64,000 nt of DNA from a virus (lineage: Duplodnaviria > Caudoviricetes): IMG/VR virus record IMGVR_UViG_2728369500_000003, positions 1-64,000 of that record; one strand, 5' to 3'. The translations under genes were made by a program, and so were the position numbers. Numbering within the stretch: position 1 is the first letter of the stretch; every line of letters begins with the position of its first letter. The notes beneath the pieces are model-generated. The model saw only the letters and a program-made list of their open reading frames with translations. It ran no database searches and had not been told where the DNA came from. This document shows positions 1 through 64,000 of the stretch, piece by piece.

Positions 1-246
1 ATGGACAAAAGAGAATTAATAAGAAAATGGTTTAGTATTCTTGATAAAACACATAAAAACAATGTAGAAATTGAATTAAGTCAAAAGCATAATGTTACAA
101 CCATGACTGTACGATGTACATGGATCTATTCCGGTAAGCTATCTGACAGTTTACTTGACGAAGTTCTTGAAACCCTACAGAGACATTGCGAAAAACAGGA
201 AACTGAGTATTTCAAAAGGAAACAGTCTTTAATTGACGCTATTTAA
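1..246 (+). CDS. Putative Cro-like early regulator
   Basis: 81 aa, helical; positionally equivalent to 43765..43965, which faces the repressor. Confidence 0.45.
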   Translation: MDKRELIRKWFSILDKTHKNNVEIELSQKHNVTTMTVRCTWIYSGKLSDSLLDEVLETLQRHCEKQETEYFKRKQSLIDAI

Positions 247-429
247 TTGATTATGTCAAATGATTTAAACATATCAAAAATATTGAATCAACTAGATTCT
301 ATAATCGCTTATCACAGACTAGCAATAGATAAAGCTGCAATGCTAAGAAGGGAGTTGTCTGGTGTGGGAACTAACAACTCCCCCAAAGGGGAAAAGGTCT
401 TCCCGAGGAAGAGAAAGCAAAATTACTAG
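247..429 (+). CDS. Small early hypothetical protein
   Basis: 60 aa ORF; positionally equivalent to 43968..44198. Confidence 0.5.
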   Translation: MIMSNDLNISKILNQLDSIIAYHRLAIDKAAMLRRELSGVGTNNSPKGEKVFPRKRKQNY

Positions 430-459
430 GTAGACGTACAAAGAATATGTACAGAAAAT

Positions 460-539
460 AAAAAATCACCTGCACATGGCAGATGATCACTTTTTAACAC
501 TAATTATTGTTTTCAACAATAAGATGAGCCACAAATATA
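460..539 (-). ncRNA. Putative short antisense RNA (promoter to terminator)
   Basis: Minus-strand TATATTTG box at 532-539; hairpin ATCA-C-CTGC..GCAG-A-TGAT followed by a minus-strand T run; same layout at 44195-44268. Confidence 0.4.
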
Positions 540-597
540 CAAAAAAATAAAAACAGTTCCGTTTAAATGTTACAAAGTGAAAATGTTAAGGATAGCT

Positions 598-690
598 ATG
601 AAACCACACACTAAAGACATTCCTACTCCAATTGCAATACTATCGATCGTAGCAGGAATTCTTTTAACCGGATATATCCAATTCCTTTAA
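598..690 (+). CDS. 30-aa single-TM peptide MKPHTKDIPTPIAILSIVAGILLTGYIQFL (not in the ORF track)
   Basis: Translated by hand; homologue at 44285..44383. Confidence 0.7.
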   Translation: MKPHTKDIPTPIAILSIVAGILLTGYIQFL

Positions 691-738
691 AAATAACAAA
701 AATAAAATAAATGATGGAATTACAAAATATTTAACAAT

Positions 739-1518
739 ATGGAAATCAAAATATTAGAACAAAAAGAAATTCTAGGTAAAAATATTACTTTTTATGGAAC
801 AAATGACAATCCTTTGTTCTTAGCTAAAGATGTCGCTCAATGGCTCGGATTAACAAACGTGACTGACATGATAAGCAGAGTTGACCAAGATGAGGTGACT
901 AAGTTAAACTTAGGAAGTCTCCAAGGGTGGTGTAATTTTTTAACTGAAAATGGTCTTTATGAAGTTTTAATGCAATCACGAAAACCCATTGCAAAAACTT
1001 TAAAGAGAGGAATCAAACAGGTTTTAAAACAAATAAGGCTGACAGGAGGATATATTCCTATACAAAACAATGACTCTCCTGAAATGATAATGGCTAAAGG
1101 ATTTCAAGTAGCCATGCAAACTATTGAAAGCGTAAAGATGCAGAATAAGCAACTACAAATGCAAAATGAGATCCAGCAGCAAAAGATCATAAGTGACGCT
1201 CCTTGGGTTGACTTATCAAAAAACTGTTATAACAGCACCGGATCCTACACAGCCTCTATCCTATCAGCAAGATTAGGATTTAAAAGCGCAAAAGCATTGA
1301 ATGCAGAATTGAAAAAGTTAGGCGTACAATACAAAATAAAAGGTGATGATTGTTGGAAGCTTACTGCAAAATATTCTGGTAATGGATATACTAAAACAAT
1401 ACCATATCCATTTTTCAGATCTGACGGAACCTCTGACACCAAAAACAGAATGGAATGGACCGAGAAAGGATTTGTTTTCCTCAGGGAGTTTTTGAGTAAA
1501 AAACAGATCATGCCATAA
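739..1518 (+). CDS. Antirepressor (BRO-N plus ANT/KilAC-type C-terminus)
   Basis: PLFLAKDVA..LTENGLYEVLMQSRKP BRO-N motif; C-terminal MEWTEKG motif. Confidence 0.9.
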   Translation: MEIKILEQKEILGKNITFYGTNDNPLFLAKDVAQWLGLTNVTDMISRVDQDEVTKLNLGSLQGWCNFLTENGLYEVLMQSRKPIAKTLKRGIKQVLKQIRLTGGYIPIQNNDSPEMIMAKGFQVAMQTIESVKMQNKQLQMQNEIQQQKIISDAPWVDLSKNCYNSTGSYTASILSARLGFKSAKALNAELKKLGVQYKIKGDDCWKLTAKYSGNGYTKTIPYPFFRSDGTSDTKNRMEWTEKGFVFLREFLSKKQIMP

Positions 1519-1569
1519 ATTCTTTCAAATGTACTAAAAAAGCACTTTTAAAAACTATAAAATAATATA

Positions 1570-1935
1570 ATGACATTTTACCAAGACAACAAAAGAAACG
1601 AAGCTCAACGATTCAGTAACGACACATTTAAACTTAGATTATCAGATCTTATAATGGGATATGTTCCGTCCTTTGACAATTTTTTGAAAGAGTTCTTAAA
1701 AAGTGAACTTTTTTTGAATTGCGGAGATAGTGTAAGCCCCGTGTATCAAGGAACAGATCCAGAAGATGGTATTATAGATTACTTAATTGATATTCCTTTA
1801 GCTTCATTTATTCTGTATGACTTATTTAATAAAACAACGGATGAGTATTTTAAAAGTCAGATTGATCTTAGAATAACGGAACTCACTGATACAATCGGTC
1901 CACGCACAGGAGAACTAGTCATTAAGAGTTATTAA
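1570..1935 (+). CDS. Hypothetical phage protein
   Basis: Homologue at 45789..46169. Confidence 0.75.
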   Translation: MTFYQDNKRNEAQRFSNDTFKLRLSDLIMGYVPSFDNFLKEFLKSELFLNCGDSVSPVYQGTDPEDGIIDYLIDIPLASFILYDLFNKTTDEYFKSQIDLRITELTDTIGPRTGELVIKSY

Positions 1936-1996
1936 GCCTTAAAAAATCAAAGGGGTTGATATTGATTCGCCTATCCTCCATTAAATAAAAAATAAA

Positions 1997-2812
1997 ATGA
2001 GCTACAAAGATGCCTATTACTTCAGTCATGACAGCAATGCCAGACAGGATGAAAAAATAATAGCTCTGAGAATGAAACTCGGATGGGAAGGTTACGGACT
2101 TTACTGGGCACTTATTGAGAAATTGAGAGATGCAACAAATTATATGTGTGTTAAAGATTATAATCTTATAGCCTTTGACCTACGTTCTGATGCTGCGAAA
2201 ATAAAATCTATTATAGAAGAATTTGGGTTATTTGCCTTCACCATTAATGAAACTGGTGAGTGCTTCTACTCCATGTCTTTAATAAAAAGAATGACTCAAT
2301 TTGATAGTGCAAAAGCTAAACTGTCTGTTTCTGGAATTAAAGGGAATCTCATTAAAAATAAGCACATAACAAAGGCTCAAGCTGCTAGTATGAATGATGA
2401 TGAAATCCTTGAATTAAATGAGAAAATTAAGGGTAATAACGGGGGCGGATCGGGGGCGGGTCGGGAGACGACCGCAAATAAAGGAAAGGAAAGTAAAGGA
2501 GATAAGAGTAAAGAAAAGGAAATAGAAGTATATAGACAATTCCTCCACCTTTCTATTTCTGTTGAAGATTTTGACAAATTGATTGAAACCGGATATTCCA
2601 AGGAGCAAATAGATTCTATTCTGGAGAGCATTGAGAATTACGGTCCGAACAAGAAATACAAGTCTCTTTTTATTACAGCAAAGAACTGGCTAAAGAAAGA
2701 TTTTGGAGTTCCCAAAACGAAAGAGGAGCAGGTTGTTATTGAAAATGAGACAGAAGAAGAAAGATTCCATAGGGAATGGAAGGCGAAAAATAAAACAATA
2801 CCAATGCACTGA
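1997..2812 (+). CDS. Replication initiator-like protein (DUF4373/Lin1244-like N-terminus)
   Basis: YFSHDSNARQDEKI..GYGLYWALIEKL motif; internal iteron-like repeats. Confidence 0.8.
   Translation: MSYKDAYYFSHDSNARQDEKIIALRMKLGWEGYGLYWALIEKLRDATNYMCVKDYNLIAFDLRSDAAKIKSIIEEFGLFAFTINETGECFYSMSLIKRMTQFDSAKAKLSVSGIKGNLIKNKHITKAQAASMNDDEILELNEKIKGNNGGGSGAGRETTANKGKESKGDKSKEKEIEVYRQFLHLSISVEDFDKLIETGYSKEQIDSILESIENYGPNKKYKSLFITAKNWLKKDFGVPKTKEEQVVIENETEEERFHREWKAKNKTIPMH
2440..2472 (+). repeat. Iteron-like 11-bp repeats (putative origin of prophage 1)
   Basis: CGGGGGCGGAT, CGGGGGCGGGT, CGGGAGACGAC inside the initiator gene, followed by a purine-rich tract. Confidence 0.55.
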
Positions 2813-4620
2813 TGGAAACGATTATCTCGCTGGCAACGATGCTCACATATGACATCACGGCAAACAAGCAGGGGGAAAACTACATGCCTTGTCCCGAATG
2901 TTCACACAACAGGAGAAAGAAAAATGTAAAATGTTTCTCCTACAACGCTGAAAAAGAAGCTGGATATTGCAATCACTGTGAAGCAAGATTTGTAAAACAT
3001 AACCCATACGAGAAGAAGGAGTATGTCAAGCCAACATTTGAATTTCAGAATTACACAAAGCTTTCAGACAAGTTGGTTAAATGGTTTGAAAATCGGGGAA
3101 TATCGCAGCGAACACTTTTGTCAATGAAAATTTCTGAAAAGAAGGAATACATGCCTCAAACGGAAAAAGAAGAAAATTGCATTGTTTTTCCATTCTTTAA
3201 AAAATCGGAACTGATTAATCTGAAATATCGAGATGCAAAGAAGAATTTCAAGTTAGCATCCGGCGCTGAATTAATCTGGTTTAACTATGATGCAATACTC
3301 AATCATGATGAGGTTATTATTTGTGAGGGCGAGATAGATGCTTTAAGCTTTATTCAGTCCGGATTTGATAATGTTATTTCTGTTCCTAACGGTGCAAATA
3401 TTGGAAGAATGGAATATTTCGACAGTAGTTTTGAGGATCTGAATAAGATTAAAACATTCGTGATAGCAGTTGACAATGACTTAAAAGGGATAGAGCTGAA
3501 ACAAGATTTAATCAGAAGGCTTGGAATGGAAAAATGCAAAACCGCATCATTTAAGCAATTTAAAGACGCAAACGAACTCTTAGTATCAGAAGGGGTGGAT
3601 AGCGTTCAAAGAGCTATAAAAGAAGCCAAATTAATTAAGCTACCGGATATATACTCTGTGGATGATTTCAGGAATGAACTAAACGATTATTTTGAAAACG
3701 GAATGCCGCAAGGTAAAGAGCTTGGAATACCAGAATTGGATAAAATAATACGATGGCAGACTGGCCGTTTCGGAGTAGCAACCGGAATTCCAGGAATGGG
3801 GAAAAGTGAATTCATAGATTTTGTATACAGCAAATTAAATATTCTCTATGACTGGCCATTAGGGTATTATTCGCCCGAATCAATGCCTTTACAGCTTCAC
3901 TTCAGTAAATTATTTCCAAAGTTTGTAGGAAAGGAATACAAAAAAGGAGTTGTGAATGAAAGTGAGAAGTATACTGGAGAAGAACATATCAACAAAAATG
4001 TTTTCTGGGTAAATCCTCCTGTTGATATGGACATCAATGAAATATTGGCAAGATTTGAATATTTAGTTAAGGCAAAGGGATGTAAGGCTTTTGTGATAGA
4101 TCCATTTAATAGAATTGAGCAATCAGCAAATCATTCAGACAATGAAAGGTTGTTTATCAAAAAAAGCCTCGTTACAATGAGCAATTTCGCTAAGAGAACA
4201 GATAGTTTATTATTTCTCATTGCACACCCTACTAAAATGCAAAAGGAAAAAGGAATTTATAAAATACCTGGTCCTTATGACATTTCCGGTTCTGCCGATT
4301 TTTGGAATATGTTGGATTATACCTTAACCGTACATAGGACACAGAATGAAGATGGTAAGTTTCAGTCATTTGGAATCGTGATTGTCCAGAAGGCAAAAAT
4401 CAACAAGACCATGGGAGATACAGGAACATGGGGGTATTGGTACAACATAAACAATGGTCGGTACATCACTGATCACGATGACGGAAGACCTAAACAATGG
4501 GATAATTCAAATTGGATAACCAAAGTAGAATATTTTCCACCTGAAGAAAAAGAATATCAAGTACAGCCTGTAACAATAAACGAAGCTTTTGGAGATGAGT
4601 ACGCTGAATTACCATTCTGA
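2812..4620 (+). CDS. Primase-helicase (Zn finger, TOPRIM, T7 gp4/Twinkle-like helicase)
   Basis: CPEC..CNHC; ICEGEIDALS and AVDND TOPRIM motifs; Walker A GIPGMGKS; VIDPFN. Confidence 0.9.
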   Translation: METIISLATMLTYDITANKQGENYMPCPECSHNRRKKNVKCFSYNAEKEAGYCNHCEARFVKHNPYEKKEYVKPTFEFQNYTKLSDKLVKWFENRGISQRTLLSMKISEKKEYMPQTEKEENCIVFPFFKKSELINLKYRDAKKNFKLASGAELIWFNYDAILNHDEVIICEGEIDALSFIQSGFDNVISVPNGANIGRMEYFDSSFEDLNKIKTFVIAVDNDLKGIELKQDLIRRLGMEKCKTASFKQFKDANELLVSEGVDSVQRAIKEAKLIKLPDIYSVDDFRNELNDYFENGMPQGKELGIPELDKIIRWQTGRFGVATGIPGMGKSEFIDFVYSKLNILYDWPLGYYSPESMPLQLHFSKLFPKFVGKEYKKGVVNESEKYTGEEHINKNVFWVNPPVDMDINEILARFEYLVKAKGCKAFVIDPFNRIEQSANHSDNERLFIKKSLVTMSNFAKRTDSLLFLIAHPTKMQKEKGIYKIPGPYDISGSADFWNMLDYTLTVHRTQNEDGKFQSFGIVIVQKAKINKTMGDTGTWGYWYNINNGRYITDHDDGRPKQWDNSNWITKVEYFPPEEKEYQVQPVTINEAFGDEYAELPF

Positions 4621-4687
4621 TATTGGATTGAGAGAATTTACGGCTTTACCCCTTGTATTGAATTTTAAGAATTATAAAATGTAACAT

Positions 4688-4963
4688 ATGCAAAGTCTAA
4701 AAAGCAAAACAAAAGACGGAACAGAGATAGAGATCATTATATCAGACAATGCCATTAAATCGGGGTTCAGCATTGGGAATTGGGCAGATCTGGAAATGAT
4801 AGTAACGGATAAAAACAACGGACAGTATCAGGCTGATGTGTTTTTAAAGTCAGGATGGACCCATAAAGAACTTCAAGAAATTATAGCACAGACTGTCCTA
4901 AGTTGTGATGCAAAAGTTAAACGGGTAAAAGCAACCATCAAGGGGATTGTTTCAGTAAATTAA
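4688..4963 (+). CDS. Conserved hypothetical protein before the packaging module
   Basis: Homologue at 48596..48871. Confidence 0.75.
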   Translation: MQSLKSKTKDGTEIEIIISDNAIKSGFSIGNWADLEMIVTDKNNGQYQADVFLKSGWTHKELQEIIAQTVLSCDAKVKRVKATIKGIVSVN

Positions 4964-5024
4964 AAATATAAAATGCTACAGCGGGCTTGAAATTAAAAAA
5001 AGAGCTACGCCAGGCTGGAATTTG

Positions 5025-5220
5025 AGTAGGTACTTTACGGGAATCCCCTTCTACGGCGCTACGAGCCCCAAAAAAGCGCTAGTCACAGAATTTTTTCCTG
5101 GTTGCCGGTTGCCAGTATGACAGCACAAAAATGCAGTATTAATAAGGGTTTTAGAAAGACCAGACTGGCAACCTGACACCACTTTGGTTGCCATCATGGT
5201 TGCCACTTTGGTTGCCACTC
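5025..5220 (+). promoter_or_regulatory. Putative cos/packaging-initiation region with GGTTGCC repeats
   Basis: Non-coding, just upstream of terS; six GGTTGCC copies; nearly identical at 48901-49097. Confidence 0.6.
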
Positions 5221-5231
5221 ACTAAAAAATT

Positions 5232-5771
5232 ATGAAAAAAGAAAAATATTTATCCATAAGAGCATATGCAAAGCGCGTAGGGGTAAGTCATGCTTCGATT
5301 CAGAAGGCCATCAAAGCAGGAAAAATTTCTAAAGGCTATGATTCAGAAACCAAAACCATCAACCCCGATATTGCAGATCAGGAATACGGTTTTCAGACCG
5401 AGATCAAAAAGATCAATGAAAAATTAAAAGAAAATATATCCCAGCAGCAATTGGAAGCTTACAGCGGGGTCGATGTCGTTGAGATACAAATCTCTCATCA
5501 GGACACAGCACCTGAAGCCTTGCGAAAGCAAATCATCATTAAAGCGCAGCTCGATCTCTTGAAACTCAAAACAGAAAGCGGACAGCTCGTAAACAAAGAA
5601 GAAGTGTATAAAGAAATTTACGCCTATGGCAAAGAAATCAGAATGAGTCTGCAAGCTATCCCCGACAGGATCATAGATCAGCTCCTGACCATGGACCGAA
5701 ACGATGCCCATAAATTATTAACTGAAAGCATCAACGAATCTTTAATAAAACTTACCACCTATGCTCATTAA
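5232..5771 (+). CDS. terS: Terminase small subunit (Nu1-like)
   Basis: N-terminal HTH LSIRAYAKRVGVSHASIQKAI; C-terminal GQLVNKEEV; overlaps terL. Confidence 0.85.
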   Translation: MKKEKYLSIRAYAKRVGVSHASIQKAIKAGKISKGYDSETKTINPDIADQEYGFQTEIKKINEKLKENISQQQLEAYSGVDVVEIQISHQDTAPEALRKQIIIKAQLDLLKLKTESGQLVNKEEVYKEIYAYGKEIRMSLQAIPDRIIDQLLTMDRNDAHKLLTESINESLIKLTTYAH

Positions 5772-7596
5772 AGGATTTTTAGACGCCTTACAACCAGAAC
5801 CCATACTATCTGTGAGCCAGTGGGCAGATCAAAACCGACTCTTAGACAGTAAAAGTTCAGCAATGCCAGGAAAATACAGAACTTCCATCACTCCGTTTCT
5901 CAAAGAGATTATGGATCATCTCGGGGAATATTCTCCTGTAGAGGAAGTTATTGTCATGAAGGGAGCACAGCTGGGCGTGACCGAGGCAGGACTCAATTGG
6001 ATAGGCTACACCATTGATATCTCCCCCTGCCCTATGCTTTTTGTAGAACCCACTAAAGAAGTGGTGGAACTGGTCAGCAAGACCAGAATACAGCCTATGC
6101 TCGAAAGCTCTCCCAGCTTGGCACACAAAGTAAAACCACCTAAGTCCAGAGACAGCGGAAATACCCTCACAAAAAAAGAATTTCCGGGTGGAGTATTGAG
6201 ATTAGCAGGAGCCAACAGCGCTGCAGGTCTCAGAAATATGCCCGTCAAAAGACTCATGCTCGATGAGGTAGATGCTTATCCTGTGGATTTGGATACTGAA
6301 GGAAATCCCATTGACCTGGCAAAGAAAAGGACTTCCACATTTGCCAAAAGAAAAATCTTCATTTTATCCACTCCGGTAACAAAAGGCCTTAGTGTTATTG
6401 AGCCCCTGTTTGAGAGTACCGACCAGAGATATTTCTTTCTTCCTTGCCCTCATTGCGGAACTTTGCAGCATTTGAAATGGGAAAATTTAAAATATCAATA
6501 CAACAAAAGCGCAAAGGTCGCAAAAGAGGTTTATTACCAGTGTGAACACTGCCAGGAAGGTATTCAGGAATCTGAAAAAACAAAAATGCTGGAGAGTGGA
6601 GTTTGGATACCTACAAAGCCTGAGAATCAAAATAAAAAAAGAGTGGGCTACCATATCAATTCCCTCTATTCCCCTTTAGGATGGAAAAGCTGGGAGGATT
6701 TAGCCATAGAATATGAAGAGGCCATGGGAGATGTCCCGAAAATGAAAACGTTTTACAACACCTCCTTAGGGCTGACCTATGAAGAAAGCGGAGATAAGCC
6801 CCAGTGGGAAGCATTGTATGACCGTAGAGAGGATTACCCGAGAGGAAAAATACCCACTGATGAAATTGCTTTTTTAACAGCCGGGGTAGATATTCAGAAA
6901 GACCGTATCGAACTGGAAATAGTAGGCTGGTGCGAGGGGAAGGTTTCCTACTCCATTGATTATAGAGTGCTAATGGGGTTTGTGGCAGGTGATGGCAGCG
7001 CCCAGGTTTGGCAAAAACTCGATGCCCTGCTCAATGAAACATGGATAAGACCCGACGGCACACAGATGAGTATCAGAATGATGTGTGTGGACAGTGGAAA
7101 CTGGTCCAGTGAAGTCTATGCTTTTTGCGGCCGTTATCCCCCTTCAAGAGTCGTCCCCATCAAAGGACGTGACAATCAGATTACCATTATTTCTGCTCCA
7201 AAAGCCGTGAATGTTACCAGAAAAAATAAACCCATCAATGGCGTTAAAGTATGGCATGTCGGCGTTTCATTATTAAAATCGGAACTATACGGCTGGTTAA
7301 GAGTTAATCAGGGAGATCCAGGGTATTGCCATTTCCCAATGTATGATGAGGCCTACTTTAAAGGACTTACCTCTGAAGAACTTATTACAACCAAAAATAA
7401 AAATGGACACACGGTACAGAGGTGGGTGAAAAAGTTCACCCGAAATGAGCCCCTCGATATAAGGAACTACGCCAGGGCAGCGGCCCATATGGTCGGCATG
7501 GACTCCTTTTCACCCAAACATTGGGAACTCATGCGAAATAAAAGAACCGGAGCAGTTAAAAATAAAGTAAAGAAGAAATCAGATTTTTGGAATTAA
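5761..7596 (+). CDS. terL: Terminase large subunit, GpA family
   Basis: KGAQLGVTE, LDEVDAYP, STP, CPHCG..CEHC, AGVDIQ, NEPLD motifs. Confidence 0.95.
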   Translation: MLIKGFLDALQPEPILSVSQWADQNRLLDSKSSAMPGKYRTSITPFLKEIMDHLGEYSPVEEVIVMKGAQLGVTEAGLNWIGYTIDISPCPMLFVEPTKEVVELVSKTRIQPMLESSPSLAHKVKPPKSRDSGNTLTKKEFPGGVLRLAGANSAAGLRNMPVKRLMLDEVDAYPVDLDTEGNPIDLAKKRTSTFAKRKIFILSTPVTKGLSVIEPLFESTDQRYFFLPCPHCGTLQHLKWENLKYQYNKSAKVAKEVYYQCEHCQEGIQESEKTKMLESGVWIPTKPENQNKKRVGYHINSLYSPLGWKSWEDLAIEYEEAMGDVPKMKTFYNTSLGLTYEESGDKPQWEALYDRREDYPRGKIPTDEIAFLTAGVDIQKDRIELEIVGWCEGKVSYSIDYRVLMGFVAGDGSAQVWQKLDALLNETWIRPDGTQMSIRMMCVDSGNWSSEVYAFCGRYPPSRVVPIKGRDNQITIISAPKAVNVTRKNKPINGVKVWHVGVSLLKSELYGWLRVNQGDPGYCHFPMYDEAYFKGLTSEELITTKNKNGHTVQRWVKKFTRNEPLDIRNYARAAAHMVGMDSFSPKHWELMRNKRTGAVKNKVKKKSDFWN

Positions 7597-7597
7597 T

Positions 7598-7960
7598 ATG
7601 GAAAAACACATCACAATACGCATTCAAATGCCGTTAAGCCTTGCAGAAATGGCCATTCATGCTGCATGCATATACTATCAGACCACCCCTGAAGAATTAT
7701 TTGGGAAAAGTCCTAATCATGAGCATTCAGAAAGAAAATCACTCGTCTATCATTTGTTAAAAACAGAATGCAATATGACAGTCCCGGAAATTGCACGAAT
7801 AGCAGGCACCAGCCGACAATATGTGAGCTATATGCTCGATCGTGTAGATATCCGCTCAAGATTGTATTTGTCAAATGCTTGCCACTACAAAAATATACAC
7901 CATATTTTCACAACTTTACAGAAAGAACAAAAAAAATGGATGGACCAGAATTCACAATAG
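7598..7960 (+). CDS. HTH protein resembling DnaA domain IV
   Basis: TVPEIARIAGTSRQYVSY helix-turn-helix; identical protein at 51475..51837. Confidence 0.6.
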   Translation: MEKHITIRIQMPLSLAEMAIHAACIYYQTTPEELFGKSPNHEHSERKSLVYHLLKTECNMTVPEIARIAGTSRQYVSYMLDRVDIRSRLYLSNACHYKNIHHIFTTLQKEQKKWMDQNSQ

Positions 7961-8157
7961 AACAGTATTACGCCTTGAATAAGAGTATCGCACAGGGAAC
8001 CTTAACTGTTACCTATGGTGATAAAACCGTTACCTACCGCAGCCTTGATGAGATGCTCAGAATCAGAAATCTCATGGGCGCAGAATTGGGGCTTATTAAA
8101 AAAGACAATGGCCGAAAAGTAGGAGTCTTTAGTAAAAACTGGAAAAAATGTCCTTAG
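7936..8157 (+). CDS. gpW-like head-tail joining protein (probable start MDGPEF)
   Basis: ALNKSIAQGTLTVTYGDKTVTYRSLDEM motif; lies between terL and portal. Confidence 0.85.
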   Translation: MDGPEFTIEQYYALNKSIAQGTLTVTYGDKTVTYRSLDEMLRIRNLMGAELGLIKKDNGRKVGVFSKNWKKCP

Positions 8158-9604
8158 AATTAAATTTACTCGATAAAGTAGTTTCTTATTTAAGTCCGCA
8201 GTGGGGACTAAAAAGAATACAGCGGCGTAATGCAATGGATATACTTCAAAGAGGGTATGAAGGGGCACGAAAAGACCGCCGTACCAAAGGGTGGAATGTG
8301 AATGATTTTGAACAGGCCGCAAAAGTAGCCGAAATTAAAACCCTGAAAAACAGAAGCAGGGACCTCTACCGAAACAATCCCTATTCTTTCCGGGCTCATA
8401 ATTCCATAGCTAACAATACGACCGGTACGGGCATTGTGCCGGCCATTAAAAATGAGCTGCTAAAAAAAATCTGGAAGGAGTGGGCCCATCAGACCTCAGT
8501 GGATTTTGACGCCAATTGTAATTTTTACGGATTACAGAATCTATGCATGAGAACACTCTCTATGCATGGTTCAGTACTCATCTTAAGAATTAAAACCAAT
8601 AATAAAGAACATATTCCATTAGAACTCAAGGTGGTTTCCACTAAATTTTTAGACCTCTCAAAAGATACCATAAAAACTTCCACCGGGTCATATATTTCCG
8701 GGGAATTGAGTTCGCCGCCAGCGGAAAAAGGAAAGGATACTGGATTTACGATAAAGATCCGGAGCTGGAATATTCTAAAAGTACATTTTGGAAAGATCAG
8801 GATGTGATCCATCTTTTTTTTCAGGATGAACCCGGTCAGATCCATGGGGTTCCCTTTGGCTCTCCCTCCATGATGAGCTTAAGAGATTTTGACGATTATT
8901 CGGATGCGCAGCTGGTAAGACAAAAGATCGCCTCCTGCTTCTCCATATTCATCACCAAGACAGATGCTGAAATGATCGGGGCAGACACCCAGGATTATGA
9001 AGAGTTTGACAGGGTGGAACCAGGGCTCATTCAGACCTTAGAGCCAGGCAAATCGGTCACTTTTGCTTCCCCTCCTCCCGCAGACGGGTATGGCGAATAT
9101 TCCAAAAACGTCCTTACAGGTATTTCAGCAGGCTACGGCATAAGCTATGAAGCCATGACAGGAGATTTAAGCCATGTCAATTACTCCAGCGGACGCATGG
9201 GGTGGTTAGAATACCAAAGAATGATTGAGACATGGCAGAATTTTATTCTCATCCCTAAATTATGCGCGAAAGTATGGCTTTGGTTTGTAGAGGCAGGAAA
9301 TTTATTAGGCATTCTTCCCAAAGACACGCCTAAAACAGTGGAATGGACCGCCCCGGGTAGAATGATGATTGACCCTGTAAAAGAAGTGAACGGACTTTTA
9401 GCACAGGTAAGAGCCGGATTTATGAGCTGGCAGGAAGCCGTAAGACTTTTAGGCTATGCCCCGGAAGAAATTCTGGAAGAGATGAAAATTTCTAAAGAAT
9501 TATTTGACAAGGCAGGCCTTCACCCAAAATCAGATCCCCGATATGATGCGGTAAATCTAAAAAATCAGAGTAATGATACAGGTAACAATAGCACACAGCA
9601 GTAA
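8148..9604 (+). pseudogene. Lambda-family portal split by a 1-bp deletion (ORFs 8148..8807 and 8804..9604)
   Basis: G4 at 8700-8703 versus G5 in the intact copy 52025..53482. Confidence 0.9.
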
Positions 9605-10250
9605 TGGCTTAGCTCTTTTGCAGAGACAATTAGAGGACAGAAATCTTAAGAAAGCCAGCACAAGGGCCCTAAATAAAGCAATTGCAACAGGCAACACCCT
9701 TTACAGGCGAATGATTTCTGAATATTATAACATCAAACCTATTGATATCAGAAATTCTATTGTGCTGAAAAAAGCAACCTATTCACAGAATGAGGCCTCT
9801 ATCTCAGGGAATTTCAAACCCCTGAGCTTATCCAGGTTTAATCCGCAGTTTGTTAATGGCCGAAGTGTTATTTCTATTCGCTCGGTGAGAAATAAAGAAA
9901 CAGGAAGAAGAACTTTACAGCAAACAGCCCGAAATGCAAGGAAAAACGAGCAAGCCGGTGGAGGCGTTTCTATTGAGATCAAAAAAGGAAGCAGAAAAGT
10001 CATCCCTTATGCTTTCTTAACGAAATCACAGGCCAATACCGGGGTTGAAAAGCAGATTTTTGCCAGAGGAAAATACGCCGGAGGAAAATTCCAGAAAGCA
10101 AAAGAAAGATTCCCCATTACAGCCATGAAAACCACTTCTGTTTTCGGGATTTTGACTCATGACCCTATTCAAAGAAAAATAGAAACAGAATCTAAAGAAA
10201 CCCTGCAAAGAGAGTTTGAAAGACAAATTTATTTATTAACAAGAAGATAA
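9573..10250 (+). CDS. Minor tail/neck protein (gpZ-like)
   Basis: Basic protein, KKASTRALNKAI motif; homologue at 53451..54128. Confidence 0.65.
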   Translation: MIQVTIAHSSNGLALLQRQLEDRNLKKASTRALNKAIATGNTLYRRMISEYYNIKPIDIRNSIVLKKATYSQNEASISGNFKPLSLSRFNPQFVNGRSVISIRSVRNKETGRRTLQQTARNARKNEQAGGGVSIEIKKGSRKVIPYAFLTKSQANTGVEKQIFARGKYAGGKFQKAKERFPITAMKTTSVFGILTHDPIQRKIETESKETLQREFERQIYLLTRR

Positions 10251-10304
10251 CATCCTGAAACGGCACTGCTCAAAAGGAAATCAGACACTCTCTTAAGTGT
10301 TTTT

Positions 10305-10351
10305 TGTCAAATATTTAGCAAAGATACTATGGAATCCAATCCTTTGCTTTG
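10305..10351 (+). promoter_or_regulatory. Putative late promoter (capsid)
   Basis: TGTCAAATATTTAGCAA, 22 bp, TTGCTTTG, 4 bp, ATG. Confidence 0.65.
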
Positions 10352-10355
10352 TATT

Positions 10356-12275
10356 ATGAAAAAGGCAAAAGTTTCCTTATCCTACGTCAGGGCTTCAATA
10401 CCCGAGAACAGCTTTAATGAAAAGAACAACACCATTGAGGTGGTTTTCGCTACAGAAACTCCAGTAAAAAGATATGACTGGAATGAAGGATGCTATTTCA
10501 ATGAAGTTCTCGAGATTTCCAAAGATGCCATCAATTTTGAAAGACTCAATAGAGGCCTTTCTGTTTTGAACTCCCATCAATCCTATGGACTGGAAAATAT
10601 TCTGGGCGTGGTAGAGTCAGCCTGGATCGATGAAAACACCAAAGAAGCCAAAGCCATTATCAGACTTTCCAGCACGGAAAAAGATGCAGATATCATTTCT
10701 AAAATCAAACAGGGCATCATCCGTCATATGAGCGTTGGCTACAAGGTAGATCAGTACACCGTTAAAAAAAATGGCAAAGAAATTCCCGAGTACAGGGCCA
10801 CACGCTGGACTCCCAATGAATTATCACTGGTACCCGTTCCGGCAGACTTTAATTCCGGAATACGATCTCAGCAAAAAGAAGAACATTTTAATTTAATTAC
10901 GATAATGGACCAAGATAATATCCCGGCGGATGAAGTCCCAACACCGCCAAAAGTTCAGAATACACCCACACCTGAACCCAAAGTAAATGAATCAGAGGTA
11001 AGAGCAGAGGCTGTTGCCCAGGAAAGACAAAGAGCAATGGATATTTCAGAGGTCTGCCAGCGGGCAGGCTTAGAAACATCCTTCGCAGATTCACTCATCA
11101 AAAACGGCACCTCATTACATGATGCCAGAGCACTGATCATCGATGAAGTAGCCAAAAGAGCCAATCCGGCGCCCGTAGCAACTCCCCCGCCAGCAGAAGT
11201 GACGCAAGATGAATCCGAGAAAAAAAGAATCTCGATGGTAGAGGGAATTGTTGCAAGAGCGATTCCCGGATCTATAGACCTTAACGGAAACGAAAAAGCG
11301 CTACAGTTCAGAAACATGAGACTTCTCGATATAGCCAAAGACCGATTAACAGCAGCGGGTGAAAACTTCTCGATGTTAAGTGAACAGGAAGTGGTAAAAA
11401 GAGCATGGGCTACCACAGACTTCCCCACCCTCTTATCCCTGGCCTTTGACAGATCCCTCAGAAGATTCTATGAAGGCTACGCCGATGAGTGGAGATTCAT
11501 CGCAAGGCAGGAAAACGCTACCGATTTCAGAGAAAAAACAGGTATCAAAGTCGATGGTGCCGTGTCTTTTGATGAAATTCCCGAAGGAGGAGAATACAAA
11601 GAAAGCAATATTCTACAGGCAGAAGAAGCAAAGATTAAGCTTAAAAAATTCGGAAGAAAATACAGCATCAGCGATATTGCTATTATCAATGATGATTTGA
11701 GTGTCTTCAGCAGACTGCCACAAATTATGGCACTCGGAGCCCAGCAATTCCAAAGTGATCTGGTTTGGTCCAATATCACCGATAACAAAAATGCACCGGA
11801 CGGAAAGGCTTTATTTCATGCTGACCATAAAAATTACGATGCCACAGGAGCCGCTCTCACCACCGATGCATTAAGCATCGCAAGAACCGCCATGAGAAGG
11901 CAAAAATCCCCCGCAGGATTAAAGTTAGGCATTAAACCCCAGTATCTGTTAGTACCCCCGGAATTACAGACCACCGCAGAAAGACTCGTATCAGCAGTAC
12001 TAGCTACCGAAACCGGAAATGTTAACGTTTTCGCAGGACAGCTGAGGGTCATGGTAAGCGATCAGCTCGAAGATCCCAAAGCATGGTACCTCCTGGCAGA
12101 TCCTTCAGCCATTTCAGCAGACGGCATCGTGTACGCTTACCTCAATGGTCAGGGTGGACTTAAAACAGAATCAAGAGTCAACTGGGATACCGATGCCCTG
12201 GAAGTAAAAGGATCCATGGCTTTTGCCACCGCCGTATGGGGATGGGAAGGATGGTATAAAAACAAAGGAAAATAA
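10356..12275 (+). CDS. Fused prohead protease and major capsid protein (probable start MKKAKV)
   Basis: Protease-like motifs LNSHQ, MSVGY, ELSLVPVPAD; Pro-rich linker; capsid domain with KKFGRKYSIS. Confidence 0.9.
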   Translation: MKKAKVSLSYVRASIPENSFNEKNNTIEVVFATETPVKRYDWNEGCYFNEVLEISKDAINFERLNRGLSVLNSHQSYGLENILGVVESAWIDENTKEAKAIIRLSSTEKDADIISKIKQGIIRHMSVGYKVDQYTVKKNGKEIPEYRATRWTPNELSLVPVPADFNSGIRSQQKEEHFNLITIMDQDNIPADEVPTPPKVQNTPTPEPKVNESEVRAEAVAQERQRAMDISEVCQRAGLETSFADSLIKNGTSLHDARALIIDEVAKRANPAPVATPPPAEVTQDESEKKRISMVEGIVARAIPGSIDLNGNEKALQFRNMRLLDIAKDRLTAAGENFSMLSEQEVVKRAWATTDFPTLLSLAFDRSLRRFYEGYADEWRFIARQENATDFREKTGIKVDGAVSFDEIPEGGEYKESNILQAEEAKIKLKKFGRKYSISDIAIINDDLSVFSRLPQIMALGAQQFQSDLVWSNITDNKNAPDGKALFHADHKNYDATGAALTTDALSIARTAMRRQKSPAGLKLGIKPQYLLVPPELQTTAERLVSAVLATETGNVNVFAGQLRVMVSDQLEDPKAWYLLADPSAISADGIVYAYLNGQGGLKTESRVNWDTDALEVKGSMAFATAVWGWEGWYKNKGK

Positions 12276-12302
12276 TTTTTTTTCTAAAAATTACAATTAA
12301 AC

Positions 12303-12623
12303 ATGAAAAATTATATCGAAAAAGGAGAGTTTCTCCACACTGTTTTAGAAGATACTGTAAAAGGAGGTGATCTGGTCATCAAAGAAGACACCATAGGGGT
12401 AGCCGTTTCAGATGGGAACGGAGTGGATTTATGCGCTGTAGCCGTTGAGGGCGTCTTTGAACTTCCTAAAGCTACAGCGGTCGCTTTGAACCAGGGGAAA
12501 AAAGCATATTTTATTTCTGCTGACAAAACCGTTACCGGCGTGGCTTCAGGCAATACACTCATCGGCTACGTTTGGGAAACGGCCGATGCCACTAACCCTG
12601 TAGTAAGAGTGAAAATTGGATAA
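12303..12623 (+). CDS. Capsid cement/decoration protein (DUF2190-like)
   Basis: MKNYIEKGE..VEGVFELPKA motif, directly after the capsid gene. Confidence 0.85.
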   Translation: MKNYIEKGEFLHTVLEDTVKGGDLVIKEDTIGVAVSDGNGVDLCAVAVEGVFELPKATAVALNQGKKAYFISADKTVTGVASGNTLIGYVWETADATNPVVRVKIG

Positions 12624-12948
12624 TGTATTCGACACCTTCAAGGCTCTGACATTCGATGTCATAGCAACGACGATGGGATATGATGCCCAGTGCAGAGGAA
12701 TCACAGCAAGAGTACTTTTCAACCATCCCAGTGAAAATGAAAAGCTCTCCGAACATAACTATGATTATGACCGTCCTACTTTAGAATTTAAAGTGAATGA
12801 CTGGGAAGGAATCCGGGAAGCGATTGAGCGAAAAGAAGATGTTCTGATCACCCTCAGAGGAAAAGAATATTACGCTATGAAAATCATAGGCGATGATCGT
12901 ATCGCCCACGATGGAGACACCTATAAAGTATTACTGGAAGAAGCATAA
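12616..12948 (+). CDS. Head-tail joining protein (FII-like)
   Basis: Position and size; homologue at 58743..59078. Confidence 0.6.
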   Translation: MDNVFDTFKALTFDVIATTMGYDAQCRGITARVLFNHPSENEKLSEHNYDYDRPTLEFKVNDWEGIREAIERKEDVLITLRGKEYYAMKIIGDDRIAHDGDTYKVLLEEA

Positions 12949-13421
12949 TGAATTACCAGGCAGTAGAATCAGAAATCGTCCATCAGATGCAGGCCAATAC
13001 TGATTTATCTGCAATAGCAGATATTACAGTACTTCCGGAAGATATCGCCCAATACAAAATACCGGTTGTGAATGGTTTAGTGACCGTTGTTTTTATGAGT
13101 GAAACCTTTGATAAAAATCAAAGTATCGGCCCCATATCACAGCACAGCACCGCTACCTTTACCATCAGCATTCAATCCAGAAGATTAAGAGGTCCAAAAG
13201 GAGTGTACGTCATTTCAGAACTCATCAAGCAGTCCTTGATGGGGTTTACCCCTACAGATTGCGGAGCGGTTTCTTTAGGGGATTTTGCTTATGTAAACTA
13301 CCAGAATGATGTCTGGGAATATTCCCTGTCGGTTGCATGCAGATCACTCAGAACACAAATCCTCCCCCACTCTGTTGATCCTCCGCTAACGGATCAACCG
13401 GTATATGATCAACCCCAATAA
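12948..13421 (+). CDS. Tail terminator/completion protein (Gp37-like)
   Basis: Position before sheath; LMGFTP motif. Confidence 0.65.
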   Translation: MNYQAVESEIVHQMQANTDLSAIADITVLPEDIAQYKIPVVNGLVTVVFMSETFDKNQSIGPISQHSTATFTISIQSRRLRGPKGVYVISELIKQSLMGFTPTDCGAVSLGDFAYVNYQNDVWEYSLSVACRSLRTQILPHSVDPPLTDQPVYDQPQ

Positions 13422-13427
13422 TGACAT

Positions 13428-13589
13428 ATGAAAAAGTACATCTATAAAGGTCTTGTTAAAACGACACTTGGCGGCTATATTGTTGTTCCAGGCTCAGTCA
13501 TTGAGCTCCCAGAAAAAGACGAAAGAGTAAAAAGTCTCTTGGCACAGGGACTTTTAGAATTAGTAGAAACCAAAAAACAAACAAAATAA
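13428..13589 (+). CDS. 53-aa conserved protein MKKYIYKGL... (not in the ORF track)
   Basis: Fills the gap before the sheath gene; copy at 59555..59716. Confidence 0.75.
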   Translation: MKKYIYKGLVKTTLGGYIVVPGSVIELPEKDERVKSLLAQGLLELVETKKQTK

Positions 13590-13590
13590 T

Positions 13591-15006
13591 ATGGCAGCAA
13601 ATTATCTGCACGGGGTAGAAACACTCGAACTGAAACAGGGCACCAGAACCATACAGGTGGTCAAATCGGCCGTAATAGGTCTGGTGGGTACTGCCCCTTC
13701 GGGTGAAAAAAACACCCCTATTCTGGTGAATTCAGAGAAAGATGCCGCGCAATTTGGAAGTACAATATCCGGATTTTCTATTCCCACGGCTTTAGAGGCT
13801 ATTTTCAACCAGGGAGCCGGAACAGTCATCGTGGTCAATGTTTTTGATCAGACCAGGCATACCACACCGGTAACCGATGAGTCGTTGAAAGTAGAAGACA
13901 GAGCCCTGAAATTAACCTACCCTCCCCTGGATACGGTCATCATAAAAGATGCTGACGGAAACCCCGCAGACTATGTGCGGGATATCGATTACAGCATCGA
14001 TCCTTTTGGAAACTTCAAGGCATTGACTCCCCGTATTGCAGATGGAATATTTATCAAATTTTCCTACAAAAGACTCGATGAAACTAAAATTACGGCCGGC
14101 GATATCATCGGGGAGATCAACCCCGCAACAGACCAGAGAACCGGACTCAAATGCCTGGAACTTGCTTACAATCTTTTCGGGTTTTCTCCAAAAATTATCA
14201 TTACCCCTACCTTTTCAGACGACAGTGCCGTGGCTGCTGAACTGATTTCCACCGCTGAAAAAATGCGTGCCATCTGCTATCTGGATGCCCCCTATGCCAC
14301 GACCGTGCAACAAGCCATTGAAGGCAGAGGACCAGGGGGAACCATCAACTTTAACACCTCCAGTAGTAGAGCACAGCTCCTGTATCCCATGCTCAAAACC
14401 TATAACGTACAAGCCAATTCAGAGGAATTATTTCCTTATTCAGCCTTCCTGGCAGGGGTGAGAGCTAAAGTGGATCATCAAGAAGGCTATTGGGTCTCGG
14501 AGTCCAACCATGAAATTAAAGGAATTACAGGAATTGAAAGAGAGATCAGTGCCGGTATCTCCAATAGCAACAGCGATGCCAATCTTTTGAATGAAAAAGG
14601 AATTACTACCGTATTTAATTCCTATGGCATCGGGTACAGAACATGGGGAAACAGAAGCGCAGCATTTCCTACAGGTACAAGTCCTGATAACTTTATCGCC
14701 GTAAGGAGAACAGCCGATGTCATTAATGAAAGTATTGAACAGGCATGCCTGCAATTTGTAGACCAGCCCATCACTCAGGGATGGATTGACTCCGTCAGGG
14801 AAACCGTGAACGCCTTCTTAAGAACACTACAGGGACGAGGAGCCATCATAGACGGGGTATGTAAATATTTGCAAGAAGATAATCCCCCAACACAGCTGGC
14901 GCAGGGACATGTTACATTCTATGTGGACTTTATGCCGCCTACTCCGGCCGAGAGAATTTCTTTTACTTCCCTGATCAACATTAATTATCTAAGCTCTTTA
15001 AAATAA
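13591..15006 (+). CDS. Tail sheath protein
   Basis: YLHGVE, IGLVGTA, TWGNR, FIAVRRT motifs (P2 FI-like). Confidence 0.95.
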   Translation: MAANYLHGVETLELKQGTRTIQVVKSAVIGLVGTAPSGEKNTPILVNSEKDAAQFGSTISGFSIPTALEAIFNQGAGTVIVVNVFDQTRHTTPVTDESLKVEDRALKLTYPPLDTVIIKDADGNPADYVRDIDYSIDPFGNFKALTPRIADGIFIKFSYKRLDETKITAGDIIGEINPATDQRTGLKCLELAYNLFGFSPKIIITPTFSDDSAVAAELISTAEKMRAICYLDAPYATTVQQAIEGRGPGGTINFNTSSSRAQLLYPMLKTYNVQANSEELFPYSAFLAGVRAKVDHQEGYWVSESNHEIKGITGIEREISAGISNSNSDANLLNEKGITTVFNSYGIGYRTWGNRSAAFPTGTSPDNFIAVRRTADVINESIEQACLQFVDQPITQGWIDSVRETVNAFLRTLQGRGAIIDGVCKYLQEDNPPTQLAQGHVTFYVDFMPPTPAERISFTSLININYLSSLK

Positions 15007-15012
15007 TATAAA

Positions 15013-15537
15013 ATGGCTCAAAAAATCAAAATCGGAAGACTCACCAACGCCAATATATATGTGGATGGAGGGAGCCTTTTGGGGCGTGTTGAAGAATTTC
15101 AATGCCCGACCCTTACTTTCAAGCAGTCTGAACATAAAGCCCTGGGAATGAATGGTACCATAGAATACTATTCCGGCATCGATAAAATGGAAGGCTCCAT
15201 GAAATGGACCTCTTATTATCCTGAATTTTTAAAGAAAATGGCCAATCCATTTAAGGCCGTAAGAATTCAGGTAAGGGGAAGTTTGGAAGAATACCAGGGC
15301 GGAGAAAGAATAGCACAGACTCCTGCTGTTGTTTTCCTTACCATTCAACCAAAGAATTTTCCCCTCGGAAATTTCCAGCAGCATGATAATGTCGAACTTT
15401 CCACAAACTATGGATGTACCTATGTCAGACTGGAAATTGGAGGAGAAGTCATTACGGAAGTAGATGTAGAAGCCAATATCTTTAAAGTCGATGGAGAAGA
15501 TCTGTTAGCAGCGTATAGACAAAATCTGGGAATTTAA
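15013..15537 (+). CDS. Major tail tube protein (P2 FII-like)
   Basis: LTNANIYVDG..VDGEDLLA..RQNLGI. Confidence 0.92.
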   Translation: MAQKIKIGRLTNANIYVDGGSLLGRVEEFQCPTLTFKQSEHKALGMNGTIEYYSGIDKMEGSMKWTSYYPEFLKKMANPFKAVRIQVRGSLEEYQGGERIAQTPAVVFLTIQPKNFPLGNFQQHDNVELSTNYGCTYVRLEIGGEVITEVDVEANIFKVDGEDLLAAYRQNLGI

Positions 15538-15616
15538 TCCTTTTTTTATCGCGTAATAATAAAATTAAACACACAAAACCCACTAAAATTACGATTCAGT
15601 CCGTTAAAAACATTTA

Positions 15617-15655
15617 GAGCCTGTTTAAATTTTCTACTCAAATTTAAACAGGCTC
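15617..15655. repeat. Perfect 16-bp inverted repeat with 7-nt loop (possible terminator or IS-end relic)
   Basis: GAGCCTGTTTAAATTT-TCTACTC-AAATTTAAACAGGCTC; left arm repeated at 19146-19161. Confidence 0.85.
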
Positions 15656-15779
15656 CTTCAAGTTCATTGTTGTTATGAACCTTGAATTCCATTTTCTGAT
15701 CTTTGTATTGTTTGGTGTCGTCTTTTAGGCTGACCGTTATCTCACGCTTGGCGTTCTGTCTTTCCGTTGTTTGTACTCG

Positions 15780-16943
15780 TCATTTGTTTCCTTTTGCTCT
15801 GTTGTGTGTCTTGCATAACATTTGGCAATTTTTCGTGTTAGTTGCACCGCCTTTACTCCAAGCTGTTACGTGGTCTGCGTCCATCTCTGCGAGTTTCCAA
15901 ATTTTAGTTTTATTGCTGTCATGTCCTAATGCACATAATGGGCAATTTGAAACACTCTTTTTCTCTGCTTCTGCTGTCTGAATAGTATAAACAGATTTTT
16001 TTGTCGCATCGTTAAAAACCCGAATTGCTAAAAGTTTGGTATCTGTTGAACCGCCAAGAACATACTCAAAAATCCCTTTATGATTTTCCACATAGGGGTC
16101 AGCATAAAGTGTTTTAACTTTTTCGGAAACTTCTTGTGGGTTGTATGGTTGCTTTTTGTAGGTTTCAAAAAGTCGTCCCCATTCAAGTCCACGCATTTCA
16201 CTTTCTACGTCTATAAATACAGTTGAAACCCAGTCAATAACGCTATTAAAATAAGTTTTTAACTCGTTTATGTCAGTGTCATAACGGTGTTTGCTCATAT
16301 AACCGCCTATATTCCCTTTGCTTACCCAGTCAAGTGCTCTTTCTAAAAACTCTTGTCTGTTTGCACTACCCGAAACGTAAGCACTCCATTTTTGAATATT
16401 GGCATTTTGTGTGTTACTAAATTCTTCCTTGCCAAGTGTTACGAAAGGGCCAGAATAAACAGCATTTAGTAATTCTTGATTGTTAAGTGGAACACCAGTA
16501 ATATTGATTGTCCTAAACCATTCTTTAATTTCACTTTCAGTTCCTTCGCACTCGTAAATTAAAAGTTCTGTATTCAATATTTTTTCTTGCTTGTCCTTTG
16601 CAATACCTCCAAAATATTGCTCCATTCCGCTCTCGTCTTTGATTGCAAATTTGTTAGTTACAAATCTGCCAAAACTTGTAATGCGTTGTTGGCCATCTAA
16701 AACTTCAAACTTGTCTGCACTTAATGTATTGAAATAGATTAGTCCTAATGGATAACCTTTTAAAATGCTTTCAATTACTGCAACATCTCTTTTGCCGTCT
16801 GCATAAATATAATTACGTTGATACTCCGGCTGAATTGTCAGTTTGCCTGACAAACCAAACAGTCCTTTGCCTTCAAGTTCGTTGTAAACAAAGCCATCGC
16901 AAATGGCTTTTACTGTTATATCTGTTCTAAGAGTAGTTTTCAT
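15780..16943 (-). CDS. DUF262 (ParB/Srx-like, GmrS-type) plus C-terminal HNH nuclease
   Basis: [26 protein letters not shown]262 motifs; [29 protein letters not shown] motif. Confidence 0.9.
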
Positions 16944-18110
16944 TTACTTTTTATGTTTTATTAAAACTCTTGCGTAGGGAACTTCAACTACACCATCCAA
17001 AATCATATATAAATCCCCATCAACTGCACCACGCTTCTGAATTTCCTTTCTGTATTTTTTATGTTCAGTTTTATACGGTTGAACTCCGACTTCCAACCCT
17101 GAATTTGAAATACCTAAACCAATAATATCAAATTGATCGGGGTTATACTTATTTAAGAAACTGATAGGAACACCCATTGCACCATCGTAATCGCTTGGTA
17201 TTGCATCAGTAAAGGGAACATCAATAGCATCAAAGTTTTCATATTTCTGATATTCTTTCCCTTTTACTTCTTTGTGTTTGCTGAATTTTATATTGTCTTG
17301 TTTAGTCATTAAAGGTAAAGGATCGTGTCGCCTGCCGTGGTCAAGATTTGTGTACCAACCAGTACCAGCAACACTTATCATTTTCTTACCATCACTACTT
17401 ATTTCAACTTCTGTTCCGCTCAATTCATAGTCATCTGGAACAAAAAAAGTCATATTCTTACCGTTTATTCTTTGATTGAACCTAACTCCAGTCCATAGTT
17501 TATTTTGCTTTATAAGTGAAAAAATATCTTTGTAAGTTATAGCATTCATATTACCGATGATAACAAAATTCTTTTCAGCCTCAATAATCCAAGCAACAAA
17601 TTCACGGAATAATGAGAAAGGAGGATTGGTAATTATTATGTCCGCCTCATTTCTAAGTTTTTTAATTTCTTCACTTCTAAAATCACCATCACCTTTTAAG
17701 TAAGACCACTCCAAATCATTAACATCAATTTTCCCATCGCCTGATTTGTCACGTGTTAAAGTGAAAATTTTACCATTTTGCTTTGTTTTATATTCGTCAA
17801 ACTGTGGGTCGTTTACTTCAAAAAGTGTCGGTTGATAGTTGTTTTTGATCTTTTTACTTTCAGGTGCGTAACTCGTGCTAATTAGTTTTTTAAGTCCGAA
17901 GCGTTCAAAATTTTGAGCAAAGAACTTTGTGAAGTTGCTCCATTCAGGATCGTCACAAGGTAACAATATGGTTTTACCCTTAAAAACTTTGGGATTATAT
18001 TCAAGGTAGGCAGACATTTCTTTTTCAATATCATGGTATTGAGTATAAAACTCATCCATTTTTGCCTTATTCGCATTCCTTAAATTTTTATTCTTTGCTG
18101 TATTCGCCAT
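16944..18110 (-). CDS. Adenine-specific methyltransferase, EcoRI-methylase family
   Basis: DEFYTQY, ILLPCDDPEWSNF, GDGDFRS, ITNPPFSLFRE motifs. Confidence 0.9.
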   Translation of the reverse strand: MANTAKNKNLRNANKAKMDEFYTQYHDIEKEMSAYLEYNPKVFKGKTILLPCDDPEWSNFTKFFAQNFERFGLKKLISTSYAPESKKIKNNYQPTLFEVNDPQFDEYKTKQNGKIFTLTRDKSGDGKIDVNDLEWSYLKGDGDFRSEEIKKLRNEADIIITNPPFSLFREFVAWIIEAEKNFVIIGNMNAITYKDIFSLIKQNKLWTGVRFNQRINGKNMTFFVPDDYELSGTEVEISSDGKKMISVAGTGWYTNLDHGRRHDPLPLMTKQDNIKFSKHKEVKGKEYQKYENFDAIDVPFTDAIPSDYDGAMGVPISFLNKYNPDQFDIIGLGISNSGLEVGVQPYKTEHKKYRKEIQKRGAVDGDLYMILDGVVEVPYARVLIKHKK

Positions 18111-18181
18111 TTCTATTTATCTCGTCTTTATATTTTTAATGTCGGTTCTGTCTTGCGGTGTCGTTTTTACGCTTGCCTGTA

Positions 18182-18308
18182 ATAACGTTTCGAAGCTTTA
18201 TTAAGCAACTGATTTTAACCCACTTAATTTCATTTAACACTAACTTCATTTGAAAACCAAATGTTCAATTTAGCATTGAACCCGCCATTTTGCCAAACTG
18301 CTATTAGC
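18182..18308 (-). other. attC-like cassette junction between protease and methylase
   Basis: Minus strand GGCTAAT (contains the protease stop) AGCAGTTTGGCAAAATGGCGGG ... CGAAAC GTTAT; about 125 bp; arms pair only partly. Confidence 0.55.
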
Positions 18309-18975
18309 CGATGTTATTCTTTAAAATAATTTCTTTGACGTGTTTTATGTTATAAGTTATTACTATTCCAGAATTTTCAAGGTATTTAATTTCCCCTAAT
18401 GGTGTGTCAGTAAAATTAGTTTGGGGTAAGTAGCCAGAAACAACACTAGTTAATACCATTTTATTTGTTGAGTTTTCATAGTAACCAACAGGTCCTCCAG
18501 AAAATCCTGGATTGTTATGACCATCTAATAACATAATCGAACTACCATTTGGTTCATGAATATATCCAGAAACAATACATTTTTTGACAAGTGGAATAGG
18601 AAAGTTTGTTTTATTTGTAAAACTTTGATTTAAATTGTAAGGAAAACCTAGAAAGAAAATGTCACCACCAATAACTATATCCTCATCTAACAAAAAAGGA
18701 ATGTCTTGAACGACTTTTTGTTGTAATTTAAATACAGCAATATCAACCCCTGATATTTCTGAAATATTTATATTTAAGGAAAATTCAATAAAACCATTAT
18801 CAGTACGTATTTTGAAGTTTTTAATTTCTCCATTTTTTGCATTTGGAAATAAATGTTTTGCTGTAATTAGAAATTGGTTATTATTCCATGTAATTATGAA
18901 ACATGTCCCTACTGAAGTTTCAAAAATAATATTAAATGTGTTCGTAAAAAATCCTAAAGGTATTGATTTTTCCAT
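18304..18975 (-). CDS. Trypsin-like serine protease
   Basis: LITAKH (His), DIAVF (Asp), NNPGFSGGPV (Ser); no obvious signal peptide. Confidence 0.85.
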   Translation of the reverse strand: MEKSIPLGFFTNTFNIIFETSVGTCFIITWNNNQFLITAKHLFPNAKNGEIKNFKIRTDNGFIEFSLNINISEISGVDIAVFKLQQKVVQDIPFLLDEDIVIGGDIFFLGFPYNLNQSFTNKTNFPIPLVKKCIVSGYIHEPNGSSIMLLDGHNNPGFSGGPVGYYENSTNKMVLTSVVSGYLPQTNFTDTPLGEIKYLENSGIVITYNIKHVKEIILKNNIG

Positions 18976-19079
18976 AGTTTTTTTTTATAATGTTGTCTAA
19001 CTCTTTTATACTCGCTATAAACTAGCGACTATACATCTTAGTTGTGATGAATAGTCGCTACCAAGTAGCTAATTTTTAT

Positions 19080-19087
19080 CAAAAATA
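19080..19087 (-). promoter_or_regulatory. Bacteroidota -7 box that could drive the antisense cargo
   Basis: TATTTTTG on the minus strand matches TAnnTTTG, upstream of a GTTAGAC core at 18995-19001. Confidence 0.45.
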
Positions 19088-19223
19088 CTTTTTTTTTATT
19101 TTCCTACAAGTCATCAAACGGATTTTTATTTGTTGAATACTTTTAGAGCCTGTTTAAATTTTAGTGGAAAATTTTGTTAAAGCATTTCCGTGAACTTCCT
19201 ACAAAATCCATTCAGGAGAAACC

Positions 19224-19270
19224 TGTCAAATATTTGGCAAGTTTTTTTTCTGCTTTCTTTCCTAGTTTTG
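19224..19270 (+). promoter_or_regulatory. Putative late promoter (tail chaperone/tape measure)
   Basis: TGTCAAATATTTGGCAA, 22 bp, TAGTTTTG. Confidence 0.65.
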
Positions 19271-19288
19271 AGCTTTAAACAAAGTATT

Positions 19289-19639
19289 ATGAATAAAGAA
19301 ATTTTCCCAACAGAGCCCAGCGAAGATGGCTTTTTCTACCAAAGTGAAGAGGAGAAAAACAGCGGCATATTAACCCGGAAATACGACAACGGAAGTGAAG
19401 TAAAACACCTTGAACTCAAGGATGGCCGAAAAGCTTCGGTGAGAAAGCTCAAAGGCCGGGATTTTGTCGAAACCAAGAAAAGAATGCAAAATGATCCTGC
19501 CGGTGATTTTGAAACCATCAATATGAGTGTAGCCACCACCATAGAGGGAAAACAGCAGCCCCCGGAATTTTATCTCGATGATCTCTTCCAGGATGATTAT
19601 GCAAAACTCATGATCGCGTTTTCCTCATTAAATTTTTAA
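19289..19639 (+). CDS. Tail assembly chaperone (probable start MNKEIF)
   Basis: Upstream of tape measure; VRKLKGRD and LFQDDY motifs; slippery site at the 3' end. Confidence 0.8.
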   Translation: MNKEIFPTEPSEDGFFYQSEEEKNSGILTRKYDNGSEVKHLELKDGRKASVRKLKGRDFVETKKRMQNDPAGDFETINMSVATTIEGKQQPPEFYLDDLFQDDYAKLMIAFSSLNF

Positions 19640-19782
19640 TAGGGCTCAGGGAAATAGCCTTTACAGCGCACTTCTATGGCATATCACCATTAGAGGTAGA
19701 ACAGTGGTACAGCCGTGAGATATACCTTTATTATAGAGAAGCGGTAGCCATTCATAATACCTTAAACTCTATCGAAGAATGA
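19630..19782 (+). CDS. gpE'-like extension reached by -1 frameshift
   Basis: A-AAT-TTT heptamer at 19630-19636; -1 frame reads LIGLREIAFTAHFYGISPLEVEQWYSREIYLYYREAVAIHNTLNSIEE and stops over the tape-measure ATG. Confidence 0.75.
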   Translation, partial: KFLIGLREIAFTAHFYGISPLEVEQWYSREIYLYYREAVAIHNTLNSIEE

Positions 19783-21959
19783 ATCATGCAGCTACCGCCG
19801 TAACCCTTTTACTCAGAGCCGATATTTCAGGCGCAGAGTCCGCCATCAGACAACTTGACAGATCTTTCTCCGGCACATTAAGCAGAATCAATGCACAGGG
19901 ACAATCCTTGATCAATAGGGGGAAGAAAATGCAGGAGGCAGGCCTTTCCAACATGGCTGGAGGTGCTGCCATGCTCGCTCCATTAGGTTTAGCCGTAAAA
20001 CAGGCCATAGAATTAGAATCAAAAATTGCCGATGTGGCCAAGGTAACCAATGATGATTTTGGAAGTAAAGGGTTTACTGAATTAACCAATAATGCCATCG
20101 CTGTTTCTAATCTATACGGAGGGGCTGCTACCAGTGTAGCAGAACTCATGGCCGAATTGGCAGCAGGAGGCGTGGCCAAAAAAGAAATTGATGGAGTGGC
20201 AAGGTCTGCCAGTAAGATTTCTTTCGCCTTTGACATGGCAGCAGGGGAGGCAGCCAAAGGCTATATGGTCATTAAAAATGCCATGGGCATTACCCTAAAA
20301 GAAACCGATGCCGTAATGGATGCCATGAACGCCGCCACCAACAAATTTGGCGGTAAAGCTTCCAATCTGGTGACTTTTATGGCCAAGGGCGGAGCCTCTG
20401 TAGCCAGTACATTAAAAGTTTCAGGAACTCATATGCAGGCCTTCGGGAATGCCCTGCAGGTTGTAGGACAAAGCGGCGAAGAGTCCGCAACCATCATGAA
20501 AAGATTCCAAAAAGCCATCATGGGAAATAAGGAGCTCAGCGCGATGTTTGTTAAAGCAGGCGGCGGAGCAAAAGGACTCATCGCTATTTTGGAAAAAGCA
20601 AAAGCCAGCGGTAATGCCTTTAGCTGGCTCAATAAAAGAGATGTCGGTGAATACAGTAACGCGGTAGCTCAATTAGCTGCCAATATGGATACAGCAACCG
20701 GAGTCAGAAACCAGCTTAACTTTCTCTCTAAAAATTCCAATGTGACAGGTAGTGTTCAAAATGAAGCCCAGAACCGCTTAAAAACAACAGGTGCACAATT
20801 GGAAATCCTAAAGCAGCAAACCATCAATGCCGGTATTAAAATAGGAGGCGCTTTATTACCCTCCCTAATGAAGCTGGCTCAGGCTGCAAAACCACTCATA
20901 GACAACCTTTCTAAATGGATAACAGAAAATCCTAAATTAGTGGAGGGTATTGTAAAAATCATTGCAGCCATTGCCGCTCTAAAGATAGGAGTCGGCGCCT
21001 TACAATTTGGACTTGGAAGTACGATCACCACGATAGGAAAATTTATCACTGGCGGAAGTAAGGCACTAAGTGCCATTTCTAAGTTTTCCTCAACAATAGG
21101 ACCGCACATCGGTAAAACTTTCACAGTAGTGGGCAGAGTTTTTACCAGTATAGGCCCCGCCGCCATAAAAGCCGCTATGGGTCTGGGAAAAGCATTCAGG
21201 TTTATTGGGATCGCTTTTTCCACCGTGTCAAAATTACTCATCGCAAATCCCTGGATACTCTCTCTGACCGCCATTGCAGCAGCAGCCTATCTTATTTATA
21301 AAAACTGGGATAAGATTTCCACCTGGTTTTCTAAATTATGGACCAAGGTAGCCGCTGTTTTCCGTTCCTATATTAAACTCATATCCGCTCTGCTGATCAA
21401 ATTCACCCCTGCAGGACTGATCTATAAACATTGGGATAAGATAAAAGGATGGTTCTCCTCACTCTGGGGCACTCTAAAAGAACTCTTTAATAAAGGACTG
21501 GAAGGCATTAAATTTTTATTTTTGAATTTCACTCCGCAGGGGCTGATCTACAAACACTGGTCTCCCATTACTGCTTTTTTCCAGAAATTATGGGACAAGG
21601 TCAAAGAGATATTCGCTAAAGCGATCAGTTGGATAAAAAATTCTGCGATAGGCCCATTAATCAGTAAGATGTTAAGTGGCCTGCAAGGAGCCGTGAGCAG
21701 TACCCGTTCCGCTCTTGATTACGCCTCAAAAAATTCTCTGGACGCAACAATTAATCATGTGGGAGGCACTAAAGCGCTCCCTCAACCCAAATCGTATGCC
21801 CGAAATCTAAACAGCAGCATGAGCTTCGCACCGGTGATTAATATAAGCGGCAGTATGGATCAGCCGACCCAACAAAAACTGACCGCCCAGATGCGAAGGG
21901 ATTTTGAAAAGCAAATGGCAGACTACAGTCACGGACAAAAAAGAAAAGGATTCGAATGA
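19779..21959 (+). CDS. Tape measure protein (TP901-type core)
   Basis: Ala/Gly-rich helical protein; ESKIADVAKV; IYKNWDKI repeats. Confidence 0.92.
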   Translation: MNHAATAVTLLLRADISGAESAIRQLDRSFSGTLSRINAQGQSLINRGKKMQEAGLSNMAGGAAMLAPLGLAVKQAIELESKIADVAKVTNDDFGSKGFTELTNNAIAVSNLYGGAATSVAELMAELAAGGVAKKEIDGVARSASKISFAFDMAAGEAAKGYMVIKNAMGITLKETDAVMDAMNAATNKFGGKASNLVTFMAKGGASVASTLKVSGTHMQAFGNALQVVGQSGEESATIMKRFQKAIMGNKELSAMFVKAGGGAKGLIAILEKAKASGNAFSWLNKRDVGEYSNAVAQLAANMDTATGVRNQLNFLSKNSNVTGSVQNEAQNRLKTTGAQLEILKQQTINAGIKIGGALLPSLMKLAQAAKPLIDNLSKWITENPKLVEGIVKIIAAIAALKIGVGALQFGLGSTITTIGKFITGGSKALSAISKFSSTIGPHIGKTFTVVGRVFTSIGPAAIKAAMGLGKAFRFIGIAFSTVSKLLIANPWILSLTAIAAAAYLIYKNWDKISTWFSKLWTKVAAVFRSYIKLISALLIKFTPAGLIYKHWDKIKGWFSSLWGTLKELFNKGLEGIKFLFLNFTPQGLIYKHWSPITAFFQKLWDKVKEIFAKAISWIKNSAIGPLISKMLSGLQGAVSSTRSALDYASKNSLDATINHVGGTKALPQPKSYARNLNSSMSFAPVINISGSMDQPTQQKLTAQMRRDFEKQMADYSHGQKRKGFE

Positions 21960-22807
21960 TATTTCAATTAGGCAATAAAGAATTTTCAGGCCTCTACGCC
22001 CCGGAAGCATGGTCTTATTCCGGAAATGAGGCTGTGCTTTCCCAGTATGATTTGATAGGCTCCAAGCCAAGGCTACAATTGGGGAGTGAAACCCTGGAAG
22101 AATTATCCCTACAGCTCACTTTAAGAGCGGATTTCTGCAATATCAATCAGGAATTACAGGATTTTGAAACATGGAAAAGCACAGGAGAAATATTACCCCT
22201 GATATTAGGCAATGGGGAGTATATCAACGATTTTGTACTCAAGTCCGCAGTGAAAACCATCTCGCAGACTTTCAGCGATGGATCCCCTATTGAGATTCAG
22301 GTTTCTCTGTCTCTTTTGGAAGTAGCTAATGATCCTGATAAGAAAAAAATCAATGCAAGGAAAAATGCACGGGCTGTTGGTGATAAACAGCAGATCAATA
22401 CACTTCCTCCACAGCCCAAAACCTCAGAAGCACAGGCCCATAAAGCACTCATGGATGCCCAGTTAAAAGCATGGCAGGCCGCTGAAACAGCCAATCAAAC
22501 CCTCCAAGTGGACAATCCCGCTTCTTTATTTGACAAAGTTAAAAACACTCTCGATCAGGCGCAGAATAACATGACCAAAGCAATCGATGCTATTTCTGAG
22601 GCGCAGCAGCAGATCCATAATGCAGCCGGTATTATTTCAGCCCTTAAAGAGTCTATGGCTCAGCTCACAGAGATTAAAACGGTAATGAAAGAACCTTTCA
22701 GAACACAAGACGTAAAGGCTGCTGTTTTGAATGCACAAAACGGAATCAGGGCGGTTAATACCGCTTCTACCGTATTCACTAATGATATTATTCTAAGAAA
22801 AATATAA
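21956..22807 (+). CDS. gpU-like tail tube initiator with C-terminal extension
   Basis: MIFQLG..GSKPRLQ..LEELSLQLTL motif. Confidence 0.8.
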   Translation: MIFQLGNKEFSGLYAPEAWSYSGNEAVLSQYDLIGSKPRLQLGSETLEELSLQLTLRADFCNINQELQDFETWKSTGEILPLILGNGEYINDFVLKSAVKTISQTFSDGSPIEIQVSLSLLEVANDPDKKKINARKNARAVGDKQQINTLPPQPKTSEAQAHKALMDAQLKAWQAAETANQTLQVDNPASLFDKVKNTLDQAQNNMTKAIDAISEAQQQIHNAAGIISALKESMAQLTEIKTVMKEPFRTQDVKAAVLNAQNGIRAVNTASTVFTNDIILRKI

Positions 22808-23028
22808 TAGCCGATACGATTCAATATATCACGCAAGATGGAGAGAGATGGGATTCCATTTCCTGGAAAATGTATGGAACCGTGAGAGAAATTCCACGAT
22901 TAATTTCTGCTAATCCCCAGGTGCCCATTTCTGAAAGACTAAAAGCAGGGACTGTGCTGGAGGTTCCAGTATTGGAAAGTTACAACCTAAAAACCGAAAA
23001 AGACCAATTACCACCATGGAAACGCTAG
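22807..23028 (+). CDS. P2 gpX-like tail protein with ATA at the start position (not in the ORF track)
   Basis: YITQDGERWDSISWKMYG..LISANP..LPPWKR; TAATA overlap with the upstream stop instead of TAATG. Confidence 0.85.
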   Translation: MADTIQYITQDGERWDSISWKMYGTVREIPRLISANPQVPISERLKAGTVLEVPVLESYNLKTEKDQLPPWKR

Positions 23029-24071
23029 ATCAGATATACATCAAAGTCCTTTATAATGGTAAAAACATTACCGCAGATGTAAGCAAAAGCCTCATGTCTT
23101 TGGGGTATACAGATCATATGTCCGAGGCAGATACTCTGGACATTACCCTGGAGGATTCTGAGTGTAAATGGCAGAGTGAGTGGTATCCCGAGAAAGGTGC
23201 AAAGATCACTGCTCAAATCGGTATTGCAGGAGGTGAAGTCTTAGATTGCGGAATCTTTGAAATTGATGAGATTGAATTGTACGGCAGCCCCGATGCAGTC
23301 AATATACGCTGTATCGCAGCCGGATTTAAACAGGGACAGAAAAGAACCCTAAAAAGCCATGTTCACGAAAAGAAAACCCTTTCTCAGATCGTGCATACCA
23401 TCGCAGCAGATCTAGGGTTAAAAGTCATTGGCAATGTGAGCCAGGTAAAAGTAGAGAGGCTCGTTCAGCAGAAAAAAGGCAATCTGACCACGCTCAAAAA
23501 ACTCGCTTCCAGATACGGCTATACCTTCAATGTCAGGGATCAGAATTTAATTTTTATTAAAAACGAAGAATTGGAGGGTAAACAGGCCGTAGCCTATTTC
23601 GATAAAACGGATCTAATCAGCTTCTCTTTAACGGATAGAACTTTTGGCACCTATAGCTCCGCATCTATCAGGTTTCACAATCCGGAAGCAGGATCCATTA
23701 TTGAGTATAAGACCTCAGAGGGAGGACTCCCCAATTCAGATGATGTCCTACATTTAGAACAGAGCGTAGATAGTATCGAGCAGGCACAGCAGATCACAAA
23801 ATCAGCCCTCCGGGAAGCTAATAAAATGCAGCAATCAGGAAATATTGCCCTTCCCGGATCTGTGGTTCTGATAAGCGGCAATATCATTTCCCTGCATCGC
23901 CTGGGAAGACTTTCCGGGGATTATCTGATCAAAAGTGCTTCTCATACCTTGAGCAGTACCAGCGGCTGGCTGGTAGATGCAGAGATCTATAAAGTAGGAT
24001 ATAAGGAGGAGCTAGAAAAACAGACCGAAAGAAATACCCCGAAAAAAAATAAAAAAGACAGCAGCCAGTAA
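23016..24071 (+). CDS. P2 gpD-like baseplate hub
   Basis: ADTLDITLED, CGIFEIDEI, LASRYG, GDYLIKSASH motifs. Confidence 0.9.
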   Translation: METLDQIYIKVLYNGKNITADVSKSLMSLGYTDHMSEADTLDITLEDSECKWQSEWYPEKGAKITAQIGIAGGEVLDCGIFEIDEIELYGSPDAVNIRCIAAGFKQGQKRTLKSHVHEKKTLSQIVHTIAADLGLKVIGNVSQVKVERLVQQKKGNLTTLKKLASRYGYTFNVRDQNLIFIKNEELEGKQAVAYFDKTDLISFSLTDRTFGTYSSASIRFHNPEAGSIIEYKTSEGGLPNSDDVLHLEQSVDSIEQAQQITKSALREANKMQQSGNIALPGSVVLISGNIISLHRLGRLSGDYLIKSASHTLSSTSGWLVDAEIYKVGYKEELEKQTERNTPKKNKKDSSQ

Positions 24072-24121
24072 GTTTTAATGATAAAGCCAACTGGAGAATC
24101 CTTAAAAAATTGGCCACCACA

Positions 24122-24607
24122 ATGCTAAAATTCGGATTTATAACAGAAATAGACCACGCTAAAGGGTGTGTCAGAGTGAACTTTGCCAGCGATCAGATCG
24201 TCAGCAATCCCCTGCCGGTATCTGTACCGGCTTCAAAAAAGGACAAATACACATTCCCATTTTCAATCAATGAGCAGGTATGGTGCCTGATGGATGAAAA
24301 CTGTGAATTCGGAGTCGTGGGCGGCGCCATCTATTCCCAGAAAGATTTCCCGCCACAAGGAGCCCGTGAAGATAAGCTCATCACAGAAATGAACGATGGT
24401 ACATTTAGACTGGAAATTGATAAAGCAAGCGGGAAATTCAAGATCAGCAATCCCGAAGTTAGTTTTAAGGAATTGTTTGAGGATTTAAAAATACTCATTG
24501 AAAACCTCAAAGTCAAAACATCCTCAGGACCCAGCGCAGGACTCCTGCCCGATACCATAGAGCGATTAAACCAGTTCGAACAGAAATACGAAAAAATACT
24601 ATCCTGA
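24122..24607 (+). CDS. Baseplate spike gpV-like (probable ATG start at 24122)
   Basis: MLKFGFITEID..VRVNF..NEQVWCLMD..GVVGGAIYS. Confidence 0.85.
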   Translation: MLKFGFITEIDHAKGCVRVNFASDQIVSNPLPVSVPASKKDKYTFPFSINEQVWCLMDENCEFGVVGGAIYSQKDFPPQGAREDKLITEMNDGTFRLEIDKASGKFKISNPEVSFKELFEDLKILIENLKVKTSSGPSAGLLPDTIERLNQFEQKYEKILS

Positions 24608-24828
24608 TGCCATTAGATAAAAATACATTAAAAACCGAAATTAAAGCCATTCTATCCGATATGGAAAACAAAGAAACGGACAGCAAAGAAGAATTTGCCC
24701 AAAGACTTTCAGAGGCTATTGATGCATTTGTTAAGAGCGCTACGGTTACGGTCGCTGCGGGAATTCCGGTAACAACCTCCGGCGGATCGGGCTCTACTTC
24801 AGAGCAAGGAACTGGAACCATCTCCTAA
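24607..24828 (+). CDS. Small baseplate-region protein
   Basis: 73 aa, translationally coupled to neighbour. Confidence 0.65.
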   Translation: MPLDKNTLKTEIKAILSDMENKETDSKEEFAQRLSEAIDAFVKSATVTVAAGIPVTTSGGSGSTSEQGTGTIS

Positions 24829-24875
24829 AGGCAAATATTCAGCAAAAATTTTCCCGGCACAAGACATTAAGTTTG
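24829..24875 (+). promoter_or_regulatory. Putative late promoter (baseplate wedge)
   Basis: AGGCAAATATTCAGCAA, 22 bp, TAAGTTTG, 4 bp, ATG. Confidence 0.6.
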
Positions 24876-24879
24876 CCCT

Positions 24880-25797
24880 ATGCAAGTGAGCGATATCCCA
24901 ACAAAAAACTGGCAGTTAGACCTTAACAATGCAGGTAAAATTGTAGCCGGATATGATGATATTCAGCAGTGTATTGCTATTATTCTGCGCACCCGAAAAG
25001 GAGAAGACCCCCTAAGACCAGACTTTGGAAGTGATATCTGGAAATGGCTCGATAAACCCATATCTGCCTCAATTCCCAACATGAAAAGAGAAATTATTCA
25101 GGCCCTGCAATCATATGAACCCCGAATAACCATCCAAAAAATTGTCCATGAAATGGATATAACAGAGGGCAAAAGCAATATTATTTTTGGGATTACCTAC
25201 AAAACCGGAGAGAATTACACAGGTACCTTTCAGTATCACCTGAAACAGGACACCAGGCCTTTGGCTCTTTCCGCATCCTACCTGCCTGATGCATTCCTCT
25301 ATTTTATTGAGATGTCTTTACAGGGTGGGGAGGTTACTCCAGCGAGTCCACAAAATGGATTCCTGTCTATTAATGAAATGATGAAATGGGTACATCAATT
25401 TTGGGGAAATCTGGGCAATTGGTATCTACTCATCCAGGAAAACAAGGTGATTGTGTATATCAATACCCAATTAGGAGCATCCGGTAAATTGACCGTCACA
25501 AGTGTTACAAGTGAATTACACGCACCATTTCCAGAGAGATACGATCTTATCAATTACAATATCATATTTAAGAAAGACGGACGCAGAATAGCTCCCTGGA
25601 ATTCAGAAGGCTTTCAGACCGAAAATGAAGCGTTGAATTTCGTAAGTCAGCAATACAAAGACTATGGGAAGTGGATCTTAAAAGACAATTATTTAGTGCT
25701 CATAGCAAGTGAGCCTTTAGATGGCTGTACGTTAGAAATTAACCTATTAACAAAAGGGGCTTTTAGCTCTGATTTTAATGAAGACTTTGAAATATAA
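24880..25797 (+). CDS. GPW/gp25 baseplate wedge protein with long C-terminal extension
   Basis: DIQQCIAIILRTRKGEDPLRPDFGS..YEPRI motif; about 190 extra residues. Confidence 0.85.
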   Translation: MQVSDIPTKNWQLDLNNAGKIVAGYDDIQQCIAIILRTRKGEDPLRPDFGSDIWKWLDKPISASIPNMKREIIQALQSYEPRITIQKIVHEMDITEGKSNIIFGITYKTGENYTGTFQYHLKQDTRPLALSASYLPDAFLYFIEMSLQGGEVTPASPQNGFLSINEMMKWVHQFWGNLGNWYLLIQENKVIVYINTQLGASGKLTVTSVTSELHAPFPERYDLINYNIIFKKDGRRIAPWNSEGFQTENEALNFVSQQYKDYGKWILKDNYLVLIASEPLDGCTLEINLLTKGAFSSDFNEDFEI

Positions 25798-26900
25798 TGG
25801 AAGCACCTGAATTTATAGATATAGACCCTGAAACCATTATCCGCGAGATAAAATCGGACTACGAGCAGATGACCGGCAGTACCCTTTATCCCGGACAGGT
25901 AGAACAATTGCTGATTAATGCTTTGGCCTATCGGGAAGTCTTATTAAGAACACAGATTCAAAATGCCGCAACACAGAATCTGGTAGCCTTCAGCTCTGCC
26001 CCCTTTTTAGATTTCCTGGGAGATCTGGTCGGCGTAAAAAGACTTCCACCTTCTAAGGCTTTCGTTCAGGTAAAAATGAAATGTACGCCAGGACACGGAG
26101 TTCTCACCATACCAAAGGGCATTAGAATACAGGCTAATAATACCGGGGAGGTCTTTGCTCTCATGGAGGATGTGACCCTTCAGGCTGATGAAGATGAAAA
26201 AACAGCATCATTTGTCAGTGTGAATAACGGCGCACAGGCTAATGGATTGAATCCCGGGGAAATATCAATCATATTAGACCCTCAGCCTTATCTCTTCTCG
26301 GTAACCAACATCAATACATCCACAGGCGGAAGCAATGAAGAATCGGACGAAGCTTTGCGAGAGCGTATTACCCTGGCTCCACAATCTTTCAGCAATGCCG
26401 GAAGCCGCGGAGCGTATGCCTTTTTTGCACGCAGCGCCAATGCAGCAATTATGGATGTAGGAATCACCTCCCCTCTTCCCGGTCAGGTTAATATTTATCC
26501 ATTAATGAAAGACGGAGAATTACCCAGCCAGGCCGTTTTGGACCAGGTAAAGATCGCATGCAGCGATGAAAAAGTACGACCCCTCACAGACACAGTTATC
26601 GTACTGCCCCCTACCGCTAAAAGTTACCAGATTGATGTTGATCTCACATTAATCACAGGGGCTTTAAGTTCGGAAGTTATCGCTATGGTACATGATAAAC
26701 TCATCAATTATGCCAGCAGCAGGAAGATGAAAACAGGACTTGACGTGGTTATCGAAAAAATTATAGGAGAAGCCATGAAAGTAGATTCTGTGTATGAGGT
26801 AAAGGTAAATTCACCTTTATCGACAATCCTTGTCGGTGAAGATCAGGTAGCCCTATGCTCGGGGGTCAATGTTAAAGTAACAGGATATAGCGATGAATAA
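25797..26900 (+). CDS. Baseplate J/gp47 protein
   Basis: FLDFLGDLVGVKRL, GGSNEESDEALRER, NAGSRGAY motifs. Confidence 0.93.
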   Translation: MEAPEFIDIDPETIIREIKSDYEQMTGSTLYPGQVEQLLINALAYREVLLRTQIQNAATQNLVAFSSAPFLDFLGDLVGVKRLPPSKAFVQVKMKCTPGHGVLTIPKGIRIQANNTGEVFALMEDVTLQADEDEKTASFVSVNNGAQANGLNPGEISIILDPQPYLFSVTNINTSTGGSNEESDEALRERITLAPQSFSNAGSRGAYAFFARSANAAIMDVGITSPLPGQVNIYPLMKDGELPSQAVLDQVKIACSDEKVRPLTDTVIVLPPTAKSYQIDVDLTLITGALSSEVIAMVHDKLINYASSRKMKTGLDVVIEKIIGEAMKVDSVYEVKVNSPLSTILVGEDQVALCSGVNVKVTGYSDE

Positions 26901-27525
26901 TATACTGCCCGAGAGCTTGCAGCAACCCCATATCATCGCTTTTGACCTTTTGGCAAAAAAGCGCTTTAATGCCATAGAGCTAGATACCCTGCTGGTCTAC
27001 ATGATTGATTCCGTACCGGAATCAGTCCTAAGAACATTAGCGATTCAGTTTGATCTCATGGGCTACAATGGATGGAAACTCGCAGACACCACCGAAAAGA
27101 AAAGAGACCTTATCAAAAGAGGAATTGAGCTTCACAGGTATAAAGGGACGCTCTGGGCCATCAAAGAAGCCCTGAGAACAGTAGGATTTCCTGATGCAAC
27201 CATTACAGAGCATGTAAACCACTGGGCAGGATTTACCATTGAACTGGGTATTGGGCAGAATGCTGTAGATCCACAGCGTATTGAAGATGCCCTGGCCATG
27301 GTCAAAGCCTATAAGAATGAACGATCACATCTCATGGGATTTGAATTTAAACTCGATTTCCAGGAAATGCTTTCATTGGTCGATGACAGCTATGAAGCTC
27401 CCGGAATAGAAAGTGAAGATGCTCTATTCTTAGGGGGTGACTTTATATATGACGGCACCTACACCTACAATGGTGAAAAAAATTACAACAACGACAACGA
27501 TGTTTTAGAAATCATAATAAACTGA
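26893..27525 (+). CDS. Tail protein I (P2 gpI-like)
   Basis: LAIQFDL..KRDLIKRGIELHRYKGT..IKEAL. Confidence 0.88.
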   Translation: MNNILPESLQQPHIIAFDLLAKKRFNAIELDTLLVYMIDSVPESVLRTLAIQFDLMGYNGWKLADTTEKKRDLIKRGIELHRYKGTLWAIKEALRTVGFPDATITEHVNHWAGFTIELGIGQNAVDPQRIEDALAMVKAYKNERSHLMGFEFKLDFQEMLSLVDDSYEAPGIESEDALFLGGDFIYDGTYTYNGEKNYNNDNDVLEIIIN

Positions 27526-27526
27526 G

Positions 27527-27967
27527 ATGAAAGAAAATATAATAACAAAAGGATCTCTGGAAATCATTGTAAAAGATTCGGCAACACGACAAACCCTGAA
27601 GCGGATGAGCGGTGATAATCTTATTGTTTCCGGAGGAATCATCAACGTAGCCAAACTACTGGGCGGAGATCTTTCCGGGAAAAGTATTTCCAAAGTAGGT
27701 TTTGGTGAAGGCCTCGCCGATCCCTCACCACAAGACAATGCCCTGGTCAATGGTTTCTATAAAAATATAGATAGCGTTACCTACCCTTCCATGAGTAAGG
27801 TACAATTTACTTTTTCTTTAGCTGCCGGGGAGGCGAACGGACTCAAAATTACAGAGCTGGGACTTTTTAATGCAGATCTGGTCATGTTTTCAAGAAAAAC
27901 CAGACCGGAAATACTCAAGACATCAGCAATTATTTTAACAGGAATCTGGACCATAACAATTAACTAA
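27527..27967 (+). CDS. Tail/baseplate protein
   Basis: ITELGLF motif typical of tail-fibre attachment domains. Confidence 0.6.
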   Translation: MKENIITKGSLEIIVKDSATRQTLKRMSGDNLIVSGGIINVAKLLGGDLSGKSISKVGFGEGLADPSPQDNALVNGFYKNIDSVTYPSMSKVQFTFSLAAGEANGLKITELGLFNADLVMFSRKTRPEILKTSAIILTGIWTITIN

Positions 27968-27968
27968 A

Positions 27969-28946
27969 ATGGGAGTTTTACAAGAATCAGCAGAGTGGGA
28001 AAAAAGCATCTATCAGATAGAACAGTCGGATGTAGTACGGGGAGGTGATCCCCAGTCCGGAGGAATTGCCAACCGACAGGCTCAGCAGCTGGCCAATAGA
28101 ACGAAGTATCTTTATGATCATTTCAGCAAAAGAAAATCTCTAACCATCAAGCAGGTTTCACAGAGCATTCAATTGACTTTGCCTGATATCGTGGATAAAG
28201 ACGTCGTTTTGGATATTGCAAGCAGCGGCAAAGTGGTAACAGTAAATACTTCAGGAATTAATGAGGGTCAGGTTATGTCTTTCACCGCACTGGGGACAAA
28301 CAGAAACGCCGTAAAAATAGAAACCGGAATCCCCATAGAAGCAACTCCCGATGATGAGTTTAAAACAGATTTGTGGTTACATGGCGGAGAAAGCTTTTCA
28401 GCAGCATTCTACGGAGGTAAACTCTATCTCATCGGTGGAAATATTCATCTGGAAAACATTGGTGAAGTACGCTATGGATATACCCCGCAATCTTTCTCTC
28501 TCCCGGCAAACGGCACTCTTGTTAACCGAGCGGATTTCCCAAGACTTTGGCAAATGGTCAGCAAATATTCCAAGATCGTTACAGACTCCCAGTGGCTCAG
28601 TGCCAGTGGTTTAAACAGCGGATATTTTTCCTCAGGCAATGGTACTTCTACTTTCAGGGTGCCGGATTTACGAGGTCTTTTCATTCGTGGATTAGACGCT
28701 GGAAGGGGCATAGACCTGGACAGAAATTCAGCAAACATTCAGGACGGATCTTTCCAGGCAGATGCTTTAAAAAAGCACAAACACCTCATTACCGATGTTC
28801 ATCCCTATGATGGATTTGCACTGCTGGGAGGAGGATTTAATGGAGGAGCAAATAACTTCAAATGGAGAAATACTGAAACCCAGGAAGCAGGAACCTATGA
28901 AACAAGACCGCAAAACATAGCCCTAACACCTTATATAAGATTTTAA
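27969..28946 (+). CDS. Tail fibre protein with collar domain
   Basis: ANRQAQQLANRTKYL N-terminus; NGTSTFRVPDLRGLFIRG..ETRPQNIA collar motif. Confidence 0.88.
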   Translation: MGVLQESAEWEKSIYQIEQSDVVRGGDPQSGGIANRQAQQLANRTKYLYDHFSKRKSLTIKQVSQSIQLTLPDIVDKDVVLDIASSGKVVTVNTSGINEGQVMSFTALGTNRNAVKIETGIPIEATPDDEFKTDLWLHGGESFSAAFYGGKLYLIGGNIHLENIGEVRYGYTPQSFSLPANGTLVNRADFPRLWQMVSKYSKIVTDSQWLSASGLNSGYFSSGNGTSTFRVPDLRGLFIRGLDAGRGIDLDRNSANIQDGSFQADALKKHKHLITDVHPYDGFALLGGGFNGGANNFKWRNTETQEAGTYETRPQNIALTPYIRF

Positions 28947-28947
28947 G

Positions 28948-30327
28948 ATGGATACAACGAATATTAAAAATAAGATCAACCTAAACATCAAAGACAATCA
29001 GGCCAGAGAAATTACCGCTGAAAAAGTCAGGGAGGTGCTGTATTATATCGTGGATGAGTTTAATGATAACTTTGTCGATGAAAAAGGCATTGATGGAAAA
29101 CTCGATAAAACGACCGAGACCGTTTCAGGTCCTGATACCGTTTTTAAGTATGCCTATATTCTTGACCAGGATAATAATGTCAGAAGAATGTTTGCCGGTG
29201 ATCTGGGGAAAAATGTTGCCAATTCGGCATTGACATCAATTGCCGGAGCCGGATTGACTCTAGGCGCCAACTGGACCATTAATACAGCAGGATTCTATTA
29301 TTACCTCAAAAATTTGCCCGATAAATCAACAGATTCCACATTTGTAAGAATGAGAGTCCAGGATTCAACAGGCCAGGAAGCATGGAGTAACGGGAAAAAT
29401 ATCGTCTTACGTTTTCCCTCACTGGCAACCGATGCCGAAAAAACGACCTTTAGAAATGGACTGAAATTATCAACTGAAAATTTCTCTACAGGGACCCCAA
29501 GAATTGATGTCCTACTCCTTCCTTTTATTGACAATACAAAGAACTTCATTCAATATACAACACTCGTAGGAGTCAATCTATTTGTGGATAATATTACCCC
29601 AAACGCCTACATCAAAATTAAAAGAATCAAGGATATTAACGGTACAATTCTTCCAGCACCTGAAACCTATGATGTCGATAATTTCACTGTACTGCAGAAT
29701 TTCCCCAATAACCTGAATTTTGGAATCAACTGGAAAACAAAGCCAGAAGGATATTACCAGGTTTTTGTAACCCATAACAATATGACAAACGCAAGCTCCC
29801 CGGAATTAATCGTAAAAGAAGGATTAACTTACAGCCAGTTTACAGGCATTGCGAACTGGCAGAAAGCTTCAGGAGGGGATTCTTCCGTAAATGACACAGC
29901 CATTTCATCTGGATCTCAAAACACCCTCTATTACTCCGATAACTTAATAAATACCGCCGAAGTAAATGCAGGTTTTATGGCCTCATTTTCTTTAAATAAT
30001 CAATTAACCAACTATGGAGCCAACTTCGTTAACTTTTGGAGATGCGGGTTAATTGGCAACGGGGATAGCGTATTCTATGGAGTTCAGTACTACGATGGCG
30101 GCGGAATAGGCATGTTACCTGGCACTACATTGGCCATAAGAAACGATACTTTTCATATTGCCTATTATAATGGAGTCGTATATGTCATCGCCGAAGGAAA
30201 TGGCAAAACGTATCAACAGTTTAACAGTACTTACAATTTATACCCGAAAAGGTTTGTTTTCCAATTAGGTGGAGGAGGACAAGGCTCTATCAGTATGCAG
30301 GTACTAGGAAAAATTCTATTATCTTAA
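28948..30327 (+). CDS. Putative receptor-binding or accessory fibre protein
   Basis: Follows the fibre gene; REITAEKVREVL N-terminus; beta-rich C-terminus. Confidence 0.5.
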   Translation: MDTTNIKNKINLNIKDNQAREITAEKVREVLYYIVDEFNDNFVDEKGIDGKLDKTTETVSGPDTVFKYAYILDQDNNVRRMFAGDLGKNVANSALTSIAGAGLTLGANWTINTAGFYYYLKNLPDKSTDSTFVRMRVQDSTGQEAWSNGKNIVLRFPSLATDAEKTTFRNGLKLSTENFSTGTPRIDVLLLPFIDNTKNFIQYTTLVGVNLFVDNITPNAYIKIKRIKDINGTILPAPETYDVDNFTVLQNFPNNLNFGINWKTKPEGYYQVFVTHNNMTNASSPELIVKEGLTYSQFTGIANWQKASGGDSSVNDTAISSGSQNTLYYSDNLINTAEVNAGFMASFSLNNQLTNYGANFVNFWRCGLIGNGDSVFYGVQYYDGGGIGMLPGTTLAIRNDTFHIAYYNGVVYVIAEGNGKTYQQFNSTYNLYPKRFVFQLGGGGQGSISMQVLGKILLS

Positions 30328-30573
30328 AAATTAAAAGCATGAACGAAAATTTAAACATACCCGAAAATATTCAAAAAATTACCTTTTTTGTAATCAGTTT
30401 GTTCTGCACATTAGGTAAATATCTTATAAAGTGGGATTATAAGCTTACTACATTATATGCTATTCTAACAAGTAACAATCTTGTTTTTGACCGTTTTTTC
30501 CACATATGCCCGAAAAGCTGAACAAAAACTTCAAAAGAAGCTAATATATTAATCTTTTAATACAATAATCACA

Positions 30574-31407
30574 ATGAAAAATTATACTCAGGCTCCTTTG
30601 CCTTTTCAGGGACAGAAAAGAAAATTTTTAAAACACTTTAAAGAAGCTTTAAAAGAATTCTCACCCAATGCTACCTATGTAGATTTATTTGGTGGATCGG
30701 GACTGCTCAGCCATACTGTGAAAAATTTCTATCCGGATGCAACGGTTATTTATAATGATTTTGATAATTACACATTACGCATTGAGAATATTGATAACAC
30801 CAATACTTTACTGGCTGATATTCGGGCAATCTGTTCTAAAAATACCAATAGAAAAGACAAAGAAAGACTAAGTGATAGTCTTTGTCGTGAAATTATTGAA
30901 AGAATAAGCCATGAGCAAGGTTTTATCGACTGGGTGACCATATCATCATCTTTACTGTTCTCCATGAATTATGTGACAAACTTTGACCAGCTGAAAAAAG
31001 AAACATTCTATAATAAGGTCAGATTAAGTGATTATAACGCAGAGGGCTATCTTGAAGGGGTAAACACAACTAAAAAAGATTATCGTGATTTATTTGCCGA
31101 TTATAGAAATAATACAGATGTAGTCTTTTTGGTTGATCCTCCCTATCTATCAACAGATACCACAACATACAACCGTAATGATTATTGGAAATTGTCAGAC
31201 TATCTCAATGTACTCAAGACTATTGAAGATACATCTTACTTCTATTTTACAAGCAATAAAAGCCAAATTACAGAGCTTTGCGAGTGGATGCAGCAGCATG
31301 GATACTGCAGAAGTCCTTTTGATGGAGCTAAAACCATAACCGTAGGAACACAGCTGACTTACAATGCTGCTTACAATGATATAATGATCTATAGAAATAT
31401 TTTTTAA
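30574..31407 (+). CDS. Orphan Dam-like N6-adenine DNA methyltransferase
   Basis: PLPFQGQK, VDLFGGSGLLS, FLVDPPY motifs. Confidence 0.9.
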   Translation: MKNYTQAPLPFQGQKRKFLKHFKEALKEFSPNATYVDLFGGSGLLSHTVKNFYPDATVIYNDFDNYTLRIENIDNTNTLLADIRAICSKNTNRKDKERLSDSLCREIIERISHEQGFIDWVTISSSLLFSMNYVTNFDQLKKETFYNKVRLSDYNAEGYLEGVNTTKKDYRDLFADYRNNTDVVFLVDPPYLSTDTTTYNRNDYWKLSDYLNVLKTIEDTSYFYFTSNKSQITELCEWMQQHGYCRSPFDGAKTITVGTQLTYNAAYNDIMIYRNIF

Positions 31408-31428
31408 ACAGTATTTCAATTCTCTTTT

Positions 31429-31455
31429 AAAGCATCCCAAATGGATGCTTTTATT
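31429..31455 (+). terminator. Intrinsic terminator after the methylase
   Basis: AAAGCATCC-CAAAT-GGATGCTTT followed by T-rich tail. Confidence 0.7.
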
Positions 31456-31572
31456 ATATATAGAAACAACAAACATAACAATAAAGCCGGATCGGTATTT
31501 CACGTTTTTGTTTGGCCAATTAGAAGTTCAAAAAATATCTCTATATTAGCACCCATAATTTTTACGAAACAA

Positions 31573-31717
31573 GCGTAAGCTATCATTTGGGATAAAGAAA
31601 ACCGCGAATTTTCTAAAACAGTTCTAAAAATGATAGGCTTACGCCCTCGTACCTATATGGGCGTGAGGGCTGTAAGTCATATCTGAACTGTTGGGTTCTT
31701 CGCGGTACCTCTTTATC
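31573..31717. ncRNA. Long irregular hairpin with an alternative pairing (candidate regulatory RNA)
   Basis: Nested complementary blocks; see findings. Confidence 0.45.
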
Positions 31718-31889
31718 GGATTGGCTTCAGTATCACGCCTTTCTTATTTTAATGTGATTTTTATCATGTGTAAGAAAATACGTCACGGTTTGTCGCCGTG
31801 TCGTGATAGCTTTGCATTAGAACGGCTGAAAACACATAAATAATAAGGTTAAGAATGTTCATGCTAAATCTATAAAACAACTCTTTATC

Positions 31890-31914
31890 TTGTGAACAAA
31901 AAAATATACTTTTG
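31890..31914 (+). promoter_or_regulatory. Host-type promoter of the RHS module
   Basis: TTG ... TACTTTTG, matching the Bacteroidota -33/-7 consensus. Confidence 0.6.
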
Positions 31915-31954
31915 CAGGAAAGTTAAAACATAAATATTTAATACATATATAATT

Positions 31955-32788
31955 ATGAAAGTACAATTATTTTCGATTGCACTATTAGTGTCATCATTTT
32001 CATTCGCCCAAAGCTGGAATACTACTGGGAATTCAGGGACTAATCCATCCAATAATTTTATTGGAACTACAGACAACCAACCTCTGGTTTTTAAAACGAA
32101 CAATACAAAAGTGATGAACATTCTTCCAAATGGAGTAATAAATGTAGGAACTAATGATCCGGGAGGTAGTGGTGAGGCTTATTTCAGAATCTATAAGGAA
32201 GACAATCTGGCTTTTGAGATCGCTAATTCATTGGGATCATTCCAGATCGGAAAATCGGGCTGTTCAGGCTGTTGGGGTGGACAAATCGGAGATACAGTTC
32301 TTAGAAACTTAGGAAAAAGCCACAATATCATTATCGCTCAACCTAATGATGGTAATGATGGCTCTACCTATTTCGGTATTCAGGATGCTTATAATGGAAC
32401 CTGGGTAAAGTTTTTCAATAATGCTATTGCCAGATTTGACGGTAAAATTAAGGCTAAAGAGGTTGAAGTAAAAGCTAATGTATGGGCTGATTATGTCTTT
32501 AAAAAAGAATATCAGCTGAAATCTTTAGAGGAGGTTGAAAAACATATTAATGAAAAAGGGCATTTGCCTAACATTCCCACTGCTCAGCAAGTACTGGAAA
32601 ACGGAATTAATGTTGCTGAAATGAATTCTAAGCTGCTTGAGAAGATTGAAGAATTAACATTATATTCTATTGAGCAAAATAAGCAATTAAAGTTCCAGGC
32701 AGAAGAAATTAAGATGTTAAGAAAACAATCCGAAGAGCTTCAGGAACTCAAAAGTCAAGTTCAGCAATTATTATCAACCAAAAAATAA
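31955..32788 (+). CDS. Secreted protein with S74/tail-fibre-chaperone-like coiled-coil C-terminus
   Basis: Signal peptide; WADYVF..GHLPNIP..LLEKIEELTLY motif. Confidence 0.7.
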   Translation: MKVQLFSIALLVSSFSFAQSWNTTGNSGTNPSNNFIGTTDNQPLVFKTNNTKVMNILPNGVINVGTNDPGGSGEAYFRIYKEDNLAFEIANSLGSFQIGKSGCSGCWGGQIGDTVLRNLGKSHNIIIAQPNDGNDGSTYFGIQDAYNGTWVKFFNNAIARFDGKIKAKEVEVKANVWADYVFKKEYQLKSLEEVEKHINEKGHLPNIPTAQQVLENGINVAEMNSKLLEKIEELTLYSIEQNKQLKFQAEEIKMLRKQSEELQELKSQVQQLLSTKK

Positions 32789-32794
32789 TCACCA

Positions 32795-33253
32795 ATGAAA
32801 AGAAAATTACTATCACTTTCATCCCTGATGATAAGCTTCTTCGGGTTTTCCCAAACCGAAGTCTATTTCAAATATGATGAAGCAGGAAATCAAAGATACA
32901 GGGGAACTAATATCGCTGGGAAAATAGCCCAAGAGCCTGTACAAACCGTAGCTAAAACAGCTTCCCCTACTCAAATTATAGATGAAACTTCATTTTGGAA
33001 GCAAATTAGACTATATCCCGTTCCTGTAAACGACTATCTTACGATAGACTGGAGTGAAGAGGTAGATGGACTCATAGAATCTATTTCACTGTATCAGCAT
33101 AGTACAGTTCACTGGAAATTCCAGCAGCAGAATGCGCCTGATCTTAACAAGCAAGTAAAGGTTAACATGATAGGCTATGATTGGGGGGTATACGTTGTAC
33201 AATTTACCCTAAAAGATGGCAGAATTTTTAGTAAAAATATCACCAAACGATAA
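32795..33253 (+). CDS. Small protein with T9SS type A C-terminal sorting domain
   Basis: Signal peptide; YDEAGNQRYR; LYPVPV..GVYVVQF..KNITKR CTD pattern. Confidence 0.8.
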   Translation: MKRKLLSLSSLMISFFGFSQTEVYFKYDEAGNQRYRGTNIAGKIAQEPVQTVAKTASPTQIIDETSFWKQIRLYPVPVNDYLTIDWSEEVDGLIESISLYQHSTVHWKFQQQNAPDLNKQVKVNMIGYDWGVYVVQFTLKDGRIFSKNITKR

Positions 33254-33258
33254 GAGCC

Positions 33259-36200
33259 ATGAAACGTTACGATAAGAAAATACAACTATTTTCAACAATT
33301 ATACTGTCACTTTGTTCGGTATTGGGCTTTTCACAGACCATACTGTATCAAACAGAAAGTACCTCAAGGACGGTTCAAGACCCGCAATCAGTGGTGTTAG
33401 CACAAGGATTCTATGCTTCTTCCAGCTCATCGAATCCCTTTGTTGCTAAGATCGGTCCAGCTACTGAGAATCCGGGAGGTGGACCTGTGGACTCTGGCGC
33501 TGGATCAACCAACCCATCAGGAACGACAGCACCGGATGGAAAGAGTTTTCATGACACTAAAGGAAATATTGAGGTTAATGGAGCTGGGCAATTGCAATTC
33601 ACATTACCTATTGCCCTCCCTCCAGGAGTAAAAAGTGTAGCACCACAGATTAATCTATTGTATACCAGTGGGGCTTCTAATGGAATAGCTGGTTATGGCT
33701 GGAATATTTCAGGAATTACCTCTATTTCAAGAGCCGGAAAAACAATTGATAAAGACGCAGAAGCTAAAGCAGTACAAATTGATTATTCTGATTATTATAG
33801 TTTTAATGGTCAGCGATTGATTTTAAAATCTGGAGAATATGGTAAAGATGGTGCAGAATATGTGACAGAGAAATATTCTAATATCAAAATAAAATCTGTC
33901 GGAAATAGTTTAAATATTTCAGGACCTAACTATTGGGAAGTGACTTTTGAAAATGGTTCTCAAGCTAAATATGAGAAAACATTTTCAACAGGATTTATGG
34001 GCGATACTACCCCAGCATTGGAGTATAACATCACAAAATGGAAAGATCCTCAAGGGAACTTCATCACATACAACTATGAATATACACCACTTGGTTCCGC
34101 GGGTATTAATGGTGGCGTGTCCAGAATATCCACTATAACATGGGGAGGAAATGAAACATTAAACAAACCTCATTATAACAGCATTGAATTTACTTATATA
34201 GACAGGGACTTGATCGAACAGTCATATGTACAGGGATTAAAATATACTCAAAATAAACTTTTGTCCGAAATTAAGGTAAGTTACAATGGCAGTCAATTTA
34301 AAAAATATGGAATTGATTACATTAAAAATGGAACAAATTATCAATCAGTTGATAAGATAACGGAGTACAATGCAGAAAACAAAGCTGCTAATCCGGTAGT
34401 TTTTACTTATCCAGCTCCTACCCAGCCTGTTTTAGAGTTTTCAGATAATAATGTAGATAGCTTTGAAAACGTAAAGCTGACAGGTGACTTTAATGGTGAT
34501 GGATATTTGGATTTTTCAATGAACAATGGTGTAGTGAAGCTTGGAGGATTGAATAATACCTTTACGGATATTTCCACAGGTAAAACCTTTAATACAGAAG
34601 CTAAAGTTATCAGTACGTTGTTAGATGAAGAAGGACAAATCCATAATGGAAACGGAATTGTTCAATACGAAGGCGGCAAAGTAGTAGGGTACATTTTCAG
34701 AGATAATACCTTTGCTAAAGTATTTGAGAAGGTGGTTTATGTTGATCCAAACTGTACATATCAGGGAGGTGGCGTAGGCTGTAGTATACAAATGGCTTCA
34801 TTCAATGAAGGAGATATTAATGGTGATGGTATTTCGGATGTATTTGTGAAGATCAATAAAAAAATTTGCCAGTTTGAACCAACACCCGGATGTAATGATT
34901 TAACAAAAACAACTATGTCCACTTCTGATGGTACAATTAACAGACCACCGCCATGTCATGAACTCAATTGTAATACTTATTTGGTAGGGAATTATATTGT
35001 TGACTTAAAAAATGCTGACAATCCTTTATCAACCTATACAGTTGATTCAGGGATCAATGAAAGTTCTTATTACAAGCAGCAATATCTGGATGTAGATGGC
35101 GATGGTAAAATAAATATTATTGATATTTCCAATACAGCCTATACCGTATTTGAGTTTATAAAAACAGCTCCTAATCAGTATCTTAAGAAGATAAAATTCT
35201 CCGGTAATTTAGCTGAAACAAAAGCACCTGAATTTCCTGTTTTGTTTGGAGACTTTAACGGTGATGGGAACCTTGACTTTACGATCCCAACAACAGATAA
35301 CAAGGATAAAGATAACTGGAGGTTTTATATGGGGACAGGAAAAGGATTTTCCAATATCTTAAAAACTGACTTTTTGAAATACAGAAAACCTAATGACTAT
35401 CAAAACAGTAATTACCCTACTTTTAATATTTACCAGCATGTATATTCGGTATCAGACATCAATAAAGACGGGAAATCGGATATTGTACATATACTGCCCT
35501 ATAATAAAGCAGGTGTAGTAAATTCAAGTGGACTTATACTGAATAGATATTACGGCTATACTATTGACACTTATACATCTAATGGAGCTACGGCCAATGG
35601 AAGTCCTGATTTTTATACAAGCTATACATATAACGGCTCTAATTATGTAACAGGTACCAGTGAATTTGCTTTATTCTCTCCTATCACATCACAGGTAAAA
35701 ATCAACAACAACTATTATGATGTACTATTATTCTGGAAAGAGAGAATGCACAAGCTTAAATCACCTTCTTCTGCTGGAAAGCTGTCTCAAGTGCAAACTA
35801 TTACTCAGGGAGGGATTACTACATCAGCAGATTATTTAGAGGTAATCCCGAATAATCCTCTTAACCCTAATTTTTATCAAAAGGTTAAAAAAGAATATTA
35901 TCCTTATTTTTCTTTAAGCAGGGTTGACCAATCCTATGCTGTATCTCAACTTAGACAAGAAGGCAGAAAGCAGGATTTTCGATACAGAGGGATGACCGGA
36001 CATATGCATGGAAAAGGGATGATGGGCTATTATCAATCTGCCCGCAGTTCATGGTATGCAGACGGTTTTGAAAATACGAAAATCTGGTCAGCAGTAGAAA
36101 TAGATCCTCTTTTTGATGGGCTTCCGGTGAAAGAATGGAGTATCTCGACCAACGACGAATCAAAAATATTCCCTGCTGATATTTCTGAGAACAACACCCA

Positions 36201-39200
36201 GCTATTAAGTTTCAAATCTACTATTTACCAAACAGATAAATTATTAAACGGACAAATCGTAACAGGCATAATTGCTGATGCTGATAAGCCAAAGGTGATA
36301 ACTGCTACTGTTCCCAAAAGTACTAAAACAAAGGATTTCCTGAATGATACATTAACAAACGCTTCTATTACTTATGGGGATTATTATCTTCCAAAGCAAA
36401 GTGTATCGAATGTTAATAATGGATATGCAATAACAACTTCTAATTTTGAATATATTCATAATACATCAGGAATTGCGGCAGATTACTTTGTAGGTCGTCC
36501 TCAATCTAAAACTGATCAAATCTCAGCTTACGGAGATACCAAATCCGCAAAAGAAGAATATACTTATGAGAGTAATCTCTTAAAAACACAGAAAACCTGG
36601 AACAGAGATAATACCGGATATTTACTGGAAACTTATAGTTACGATGGTTTTGGAAATATTACCGGAAAAATAACTAGCAATAGTATTGATTCCCAAATTC
36701 AGACAGAAGCAAGCGTATATGATCCGAAAGGGAGATTTGTTGTAAAGAAAACAGATAACTTAGGATTAGAAACAGGTATTGAGTATAATGACTGGGGGCA
36801 GATCAAAAAGCAAACTGATCCGTTAGGAAATATCCTTACCAATACCTACGATGCATGGGGTAAAATCCTTACCTCCAAAACAAATCTTGGAGGAACGACT
36901 ACCTATCAATATAATAGAGATAACAATTCTAATATCACTGTTACACAGTATAATCCGGATGGAGATATTTCAAAAAAATATACCAATAAGCTAGGACAGG
37001 AATATAAAGTCTCTACGAAGGCATTTGGACAGGGACAATTTGTTTCTAAAGAAACCCAGTATGACATACTGGGAAGAAAAATTAGGGAATCCGAGCATTA
37101 TTTTGAAGGACAAAGTGCTTCTGGATGGAATACCATTACTTATGATGACTCTGTTTTCCCTATCACCAAAGCAACCGCTACATCATTCAATGGTAAGCAG
37201 ATGGAAACTACTGTCTCAGGCTTGACCACAATTGTCAAAGAACTTAACGGTTATGGAAGAACTACTTCCAAAAACACTGATGCTTTAGGAAATGTAGTTT
37301 CTTCAACGGACAAAGGAGGAACGATTACCTTCTTCTATAATGCAGCCGGAGAGCAAATCAAAGCACAGTATGCAGAAAATATTGTCACCACAAAATATGA
37401 TTCCTGGGGAAGAAAATTAGAATTTAATGATCCTTCCAACGGATTGTACAAATATGAATATGACGGATTCGGACAACCGAAGAAGATCATAAGTCCGAAA
37501 GGAACAAAAGAATATATGTATAATAATCTGGGACAGTTGGTTGCTCAGACGGAAATTTCAACTATAGACGGAGGGCAGGCTACCAACAAAACAATTTCTT
37601 TTACTTATGATAATAAAGGAAGGTTAGTTTCAAAAGATGGAACATCTAAAGGAAAAGCTTACAGTTCAAATGTGTCTTATGATCAACAAGGAAGAGTATT
37701 ATCATCCTCAGAAAGCAGTAACGGAAAATACTTTATCCAGAAAGGAATTACCTATGATGATAAAGGAAGGGTAATTTCTTATGAAAAGCAGCTCTATTCT
37801 TCCGGTGCTCTTACTAAAGTTCAGATTGAGAATCTGTACAGCGCCTGGAGTGGTGAACTGTATCAGGTAAAAGACAAAAACTCTGGTAAAATCCTATGGG
37901 AATTGACAGAAGCCAATGCCAAAGGGCAAGTGCTGAAAGCAAAATTAGGTGCGGCTAACATTAATAATACATACGATGATAATGGTTTCCTTACGAATGT
38001 GAATCACTCTTCGGCACTAAAACCAGGTATTCTCCAACTCTCTTATTCATTCAATGCTATAAAAAATGAACTCAAGAGTAGAACAACAGGTGGAGACTTT
38101 AATATTGTTGAATCTTTCGATTATGATGATAATAATCGTTTGGTAAACTGGACAAATCCTGTGACAGGGATCAAGCCAACAAGCAACAGAAACGTTTATG
38201 ATGTTAAAGGTAGAATCATAGAGAACGACCAAGTGGGAATCATGAAGTATGAGAACTCAGCTAAGATCTACCAGCCAACAGGAATGACTTTGAATGCAGC
38301 AGGAACACAAAATTATAACAATGATTTAATACAAAGCATTACCTACAATGAGAACAATGACCCTGTATTCATTGATGGAATGAAAGGAGATGTTGCCTTC
38401 CAGTATGGACTTACGAATATGAGACAAAGAGTTACCTATGGTGGTAATTTCAGTATTGATGGAGATGGTAAGTTCACCAAATTTTACAGTGAAGACGGAA
38501 GCTATGAAATCGTAAAAGATAATACGACCGGAAAAGAAAAGCATATCATTTATATTGGGGGCACACCTTATGAATCCAATATTGTATATTTAAAAAACTT
38601 TACAGAGAGCATCGGTTCTTACAAATTTTTACATAAGGATTATATTGGAAGCATCCTAGCCATCAGCGATGAAGCCGGAAATAAATTAGAGCAGAGACAT
38701 TTTGATGCATGGGGTAATTTCACACACCTCCAGATAGGAAATGGAGTCATTATTACAGATAAAAATATCATTGATAATGCTTCGTTATTAGTAGACAGAG
38801 GCTATACAAGCCACGAACATTTTGCAGAAGTAGGAATCATCCACATGAATGGTAGATTATATGATCCGTTATTGAGAAGATTCTTAAATGCAGATGAAAA
38901 TATCCAGGACCCTACAAATACCCAAAACTATAATAAGTACGGGTATGTGATGAATAATCCCTTGATGTATAATGACCCTAGCGGGGAATTCTGGCAGATT
39001 TTTGCAATTCCTATTGTTAAAGCGTTACTTTTTGCTGTAGTCTCTTACACTGCTACTGTTTTGATTACTGGTGCGAAGTTTAATATTCTTAACTTATATT
39101 CTAGCATTGTAATGAGTTTGATAAGTGCGGGGATAACAACTGTTATAGGGGATGTCTTTTCTACTGCAACTGCAAGTATAGGAAATGAAGCTTTAAAAAG

Positions 39201-39987
39201 CCTCGTCCATGCAGGTGTACAGGGAACATTAAGCTTTATGCAGGGTGACAACTTTTTCACTGCAGCAGCAAGTGCATTTTTATCCAGCTTTGCTTCTTTT
39301 GGATATGCTAAAGCTATTGGAGAAGCTGCATATAGCGGTGTAGGCCAGGTTGCATTCAGCATGCTTTCAGGTGGTGTGGGATCTGCCCTTACAGGAGGTA
39401 ATTTCTGGGAAGGTGTGAAGATTGGTGCTATTGTATCTATTTTTAATCATCTAGCTCACAGAGGAGACAATCTTTTCAAGGCTTCTAAATCAGATGAGGA
39501 TGGTGATTCTTCAATCATGAAGATAATGAAGGCGAATAGTCCTGTAGGAATTGAATCTGAACAGGGATCTTCTTCTTCTTCTTCTTTTGTTTTTAAAAAA
39601 TTAAGAAGTACTAACTGGCAGGTTGCTGATGTCTCAAATATCCACTATACTAGTGTCACTTCATTATATCCTAATCTTGACATTTTCTTTTTGTCTGTTA
39701 CTAGAGGGTATTATCAATTTCCTGTTAAATATGCAAATGGCTATGTTTTACCTAGCAATATAGCAGCAAATATAGCAGCAAAGGCTACTGATTTTGGACT
39801 AAAAGAGACTAGAAATTATTACACTATTCGACAAGGTAACGCAATGCAAGCTGAAATGCAAAACTTTTTTAAAACTTCTGTGAATTTTTACCTTGGAACA
39901 TGGGGAGGCAGGTTTTCATTTTCTCCACCGATGGGCTATAAAGGAATTCCAACCCCATATAGAAGAAATTTAAACCCATTCCAATAA
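33259..39987 (+). CDS. RHS polymorphic toxin (SpvB/TcB-like N-terminus, FG-GAP repeats, YD shell, RHS core, unknown C-terminal domain)
   Basis: Signal peptide; PIALPPG..GWNISG SpvB-like; GDFNGDG repeats; GYTSHEH..MNGRLYDP..NPLMYNDPSG core. Confidence 0.92.
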   Translation: MKRYDKKIQLFSTIILSLCSVLGFSQTILYQTESTSRTVQDPQSVVLAQGFYASSSSSNPFVAKIGPATENPGGGPVDSGAGSTNPSGTTAPDGKSFHDTKGNIEVNGAGQLQFTLPIALPPGVKSVAPQINLLYTSGASNGIAGYGWNISGITSISRAGKTIDKDAEAKAVQIDYSDYYSFNGQRLILKSGEYGKDGAEYVTEKYSNIKIKSVGNSLNISGPNYWEVTFENGSQAKYEKTFSTGFMGDTTPALEYNITKWKDPQGNFITYNYEYTPLGSAGINGGVSRISTITWGGNETLNKPHYNSIEFTYIDRDLIEQSYVQGLKYTQNKLLSEIKVSYNGSQFKKYGIDYIKNGTNYQSVDKITEYNAENKAANPVVFTYPAPTQPVLEFSDNNVDSFENVKLTGDFNGDGYLDFSMNNGVVKLGGLNNTFTDISTGKTFNTEAKVISTLLDEEGQIHNGNGIVQYEGGKVVGYIFRDNTFAKVFEKVVYVDPNCTYQGGGVGCSIQMASFNEGDINGDGISDVFVKINKKICQFEPTPGCNDLTKTTMSTSDGTINRPPPCHELNCNTYLVGNYIVDLKNADNPLSTYTVDSGINESSYYKQQYLDVDGDGKINIIDISNTAYTVFEFIKTAPNQYLKKIKFSGNLAETKAPEFPVLFGDFNGDGNLDFTIPTTDNKDKDNWRFYMGTGKGFSNILKTDFLKYRKPNDYQNSNYPTFNIYQHVYSVSDINKDGKSDIVHILPYNKAGVVNSSGLILNRYYGYTIDTYTSNGATANGSPDFYTSYTYNGSNYVTGTSEFALFSPITSQVKINNNYYDVLLFWKERMHKLKSPSSAGKLSQVQTITQGGITTSADYLEVIPNNPLNPNFYQKVKKEYYPYFSLSRVDQSYAVSQLRQEGRKQDFRYRGMTGHMHGKGMMGYYQSARSSWYADGFENTKIWSAVEIDPLFDGLPVKEWSISTNDESKIFPADISENNTQLLSFKSTIYQTDKLLNGQIVTGIIADADKPKVITATVPKSTKTKDFLNDTLTNASITYGDYYLPKQSVSNVNNGYAITTSNFEYIHNTSGIAADYFVGRPQSKTDQISAYGDTKSAKEEYTYESNLLKTQKTWNRDNTGYLLETYSYDGFGNITGKITSNSIDSQIQTEASVYDPKGRFVVKKTDNLGLETGIEYNDWGQIKKQTDPLGNILTNTYDAWGKILTSKTNLGGTTTYQYNRDNNSNITVTQYNPDGDISKKYTNKLGQEYKVSTKAFGQGQFVSKETQYDILGRKIRESEHYFEGQSASGWNTITYDDSVFPITKATATSFNGKQMETTVSGLTTIVKELNGYGRTTSKNTDALGNVVSSTDKGGTITFFYNAAGEQIKAQYAENIVTTKYDSWGRKLEFNDPSNGLYKYEYDGFGQPKKIISPKGTKEYMYNNLGQLVAQTEISTIDGGQATNKTISFTYDNKGRLVSKDGTSKGKAYSSNVSYDQQGRVLSSSESSNGKYFIQKGITYDDKGRVISYEKQLYSSGALTKVQIENLYSAWSGELYQVKDKNSGKILWELTEANAKGQVLKAKLGAANINNTYDDNGFLTNVNHSSALKPGILQLSYSFNAIKNELKSRTTGGDFNIVESFDYDDNNRLVNWTNPVTGIKPTSNRNVYDVKGRIIENDQVGIMKYENSAKIYQPTGMTLNAAGTQNYNNDLIQSITYNENNDPVFIDGMKGDVAFQYGLTNMRQRVTYGGNFSIDGDGKFTKFYSEDGSYEIVKDNTTGKEKHIIYIGGTPYESNIVYLKNFTESIGSYKFLHKDYIGSILAISDEAGNKLEQRHFDAWGNFTHLQIGNGVIITDKNIIDNASLLVDRGYTSHEHFAEVGIIHMNGRLYDPLLRRFLNADENIQDPTNTQNYNKYGYVMNNPLMYNDPSGEFWQIFAIPIVKALLFAVVSYTATVLITGAKFNILNLYSSIVMSLISAGITTVIGDVFSTATASIGNEALKSLVHAGVQGTLSFMQGDNFFTAAASAFLSSFASFGYAKAIGEAAYSGVGQVAFSMLSGGVGSALTGGNFWEGVKIGAIVSIFNHLAHRGDNLFKASKSDEDGDSSIMKIMKANSPVGIESEQGSSSSSSFVFKKLRSTNWQVADVSNIHYTSVTSLYPNLDIFFLSVTRGYYQFPVKYANGYVLPSNIAANIAAKATDFGLKETRNYYTIRQGNAMQAEMQNFFKTSVNFYLGTWGGRFSFSPPMGYKGIPTPYRRNLNPFQ

Positions 39988-39996
39988 ATTATAATT

Positions 39997-40503
39997 ATGA
40001 AAAAACTACATATTTTAATTCTTATATTTGTTACTATGAATTTTGAAGCACAAAAAATTGAAGATATTTTTGGAAAAAAATTAGGATCTTTAAATACTTA
40101 TACTAAAGATCAAACATTTGAAAATAAATTACCTTTATCTTTTTTAGGAAAAGAAGTAAAAGCTTCTAATATTGGCATTAACAATGATACAATAAATTCA
40201 ATAATTTTTTCCATAGATGTAAAGCATTCAGATATCTTAAGTAAATTATTAGAGTTATATGGAAGTCCGAAAGTTGCTTTTGAAGCCAATCTATTTCCAA
40301 GTCAAAACAATAATGATAAAGAAGGTACATTTAGCTCTGGTATAGCATCCAGTAAGGACTTTAAGTTTGATAAAGCTAAATTAAATGAATACATTTATAT
40401 TGTTTGGGATACCGAAAACTATATGCTAAATTATTATAAGCCTAATTCAGCAATGAATGAAAGTTTGGATGTTAGAATAGAAATGATAAATAAAGGTTTT
40501 TAG
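39997..40503 (+). CDS. Putative cognate immunity protein, exported
   Basis: Immediately after the RHS gene; N-terminal signal peptide. Confidence 0.6.
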   Translation: MKKLHILILIFVTMNFEAQKIEDIFGKKLGSLNTYTKDQTFENKLPLSFLGKEVKASNIGINNDTINSIIFSIDVKHSDILSKLLELYGSPKVAFEANLFPSQNNNDKEGTFSSGIASSKDFKFDKAKLNEYIYIVWDTENYMLNYYKPNSAMNESLDVRIEMINKGF

Positions 40504-40533
40504 AAATTTCTTATTCACTAACTTTATATTTTT

Positions 40534-40563
40534 AGCTCCTGCACTTACTGCAGGAGCTTTTTT
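40534..40563 (+). terminator. Intrinsic terminator between the RHS module and the integrase
   Basis: AGCTCCTGCA-CTTAC-TGCAGGAGCT-TTTTT. Confidence 0.85.
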
Positions 40564-40624
40564 ATGTAAATATCAGAAGTAATTTTATTTGGTAAACATG
40601 CTTACATGAAGCTATTTTAGTCCG

Positions 40625-41902
40625 TTAAGAACGTTCACCAATCCCAAGTCTCACTTGTTTTAAAGCCTCATTTTCCCTCTTTTTCTTTCCTACAGTGTAA
40701 ACATTTGTAATAGACTCTGTTCGATGACTGGCTGCTGTCTTTGCAAGATTAATATCCGGTATAGCGATATAATCCGGTGCTAATGGGTCAGGTTTAAATC
40801 CATCTAAAATATCTAAGAACAAATGCTTCAGAGCATAGAAATCTTCTGTAACCTTTATAATATTTCCGTTTTCATCTTTTATATTATCAGACTGCTTTAT
40901 CAGTCTATACCAACGTTTAGTAATTTGATATGGCTGTATTGGATCCTTTCCTGGAACCAAACCTTTGGAAAAAAGATAATCATTTTCAGATTTACACATA
41001 GATAAGATTTCCCGCCAATAAGGAATCGCATCAGGAAGAATAACTTTTATAGTTTCTGTATATTGTCTTCCCTTCCTAATAATGACTTTATATTCCTGTT
41101 GAATTAAATTAACGTCTTTTTTCTGCAATCTCATTAATTCTGATGTTCTAGCTCCCGAAAGAAAAAATATCTTAAAATATCGAAAGAAATCAGGGTAATT
41201 CTCTTCTATATAATCGTGGACTATTTGGTATTTTGAATCTGAAAGAGTTTCCCGGATTGTTACAATTGTTTTCTGCTTGGATATTTCTCTGCATGGGTTA
41301 TGCTCAATACAACCATACTGTATGAGTTCTTTGAATAAACTCATCATAACACTTCTATACTTATTGTAGACAGAAGGTGTCAATTTAGCATGTTCAAAAG
41401 CATTTTTAATATGCCAAATTTTTACTTCTGATATTTTCAGCTCATCATATTTTAACCTTTCAAAAAAAGGTTTTAATCGTGCTATACACTGCTTGACTTG
41501 TTTTAAATGAATTGATGATGCACTAATTTTATCGTATGCCAATTCCAATGCCTTTATAAACGGAGTGTACGGAGATAGTTCAATATACTGCGAATCCTCT
41601 ATTACTGCAATAGATTTTTTTTGAATAGGATTATAACCTTCTTTTAAAGTTTTTAATTCATTTTCTAATAGAATTTTAGTGGCGTTTCGCCTATCTTCAA
41701 TATCCTTATATTCATTCATACCCTTAACAATAGTAAGACGACCATAAGGGTATTTATCTTTGAATAAGGGATCGTGGAAATAATATTGAATTTTCCATGT
41801 TAATGTAAGAGATTTTTTTCCGGCAGTTTTCCAGTCTTTCGGAAATACCGAAGGAGTACTACAAGAACATCCATTCGGAAGTAGAATTTTGCTGCGTTTC
41901 AT
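40625..41902 (-). CDS. int: Tyrosine recombinase / integrase of prophage 1
   Basis: SGARTSE (Arg), FYALKH, ASH..TNVYT (Tyr); adjacent to the tRNA att site. Confidence 0.9.
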   Translation of the reverse strand: MKRSKILLPNGCSCSTPSVFPKDWKTAGKKSLTLTWKIQYYFHDPLFKDKYPYGRLTIVKGMNEYKDIEDRRNATKILLENELKTLKEGYNPIQKKSIAVIEDSQYIELSPYTPFIKALELAYDKISASSIHLKQVKQCIARLKPFFERLKYDELKISEVKIWHIKNAFEHAKLTPSVYNKYRSVMMSLFKELIQYGCIEHNPCREISKQKTIVTIRETLSDSKYQIVHDYIEENYPDFFRYFKIFFLSGARTSELMRLQKKDVNLIQQEYKVIIRKGRQYTETIKVILPDAIPYWREILSMCKSENDYLFSKGLVPGKDPIQPYQITKRWYRLIKQSDNIKDENGNIIKVTEDFYALKHLFLDILDGFKPDPLAPDYIAIPDINLAKTAASHRTESITNVYTVGKKKRENEALKQVRLGIGERS

Positions 41903-41968
41903 TGCTTTGTTTATTAACGATTTTATTAACGTTTGTAAACTGCAATGCTAAAATGTATTTAAATAAAA

Positions 41969-42001
41969 AGCGGAAAACCCAATGTGGGAAAGGCTTTCCG
42001 C
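41969..42001 (-). terminator. Hairpin downstream of the tRNA fragment
   Basis: GCGGAAA..TTTCCGC stem followed by a minus-strand T run. Confidence 0.55.
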
Positions 42002-42003
42002 CT

Positions 42004-42047
42004 AGAGCCAACTACGGGACTTGAACCCGTGACCTCTTCCTTACCAA
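42004..42047 (-). tRNA. 3' half of tRNA-Thr(GGT), att core between the prophages (not an intact tRNA)
   Basis: Minus strand TTGGTAA-GGAAG-AGGTC-ACGGG-TTCAAGT-CCCGT-AGTTGGC-T: anticodon loop, T arm and acceptor strand; 5' half absent. Confidence 0.9.
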
Positions 42048-42186
42048 AGATAAGACTTGCGAATTATCAAAATATATGCTCTGATTATCAATTGTTTATA
42101 TTTTAAATTTTAACTGTTTTTAATGCTATAAACACGGTTACAAACACGATTGTAAGCACATTTTTAACCTTACATTATCATGTAAA

Positions 42187-42843
42187 TCAACACTTCAAAT
42201 ATCCATTTTCTCTTAGTTCTTTATGGATGGATTGAATGTCTTCAGGGATACCTCCCTTAATGAGCCAGTTTACATCCAGTCCATTCTGTATTGCCAAATC
42301 CATTAGAACAGGAATACCTCCTACTTTATGACCTAGCTTTTCAAGTTCCGGATTGAACTCAACCCAATAATCTTCGTGAAGCTTATTTACTATAAGAAGA
42401 ACTTTAAAAATTCGAGCAATAATAGCTACGTAAAACTTTTCTAACTTCCAATTATATTGAAGATCATTAAGCTGATCTGTAATTTGCTCTAACAATTCGT
42501 TTAATAAAAATAGGTTAAGCCACGCTTCACCAAATTTATCCTTGGTAACAGAAACATGCTTGTTTATTAAACCACTCATATCGCGGACATCCATACTCAA
42601 ATAACCAATTGAATAAATATGTTGAGATGATATTTTGCAATACTTTTTCAACCTCTCCTCTACTTCATCCCTTAACTCCTCTACTGATTTTTCGCTTAAC
42701 AATTCAAACTGCAATCTATTAGCCAGCACCAAATCCTTTTTCAAAAGTCTGAATATTAACTTATCTTTTTCTATCGAAGGAAGATTGGAAACAGCTTCTT
42801 TAAACTCTTCAGAGAATTTCATTCTATCTCTTTTTTTAGGCAT
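42187..42843 (-). CDS. Hypothetical helical protein downstream of the repressor
   Basis: 218 aa, co-oriented with the repressor. Confidence 0.7.
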   Translation of the reverse strand: MPKKRDRMKFSEEFKEAVSNLPSIEKDKLIFRLLKKDLVLANRLQFELLSEKSVEELRDEVEERLKKYCKISSQHIYSIGYLSMDVRDMSGLINKHVSVTKDKFGEAWLNLFLLNELLEQITDQLNDLQYNWKLEKFYVAIIARIFKVLLIVNKLHEDYWVEFNPELEKLGHKVGGIPVLMDLAIQNGLDVNWLIKGGIPEDIQSIHKELRENGYLKC

Positions 42844-42876
42844 TAAACAAATCGATTATTATAAAAAAACTAACAC

Positions 42877-43683
42877 TTATTTCTCTTCTAAATAATAGAC
42901 AGCATCAGGCTTTGTCGCCAAAATTTCTTTAAAGTTATTCATATCAAATGATGGTTGATTAAAAGAAATTACCGCAGTGAAACTCCATATTTCTGAGATG
43001 TATCTAATATCAACATATATGTCAGGATAAATATTACTGATGTTGTTATTATCAGACCTAAGAATAATTACATTTTGATCTTTAGGATGCCTGAACACTC
43101 TTTTTAATAATAGAGAATCAAGCTCAGGTATTATTAAGGCATGAATCCTACCCTCTCCAAAATTTCTAATATTGTCAATAAATTTTCCCACAAAATAATC
43201 TCCATCTTTGATCCCCTCTTCCATAGAGCATCCCTGCACCTCAAAACATCTAAATGTTCCGTTTCTAAGATATGGCAATCTAAAGGTAGGTAATGCTTCT
43301 ACAAAACTGGCATCCATAAATCCACCTCCCACATAGCCGGCTGCAAGTTTAGCAGGGACCGCCAGAATATTTTCTTCCTCTTCGTTAGATTCAACAGTAA
43401 CTACAGCAGGCAAGCGATTATAATTGATATAAGGCCTCTTTTCAAATTTAGACCCTGAAACAGCGCTGCTATCGCATTCTGATCTTAACATTTCACCTTT
43501 GCCTGTTAGAAGCCACTCAGGATTAAAATCAGGATATTTATCAATGATAATTCTCAATTTATCTACCCCTAAACTATTACCACTATCTAAGAATCCTGTT
43601 GAAAACCCAGTTGTTGTATAAAATTTATTTTTACTTATCCCTTTATAATCAAGAAACTGTAAAATTTTCTCCTTATCAGTCAT
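42877..43683 (-). CDS. cI: CI-like repressor (HTH plus S24 peptidase)
   Basis: N-terminal HTH with WLLTGKGEM; FEVQGCSM (Ser) and LLLKRV (Lys). Confidence 0.92.
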   Translation of the reverse strand: MTDKEKILQFLDYKGISKNKFYTTTGFSTGFLDSGNSLGVDKLRIIIDKYPDFNPEWLLTGKGEMLRSECDSSAVSGSKFEKRPYINYNRLPAVVTVESNEEEENILAVPAKLAAGYVGGGFMDASFVEALPTFRLPYLRNGTFRCFEVQGCSMEEGIKDGDYFVGKFIDNIRNFGEGRIHALIIPELDSLLLKRVFRHPKDQNVIILRSDNNNISNIYPDIYVDIRYISEIWSFTAVISFNQPSFDMNNFKEILATKPDAVYYLEEK

Positions 43684-43705
43684 GATTTTTATCTTTAATA
43701 ATTTT

Positions 43706-43733
43706 CAAATATAAGATAATTATCATATATTTG
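43706..43733. promoter_or_regulatory. Divergent promoters with central palindromic operator
   Basis: TATATTTG on minus (43706-43713) and plus (43726-43733) strands around GATAATTATC (43715-43724). Confidence 0.7.
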
Positions 43734-43764
43734 TGTTGTAAAACAAACATGAACATTTAAAACT

Positions 43765-43965
43765 ATGGACAAAGATAAGAAAACAAAACAGTACAATGGT
43801 TATAATAAGGATATTATAAGAAGACTCAAACAAAAACACGGCTTTACGGCACGTTTCATCTATGCCTCTCTTAGAGGGAATAGAACCAGTGATAGCTCAA
43901 CCAAAATAGTTGATGATTACAATAAAATGAAAAAGGCAATTCAACAGGTCCTAAACAATATATAG
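43765..43965 (+). CDS. Cro-like early regulator
   Basis: Divergent from cI; HTH-like, 66 aa. Confidence 0.6.
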   Translation: MDKDKKTKQYNGYNKDIIRRLKQKHGFTARFIYASLRGNRTSDSSTKIVDDYNKMKKAIQQVLNNI

Positions 43966-43967
43966 TA

Positions 43968-44198
43968 ATGAAAACAGAAAACTTACTGCGGAGATTTAAT
44001 GCACTAGAGCAACGCATACGCCGAAGTGAACAATCTTTGGAAGAAGCTAAGCTTGAGGCGTCTACATTAAAACAATTAATCGACAACTCGCAAAGTACTA
44101 AAAAAGAAGACATCTCATTTTTAGCTTCTTTGGCAGTAAGTAAGAGAAACGCTCGATTGGGAATAAAGTATGTGGACGGTAAACCTGTGAAAATATAA
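43968..44198 (+). CDS. Small coiled-coil early protein
   Basis: 76 aa ORF. Confidence 0.55.
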   Translation: MKTENLLRRFNALEQRIRRSEQSLEEAKLEASTLKQLIDNSQSTKKEDISFLASLAVSKRNARLGIKYVDGKPVKI

Positions 44199-44284
44199 AA
44201 GCCACCCGCACCCAGCAGATGGCTAATGTTTAAGAAAAATTGCTAAAAAAATGATGACAACAAAAGTAAAAAAAATAAATAGCC

Positions 44285-44383
44285 ATGAAACCACACACTA
44301 ACGACCTCCCTACTACACTTGCAATAGCTCTGATAGTAGTAGGAACAATTTTAACCGGATATGTTCAATCACTAAATTTTTAA
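44285..44383 (+). CDS. 32-aa single-TM peptide MKPHTNDLPTTLAIALIVVGTILTGYVQSLNF (not in the ORF track)
   Basis: Homologue of 598..690. Confidence 0.7.
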   Translation: MKPHTNDLPTTLAIALIVVGTILTGYVQSLNF

Positions 44384-44386
44384 ATC

Positions 44387-44962
44387 ATGATGAAGCTTGA
44401 AAATAAGCTAAGAATAGTACGCATTTCAGCGCTGGTAAGAATGTTTGACACTTTTACTCAACTTAAATTATTTGAAACTGTTATTAAACAAGAAAAAAGG
44501 TCTGACTGGGATATATCAGAGCTATTTAAAGAACTGTTCAATATAGATTTATCTGCTTATCATAAAACAGAAGATGAAGAAGCCAATAAATGCATAGAAC
44601 TTCATTCAGAACTTGAATATCTAATAGAGCGTTATAAGGGATTTGATTTTCTAAAATTTGACAGAGAAAACATAATGGCATTTCTCAACTATACTGAAAA
44701 TAAAAATCATTCCCTAAAGATTAATCACTTAATGTATAGTAGTGTTATGGAGGTTGTTTGCAGCTACTATAATAATACTACTATCAGCGAAGAAGACTTT
44801 TTTAAAAGTATAAATTACTATAAGAGCTTAACATTTCCTGTTTTTCCACTTAATGTAAAAAGTATGGTTAGAAGTCTTCAAGAAACAGAAAAAAGTTTTA
44901 TAACGATCAGTGAACTAAGAACAACAAGAAAACAATTAAAAGATGGAATTACAAATATTTAA
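44387..44962 (+). CDS. Hypothetical protein unique to prophage 2
   Basis: 191 aa; absent from the syntenic position (about 711) of prophage 1. Confidence 0.7.
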   Translation: MMKLENKLRIVRISALVRMFDTFTQLKLFETVIKQEKRSDWDISELFKELFNIDLSAYHKTEDEEANKCIELHSELEYLIERYKGFDFLKFDRENIMAFLNYTENKNHSLKINHLMYSSVMEVVCSYYNNTTISEEDFFKSINYYKSLTFPVFPLNVKSMVRSLQETEKSFITISELRTTRKQLKDGITNI

Positions 44963-45737
44963 CAGTCAAAAATTCGGAAAAATCAGAGCTTTCCAATCTG
45001 AAGACAGCAGCCCTTTATTTGTCGCTGTTGATGTCGCAAGGGCTCTGGGATATGAAGATCCGGCTAAAGCAATCGCAACTCATTGTAAATCAGGCGACAC
45101 GACAAAACGGTTTGTCGCTCACAAAAACGGTATTGGAGGAACATATGTCCAGATCATTAATGAGCCCAACCTTTACAGGCTGATTATGAAATCTAAATTA
45201 AAGGAAGCAGAGTCTTTTCAAGATTGGGTTTTTGAAGAGGTTCTTCCTACTATGCGTAAACATGGAGGTTATATAGTAACCCAGGTAACGGACACGAATG
45301 AAATGATCATGGCTAAAGGGTTTCAAATAGCAATGCAAACTATCGAAAATGTAAAGCTTAAGAACAAACAATTGGAAATGCAAAATGAGATCCAGCAGCA
45401 ACAGATCATAAGTGACGCTCCTTGGGTTGACTTATCAAAAAACTGTTATAACAGCACCGGATCCTACACAGCCTCTATCCTATCAGCAAGATTAGGATTT
45501 AGAAGTGCAAAAGCATTGAATGCAGAATTGAAAAAGTTAGGCATTCAATACAAAATAAAAGGTGATGATTGTTGGAAGCTTACTGCAAAATATTCTGGCA
45601 ATGGATATACTAAAACAATACCATATCCATTTTTCAGATCTGACGGAACCTCTGACACCAGAAACAGAATGGAATGGACCGAGAAAGGATTTGTTTTCCT
45701 CAGGGAGTTTTTGAGTACAAAACAGATCATACCATAA
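44943..45737 (+). CDS. Antirepressor (BRO-N plus ANT/KilAC-type C-terminus)
   Basis: FVAVDVARALGY..INEPNLYRLIMKS..FQDWVFEEVLPTMRKHG. Confidence 0.92.
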   Translation: MELQIFNSQKFGKIRAFQSEDSSPLFVAVDVARALGYEDPAKAIATHCKSGDTTKRFVAHKNGIGGTYVQIINEPNLYRLIMKSKLKEAESFQDWVFEEVLPTMRKHGGYIVTQVTDTNEMIMAKGFQIAMQTIENVKLKNKQLEMQNEIQQQQIISDAPWVDLSKNCYNSTGSYTASILSARLGFRSAKALNAELKKLGIQYKIKGDDCWKLTAKYSGNGYTKTIPYPFFRSDGTSDTRNRMEWTEKGFVFLREFLSTKQIIP

Positions 45738-45788
45738 ATTCTTTCAAATGTGCTAAAAAAGCACTTTTAAACCCTATAAAATAATATT

Positions 45789-46169
45789 ATGACATTTTAC
45801 CAAGACAACAAAAGAAACCCATCACAACCATTCAGTAACGATACTTTTAAACTTAGCTTATCAGAAATTCTACTCGGATGCGTTCCAGACATTGATAAGT
45901 TCCTGAAAGAGTTCTTATCAAGTAATGAATACCTGGAATATTCAGACATAAGCCCAGTGTACTCAAATGATCAGACCCGCAAAATACCTATAAAAGAAAG
46001 GGAAATAATAGATTATCTGGTAGAGATTCCGGCAGCAGCACACATCCTGTACTGGCTTTTCTTTAAAACAACAGATGAGTATTTTAAAAACAAGATTGAC
46101 CTTCGTATAACGGAACTCAACCAGGCAATAGGTCCTCGTACAGGAGAACTGGTTATTAAGAATTATTAA
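45789..46169 (+). CDS. Hypothetical phage protein
   Basis: Homologue of 1570..1935. Confidence 0.75.
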   Translation: MTFYQDNKRNPSQPFSNDTFKLSLSEILLGCVPDIDKFLKEFLSSNEYLEYSDISPVYSNDQTRKIPIKEREIIDYLVEIPAAAHILYWLFFKTTDEYFKNKIDLRITELNQAIGPRTGELVIKNY

Positions 46170-46201
46170 TTTTTTACCTGAAACATTTCAAATTAGTTAG
46201 A

Positions 46202-47107
46202 ATGAATCTTAAAACAGCTATGGACCACTTTTGGAGTATGAACGAAATCCATTCATTCAATTCGACTGAGATCGCTCTTTATATGTATCTGATACGCATA
46301 AACGACCTTTGCTCATGGAAAGAATCCTTCAAGCATAACAATAGTAAAATCATAGCAAGCATCAAAGTTACATTCAAAACTTTGGCAAATGCCCGAAATA
46401 AATTAAAACAGGCAGGAATGATAGATTTTGTAACCAAAAACGGAGCTTCTGAAACGCTATACTCCCTAACCTTTGGAAATTTTACAGAGGCTCGGGATGA
46501 GGTTCCTACCAAGGTTAAGGATGAGGTTTATTCCAAGGTTTCGCCGAGGTTTGGTAAGGGTAAAGTATATACTAACTGTATTAATAATAGTAGTATTAAT
46601 AATAGTAGTATTAATAAATATATTGTGAAGGGTCAGGAAAAAGAAAAATTTCTTTTTGTTTCGATTAAAAATCTCAACGACTATCTTCAAAATTTTAAGG
46701 GCAATAAATCTCACTTTATTCTGGCCTACAGATTTTGGAAATTATGGATCGAAGAAAACCCTAAAGCTTCGCATCTGCTCAAAGCCGATGTTTATCAGTG
46801 GGTAAATACCATGAAATTAATTATTGTCAACGACCAAAACGGAGTGGAAAGAATGCTTGCCATCCTGGAACATTTCAAAAGATGCCAGGCGAAGCAATTG
46901 GGCTTTAACGATTTTTGGTTTACCACCATTTCAAGCCTGAAAGCTTTTCGCAAAACAGGCAAAGATGACGTAAAGCAGATTGATAAAATCGCAAAAGAAG
47001 TCAATCAGACCGCCGAAAAACAGCCCGAATTTCATCTGGCTATTGAAACCGCAATTAAAAAATTTAAACAGTATGAAAGCTCTTGTACACCTTCGAAACA
47101 GGTTTGA
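46202..47107 (+). CDS. Replication initiator-like protein (wHTH N-terminus)
   Basis: TEIALYMYL..TLANARNKLKQAGMIDF; internal iteron-like repeats. Confidence 0.7.
   Translation: MNLKTAMDHFWSMNEIHSFNSTEIALYMYLIRINDLCSWKESFKHNNSKIIASIKVTFKTLANARNKLKQAGMIDFVTKNGASETLYSLTFGNFTEARDEVPTKVKDEVYSKVSPRFGKGKVYTNCINNSSINNSSINKYIVKGQEKEKFLFVSIKNLNDYLQNFKGNKSHFILAYRFWKLWIEENPKASHLLKADVYQWVNTMKLIIVNDQNGVERMLAILEHFKRCQAKQLGFNDFWFTTISSLKAFRKTGKDDVKQIDKIAKEVNQTAEKQPEFHLAIETAIKKFKQYESSCTPSKQV
46495..46617 (+). repeat. Iteron-like AGGTT array and AT-rich 15-bp tandem repeat (putative origin of prophage 2)
   Basis: AGGTT at 46500, 46512, 46524, 46536, 46547; GTATTAATAATAGTA about 2.7 times at 46578-46617. Confidence 0.65.
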
Positions 47108-47714
47108 TTATGCCAGTAGAAATTCAGGAACATTGAAGTTAACTCAAACCGACATTGATGCCTTGCAGCAGCTCATTAATGAAGAGAATTCCAAACAGCG
47201 AAATACCTCTCTCGAGGATGCTCTTCTCTTATTTTACCTTCTAAAATGCTATAAAGTTCAGAATGAAAATAATAAAGCCGTTTTGCGGGAAAAACCGTTA
47301 GAGGAAATCAATTTTCCAATGGGAATGCCTGATGCCATGGATATTATGAGAAGAATAACCATGCTCATAGACCCAAAAGAAGAAGTGATACGAAAAATTA
47401 CAGATGAACTTTGGATTTATCAGCAGTATGAACGCATACCGAAAGATCGGGATGTATACCTGAAAGAAATGTATAGAGAACAAAACTGGGAACAAAATGA
47501 TCATCTATCGACTTTAAAAGTAACGCCACAAAAAATGGTCCCAATCAAAAAAGAAGAGAGGATCACCTATCAGCAGGTAGAAGAGTTAATCAATAATCTG
47601 CTTAAAAAAGCTAAAGAAGAGTTTCCAAAACTTAAATTATGGAATGAAGGATACAGATTCAAGGAAGTTAAACCTTTGAGTTCTGCCTATCAACAAAGAT
47701 CGGATAATACGTAA
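47073..47714 (+). CDS. Hypothetical replication-module protein (probable start MKALVHL)
   Basis: Overlaps the end of the initiator gene. Confidence 0.6.
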   Translation: MKALVHLRNRFDYASRNSGTLKLTQTDIDALQQLINEENSKQRNTSLEDALLLFYLLKCYKVQNENNKAVLREKPLEEINFPMGMPDAMDIMRRITMLIDPKEEVIRKITDELWIYQQYERIPKDRDVYLKEMYREQNWEQNDHLSTLKVTPQKMVPIKKEERITYQQVEELINNLLKKAKEEFPKLKLWNEGYRFKEVKPLSSAYQQRSDNT

Positions 47715-47724
47715 TTTTTGAGTA

Positions 47725-48558
47725 ATGATTGAGCCGATTAAACCCATTGCAGCAGGATATGAAGATCCAGTGTTACTCAATATTTCAGATTATTTAATCC
47801 GCAGAACGGATCATTATCCCAAACCCATTCCCATACTTTGCATTAAGCAGGATGGATATCATATCCCTTTCATGTCTGAAGATAATATCTCCATTCTTTT
47901 CGGACCTGCAAAAGCAAGAAAATCAGGACTTATAAAATCAATGTGTCAGGCTATTTTAAATGGAAGTAATGAAAAAATGTTCTCAACCTATCAAAGCAAA
48001 AAAATTGCAGTAATTGACACCGAACAATCACAGCATGACAGCCACGATGCAGTAAAAGGAATTTATTATATGACAGGCGCCGATATAGATTATTACAGTG
48101 TTTTAACCCTTACCAAAGACCAAAAAAAACAATTGGTAGAGCAGCATTTGAAACAAAACCCCGATTGCAAAATGCTGATCATTGATAACATTGTACACTT
48201 TGTAAAAGACTTTAATAACGTTGCGGAAAGTGGGGAAATCACTCAGTGGCTGCTCAAATTAAAATCAGAGTATAAAACACATATTCTTGTGGTCATTCAT
48301 GAAAACCCATCCGGAACTTACAATCAGAGCCTCAAACCCCGCGGAAATCTGGGAACCAATCTTATGAACCTCTGTGAAACAGCCATCAGAATTCAGAAAG
48401 ATCCCGATGATGAAACAAGAAGTATTGTCTCTGCTGCCCTTACCAGAGGAAAAACATTCCGGGACTTTATCCTGATGATGGATGACCAGAAAATCCCCTT
48501 CCTCATGGATGATCATTCTTTACATGAAAAAAAGACCGCCAAAAAACCCAATTATTAA
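47725..48558 (+). CDS. AAA/RecA-type ATPase (RepA/AAA_25-like helicase domain)
   Basis: FGPAKARKS Walker A variant; VIDTEQ; LIIDNI; VVIHEN..RGNLGT. Confidence 0.8.
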   Translation: MIEPIKPIAAGYEDPVLLNISDYLIRRTDHYPKPIPILCIKQDGYHIPFMSEDNISILFGPAKARKSGLIKSMCQAILNGSNEKMFSTYQSKKIAVIDTEQSQHDSHDAVKGIYYMTGADIDYYSVLTLTKDQKKQLVEQHLKQNPDCKMLIIDNIVHFVKDFNNVAESGEITQWLLKLKSEYKTHILVVIHENPSGTYNQSLKPRGNLGTNLMNLCETAIRIQKDPDDETRSIVSAALTRGKTFRDFILMMDDQKIPFLMDDHSLHEKKTAKKPNY

Positions 48559-48595
48559 TGAAACCCATAAAACTGAAAATCGTAGCAATATCAAT

Positions 48596-48871
48596 ATGAA
48601 AAGTTTACAATCAAAAACCAGAGACGGTACAGAAATAGAGATCATTATATCAGACAATGCCATTAAATCGGGGTTCAGCATTGGGAAGCCGACAGATCTG
48701 GAAATGATAGTAACGGATAAAAACAACGAGCAGTATCAGGCTGATGTGTTTTTAAAGTCGGGATGGACCCATAAGGAGCTTCAGGAAATCATAACAGAGA
48801 CCGTCCTAAGTTGCGATGCAAAAGTTAAACGGATACGGGCTACAATCAAGGGGCTTGTGTCGATAAATTAA
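48596..48871 (+). CDS. Conserved hypothetical protein (probable start MKSLQSK)
   Basis: Homologue of 4688..4963. Confidence 0.75.
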   Translation: MKSLQSKTRDGTEIEIIISDNAIKSGFSIGKPTDLEMIVTDKNNEQYQADVFLKSGWTHKELQEIITETVLSCDAKVKRIRATIKGLVSIN

Positions 48872-48900
48872 GTAAAAAATAACATACACCCCTGGAATCC

Positions 48901-49097
48901 GAGTAGGTACTTTACGGAAATCCCCTTCTACGGCGCTACGAGCCCCAAAAAAGCGCTAGTCACAGAATTTTTTCCTGGTTGCCGGTTGCCAGTATGACAG
49001 CACAAAAATGCAGCATTAATAAGGGGTTTGGAAAGACCAGCCTGGCAACCAGACACCACTTTAGTTGCCACCATGGTTGCCACTTTGGTTGCCACTC
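48901..49097 (+). promoter_or_regulatory. Putative cos/packaging-initiation region
   Basis: Near-identical to 5025-5220, with GGTTGCC repeats. Confidence 0.6.
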
Positions 49098-49108
49098 ACT
49101 AAAAAATT

Positions 49109-49648
49109 ATGAAAAAAGAAAAATATTTATCCATAAGAGCATATGCCAAGCGCGTAGGGGTAAGTCATGCTTCGATTCAGAAGGCCATCAAAGCAGGAAA
49201 AATTTCTAAAGGCTATGATTCAGAAACCAAAACCATCAACCCCGATATTGCAGATCAGGAATACGGTTTTCAGACCGAGATCAAAAAGATCAATGAAAAA
49301 TTAAAAGAAAATATATCCCAGCAGCAATTGGATGCTTACAGCGGTCTCGATGTCGTTGAGATACAAATCTCTCATCAGGACACAGCACCCGAAGCCTTGC
49401 GAAAGCAAATCATCATTAAAGCGCAGCTCGATCTCTTGAAACTCAAAACAGAAAGCGGGCAGCTCGTAAACAAAGAAGAAGTGTATAAAGAAATTTACGC
49501 CTATGGCAAAGAAATTAGAATGAGTCTGCAAGCTATCCCCGACAGGATCATAGATCAGCTCCTGACCATGGACCGAAACGATGCCCATAAATTATTAACA
49601 GAAAGCATCAACGAATCTTTAATAAAACTTACAACCTATGCTCATTAA
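49109..49648 (+). CDS. terS: Terminase small subunit
   Basis: Nearly identical to 5232..5771. Confidence 0.85.
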   Translation: MKKEKYLSIRAYAKRVGVSHASIQKAIKAGKISKGYDSETKTINPDIADQEYGFQTEIKKINEKLKENISQQQLDAYSGLDVVEIQISHQDTAPEALRKQIIIKAQLDLLKLKTESGQLVNKEEVYKEIYAYGKEIRMSLQAIPDRIIDQLLTMDRNDAHKLLTESINESLIKLTTYAH

Positions 49649-51473
49649 AGGATTTTTAGACGCCTTACAACCAGAACCCATACTATCTGTGAGCCAGTGG
49701 GCAGATCAAAACCGACTCTTAGACAGTAAAAGTTCAGCAATGCCAGGAAAATACAGAACTTCCATCACTCCGTTTCTCAAAGAGATTATGGATCATCTCG
49801 GGGAATATTCTCCTGTAGAGGAAGTTATTGTCATGAAAGGAGCACAGCTGGGCGTGACCGAGGCTGGAATCAACTGGATAGGCTACACCATTGATGTTTC
49901 ACCCTGTCCTATGCTTTTTGTAGAACCCACCAAAGAAGTGGTGGAACTGGTAAGCAAGACCAGAATACAGCCCATGCTCGAAAGCTCGCCCAGCTTGGCA
50001 CACAAAGTAAAGCCACCAAAGTCCAGAGACAGCGGAAATACCCTGACAAAAAAAGAATTCCCAGGTGGGATATTGAGGTTAGCGGGAGCCAACAGCGCCG
50101 CAGGGCTCAGAAATATGCCCGTCAAAAGACTCATGCTCGATGAGGTAGATGCTTATCCTGTGGATTTGGATACTGAAGGAAATCCCATTGACCTGGCAAA
50201 GAAAAGGACTTCCACATTTGCCAAAAGAAAAATCTTCATTTTATCCACTCCGGTAACAAAAGGGCTTAGTGTTATTGAGCCCCTGTTTGAGAGTACCGAC
50301 CAGAGATACTTTTTTCTCCCATGCCCTCATTGCGGAGCTTTGCAGCATTTGAAATGGGAAAATTTAAAATATCAATACAACAAAAGCTCAAAAGTGGCAA
50401 AAGAGGTTTACTACCAGTGTGAACACTGCCAGGAAGGTATTCAGGAATCCGAAAAAACAAAAATGCTGGAGAGTGGAGTTTGGATACCTACAAAGCCTGA
50501 GAATCAAAATAAAAAAAGAGTAGGCTATCATATCAATTCCCTCTATTCCCCTTTAGGATGGAAAAGCTGGGAGGATTTGGCCATAGAATATGAAGAGGCC
50601 ATTGGAGATGTCCCGAAAATGAAAACGTTTTACAACACCTCCTTAGGACTGACCTATGAAGAAAGCGGAGATAAGCCCCAGTGGGAAGCATTGTATGACC
50701 GTAGAGAGGATTACCCAAGAGGAAAAATACCCACTGATGAAATTGCTTTTTTAACAGCCGGGGTAGATATTCAGAAAGACCGTATCGAACTGGAAATAGT
50801 AGGCTGGTGTGAGGGGAAGGTTTCCTACTCCATTGATTATAGAGTGCTAATGGGGTTTGTGGCAGGTGATGGCAGCGCCCAGGTTTGGCAAAAACTCGAT
50901 GCCGTCCTGAATGAAACATGGATAAGACCCGACGGCACACAGATGAGTATCAGAATGATGTGTGTGGACAGTGGAAACTGGTCCAGTGAAGTCTATGCTT
51001 TTTGCGGCCGTTATCCCCCTTCAAGAGTCGTCCCCATCAAAGGACGTGACAATCAGATTACCATTATTTCTGCTCCAAAAGCCGTGAATGTTACCAGAAA
51101 AAACAAATCCGTGGACGGGGTCAAAGTATGGCATGTCGGAGTTTCATTATTGAAGTCAGAGTTATACGGCTGGTTAAGAGTTAATCCAGGAGATCCAGGG
51201 TATTGTCATTTCCCGATGTATGATGAGGCCTACTTCAAAGGACTGACCTCTGAAGAACTTATTACAACCAAAAATAAAAATGGACACACGGTACAGAGGT
51301 GGGTGAAAAAGTTCACCCGAAATGAGCCCCTCGATATCAGGAACTACGCCAGGGCTGCGGCCCATATGGTCGGCATGGACTCCTTTTCACCCAAACATTG
51401 GGAACTCATGCGAAATAAAAGAACCGGAGCAGTTAAAAATAAAGTAAAGAAGAAATCAGATTTTTGGAATTAA
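49638..51473 (+). CDS. terL: Terminase large subunit, GpA family
   Basis: Nearly identical to 5761..7596. Confidence 0.95.
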   Translation: MLIKGFLDALQPEPILSVSQWADQNRLLDSKSSAMPGKYRTSITPFLKEIMDHLGEYSPVEEVIVMKGAQLGVTEAGINWIGYTIDVSPCPMLFVEPTKEVVELVSKTRIQPMLESSPSLAHKVKPPKSRDSGNTLTKKEFPGGILRLAGANSAAGLRNMPVKRLMLDEVDAYPVDLDTEGNPIDLAKKRTSTFAKRKIFILSTPVTKGLSVIEPLFESTDQRYFFLPCPHCGALQHLKWENLKYQYNKSSKVAKEVYYQCEHCQEGIQESEKTKMLESGVWIPTKPENQNKKRVGYHINSLYSPLGWKSWEDLAIEYEEAIGDVPKMKTFYNTSLGLTYEESGDKPQWEALYDRREDYPRGKIPTDEIAFLTAGVDIQKDRIELEIVGWCEGKVSYSIDYRVLMGFVAGDGSAQVWQKLDAVLNETWIRPDGTQMSIRMMCVDSGNWSSEVYAFCGRYPPSRVVPIKGRDNQITIISAPKAVNVTRKNKSVDGVKVWHVGVSLLKSELYGWLRVNPGDPGYCHFPMYDEAYFKGLTSEELITTKNKNGHTVQRWVKKFTRNEPLDIRNYARAAAHMVGMDSFSPKHWELMRNKRTGAVKNKVKKKSDFWN

Positions 51474-51474
51474 T

Positions 51475-51837
51475 ATGGAAAAACACATCACAATACGCAT
51501 TCAAATGCCGTTAAGCCTTGCAGAAATGGCCATTCATGCTGCATGTATATACTATCAGACCACCCCAGAAGAATTATTTGGAAAAAGTCCTAATCACGAG
51601 CATTCAGAAAGAAAATCACTCGTCTATCATTTGTTAAAAACAGAATGCAATATGACAGTCCCGGAAATTGCAAGAATAGCCGGTACCAGCCGACAATATG
51701 TGAGCTATATGCTCGATCGTGTGGATATCCGCTCAAGATTGTATTTGTCAAATGCTTGCCACTACAAAAATATACACCATATTTTCACAACTTTACAGAA
51801 AGAACAAAAAAAATGGATGGACCAGAATTCACAATAG
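51475..51837 (+). CDS. HTH protein resembling DnaA domain IV
   Basis: Identical protein to 7598..7960. Confidence 0.6.
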   Translation: MEKHITIRIQMPLSLAEMAIHAACIYYQTTPEELFGKSPNHEHSERKSLVYHLLKTECNMTVPEIARIAGTSRQYVSYMLDRVDIRSRLYLSNACHYKNIHHIFTTLQKEQKKWMDQNSQ

Positions 51838-52034
51838 AACAGTATTACGCCTTGAATAAGAGTATCGCACAGGGAACCTTAACTGTTACCTATGGTGATA
51901 AAACCGTTACCTACCGCAGCCTTGATGAGATGCTCAGAATCAAAAATCTCATCGCAGCAGAATTGGGGCTTATCAAAAAAGACAATGGCCGAAAAGTAGG
52001 AGTCTTTAGTAAAAACTGGAAAAAATGTCCTTAG
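51813..52034 (+). CDS. gpW-like head-tail joining protein
   Basis: Homologue of 7936..8157. Confidence 0.85.
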   Translation: MDGPEFTIEQYYALNKSIAQGTLTVTYGDKTVTYRSLDEMLRIKNLIAAELGLIKKDNGRKVGVFSKNWKKCP

Positions 52035-53482
52035 AATTAAATTTACTCGATAAAGTAGTTTCTTATTTCAGTCCGCAGTGGGGACTAAAAAGAATACAGC
52101 GGCGTAATGCAATGGATATCCTACAAAGAGGGTATGAAGGAGCACGAAAAGACCGCCGTACCAAAGGATGGAATGTGAATGATTTTGAACAGGCCGCAAA
52201 ACTAGCCGAAATTAAAACCCTGAAAAACAGAAGCAGGGACCTCTACCGAAACAACCCCTATTCTTTCCGGGCTCACAATTCCATTGCCAACAATACCACC
52301 GGAAGAGGCATTGTTCCGGCCATTAAAAATGAACTGCTAAAAAAAATCTGGAAGGACTGGGCCCATCAGACCTCAGTGGATTTTGACGCCAATTGTAATT
52401 TTTATGGATTACAGAACCTTTGCATGAGAACACTCTCTATGCATGGTTCAGTACTCATCTTAAGAATTAAAACCAATAATAAAGAACATATTCCATTAGA
52501 ACTCAAGGTGGTTTCCACTAAATTTTTAGACCTCTCAAAAGATACCATAAAAACTTCCACCGGGTCATATATTTCCGGGGGAATTGAGTTTGCTTCCACC
52601 GGAAAAAGGAAAGGATACTGGATTTACGATAAGGATCCGGAGCTGGAATATTCTAAAAGCACATTTTGGAAAGATCAGGATGTGATCCATCTCTTTTTCC
52701 AGGACGAACCCGGGCAGATCCATGGAGTTCCATTTGGTTCTCCCTCCATGATGAGCTTAAGAGATTTTGACGATTATTCGGATGCGCAGCTGGTAAGACA
52801 AAAGATCGCCTCCTGCTTCTCCATATTCATCACCAAGACAGATGCTGAAATGATCGGGGCAGACACCCAGGATTATGAAGAGTTTGACAGGGTGGAACCA
52901 GGGCTCATTCAGACCTTAGAGCCAGGCAAATCGGTCACTTTTGCTTCCCCTCCTCCCGCAGACGGGTATGGCGAATATTCCAAAAACGTCCTTACAGGTA
53001 TTTCAGCAGGCTACGGCATGAGCTATGAAGCCATGACAGGAGATTTAAGCCATGTCAATTACTCCAGCGGACGCATGGGGTGGTTAGAATACCAAAGAAT
53101 GATTGAGACATGGCAGAATTTTATTCTCATCCCTAAATTATGCGCGAAAGTATGGCTTTGGTTTGTAGAGGCAGGAAATTTATTAGGCATTCTTCCCAAA
53201 GACACGCCTAAAACAGTGGAATGGACCGCCCCGGGTAGAATGATGATTGACCCTGTAAAAGAAGTGAACGGACTTTTAGCACAGGTAAGAGCCGGATTTA
53301 TGAGCTGGCAGGAAGCCGTAAGACTTTTAGGCTATGCCCCGGAAGAAATTCTGGAAGAGATGAAAATTTCTAAAGAATTATTTGACAAGGCAGGCCTTCA
53401 CCCAAAATCAGATCCCCGATATGATGCGGTAAATCTAAAAAATCAGAGTAATGATACAGGTAACAATAGCACACACCAGTAA
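52025..53482 (+). CDS. Lambda-family portal protein (intact)
   Basis: RSRDLYRNNPY, QIHGVP, GDLSHVNYSSGRMG, IDPVKE motifs. Confidence 0.95.
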   Translation: MSLELNLLDKVVSYFSPQWGLKRIQRRNAMDILQRGYEGARKDRRTKGWNVNDFEQAAKLAEIKTLKNRSRDLYRNNPYSFRAHNSIANNTTGRGIVPAIKNELLKKIWKDWAHQTSVDFDANCNFYGLQNLCMRTLSMHGSVLILRIKTNNKEHIPLELKVVSTKFLDLSKDTIKTSTGSYISGGIEFASTGKRKGYWIYDKDPELEYSKSTFWKDQDVIHLFFQDEPGQIHGVPFGSPSMMSLRDFDDYSDAQLVRQKIASCFSIFITKTDAEMIGADTQDYEEFDRVEPGLIQTLEPGKSVTFASPPPADGYGEYSKNVLTGISAGYGMSYEAMTGDLSHVNYSSGRMGWLEYQRMIETWQNFILIPKLCAKVWLWFVEAGNLLGILPKDTPKTVEWTAPGRMMIDPVKEVNGLLAQVRAGFMSWQEAVRLLGYAPEEILEEMKISKELFDKAGLHPKSDPRYDAVNLKNQSNDTGNNSTHQ

Positions 53483-54128
53483 TGGCCTCAACTTTTTGCA
53501 GAGACAATTAGAGGACAGAAATCTTAAGAAAGCCAGCACAAGGGCCCTAAATAAAGCAATTGCAAAAGGTAACACCCATTATAGGCGAATGATTTCTGAA
53601 TATTATAACATTAAGCCTATTGATATCAGAAATTCTATTGTGCTGAAAAAAGCAACCTATTCACAGAATGAGGCTTCTATCTCAGGAAATTTCAAACCCT
53701 TGAGCTTATCCAGGTTTGGTCCACAGTTTGTTAATGGCCGAAGTGTTATTTCTATTCGCTCGGTGAGAAATAAAGAAACAGGAAGAAGAACTTTACAGCA
53801 AAGAACCCGAAATGCAAGGAAAAACGAGCAAGCCGGTGGAGGGGTTTCTATTGAGATCAAAAAAGGAAGCAGAAAAGTTATTCCTTATGCTTTCTTAACA
53901 AAATCATCGGCAAATACCGGAGTTGAAAAACAAATTTTTGCCAGAGGAAAATACGCCGGAGGAAAATTCGAGAAAGCAAAAGAAAGATTCCCCATTACCG
54001 CCATGAAAACCACTTCTGTTTTTGGGATTTTGACTAATGACCCTATTCAAAGAAAAATAGAAACAGAATCTAAAGAAACTCTGCAAAGAGAGTTTGAAAG
54101 ACAAATTTATTTATTAATAAGAAGATAA
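53451..54128 (+). CDS. Minor tail/neck protein (gpZ-like)
   Basis: Homologue of 9573..10250. Confidence 0.65.
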   Translation: MIQVTIAHTSNGLNFLQRQLEDRNLKKASTRALNKAIAKGNTHYRRMISEYYNIKPIDIRNSIVLKKATYSQNEASISGNFKPLSLSRFGPQFVNGRSVISIRSVRNKETGRRTLQQRTRNARKNEQAGGGVSIEIKKGSRKVIPYAFLTKSSANTGVEKQIFARGKYAGGKFEKAKERFPITAMKTTSVFGILTNDPIQRKIETESKETLQREFERQIYLLIRR

Positions 54129-54154
54129 CGTTTCGCTGTTTTGCAAAGTGGCGG
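54125..54154 (-). other. attC-like half-site at the left edge of the R-M insert
   Basis: ATAAC-GTTTCGCT-GTTTTGCA-AAGTGGCGG; homology with prophage 1 stops at GATAAC. Confidence 0.65.
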
Positions 54155-54255
54155 ATTGTATGCACAACTGTTGATACGAAGCAGTTCGCATTCATACACC
54201 TCACATTGGCGAGGCATTATAGGCAGGCTACCTGTCAGCGTACTATTGACCGACC

Positions 54256-55227
54256 TTAACCAATAAACAACTGATTTGAGAAAAGAGAGTGAGGTGCGGA
54301 TACTAAATTAATATCAAACTTTAAAGATGGCTCAATCCGAGAACTTGCATTATGAATACGGAAAGAAATTTGCCAACCTTCACTTAACGTTACTAAAATA
54401 GTTGTCTTTGAATTATCTTGGTAAACTACTTCAATCAAACGGTTTGGTAGTTTCAGACGCTGAATTTTTGCTTTTGGTTTTACGCTTTCAAAAGGTAAAT
54501 TCAATGTTCCGTGTAAATTATAGGCTTGAATTTCGACCTTGTTTTTACCTTTTATGACTTTGTAAAAATCTTGATTACCAATCAAATACTTAATTAAATT
54601 TTCGGCTACAATTCCAGGGTTTTCGTTATCCAAACGCAATAATTCTTTCTTAAAAGCATCCAAAACAGGAACATAAACGGATGTATGATAATCGCCTAAG
54701 GTATCCCATTTTTGGGTTGCTTTGCTTGCTGTTCTCAGCTTTGCCAAATTATCGAAAACAGGTTTGACTTCTTGGAAATATTCAGCAGAACAAGGAAAGC
54801 CTAACCACTTTTGACCAAAATCAATATCGTTTGACAAACGAGAATGTTTTACGGCTCTATGATTGTTTTTTGCCGAAACTCCTATTTCCCATTTTTGCAA
54901 TGAGCGAATAGCCAAAACATCGCGAACATCACCGGTTTGACCAGCTTTGTCGGCTACAATCTCGAGTTGTAGAATATCTTCATCACTAATTCCGTTTGAT
55001 AAACGTGGCTCAATATCAAGTAAAAAATTTACCGCAAAACTTGCCACTAATTTGTAATGACTTTGTTCCTTTTCGTCAAAGCTTGTAAAACATTTCAAAG
55101 CAGTTTTGTAAGGTTCATTTTCAACAAATGAAACAGAAGTTAGCACTCTTAAACGTTCTAAAAACTCGATTAGCAAAGCATATTCAAATGCTTTTCCGTT
55201 TATGGTTTGGGTTGCAATTTTTGACAT
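54256..55227 (-). CDS. HaeIII-family type II restriction endonuclease
   Basis: GKAFEY, GQTGDVRDVL, GVSAKNNHRAVKHSRLS, RIHNASS..SLKFDI motifs; coupled to an M.HaeIII-like gene. Confidence 0.85.
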   Translation of the reverse strand: MSKIATQTINGKAFEYALLIEFLERLRVLTSVSFVENEPYKTALKCFTSFDEKEQSHYKLVASFAVNFLLDIEPRLSNGISDEDILQLEIVADKAGQTGDVRDVLAIRSLQKWEIGVSAKNNHRAVKHSRLSNDIDFGQKWLGFPCSAEYFQEVKPVFDNLAKLRTASKATQKWDTLGDYHTSVYVPVLDAFKKELLRLDNENPGIVAENLIKYLIGNQDFYKVIKGKNKVEIQAYNLHGTLNLPFESVKPKAKIQRLKLPNRLIEVVYQDNSKTTILVTLSEGWQISFRIHNASSRIEPSLKFDINLVSAPHSLFSNQLFIG

Positions 55228-56318
55228 TATACTGTTACTCGGTTTACAATTTCATTCAGTTTTTCAATTACAACATTTCCATTGTATTCAGTAGAAATAG
55301 GTTTTTGAACAACTTTATTAATAACGTTCAAATGATCTAAATCAGCATAAATCTTTTCTGCCAAAATCACACCCATTCTAACAGGAACAGCATTTCCAAT
55401 CATTTTGTAACCAGCGGATACACTGCTATATTCAAATGAAAAAGTATCCGGAAAAGTTTGAATTCTTGCACATTCCCGAACACTTAATCTTCGATATAAA
55501 TGTTCTTGACCTTTCACAAATTCACGCAAATTTTGTTCAATAAGTTTCATTTTTGGAGCTTGTGGGTGGATTGGTGCATGACGACCACCAGCTTGGATTG
55601 TAAATGACACTTCATCCCAAGAGCGAACCCTATTTCTTGACATAAACATCGACGAAAAACCACCAATCATATATTCATGGTTTGATACTTTGCAGTCTTT
55701 TCCATTGGTATAGTTCCCTTCTTTTGCAGGTAAGGCAGTATCTTTTAAATCACTAATTGCTTTTTCAAGAGTAATTTTGTTTTCTAACGTTGTGGGTCTT
55801 GGAAAGGTGAATTTAATTCCCAAATCTTTACGATAACCTATAAAAAAAACACGTTTCCTATCTTGTGGAACGCCATAATCTGAGACATTCAATAACTGAA
55901 ATGACAAGTCGTAGCCTATATCAGTAAACATCTGTTTTATGTTTGCTAACGCTTCTTTATGAGCAGGCAACAACATTCCAGACACATTTTCAGCCAAGAA
56001 AAATTTAGGTTTCTTATCTGCTAAAATTCGCATAAATTCATAAAAAAGCTGACCTCTTTTATCTGCAATTCCTCGCTTTGAACCAGCCTCCGACCAGCTT
56101 TGACAAGGAGGTCCGCCAATAATTCCATCACAATCAGGAACTTCATTTGATGGAATATCGACAATACTTCTTCTATCTAAAATTGTGTTTTTATGGTTCT
56201 TTTCATAGGTTGCCCAAATTTCTTTATCATATTCATTTGCCCAAACGACATCAAAACCAGCTTTCTCAAACCCTAAATCAAGACCACCTGCACCTGCAAA
56301 AAACGATACGACTTTCAT
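55227..56318 (-). CDS. C5-cytosine methyltransferase, M.HaeIII-like (probably GGCC)
   Basis: FAGAGG, GGPPCQSWSE, AENV, QDRKRVF; TRD FMSRNRVR..HPQAP..GQEHLYRRLSVRECAR resembles M.HaeIII as recalled. Confidence 0.92.
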   Translation of the reverse strand: MKVVSFFAGAGGLDLGFEKAGFDVVWANEYDKEIWATYEKNHKNTILDRRSIVDIPSNEVPDCDGIIGGPPCQSWSEAGSKRGIADKRGQLFYEFMRILADKKPKFFLAENVSGMLLPAHKEALANIKQMFTDIGYDLSFQLLNVSDYGVPQDRKRVFFIGYRKDLGIKFTFPRPTTLENKITLEKAISDLKDTALPAKEGNYTNGKDCKVSNHEYMIGGFSSMFMSRNRVRSWDEVSFTIQAGGRHAPIHPQAPKMKLIEQNLREFVKGQEHLYRRLSVRECARIQTFPDTFSFEYSSVSAGYKMIGNAVPVRMGVILAEKIYADLDHLNVINKVVQKPISTEYNGNVVIEKLNEIVNRVTV

Positions 56319-56344
56319 ACCTTGGAAATTTAATTATTCAACAA

Positions 56345-56352
56345 CAAACTTA
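56345..56352 (-). promoter_or_regulatory. -7 box of the R-M cassette
   Basis: TAAGTTTG on the minus strand, 26 bp before the methylase ATG. Confidence 0.6.
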
Positions 56353-56403
56353 CTAATTTAAAAACATTTCGCCCAAATTATGAGCGGGAAAATTGACCAG
56401 TCT

Positions 56404-56429
56404 ATAACAAGAGTTTTGCATAATGGCGG
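56404..56429 (-). other. attC-like half-site at the right edge of the R-M insert
   Basis: ATAAC-AAGA-GTTTTGCA-TAATGGCGG, an imperfect direct repeat of 54125-54154. Confidence 0.65.
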
Positions 56430-56431
56430 TG

Positions 56432-56478
56432 TGTCAAATATTTAGCAAATATAATTTGAATACGAATTCTTTGTTTTG
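56432..56478 (+). promoter_or_regulatory. Putative late promoter (capsid)
   Basis: TGTCAAATATTTAGCAA, 22 bp, TTGTTTTG, 4 bp, ATG. Confidence 0.65.
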
Positions 56479-56482
56479 TATC

Positions 56483-58402
56483 ATGAAAAAGGCAAAAGTT
56501 TCCTTATCCTACGTCAGGGCTTCAATACCCGAGAACAGCTTCAATGAAAAGAACAACACCATTGAGGTGGTTTTCGCTACAGAAACTCCAGTAAAAAGGT
56601 ATGACTGGAATGAAGGATGCTATTTCAATGAAGTTCTCGAGATTTCCAAAGATGCCATCAATTTTGAAAGACTCAATAGAGGACTTTCTGTTTTGGACTC
56701 CCATCAATCCTATGGACTGGAAAATATTCTGGGCGTGGTAGAGTCTGCCTGGATCGATGAAAACACCAAAGAAGCCAAAGCCATTATCAGACTTTCCAGC
56801 ACGGAAAAAGATGCAGATATCATTTCTAAAATCAAACAGGGCATCATCCGTCATATGAGCGTTGGCTACAAGATAGACCAGTACACCGTTTCAAAAAATG
56901 GCAAAGAAATTCCAGAGTATAGAGCCACCCAATGGACACCCAACGAATTATCACTGGTACCCGTTCCGGCAGACTTTAATTCCGGAATACGATCTCAGCA
57001 AAAAGAAGAACATTTTAATTTAATTGATATAATGGACCAAGATAATATCACAGCGGATGAAGTCCCAACACCGCCAAAAGTTCAGGCAACACCCACTCCT
57101 GAACCCAAAGTAAATGAATCAGAGGTAAGAGCAGAGGCTGTTGCCCAGGAAAGACAAAGAGCAATGGATATTTCAGAGGTCTGCCAGCGGGCAGGCTTAG
57201 AAACAGCCTTCACAGATTCACTCATAAAAAACGGCACCTCGCTGCATGATGCCAGGGCATTAATCATCGATGAAGTAGCCAAAAGAGCCAATCCGGCGCC
57301 CGTAGCAGCTCCCCCGCCAGCAGAAGTGGCGCAAGATGAAGCCCAGAAAAAAAGAAACTCAATGGTAGAAGGAATTGTGGCAAGAGCTATTCCCGGATCT
57401 ATAGACCTTAAAGGAAACGAAAAAGCGCTACAGTTCAGAAACATGAGACTTCTCGATGTAGCCAAAGACAGATTAACAGCAGCGGGTGAAAACTTCTCGA
57501 TGTTAAGTGAACAGGAAATGGTAAAAAGAGCATGGGCTACCACAGACTTCCCCACCCTCTTATCCCTGGCCTTTGACAGATCCCTCAGAAGGTTCTATGA
57601 AGGCTACGCCGATGAGTGGAGATTCATCGCAAGGCAGGAAAACGCTACCGATTTCAGAGAAAAAACAGGAATCAAAGTCGATGGTGCTGTGTCTTTTGAT
57701 GAAATTCCCGAAGGAGGAGAATACAAAGAAAGCAATATCCTTCAGGCGGAAGATGCCAAAATAAAACTTAAAAAATTCGGAAGAAAATACAGCATCAGCG
57801 ATATTGCCATTATCAATGATGATTTGAGTGTCTTCAGCAGACTGCCACAAATTATGGCACTGGGAGCCCAGCAATTCCAAAGTGATTTAGTTTGGTCCAA
57901 TATCACCGATAACAAAAATGCGCCGGACGGAAAGGCTTTATTTCATGCTGACCATAAAAATTACGATGCCACAGGAGCCCCTCTCACCACCGATGCATTA
58001 AGCATTGCAAGAACCGCTATGAGAAGGCAGAAATCCCCCGCAGGATTAAAATTAGGAATTAAACCCCAGTATCTGTTAGTACCCCCGGAATTACAAACCA
58101 CCGCAGAAAGACTCGTATCAGCAGTACTGGCTACCGAAACCGGAAATGTTAACGTTTTCGCAGGGCAGCTCAAGGTCATGGTAAGCGATCAGCTCGAAGA
58201 TCCCAAAGCATGGTACCTCCTGGCAGATCCTTCAGCCATTTCAGCAGACGGCATCGTGTACGCTTACCTCAATGGTCAGGGAGGACTTAAAACAGAATCA
58301 AGAGTCAACTGGGATACCGATGCCCTGGAAGTAAAAGGATCCATGGCTTTTGCCACCGCCGTATGGGGATGGGAAGGATGGTATAAAAACAAAGGAAAAT
58401 AA
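56483..58402 (+). CDS. Fused prohead protease and major capsid protein
   Basis: Homologue of 10356..12275. Confidence 0.9.
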   Translation: MKKAKVSLSYVRASIPENSFNEKNNTIEVVFATETPVKRYDWNEGCYFNEVLEISKDAINFERLNRGLSVLDSHQSYGLENILGVVESAWIDENTKEAKAIIRLSSTEKDADIISKIKQGIIRHMSVGYKIDQYTVSKNGKEIPEYRATQWTPNELSLVPVPADFNSGIRSQQKEEHFNLIDIMDQDNITADEVPTPPKVQATPTPEPKVNESEVRAEAVAQERQRAMDISEVCQRAGLETAFTDSLIKNGTSLHDARALIIDEVAKRANPAPVAAPPPAEVAQDEAQKKRNSMVEGIVARAIPGSIDLKGNEKALQFRNMRLLDVAKDRLTAAGENFSMLSEQEMVKRAWATTDFPTLLSLAFDRSLRRFYEGYADEWRFIARQENATDFREKTGIKVDGAVSFDEIPEGGEYKESNILQAEDAKIKLKKFGRKYSISDIAIINDDLSVFSRLPQIMALGAQQFQSDLVWSNITDNKNAPDGKALFHADHKNYDATGAPLTTDALSIARTAMRRQKSPAGLKLGIKPQYLLVPPELQTTAERLVSAVLATETGNVNVFAGQLKVMVSDQLEDPKAWYLLADPSAISADGIVYAYLNGQGGLKTESRVNWDTDALEVKGSMAFATAVWGWEGWYKNKGK

Positions 58403-58429
58403 TTTTTTTTCTAAAAATTACAATTAAAC

Positions 58430-58750
58430 ATGAAAAATTATATCGAAAAAGGAGAGTTTCTCCACACTGTTTTAGAAGATACTGTAAAAGGAGGAGATCT
58501 GGTGATCAAAGAAGACACCATAGGGGTAGCCGTTTCAGATGGGAACGGAATAGATCTATGCGCTATAGCCGTTGAGGGAGTCTTTGAACTTCCTAAAGCT
58601 ACAGGGGTCGCTTTGAGTCAGGGGAAAAAAGCATACTTCATTTCTGCTGACAAAACCGTTACCGGCGTGGCTTCAGGCAATACACTCATCGGCTACGTTT
58701 GGGAAACTGCTGATGCCACTAACCCTGTAGTAAGAGTGAAAATTGGATAA
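58430..58750 (+). CDS. Capsid cement protein (DUF2190-like)
   Basis: Homologue of 12303..12623. Confidence 0.85.
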   Translation: MKNYIEKGEFLHTVLEDTVKGGDLVIKEDTIGVAVSDGNGIDLCAIAVEGVFELPKATGVALSQGKKAYFISADKTVTGVASGNTLIGYVWETADATNPVVRVKIG

Positions 58751-59078
58751 TGTATTCGACTCCTTCAAGGCTCAGACATTCGATGTTATCGCAACAACGA
58801 TGGGATATGATGCCCAGTGCAGAGGAATCACAGCAAGAGTACTTTTCAACCATCCCAGTGAAAATGAAAAGCTCTCCGAACATAATTATGATTATGACCG
58901 TCCTACTTTAGAATTTAAAGTAAATGACTGGGAAGGAATCCGGGAAGCTATTGAACGAAAAGAAGATGTTCTGATCACCCTCAGAGAAAAAGAGTATTAC
59001 GCTATGAAAATCATAGGCGATGATCGTATAGCCCAAGATGGAGACACCTATAAAGTACTACTAGAAGAAGCATCATGA
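58743..59078 (+). CDS. Head-tail joining protein
   Basis: Homologue of 12616..12948. Confidence 0.6.
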   Translation: MDNVFDSFKAQTFDVIATTMGYDAQCRGITARVLFNHPSENEKLSEHNYDYDRPTLEFKVNDWEGIREAIERKEDVLITLREKEYYAMKIIGDDRIAQDGDTYKVLLEEAS

Positions 59079-59533
59079 ATTACCAGGCAGTAGAATCAGA
59101 ACTCGCACATCAGCTGGAAGCAAATACAGATTTATCTGCAATAGCAGATATTACAGTACTTCCGGAAGATATTGCACAATACAAAATACCGGTTGTGAAT
59201 GGTTTAGTGACCGTTGTTTTTATGAGTGAAATCTTTGATAAAAATCAAAGTATCGGCCCAATATCACAACACAGCACCGCGACCTTTACTATCAGCATTC
59301 AATCCAGAAGATTAAGAGGTCCAAAAGGAGTTTACAGCATTTCAGAACTCATCAAGCAGTCCTTGATGGGGTTTACCCCTACAGATTGCGGAGCGGTTTC
59401 TTTAGGGGATTTTGCTTATGTAAACTACCAGAATGATGTCTGGGAATATTCCCTGTCAGTAGCATGCAGATCACTCAGAACACAAATCCTCCCCCACTCT
59501 GTTGATCCTCCGCTAACGGATCAACCGGTATAG
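59075..59533 (+). CDS. Tail terminator/completion protein (5 aa shorter; TAT to TAG)
   Basis: Homologue of 12948..13421. Confidence 0.65.
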   Translation: MNYQAVESELAHQLEANTDLSAIADITVLPEDIAQYKIPVVNGLVTVVFMSEIFDKNQSIGPISQHSTATFTISIQSRRLRGPKGVYSISELIKQSLMGFTPTDCGAVSLGDFAYVNYQNDVWEYSLSVACRSLRTQILPHSVDPPLTDQPV

Positions 59534-59554
59534 GATCAACCCGAATAATGACAT

Positions 59555-59716
59555 ATGAAAAAGTACATCTATAAAGGTCTTGTTAAAACGACACTTGGCG
59601 GCTATATTGTTGTTCCAGGCTCAGTCATTGAGCTCTCAGAAAAAGACGAAAGAGTAAAAAGTCTCCTGGCACAGGGACTTTTAGAATTAGTAGAAACCAA
59701 AAAACAAACAAAATAA
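59555..59716 (+). CDS. 53-aa conserved protein (not in the ORF track)
   Basis: Homologue of 13428..13589. Confidence 0.75.
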   Translation: MKKYIYKGLVKTTLGGYIVVPGSVIELSEKDERVKSLLAQGLLELVETKKQTK

Positions 59717-59717
59717 T

Positions 59718-61133
59718 ATGGCAGCAAATTATCTTCACGGGGTAGAAACACTCGAAATGAAACAGGGCACCAGGACCATACAGGTGGTCAAATCGGCCGT
59801 AATAGGTCTGGTGGGTACTGCCCCGTCGGGTGAAAAAAACACCCCTATTCTGGTGAATTCAGAGAAAGATGCAGCGCAATTTGGAAGTACAATATCCGGA
59901 TTTTCTATTCCCGGAGCTTTAGAGGCTATTTTCAATCAGGGAGCCGGAACAGTCATCGTGGTCAATGTTTTTGATCAGACCAGACATACCACACCGGTAA
60001 CCGATGAGTCGTTGAAAGTAGAAGACAGAGCCCTTAAATTAACCTACCCTCCCCTGGATACGGTCATCATAAAAGATGCTGACGGAAACCCCGCAGACTA
60101 TGTGCAGGATATTGATTACAGCATCGATCCTTTTGGAAACTTCAAGGCATTGACTCCCCGTATTGCAGATGGAATATTTATCAAATTTTCCTACAAAAGA
60201 CTCGATGAAACTAAAATTACGGCCGGCGATATCATCGGGGAGATCAACCCCGCAACCGACCAGAGAACCGGACTCAAATGCCTGGAACTTGCTTACAATC
60301 TTTTCGGGTTTTCTCCAAAAATTATCATTACCCCTACCTTTTCCGATGACAAGACCGTGGCAGCAGAGCTTATTTCCACCGCTGAAAAACTACGGGCCAT
60401 ATGCTATTTGGATGCTCCCTATGCCACGACCGTGCAACAAGCCATTGAAGGTAGAGGACCAGAAGGAACCATTAACTTTAACACCTCCAGTAGTAGAGCA
60501 CAGCTCCTGTATCCCATGCTCAAAACCTATAACACACAAGCCAATTTAGAGGAATTATTTCCTTATTCAGCCTTCCTGGCAGGGGTGAGAGCTAAAGTGG
60601 ATCATCAAGAAGGCTATTGGGTGTCGGATTCCAACCATGAAATTAAAGGAATTACAGGAATTGAAAGAGAGATCAGTGCCGGTATCTCTAATAGCAGCAG
60701 CGATGCTAATCTTTTGAATGAAAAAGGAATTACTACCGTATTTAATTCCTATGGCACCGGGTACAGAACATGGGGAAACAGAAGCGCAGCATTTCCTACA
60801 GGTACAAGTCCTGATAACTTTATCGCCGTAAGGAGAACAGCAGATGTGATTAATGAAAGTATTGAACAGGCATGCCTGCAATTTGTAGACCAGCCCATCA
60901 CTCAGGGATGGATTGACACCGTCAGGGAAACCGTGAACGCCTTCTTAAGAACTCTCCAGGGGCGCGGAGCCATCATAGACGGGGTATGTAAATATTTGCA
61001 AGAAGATAATCCCCCAACACAGCTGGCACAGGGACATGTAACATTCTATGTCGACTTTATGCCGCCAACACCCGCAGAGAGGATTTCCTTTACTTCACTG
61101 ATCAACATTAATTATCTAAGCTCTTTAAAATAA
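59718..61133 (+). CDS. Tail sheath protein
   Basis: Homologue of 13591..15006. Confidence 0.95.
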   Translation: MAANYLHGVETLEMKQGTRTIQVVKSAVIGLVGTAPSGEKNTPILVNSEKDAAQFGSTISGFSIPGALEAIFNQGAGTVIVVNVFDQTRHTTPVTDESLKVEDRALKLTYPPLDTVIIKDADGNPADYVQDIDYSIDPFGNFKALTPRIADGIFIKFSYKRLDETKITAGDIIGEINPATDQRTGLKCLELAYNLFGFSPKIIITPTFSDDKTVAAELISTAEKLRAICYLDAPYATTVQQAIEGRGPEGTINFNTSSSRAQLLYPMLKTYNTQANLEELFPYSAFLAGVRAKVDHQEGYWVSDSNHEIKGITGIEREISAGISNSSSDANLLNEKGITTVFNSYGTGYRTWGNRSAAFPTGTSPDNFIAVRRTADVINESIEQACLQFVDQPITQGWIDTVRETVNAFLRTLQGRGAIIDGVCKYLQEDNPPTQLAQGHVTFYVDFMPPTPAERISFTSLININYLSSLK

Positions 61134-61139
61134 TATAAA

Positions 61140-61664
61140 ATGGCTCAAAAAATCAAAATCGGAAGACTCACCAACGCCAATATATATGTGGATGGAGGGA
61201 GCCTTTTGGGGCGTGTTGAAGAATTTCAATGCCCCACCCTTACTTTCAAGCAGTCTGAACATAAAGCCTTAGGAATGAATGGTACCATAGAATACTATTC
61301 CGGCATCGACAAAATGGAAGGTTCCATGAAATGGACCTCTTATTATCCTGAATTTTTAAAGAAAATGGCCAATCCATTTAAGGCCGTAAGAATTCAGGTA
61401 AGGGGAAGTTTGGAAGAATACCAGGGCGGAGAAAGAATAGCACAGACTCCTGCCGTTGTTTTCCTTACCATTCAACCAAAGAATTTTCCCCTCGGAAATT
61501 TCCAGCAGCATGATAATGTCGAACTTTCCACAAATTATGGATGTACCTATGTCAGACTGGAAATTGGAGGAGAAGTCATTACGGAAGTAGATGTAGAAGC
61601 CAATATCTTTAAAGTCGATGGAGAAGATCTGTTAGCCGCTTACAGACAAAATCTGGGGATTTAA
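61140..61664 (+). CDS. Major tail tube protein
   Basis: Identical protein to 15013..15537. Confidence 0.92.
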   Translation: MAQKIKIGRLTNANIYVDGGSLLGRVEEFQCPTLTFKQSEHKALGMNGTIEYYSGIDKMEGSMKWTSYYPEFLKKMANPFKAVRIQVRGSLEEYQGGERIAQTPAVVFLTIQPKNFPLGNFQQHDNVELSTNYGCTYVRLEIGGEVITEVDVEANIFKVDGEDLLAAYRQNLGI

Positions 61665-61732
61665 TCCCTTTTATTGTCAATATCTGTTTTAGCGTTTTTT
61701 ATCCTTTTATAACATTGGTTTAAGGAAAAGCT

Positions 61733-61779
61733 TGTCAAATATTTGGCAAGTTTTTTTTCTGCTTTCTTTCCTAGTTTTG
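61733..61779 (+). promoter_or_regulatory. Putative late promoter (tail chaperone/tape measure)
   Basis: TGTCAAATATTTGGCAA, 22 bp, TAGTTTTG. Confidence 0.65.
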
Positions 61780-61797
61780 AGCTTTAAACAAAGTATT

Positions 61798-62148
61798 ATG
61801 AATAAAGAAATTTTCCCAACAGAGCCCAGCGAGGATGGCTTTTTCTACCAAAGTGAAGAGGAGAAAAACAGCGGCATATTAACCCGGAAATACGACAACG
61901 GAAGTGAAGTAAAACACCTTGAACTCAAGGATGGCCGAAAAGCTTCGGTGAGAAAGCTCAAAGGCCGGGATTTTGTCGAAACCAAGAAAAGAATGCAAAA
62001 CGATCCTGCCGGTGATTTTGAAACCATCAATATGAGTGTTGCTACCACCATAGAGGGGAAACAGCAGCCCCCGGAATTTTATCTCGATGATCTCTTCCAG
62101 GATGATTATGCAAAACTCATGATCGCGTTTTCTTCATTAAATTTTTAA
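61798..62148 (+). CDS. Tail assembly chaperone
   Basis: Identical protein to 19289..19639; slippery heptamer at 62139-62145. Confidence 0.8.
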   Translation: MNKEIFPTEPSEDGFFYQSEEEKNSGILTRKYDNGSEVKHLELKDGRKASVRKLKGRDFVETKKRMQNDPAGDFETINMSVATTIEGKQQPPEFYLDDLFQDDYAKLMIAFSSLNF

Positions 62149-62291
62149 TAGGGCTCAGGGAAATAGCCTTTACAGCGCACTTCTATGGCATATCACCATT
62201 AGAGGTAGAACAGTGGTACAGCCGGGAGATATACCTTTATTATAGAGAAGCGGTAGCCATTCATAATACCTTAAACTCTATCGAAGAATGA
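62139..62291 (+). CDS. gpE'-like -1 frameshift extension
   Basis: Same reading frame as 19630..19782. Confidence 0.75.
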   Translation, partial: KFLIGLREIAFTAHFYGISPLEVEQWYSREIYLYYREAVAIHNTLNSIEE

Positions 62292-64000
62292 ATCATGCAG
62301 CAACCGCCGTAACCCTTTTACTCAGAGCCGATATTTCAGGCGCAGAGTCCGCCATCAGACAACTTGACAGATCTTTCTCCGGCACATTAAGCAGAATCAA
62401 TGCACAGGGACAATCCTTGATCAATAAGGGGAAGAAAATGCAGGAGGCAGGCCTTTCCAACATGGCCGGAGGTGCTGCCATGCTCGCTCCATTAGGTTTA
62501 GCCGTAAAACAGTCCATAGAATTAGAATCAAAAATTGCCGATGTGGCCAAGGTAACCAATGATGATTTTGGAAGTAAAGGGTTTGCTGAATTAACCCATA
62601 ATGCCATCGCTGTTTCTAATCTATACGGAGGGGCTGCTACCAGTGTAGCAGAACTCATGGCCGAATTGGCAGCAGGAGGCGTGGCCAAAAAAGAAATTGA
62701 TGGAGTGGCCAGGTCTGCCAGTAAGATTTCTTTCGCCTTTGACATGGCAGCAGGTGAGGCCGCCAAAGGCTATATGGTCATTAAAAATGCCATGGGCATT
62801 ACCCTAAAAGAAACCGATGCCGTAATGGATGCCATGAACGCCGCCACCAACAAATTTGGAGGTAAAGCTTCCAATTTAGTGACTTTTATGGCCAAGGGCG
62901 GAGCCTCTGTAGCCAGTACATTAAAAGTTTCAGGAACTCATATGCAGGCCTTCGGGAATGCCCTGCAGGTTGTAGGACAAAGCGGTGAAGAGTCCGCAAC
63001 CATTATGAAAAGATTCCAAAAAGCCATCATGGGAAATAAGGAGCTAAGCGCTATGTTTAATAAAGCAGGCGGCGGAGCTAAAGGACTCATCGCTATTTTG
63101 GAAAAAGCCAAAGCCAGCGGAAATGCCTTTAGCTGGCTCAATAAAAGAGATGTCGGTGAATACAGTAACGCTGTAGCTCAATTAGCAGCCAATATGGATA
63201 CAGCAACCGGAGTCAGAAATCAGCTCAACTTTCTCTCTAAAAATTCCAATGTGACAGGCAGTGTTCAAAAAGAAGCCCAGAACCGCTTAAAAACAACAGG
63301 TGCACAACTGGAAATCCTAAAGCAGCAAACCATCAATGCCGGTATTAAAATAGGAGGCGCTTTATTACCCTCCCTAATGAAGCTGGCTCAGGCTGCAAAA
63401 CCATTCATAGACAACCTTTCTAAATGGATAACAGAAAATCCTAAATTAGTAGAGGGTATTGTAAAAACCATTGCAGCCATTGCCGCTCTAAAGATAGGAG
63501 TCGGCGCCTTACAATTTGGACTTGGCAGTACGATCACCACGATAGGAAAATTTATCACTGGCGGAAGTAAGGCCCTAGGTGCCATTTCTAAGTTTTCCTC
63601 AACAATAGGACCGCACATCGGTAAAACTTTCACCGTAGTGGGCAGAGTTTTTACCGCCATAGGACCCGCCGCTATCAAAGCAGCTATGGGTCTGGGAAAA
63701 GCATTCAGGGTTATTGGGATCGCTTTTTCAGCAGTATCAAAATTACTCATCGCAAATCCCTGGATACTTGCCATTACAGCCATTGCAGCAGGTGCATACC
63801 TTATTTATAAAAACTGGGATAAGATCTCCACCTGGTTTTCTAAATTATGGACCAGGGTAACCGCTATTTTCCGATCCTATATTAAACTCATAACAGCCCT
63901 GCTCATAAAATTTACGCCTGCCGGACTGATCTATAAACATTGGGATAAGATAAAAGCATGGTTCTCCTCACTCTGGGGCACTCTAAAAGAACTCTTTAAT
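62288..64000 (+). CDS. Tape measure protein, truncated by the window end (not in the ORF track)
   Basis: Collinear with 19779 onward. Confidence 0.9.
   Translation, partial: MNHAATAVTLLLRADISGAESAIRQLDRSFSGTLSRINAQGQSLINKGKKMQEAGLSNMAGGAAMLAPLGLAVKQSIELESKIADVAKVTNDDFGSKGFAELTHNAIAVSNLYGGAATSVAELMAELAAGGVAKKEIDGVARSASKISFAFDMAAGEAAKGYMVIKNAMGITLKETDAVMDAMNAATNKFGGKASNLVTFMAKGGASVASTLKVSGTHMQAFGNALQVVGQSGEESATIMKRFQKAIMGNKELSAMFNKAGGGAKGLIAILEKAKASGNAFSWLNKRDVGEYSNAVAQLAANMDTATGVRNQLNFLSKNSNVTGSVQKEAQNRLKTTGAQLEILKQQTINAGIKIGGALLPSLMKLAQAAKPFIDNLSKWITENPKLVEGIVKTIAAIAALKIGVGALQFGLGSTITTIGKFITGGSKALGAISKFSSTIGPHIGKTFTVVGRVFTAIGPAAIKAAMGLGKAFRVIGIAFSAVSKLLIANPWILAITAIAAGAYLIYKNWDKISTWFSKLWTRVTAIFRSYIKLITALLIKFTPAGLIYKHWDKIKAWFSSLWGTLKELFN

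Follow-up and report, generated by a model that had tools for sequence, protein, structure and literature searches.

Sedentary chromosomal integrons are exemplified by the Vibrio superintegron with its VCR-type attC sites, and the additional domain of the integrase IntI is held to be essential for attC recombination. Surveys with IntegronFinder have found almost nothing in Bacteroidetes, and Bacteroidota had been regarded as nearly integron-free (PMC9024848). Integron cassettes can insert at secondary attG (GWT-type) sites outside attI (see PMC12901181). Fragments of chromosomal cassette arrays, among them toxin-antitoxin cassettes with their own promoters, are reported from temperate phages (Qi et al. 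2023, PMC9892861); these cases, detected by IntegronFinder, concern IntI systems of the classical type (Vibrio, Shewanella, E. coli). Many anti-phage systems are encoded by integron cassettes, according to two studies (10.1101/2024.07.02.601686, 10.1101/2024.07.02.601719). Here, we analyzed a 64,000-nucleotide (nt) stretch of DNA (the window), in which one locus joins cassette-borne defence, phage-borne integron fragments, and Bacteroidota in a single cassette system. Judging from sequence comparisons, the DNA inserted in prophage 2 of the window is probably a gene cassette that the phage captured from an integron-like system common in the bacterial family. As part of the same reading, it is probable that phages can take ready-made defence genes from an integron-like cassette pool.

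A self-comparison of the window showed that prophage 2 carries 2302 bases (54130-56431) where its sister, prophage 1, has 53 (10252-10304), and that both flanks of the site are 96-97% identical between the two. The features of the site are as follows.

10252..10304, plus strand: insert-free allele of prophage 1, whose terminator hairpin is of another kind; L067 has this allele type too.
53451..54128, plus strand: phage head-morphogenesis gene, 225 aa, Minor_tail_Z-like (Pfam PF06763, E 1.1e-8).
54125..54129, minus strand: putative secondary target GTTAT of the phage, with the left insert junction between 54128 and 54130.
56432..56448, plus strand: promoter-like 17-mer of the phage at the right edge of the hotspot, recognized by its repeat count in the window.

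An earlier sequence-only reading had stated that prophage 1 lacks the insert and had given the sequences at the breakpoint, and every one of these sequence statements was verified: GAAGATAAC is followed by ATCC in prophage 1 (10243-10255) and by GTTTCG in prophage 2 (54121-54135). The empty allele of prophage 1 was confirmed as well, but a closer one is the hairpin type of the metagenomic relative L063. The prophage 1 copy of the head-morphogenesis gene is 96.8% identical as far as 54129, and the TAA stop of this gene falls within ATAAC, which is GTTAT on the minus strand and also the consensus of the attC R' box. Prophage 1, L063, and L067 all have GATAAC at the target and diverge beyond it. 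The promoter-like 17-mer occurs in four forward-strand copies in the window, versus 0.06 expected; in each of the two prophages, it delimits both hotspots on the right.

The site is empty in prophage 1 and in the metagenomic relatives L063-L067. Three sister prophages reside in the genome, of which prophage 2 and the third are filled and prophage 1 is empty at the same position; the third carries a different antisense enzyme, a Type IIG restriction-modification (R-M) enzyme, and no attC was found in its insert, so that the hotspot must gain DNA by other routes as well. Comparing the hotspot across relatives, as had been proposed, yielded the empty alleles and this attC-free insert. The accessory module of prophage 2 is absent from close relatives and lies between a terminator and a promoter, as phage morons do. 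It resembles morons and defence hotspots in being an autonomous antisense module in such a gap and in that its content varies among sister prophages (none, HaeIII-type R-M, or Type IIG R-M). Unlike morons, it retains remnants of the recombination sites of a cassette system, with one junction at the crossover core.

Two genes make up the coding part of the insert.

54256..55227, minus strand: HaeIII-family restriction endonuclease, 323 aa, intact (PF09556, E 3e-98, profile positions 1-298 of 298).
55227..56318, minus strand: C5 cytosine DNA methyltransferase, 363 aa, intact (PF00145, E 2e-97, profile positions 1-323 of 324).

Homologues of the nuclease at 86-95% identity carry the name "HaeIII family" in their source records. 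The methylase gene comes first and overlaps the nuclease gene by one base. With full-length matches to RE_HaeIII and to an adjacent C5 methylase in tightly coupled genes, the pair is like a HaeIII (GGCC) Type II R-M system, its activity being predicted from profile matches and its GGCC specificity from the family. What sets it apart from HaeIII systems is its packaging, together with an attC-like site, in a mobile cassette. Both genes are antisense to the phage late genes and to their own attC, as in the orthologous cassettes L191 and L197, so the cassette must bring its own promoter. This orientation implies that the module has its own expression signals, for which there are candidate promoters only.

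The recombination-site remnants occupy the two ends of the insert, where a phage hairpin and the cassette start are also found.

54125..54193, minus strand: 3' part of an attC-like site (distal loop, L' box, 5-nt bulge, R' box); 36.0 bits in the 3'-half scan.
54194..54214, minus strand: inverted copy of the phage's intergenic terminator hairpin, 25/27 identical to L063 975-1001.
54217..54224, plus strand: first bases of the R-M cassette, TTATAGGC, in the attC direction, recognized by complementarity to R''.
56402..56430, plus strand: R''-L'' (5') half of the attC that belongs to the cassette itself, truncated behind the L'' box, where the phage sequence resumes; 32.8 bits.

Imperfect direct repeats had been reported to bound the insert. 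The copies do exist (54125-54154 and 56404-56429), and their 17-nt cores are identical at 15/17 positions, but they proved to be opposite attC halves on opposite strands: a 3' half L'-R' with 25-nt spacing on the minus strand and a 5' half R''-L'' with 21-nt spacing on the plus strand. Position-weight scans derived from 16 family elements located the halves at 54125-54156 and 56404-56430, respectively, and the rest of the window reached at most about 6 bits, barring 54129-54155 when read on the other strand and a separate attC at 18178-18312. The 17-mer pattern matched three times in the 5.09-Mb genome versus none for the reversed control, and all three copies fall within prophage accessory inserts. 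A covariance model aligned 54125..54193 (minus strand) to attC consensus positions about 66-134, covering the 3' half only, at 16.8 bits (E 0.12); for the right-end half, the same model alone gave E 1.4. Positions 2278-2335 of the query gave short BLAST matches to attC sites of many relatives. The left part is equally similar to the site of an orthologous cassette (L191) and to an unrelated site (L019), and its fold showed no extra stability over shuffled sequence (z 0.26). The spacer helix of the two halves is complementary at 1/4 positions, indicating either that the halves come from different sites or that the site has decayed; L197's own site is also imperfect there, which reduces the weight of this comparison.

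Between the left remnant and the genes, the phage terminator hairpin, which stands in the forward direction in L063 975-1001, is inverted. A 16-mer of this hairpin is restricted to this phage family among 287 kb of loci examined and occurs twice in the genome; in an exact scan of all species genomes, the matches listed were scattered over unrelated phyla, as expected by chance. We also considered the phage hairpin as a possible L'' variant of the attC family but dropped this idea, because about 55 kb of arrays and all other loci compared do not contain it. ATTATAGGC is found on the plus strand at 54216-24, and GTCTATAAC at 56400-08. What had been taken for an inverse core on the minus strand, GCCTATAAT, is indeed there, but it is the cassette start, abutting the inverted phage terminator hairpin. 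This start is complementary at 6/7 variable positions to the R'' of the L191 orthologue and at 5/7 to its own R'' (56399-56408), the latter level being reached by 1.5% of nTT 10-mers in the window. The two bases preceding it are CA, where a clean phage exchange predicts TG; CA is likewise present in the orthologue L197, which makes the precise position of the crossover uncertain.

Four junctions can be recognized in this arrangement. The left one lies within the GTTAT common to phage and attC and coincides with the GTT of the R' box, which is compatible with the bottom-strand GTT proposed previously. The junction between inverted terminator and cassette start falls at the same phage position within 1-2 nt. 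Those between attC loop and terminator (54193/54194) and between L'' box and promoter motif (56431/56432) look non-specific. No un-rearranged intermediate was found.

The motif is present in 88 of 401 genomes of the family (about 140 matches, versus 5 for the reversed control), and at least one site occurs in 65 of 149 sampled genomes of the host genus. Its flanks align as a constant-length element of about 125 nt with compensatory stem changes, and in the family consensus, 26 pairs are predicted, of which 6 show compensatory changes, and a bulge precedes R'. The element thus has the makeup of an integron attC (imperfect palindrome, R''/L''/L'/R', AAC...GTT, unpaired bases), represented in the window by one full site and two half-sites. 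In five relatives, we found arrays of 11 to at least 70 co-oriented sites with open reading frames (ORFs) between them. When counted in the arrays L054-L058, R'' and the complement of the preceding R' agreed at 6 or more of 7 variable positions in 18/23 consecutive pairs versus 5.7% of other pairs; that is, R'' is complementary to the first bases of its own cassette, as in integrons, where this stems from a circular intermediate cut at G|TT. An attC model built on solitary sites from 16 genomes detected the arrays, the window site, and the sites of orthologous R-M cassettes, which places them in the same site family. These orthologous cassettes share 87% DNA identity and retain a full attC at the same side and strand (41.4 bits in L191 and L192 and 60.4 bits in L197-L199). 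In a DNA search of 400 family genomes, the cassette's best match was 74% identical and lacked an attC. A tRNA scan of the window found none, which rules out the motif as a tRNA-derived att site. These data support the central inference of the sequence-only reading, namely that the motif belongs to a family-wide attC-like site and that a Bacteroidota cassette pool of integron-like type exists.

A second hotspot (B) in prophage 1 holds the sole full covariance-model match genome-wide.

15780..18110, minus strand: second defence-type pair, an EcoRI-like adenine methylase (388 aa; PF13651, E 1e-128) and a GmrSD_N/HNH nuclease (387 aa; PF03235 and PF01844); this stretch is absent from prophage 2.
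18178..18312, minus strand: full-length attC-like site with a decayed L' arm (covariance model 71.8 bits, E 5.6e-14).
18304..18975, minus strand: cassette ORF preceding this attC, a trypsin-like peptidase of 223 aa (PF13365, E 2.5e-10) with its stop codon 5 nt ahead of the L'' box.

A divergent tyrosine recombinase gene stands at the end of every array inspected (G276, G306, G039, and G175, and G371 and G431 in the host genus). Co-oriented cassettes with a divergent integrase gene, the hallmark of an integron array, were thus found in relatives and not in the window's genome. The array recombinase aligns with XerA in one piece and has an N-terminal extension. Its alignment with IntI4 (2a3v) is interrupted, leaving residues 198-237 of IntI4, which form the integron-specific insertion, without a counterpart; likewise, its match to TIGR02249 consists of two stretches with model positions of about 180-240 left out, and scores 185-194 bits versus a cut-off of 265. 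The expectation of a tyrosine recombinase with the IntI extra helix near the motif was therefore borne out for the recombinase but not for the helix: the IntI-specific additional domain (I2 helix region) is missing, and strict integron membership fails accordingly. The cassette system thus relies on a recombinase without the domain considered essential for attC recombination. In the host genome, the covariance-model scan detected one full site and no array, and the integron-integrase model matched only XerC/D-like proteins and phage integrases among the host proteins, all under the cut-off. An enzyme acting in trans, as anticipated, or one in an earlier host would then be required. Our literature search found no paper describing Bacteroidota integron-like arrays with an Xer-like recombinase.

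With integrons, this system shares co-oriented arrays of ORFs each with an imperfect palindrome of ~125 nt, R''/L''/L'/R' boxes and a GTT core, cassette-specific R''/R' complementarity, sites that are highly similar in sequence within a lineage, a tyrosine recombinase encoded divergently at the array head, and antisense, self-promoted cassettes of addiction type; it differs in the XerA-like enzyme described above. The event in prophage 2 resembles attG insertion in that a folded R' box apparently recombined with a short GTT-bearing non-att sequence and the cassette ended up in a replicon unrelated to it, flanked by attC on one side only. It differs from attG insertion in its target, a pentamer at a phage stop codon, in an enzyme family other than IntI, and in its rearranged product, where the terminator and one part of attC have been inverted. 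From the phage-borne array pieces reported by Qi et al., the locus differs by its non-IntI Bacteroidota pool, its R-M cargo at a defined late-operon hotspot, and the empty alleles available for comparison.

Direct observation covers the anatomy of the insert, the site family and its arrays, the type of recombinase, the orthologous cassettes, and the alleles without insert; from these, we infer how the cassette may have moved, in what order, and to what benefit. A cassette would consist of one or two genes and a folded recombination site of ~125 nt (R''-L''-loop-L'-R'), presumably moved by the Xer-like tyrosine recombinase encoded at the head of chromosomal arrays. Capture would have occurred while the phage resided in a recombinase-bearing host: the attC R' box (GTTAT) may have exchanged strands with the identical phage pentamer, which overlaps the head-gene stop codon just upstream of the terminator and the late promoter, placing cassette DNA in the gap between the two. 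A second, non-specific rearrangement would then have produced the present order of 3' attC part, inverted phage terminator, cassette, and truncated 5' attC half. Since both phage junctions lie at one stop-codon GTTAT, capture would amount to a site-specific exchange plus one rearrangement. This result would follow if a cassette circle was inserted canonically and about 2.2 kb were then inverted, or if an array fragment was captured and 88 nt between the two GTTAT cores were then inverted; the two orders fit equally well. The R-M pair would guard the lysogen against other phages and stabilize the prophage.

Alternatively, the R-M block could have entered as ordinary moron traffic by illegitimate or short-homology recombination, with the attC fragments as passengers from the donor that play no role. 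Two of the four junctions are clearly non-specific, the third prophage carries an attC-free insert at the same site, and a repeated promoter-like motif follows the gap in which the site lies. Furthermore, the same R-M pair is found at many chromosomal places without a recognisable attC. The junction pentamer would equally allow a microhomology-mediated join. Yet one junction coincides precisely with the R' core of the attC half that scores 36 bits, and at the reciprocal end the phage sequence adjoins the first bases of the cassette, a pairing that random breakage leaves unexplained; in addition, the second hotspot of the sister prophage contains a full attC cassette. Thus, we regard passive entry as unlikely, albeit the most serious competitor of cassette capture.

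Much less credible is the proposal that the repeats are the ends of an insertion sequence or transposon or transcription terminators, although the element is a hairpin behind stop codons and draft genomes have many of its copies within 200 nt of the end of a contig, a usual position for repeats. No transposase was found in the insert, the consensus has no T run past the stem, and an Rfam search of eight loci with the element returned no family (E up to 1). In arrays, each ORF has one copy, all copies point the same way, and the R''/R' complementarity is specific to the cassette, a pattern that neither insertion sequence ends nor terminators exhibit. A chance resemblance to attC in AT-rich intergenic DNA, which the weak E values of the covariance model alone for the two halves might suggest, has a negligible probability and is already contradicted by the data: the half-sites stand at 33-36 bits against the low background of the window, the three copies of the motif in the genome all fall within prophage inserts, and orthologous cassettes have the full site. 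Capture of a cassette from the integron-like pool is thus the reading that we prefer.

More tentatively, and with the odds somewhat against it, the temperate phages of this family might be regular secondary targets of the Xer-like cassette recombinase, with GTTAT at late-operon gene ends serving as landing sites and defence cassettes flowing both ways between arrays and phages. If so, phages would be a main vehicle of the pool between species, and the cassette pool would be a main source of phage-borne defence genes. The target, which is empty, filled by an attC cassette, or filled by another R-M enzyme in three sister prophages and their metagenomic relatives, offers a natural experiment, and the junctions together with the orthologous intact-site cassettes provide concrete substrates for asking whether and where the Xer-like enzyme cuts.

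As for the phage itself, the head-gene protein had no match in the genome contigs and retrieved only the sister prophage from a viral collection, and the DNA of the site had no copy in 239 other genomes of the genus. The portal protein shares less than 40% identity with those of known phages.

Self-comparison of the window revealed two sister prophages in tandem, which are 93-97% identical across long common blocks and are distinguished from each other by two large indels, hotspots A and B. Hotspot A has a Minor_tail_Z-like head gene on one side and a protease-capsid fusion gene on the other, and in prophage 2 it carries two R-M genes, both on the minus strand and antisense to the phage late genes.

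10252-10304: hotspot A in prophage 1, 53 nt
54130-56431: hotspot A in prophage 2, 2302 nt
54125-54156, minus strand: attC 3' half (L'-R'), 36.0 bits; 25-nt spacing, typical of that half
54256-55227, minus strand: full-length HaeIII-family nuclease, in the hotspot A insert of prophage 2
55227-56318, minus strand: C5 methylase, in the same insert
56404-56430, plus strand: attC 5' half (R''-L''), 32.8 bits; 21-nt spacing
15546-19210: hotspot B in prophage 1, about 3.6 kb (47 nt in prophage 2)
10305, 19224, 56432 and 61733: the 17-nt motif TGTCAAATATTTRGCAA, marking the right edge of each hotspot in each of the two prophages; 0.06 occurrences expected by chance

All motifs quoted in the sequence-only reading were recovered where it had placed them, but the repeats around the insert, which it had described as direct, are not. 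Position-weight scans from the family alignment, which distinguish the two halves of an attC site (R''-L''-loop-L'-R'), identified a 3' half on the minus strand at the left end and a 5' half on the plus strand at the right end. The site family is palindromic, and the two flanking copies are its opposite arms, one on each strand; they therefore look alike. The GTTAT of the left half coincides with the phage ATAAC, and at the right end the phage promoter-like motif takes over straight after L'', truncating the half-site. The first bases of the cassette, TTATAGGC from 54217, show complementarity at 6 of 7 variable positions with the R'' of an orthologue, and at 5 with the cassette's own R''. As a caveat, the bases immediately ahead of this start are CA, where the phage would predict TG.

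Close homologues of the nuclease (86-95% amino acid identity, several named from Flavobacterium) occupy many different chromosomal places. Between 56429 and the cassette start, the window shares 87% DNA identity with orthologous cassettes at loci L191, L192, and L197-L199, and a full-length attC, antisense to the genes, is found at the methylase side of these cassettes (41 bits in L191/L192 and 60 bits in L197-L199). Because the orthologues keep a full-length site there, the half-site at 56404-56430 is, on sequence grounds, a remnant of the cassette's own attC. In L197 (2325-4001), and also in L198 and L199, the methylase gene is divided into pieces of 128 and 138 aa; about 0.9 kb containing a pair of small ORFs, of 79 and 168 aa, lies between the L197 pieces, and the split resembles an insertional disruption of the gene.

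Three copies of the 17-nt core of the flanking motif are present in the 5.09-Mb genome, two of them flanking the R-M insert and the third lying within the hotspot B insert (18282-18298, minus strand). Across the family, it is present in 88 of 401 genomes, with about 140 occurrences versus 5 for the reversed control. The flanks of 30 copies revealed a conserved element whose length is constant. It begins a few bases past an ORF stop codon and consists, in order, of a YAAC box, a 4-nt spacer, the 17-mer and, beyond about 70 variable nt, its imperfect complement, then a 5-nt bulge and GTTAK. A single long stem with compensatory changes was predicted from an alignment of 16 copies, and no Rfam family matches the element. 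There is also a second length class of attC-like sites (about 199 versus 137 nt with flanks), with an additional internal hairpin in the loop; examples are L007 1487-1685, L027 117-315, and many array sites of 195-204 nt, the class being common within large arrays.

When related genomes were searched with a covariance model made from element copies, clusters of 11 to 70 or more co-oriented sites were found in five of them. ORFs separate successive sites in the array stretches inspected. Furthermore, of 23 consecutive pairs, 18 show complementarity between R'' and the R' preceding its cassette at no fewer than 6 of the 7 variable positions, a level reached by only 5.7% of non-consecutive pairs. 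Such complementarity is the classic mark of cassettes with a circular intermediate cleaved at the GTT core. These data indicate that the family element behaves as an attC site, and the integron-like cassette pool postulated from the window is borne out in the relatives. The pool is present in the host genus too, where one or more sites were found in 65 of 149 sampled genomes, and the genomes G371 and G431 hold arrays adjoining homologous recombinases. In G276, a related genome with 70 or more sites genome-wide, arrays lie at G276:C1:1196741-1332677 (about 136 kb) and 2399168-2418362; three identical copies of a 316-aa recombinase (1316254, 2395051, and 2418516) are located in or beside them, besides the array-head recombinases.

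An array end adjoins a divergently oriented tyrosine recombinase gene in every array inspected, as had been anticipated, but the IntI extra helix that was expected of this enzyme is lacking. The recombinase matches an XerA-type model in a single stretch (204-220 bits), whereas the integron-integrase model is matched below cut-off and in two stretches, with model positions of about 180-240 skipped. Alignment with the IntI4 structure (2a3v) is likewise split, leaving IntI4 residues 198-237 unmatched. Judged by these alignments, the array recombinase is not of the IntI type. In its workings the element resembles an integron cassette, but its integrase places it outside integrons in the strict sense. 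An N-terminal extension of 60-95 residues, without a match in the models used, precedes the Xer-like core in array recombinases (L054:7199-8302, L055:1004-2098, and L056:7500-8507). Neither an array nor an array-type recombinase was found in the host's own genome; the cassettes were therefore gained in another host or with an enzyme acting in trans, the latter having been the original suggestion. In Bacteroidetes, IntegronFinder surveys reported nothing beyond In0 elements and a single Salinibacter integron (PMC9024848). We found no paper in the literature describing these Bacteroidota arrays, and the cassette system appears to be undescribed. Defence-encoding integron cassettes and integron fragments in phages are already known, and the present case is a variant of both.

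Hotspot B independently shows uptake of cassette DNA by the phage lineage. Its insert in prophage 1 contains a trypsin-like peptidase ORF followed by the genome's sole full-length attC (71.8 bits with the covariance model; L' arm decayed), together with an EcoRI-like methylase and a GmrSD_N/HNH nuclease. The identical right edge of both hotspots, TGTCAAATATTTRGCAA, is probably a phage late promoter or activator site; accessory DNA in the hotspots stops just ahead of it in every case. A 21-nt direct repeat (15603-15670 and 19144-19165) flanks the hotspot B insert of prophage 1, its left copy being one arm of a perfect 16-bp hairpin, which hints at a duplication made at insertion.

Comparison of hotspot A across related prophages, as had been recommended, yielded two empty alleles. 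In the metagenomic phage relatives L063-L066 (head gene 86% identical in amino acids), a single base separates the stop-codon pentamer from a hairpin, after which come a T tract and the promoter-like motif; prophage 1 and L067 represent a second empty allele with another hairpin. In prophage 2, the L063-type hairpin (54194-54214) is inverted, agrees with that of L063 at 25 of 27 positions, the 8-nt loop included, and has the attC 3' part on one side and the cassette start on the other. Hence, what had been taken for a minus-strand inverse core beside the nuclease is instead the cassette start abutting an inverted phage hairpin. Two junctions of the insert fall on the phage pentamer (attC L' to GTTAT to phage head gene, and inverted phage hairpin to TTAT to cassette), and the other two, attC loop to hairpin at 54193/54194 and L'' to promoter motif at 56431/56432, are non-specific. 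One site-specific reciprocal GTTAT exchange plus one non-specific two-break event would account for all four. A cassette circle may have inserted canonically at the phage pentamer, after which about 2.2 kb inverted; alternatively, an array fragment may have been captured, followed by an 88-nt inversion between both GTTAT cores. Neither the resemblance of the left attC part to the site of the orthologue nor spacer-helix complementarity favoured one history over the other. The pentamer common to attC and phage would equally permit a microhomology join. The observation itself is thus confirmed, and the main interpretation, that the R-M insert is an integron-like cassette, is supported with this corrected anatomy.

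A third sister prophage, L061, lies inverted elsewhere in the same genome (G000:C1:845000-862000) and retains the L063-type hairpin in the forward direction. Between pentamer and hairpin, at the same nucleotide position in hotspot A as the other insert, its insert (L061 4520-7330) encodes an 863-aa antisense Type IIG R-M enzyme with nuclease, N6 methylase, and specificity domains. No attC was found in this insert, which has its own bidirectional terminator.

The attC family also extends to plasmids of Flavobacterium, Myroides, Empedobacter, Riemerella, Bacteroides, and Sphingobacterium. On a Salmonella IncC plasmid (L188; NZ_OQ658822.1, record 129818-129862), a 45-nt 5' part of the site and a fragment of ere(D), a macrolide esterase gene, are about 150 nt apart, with IS3 copies on either side, which suggests that ere(D) left a Bacteroidota cassette context.
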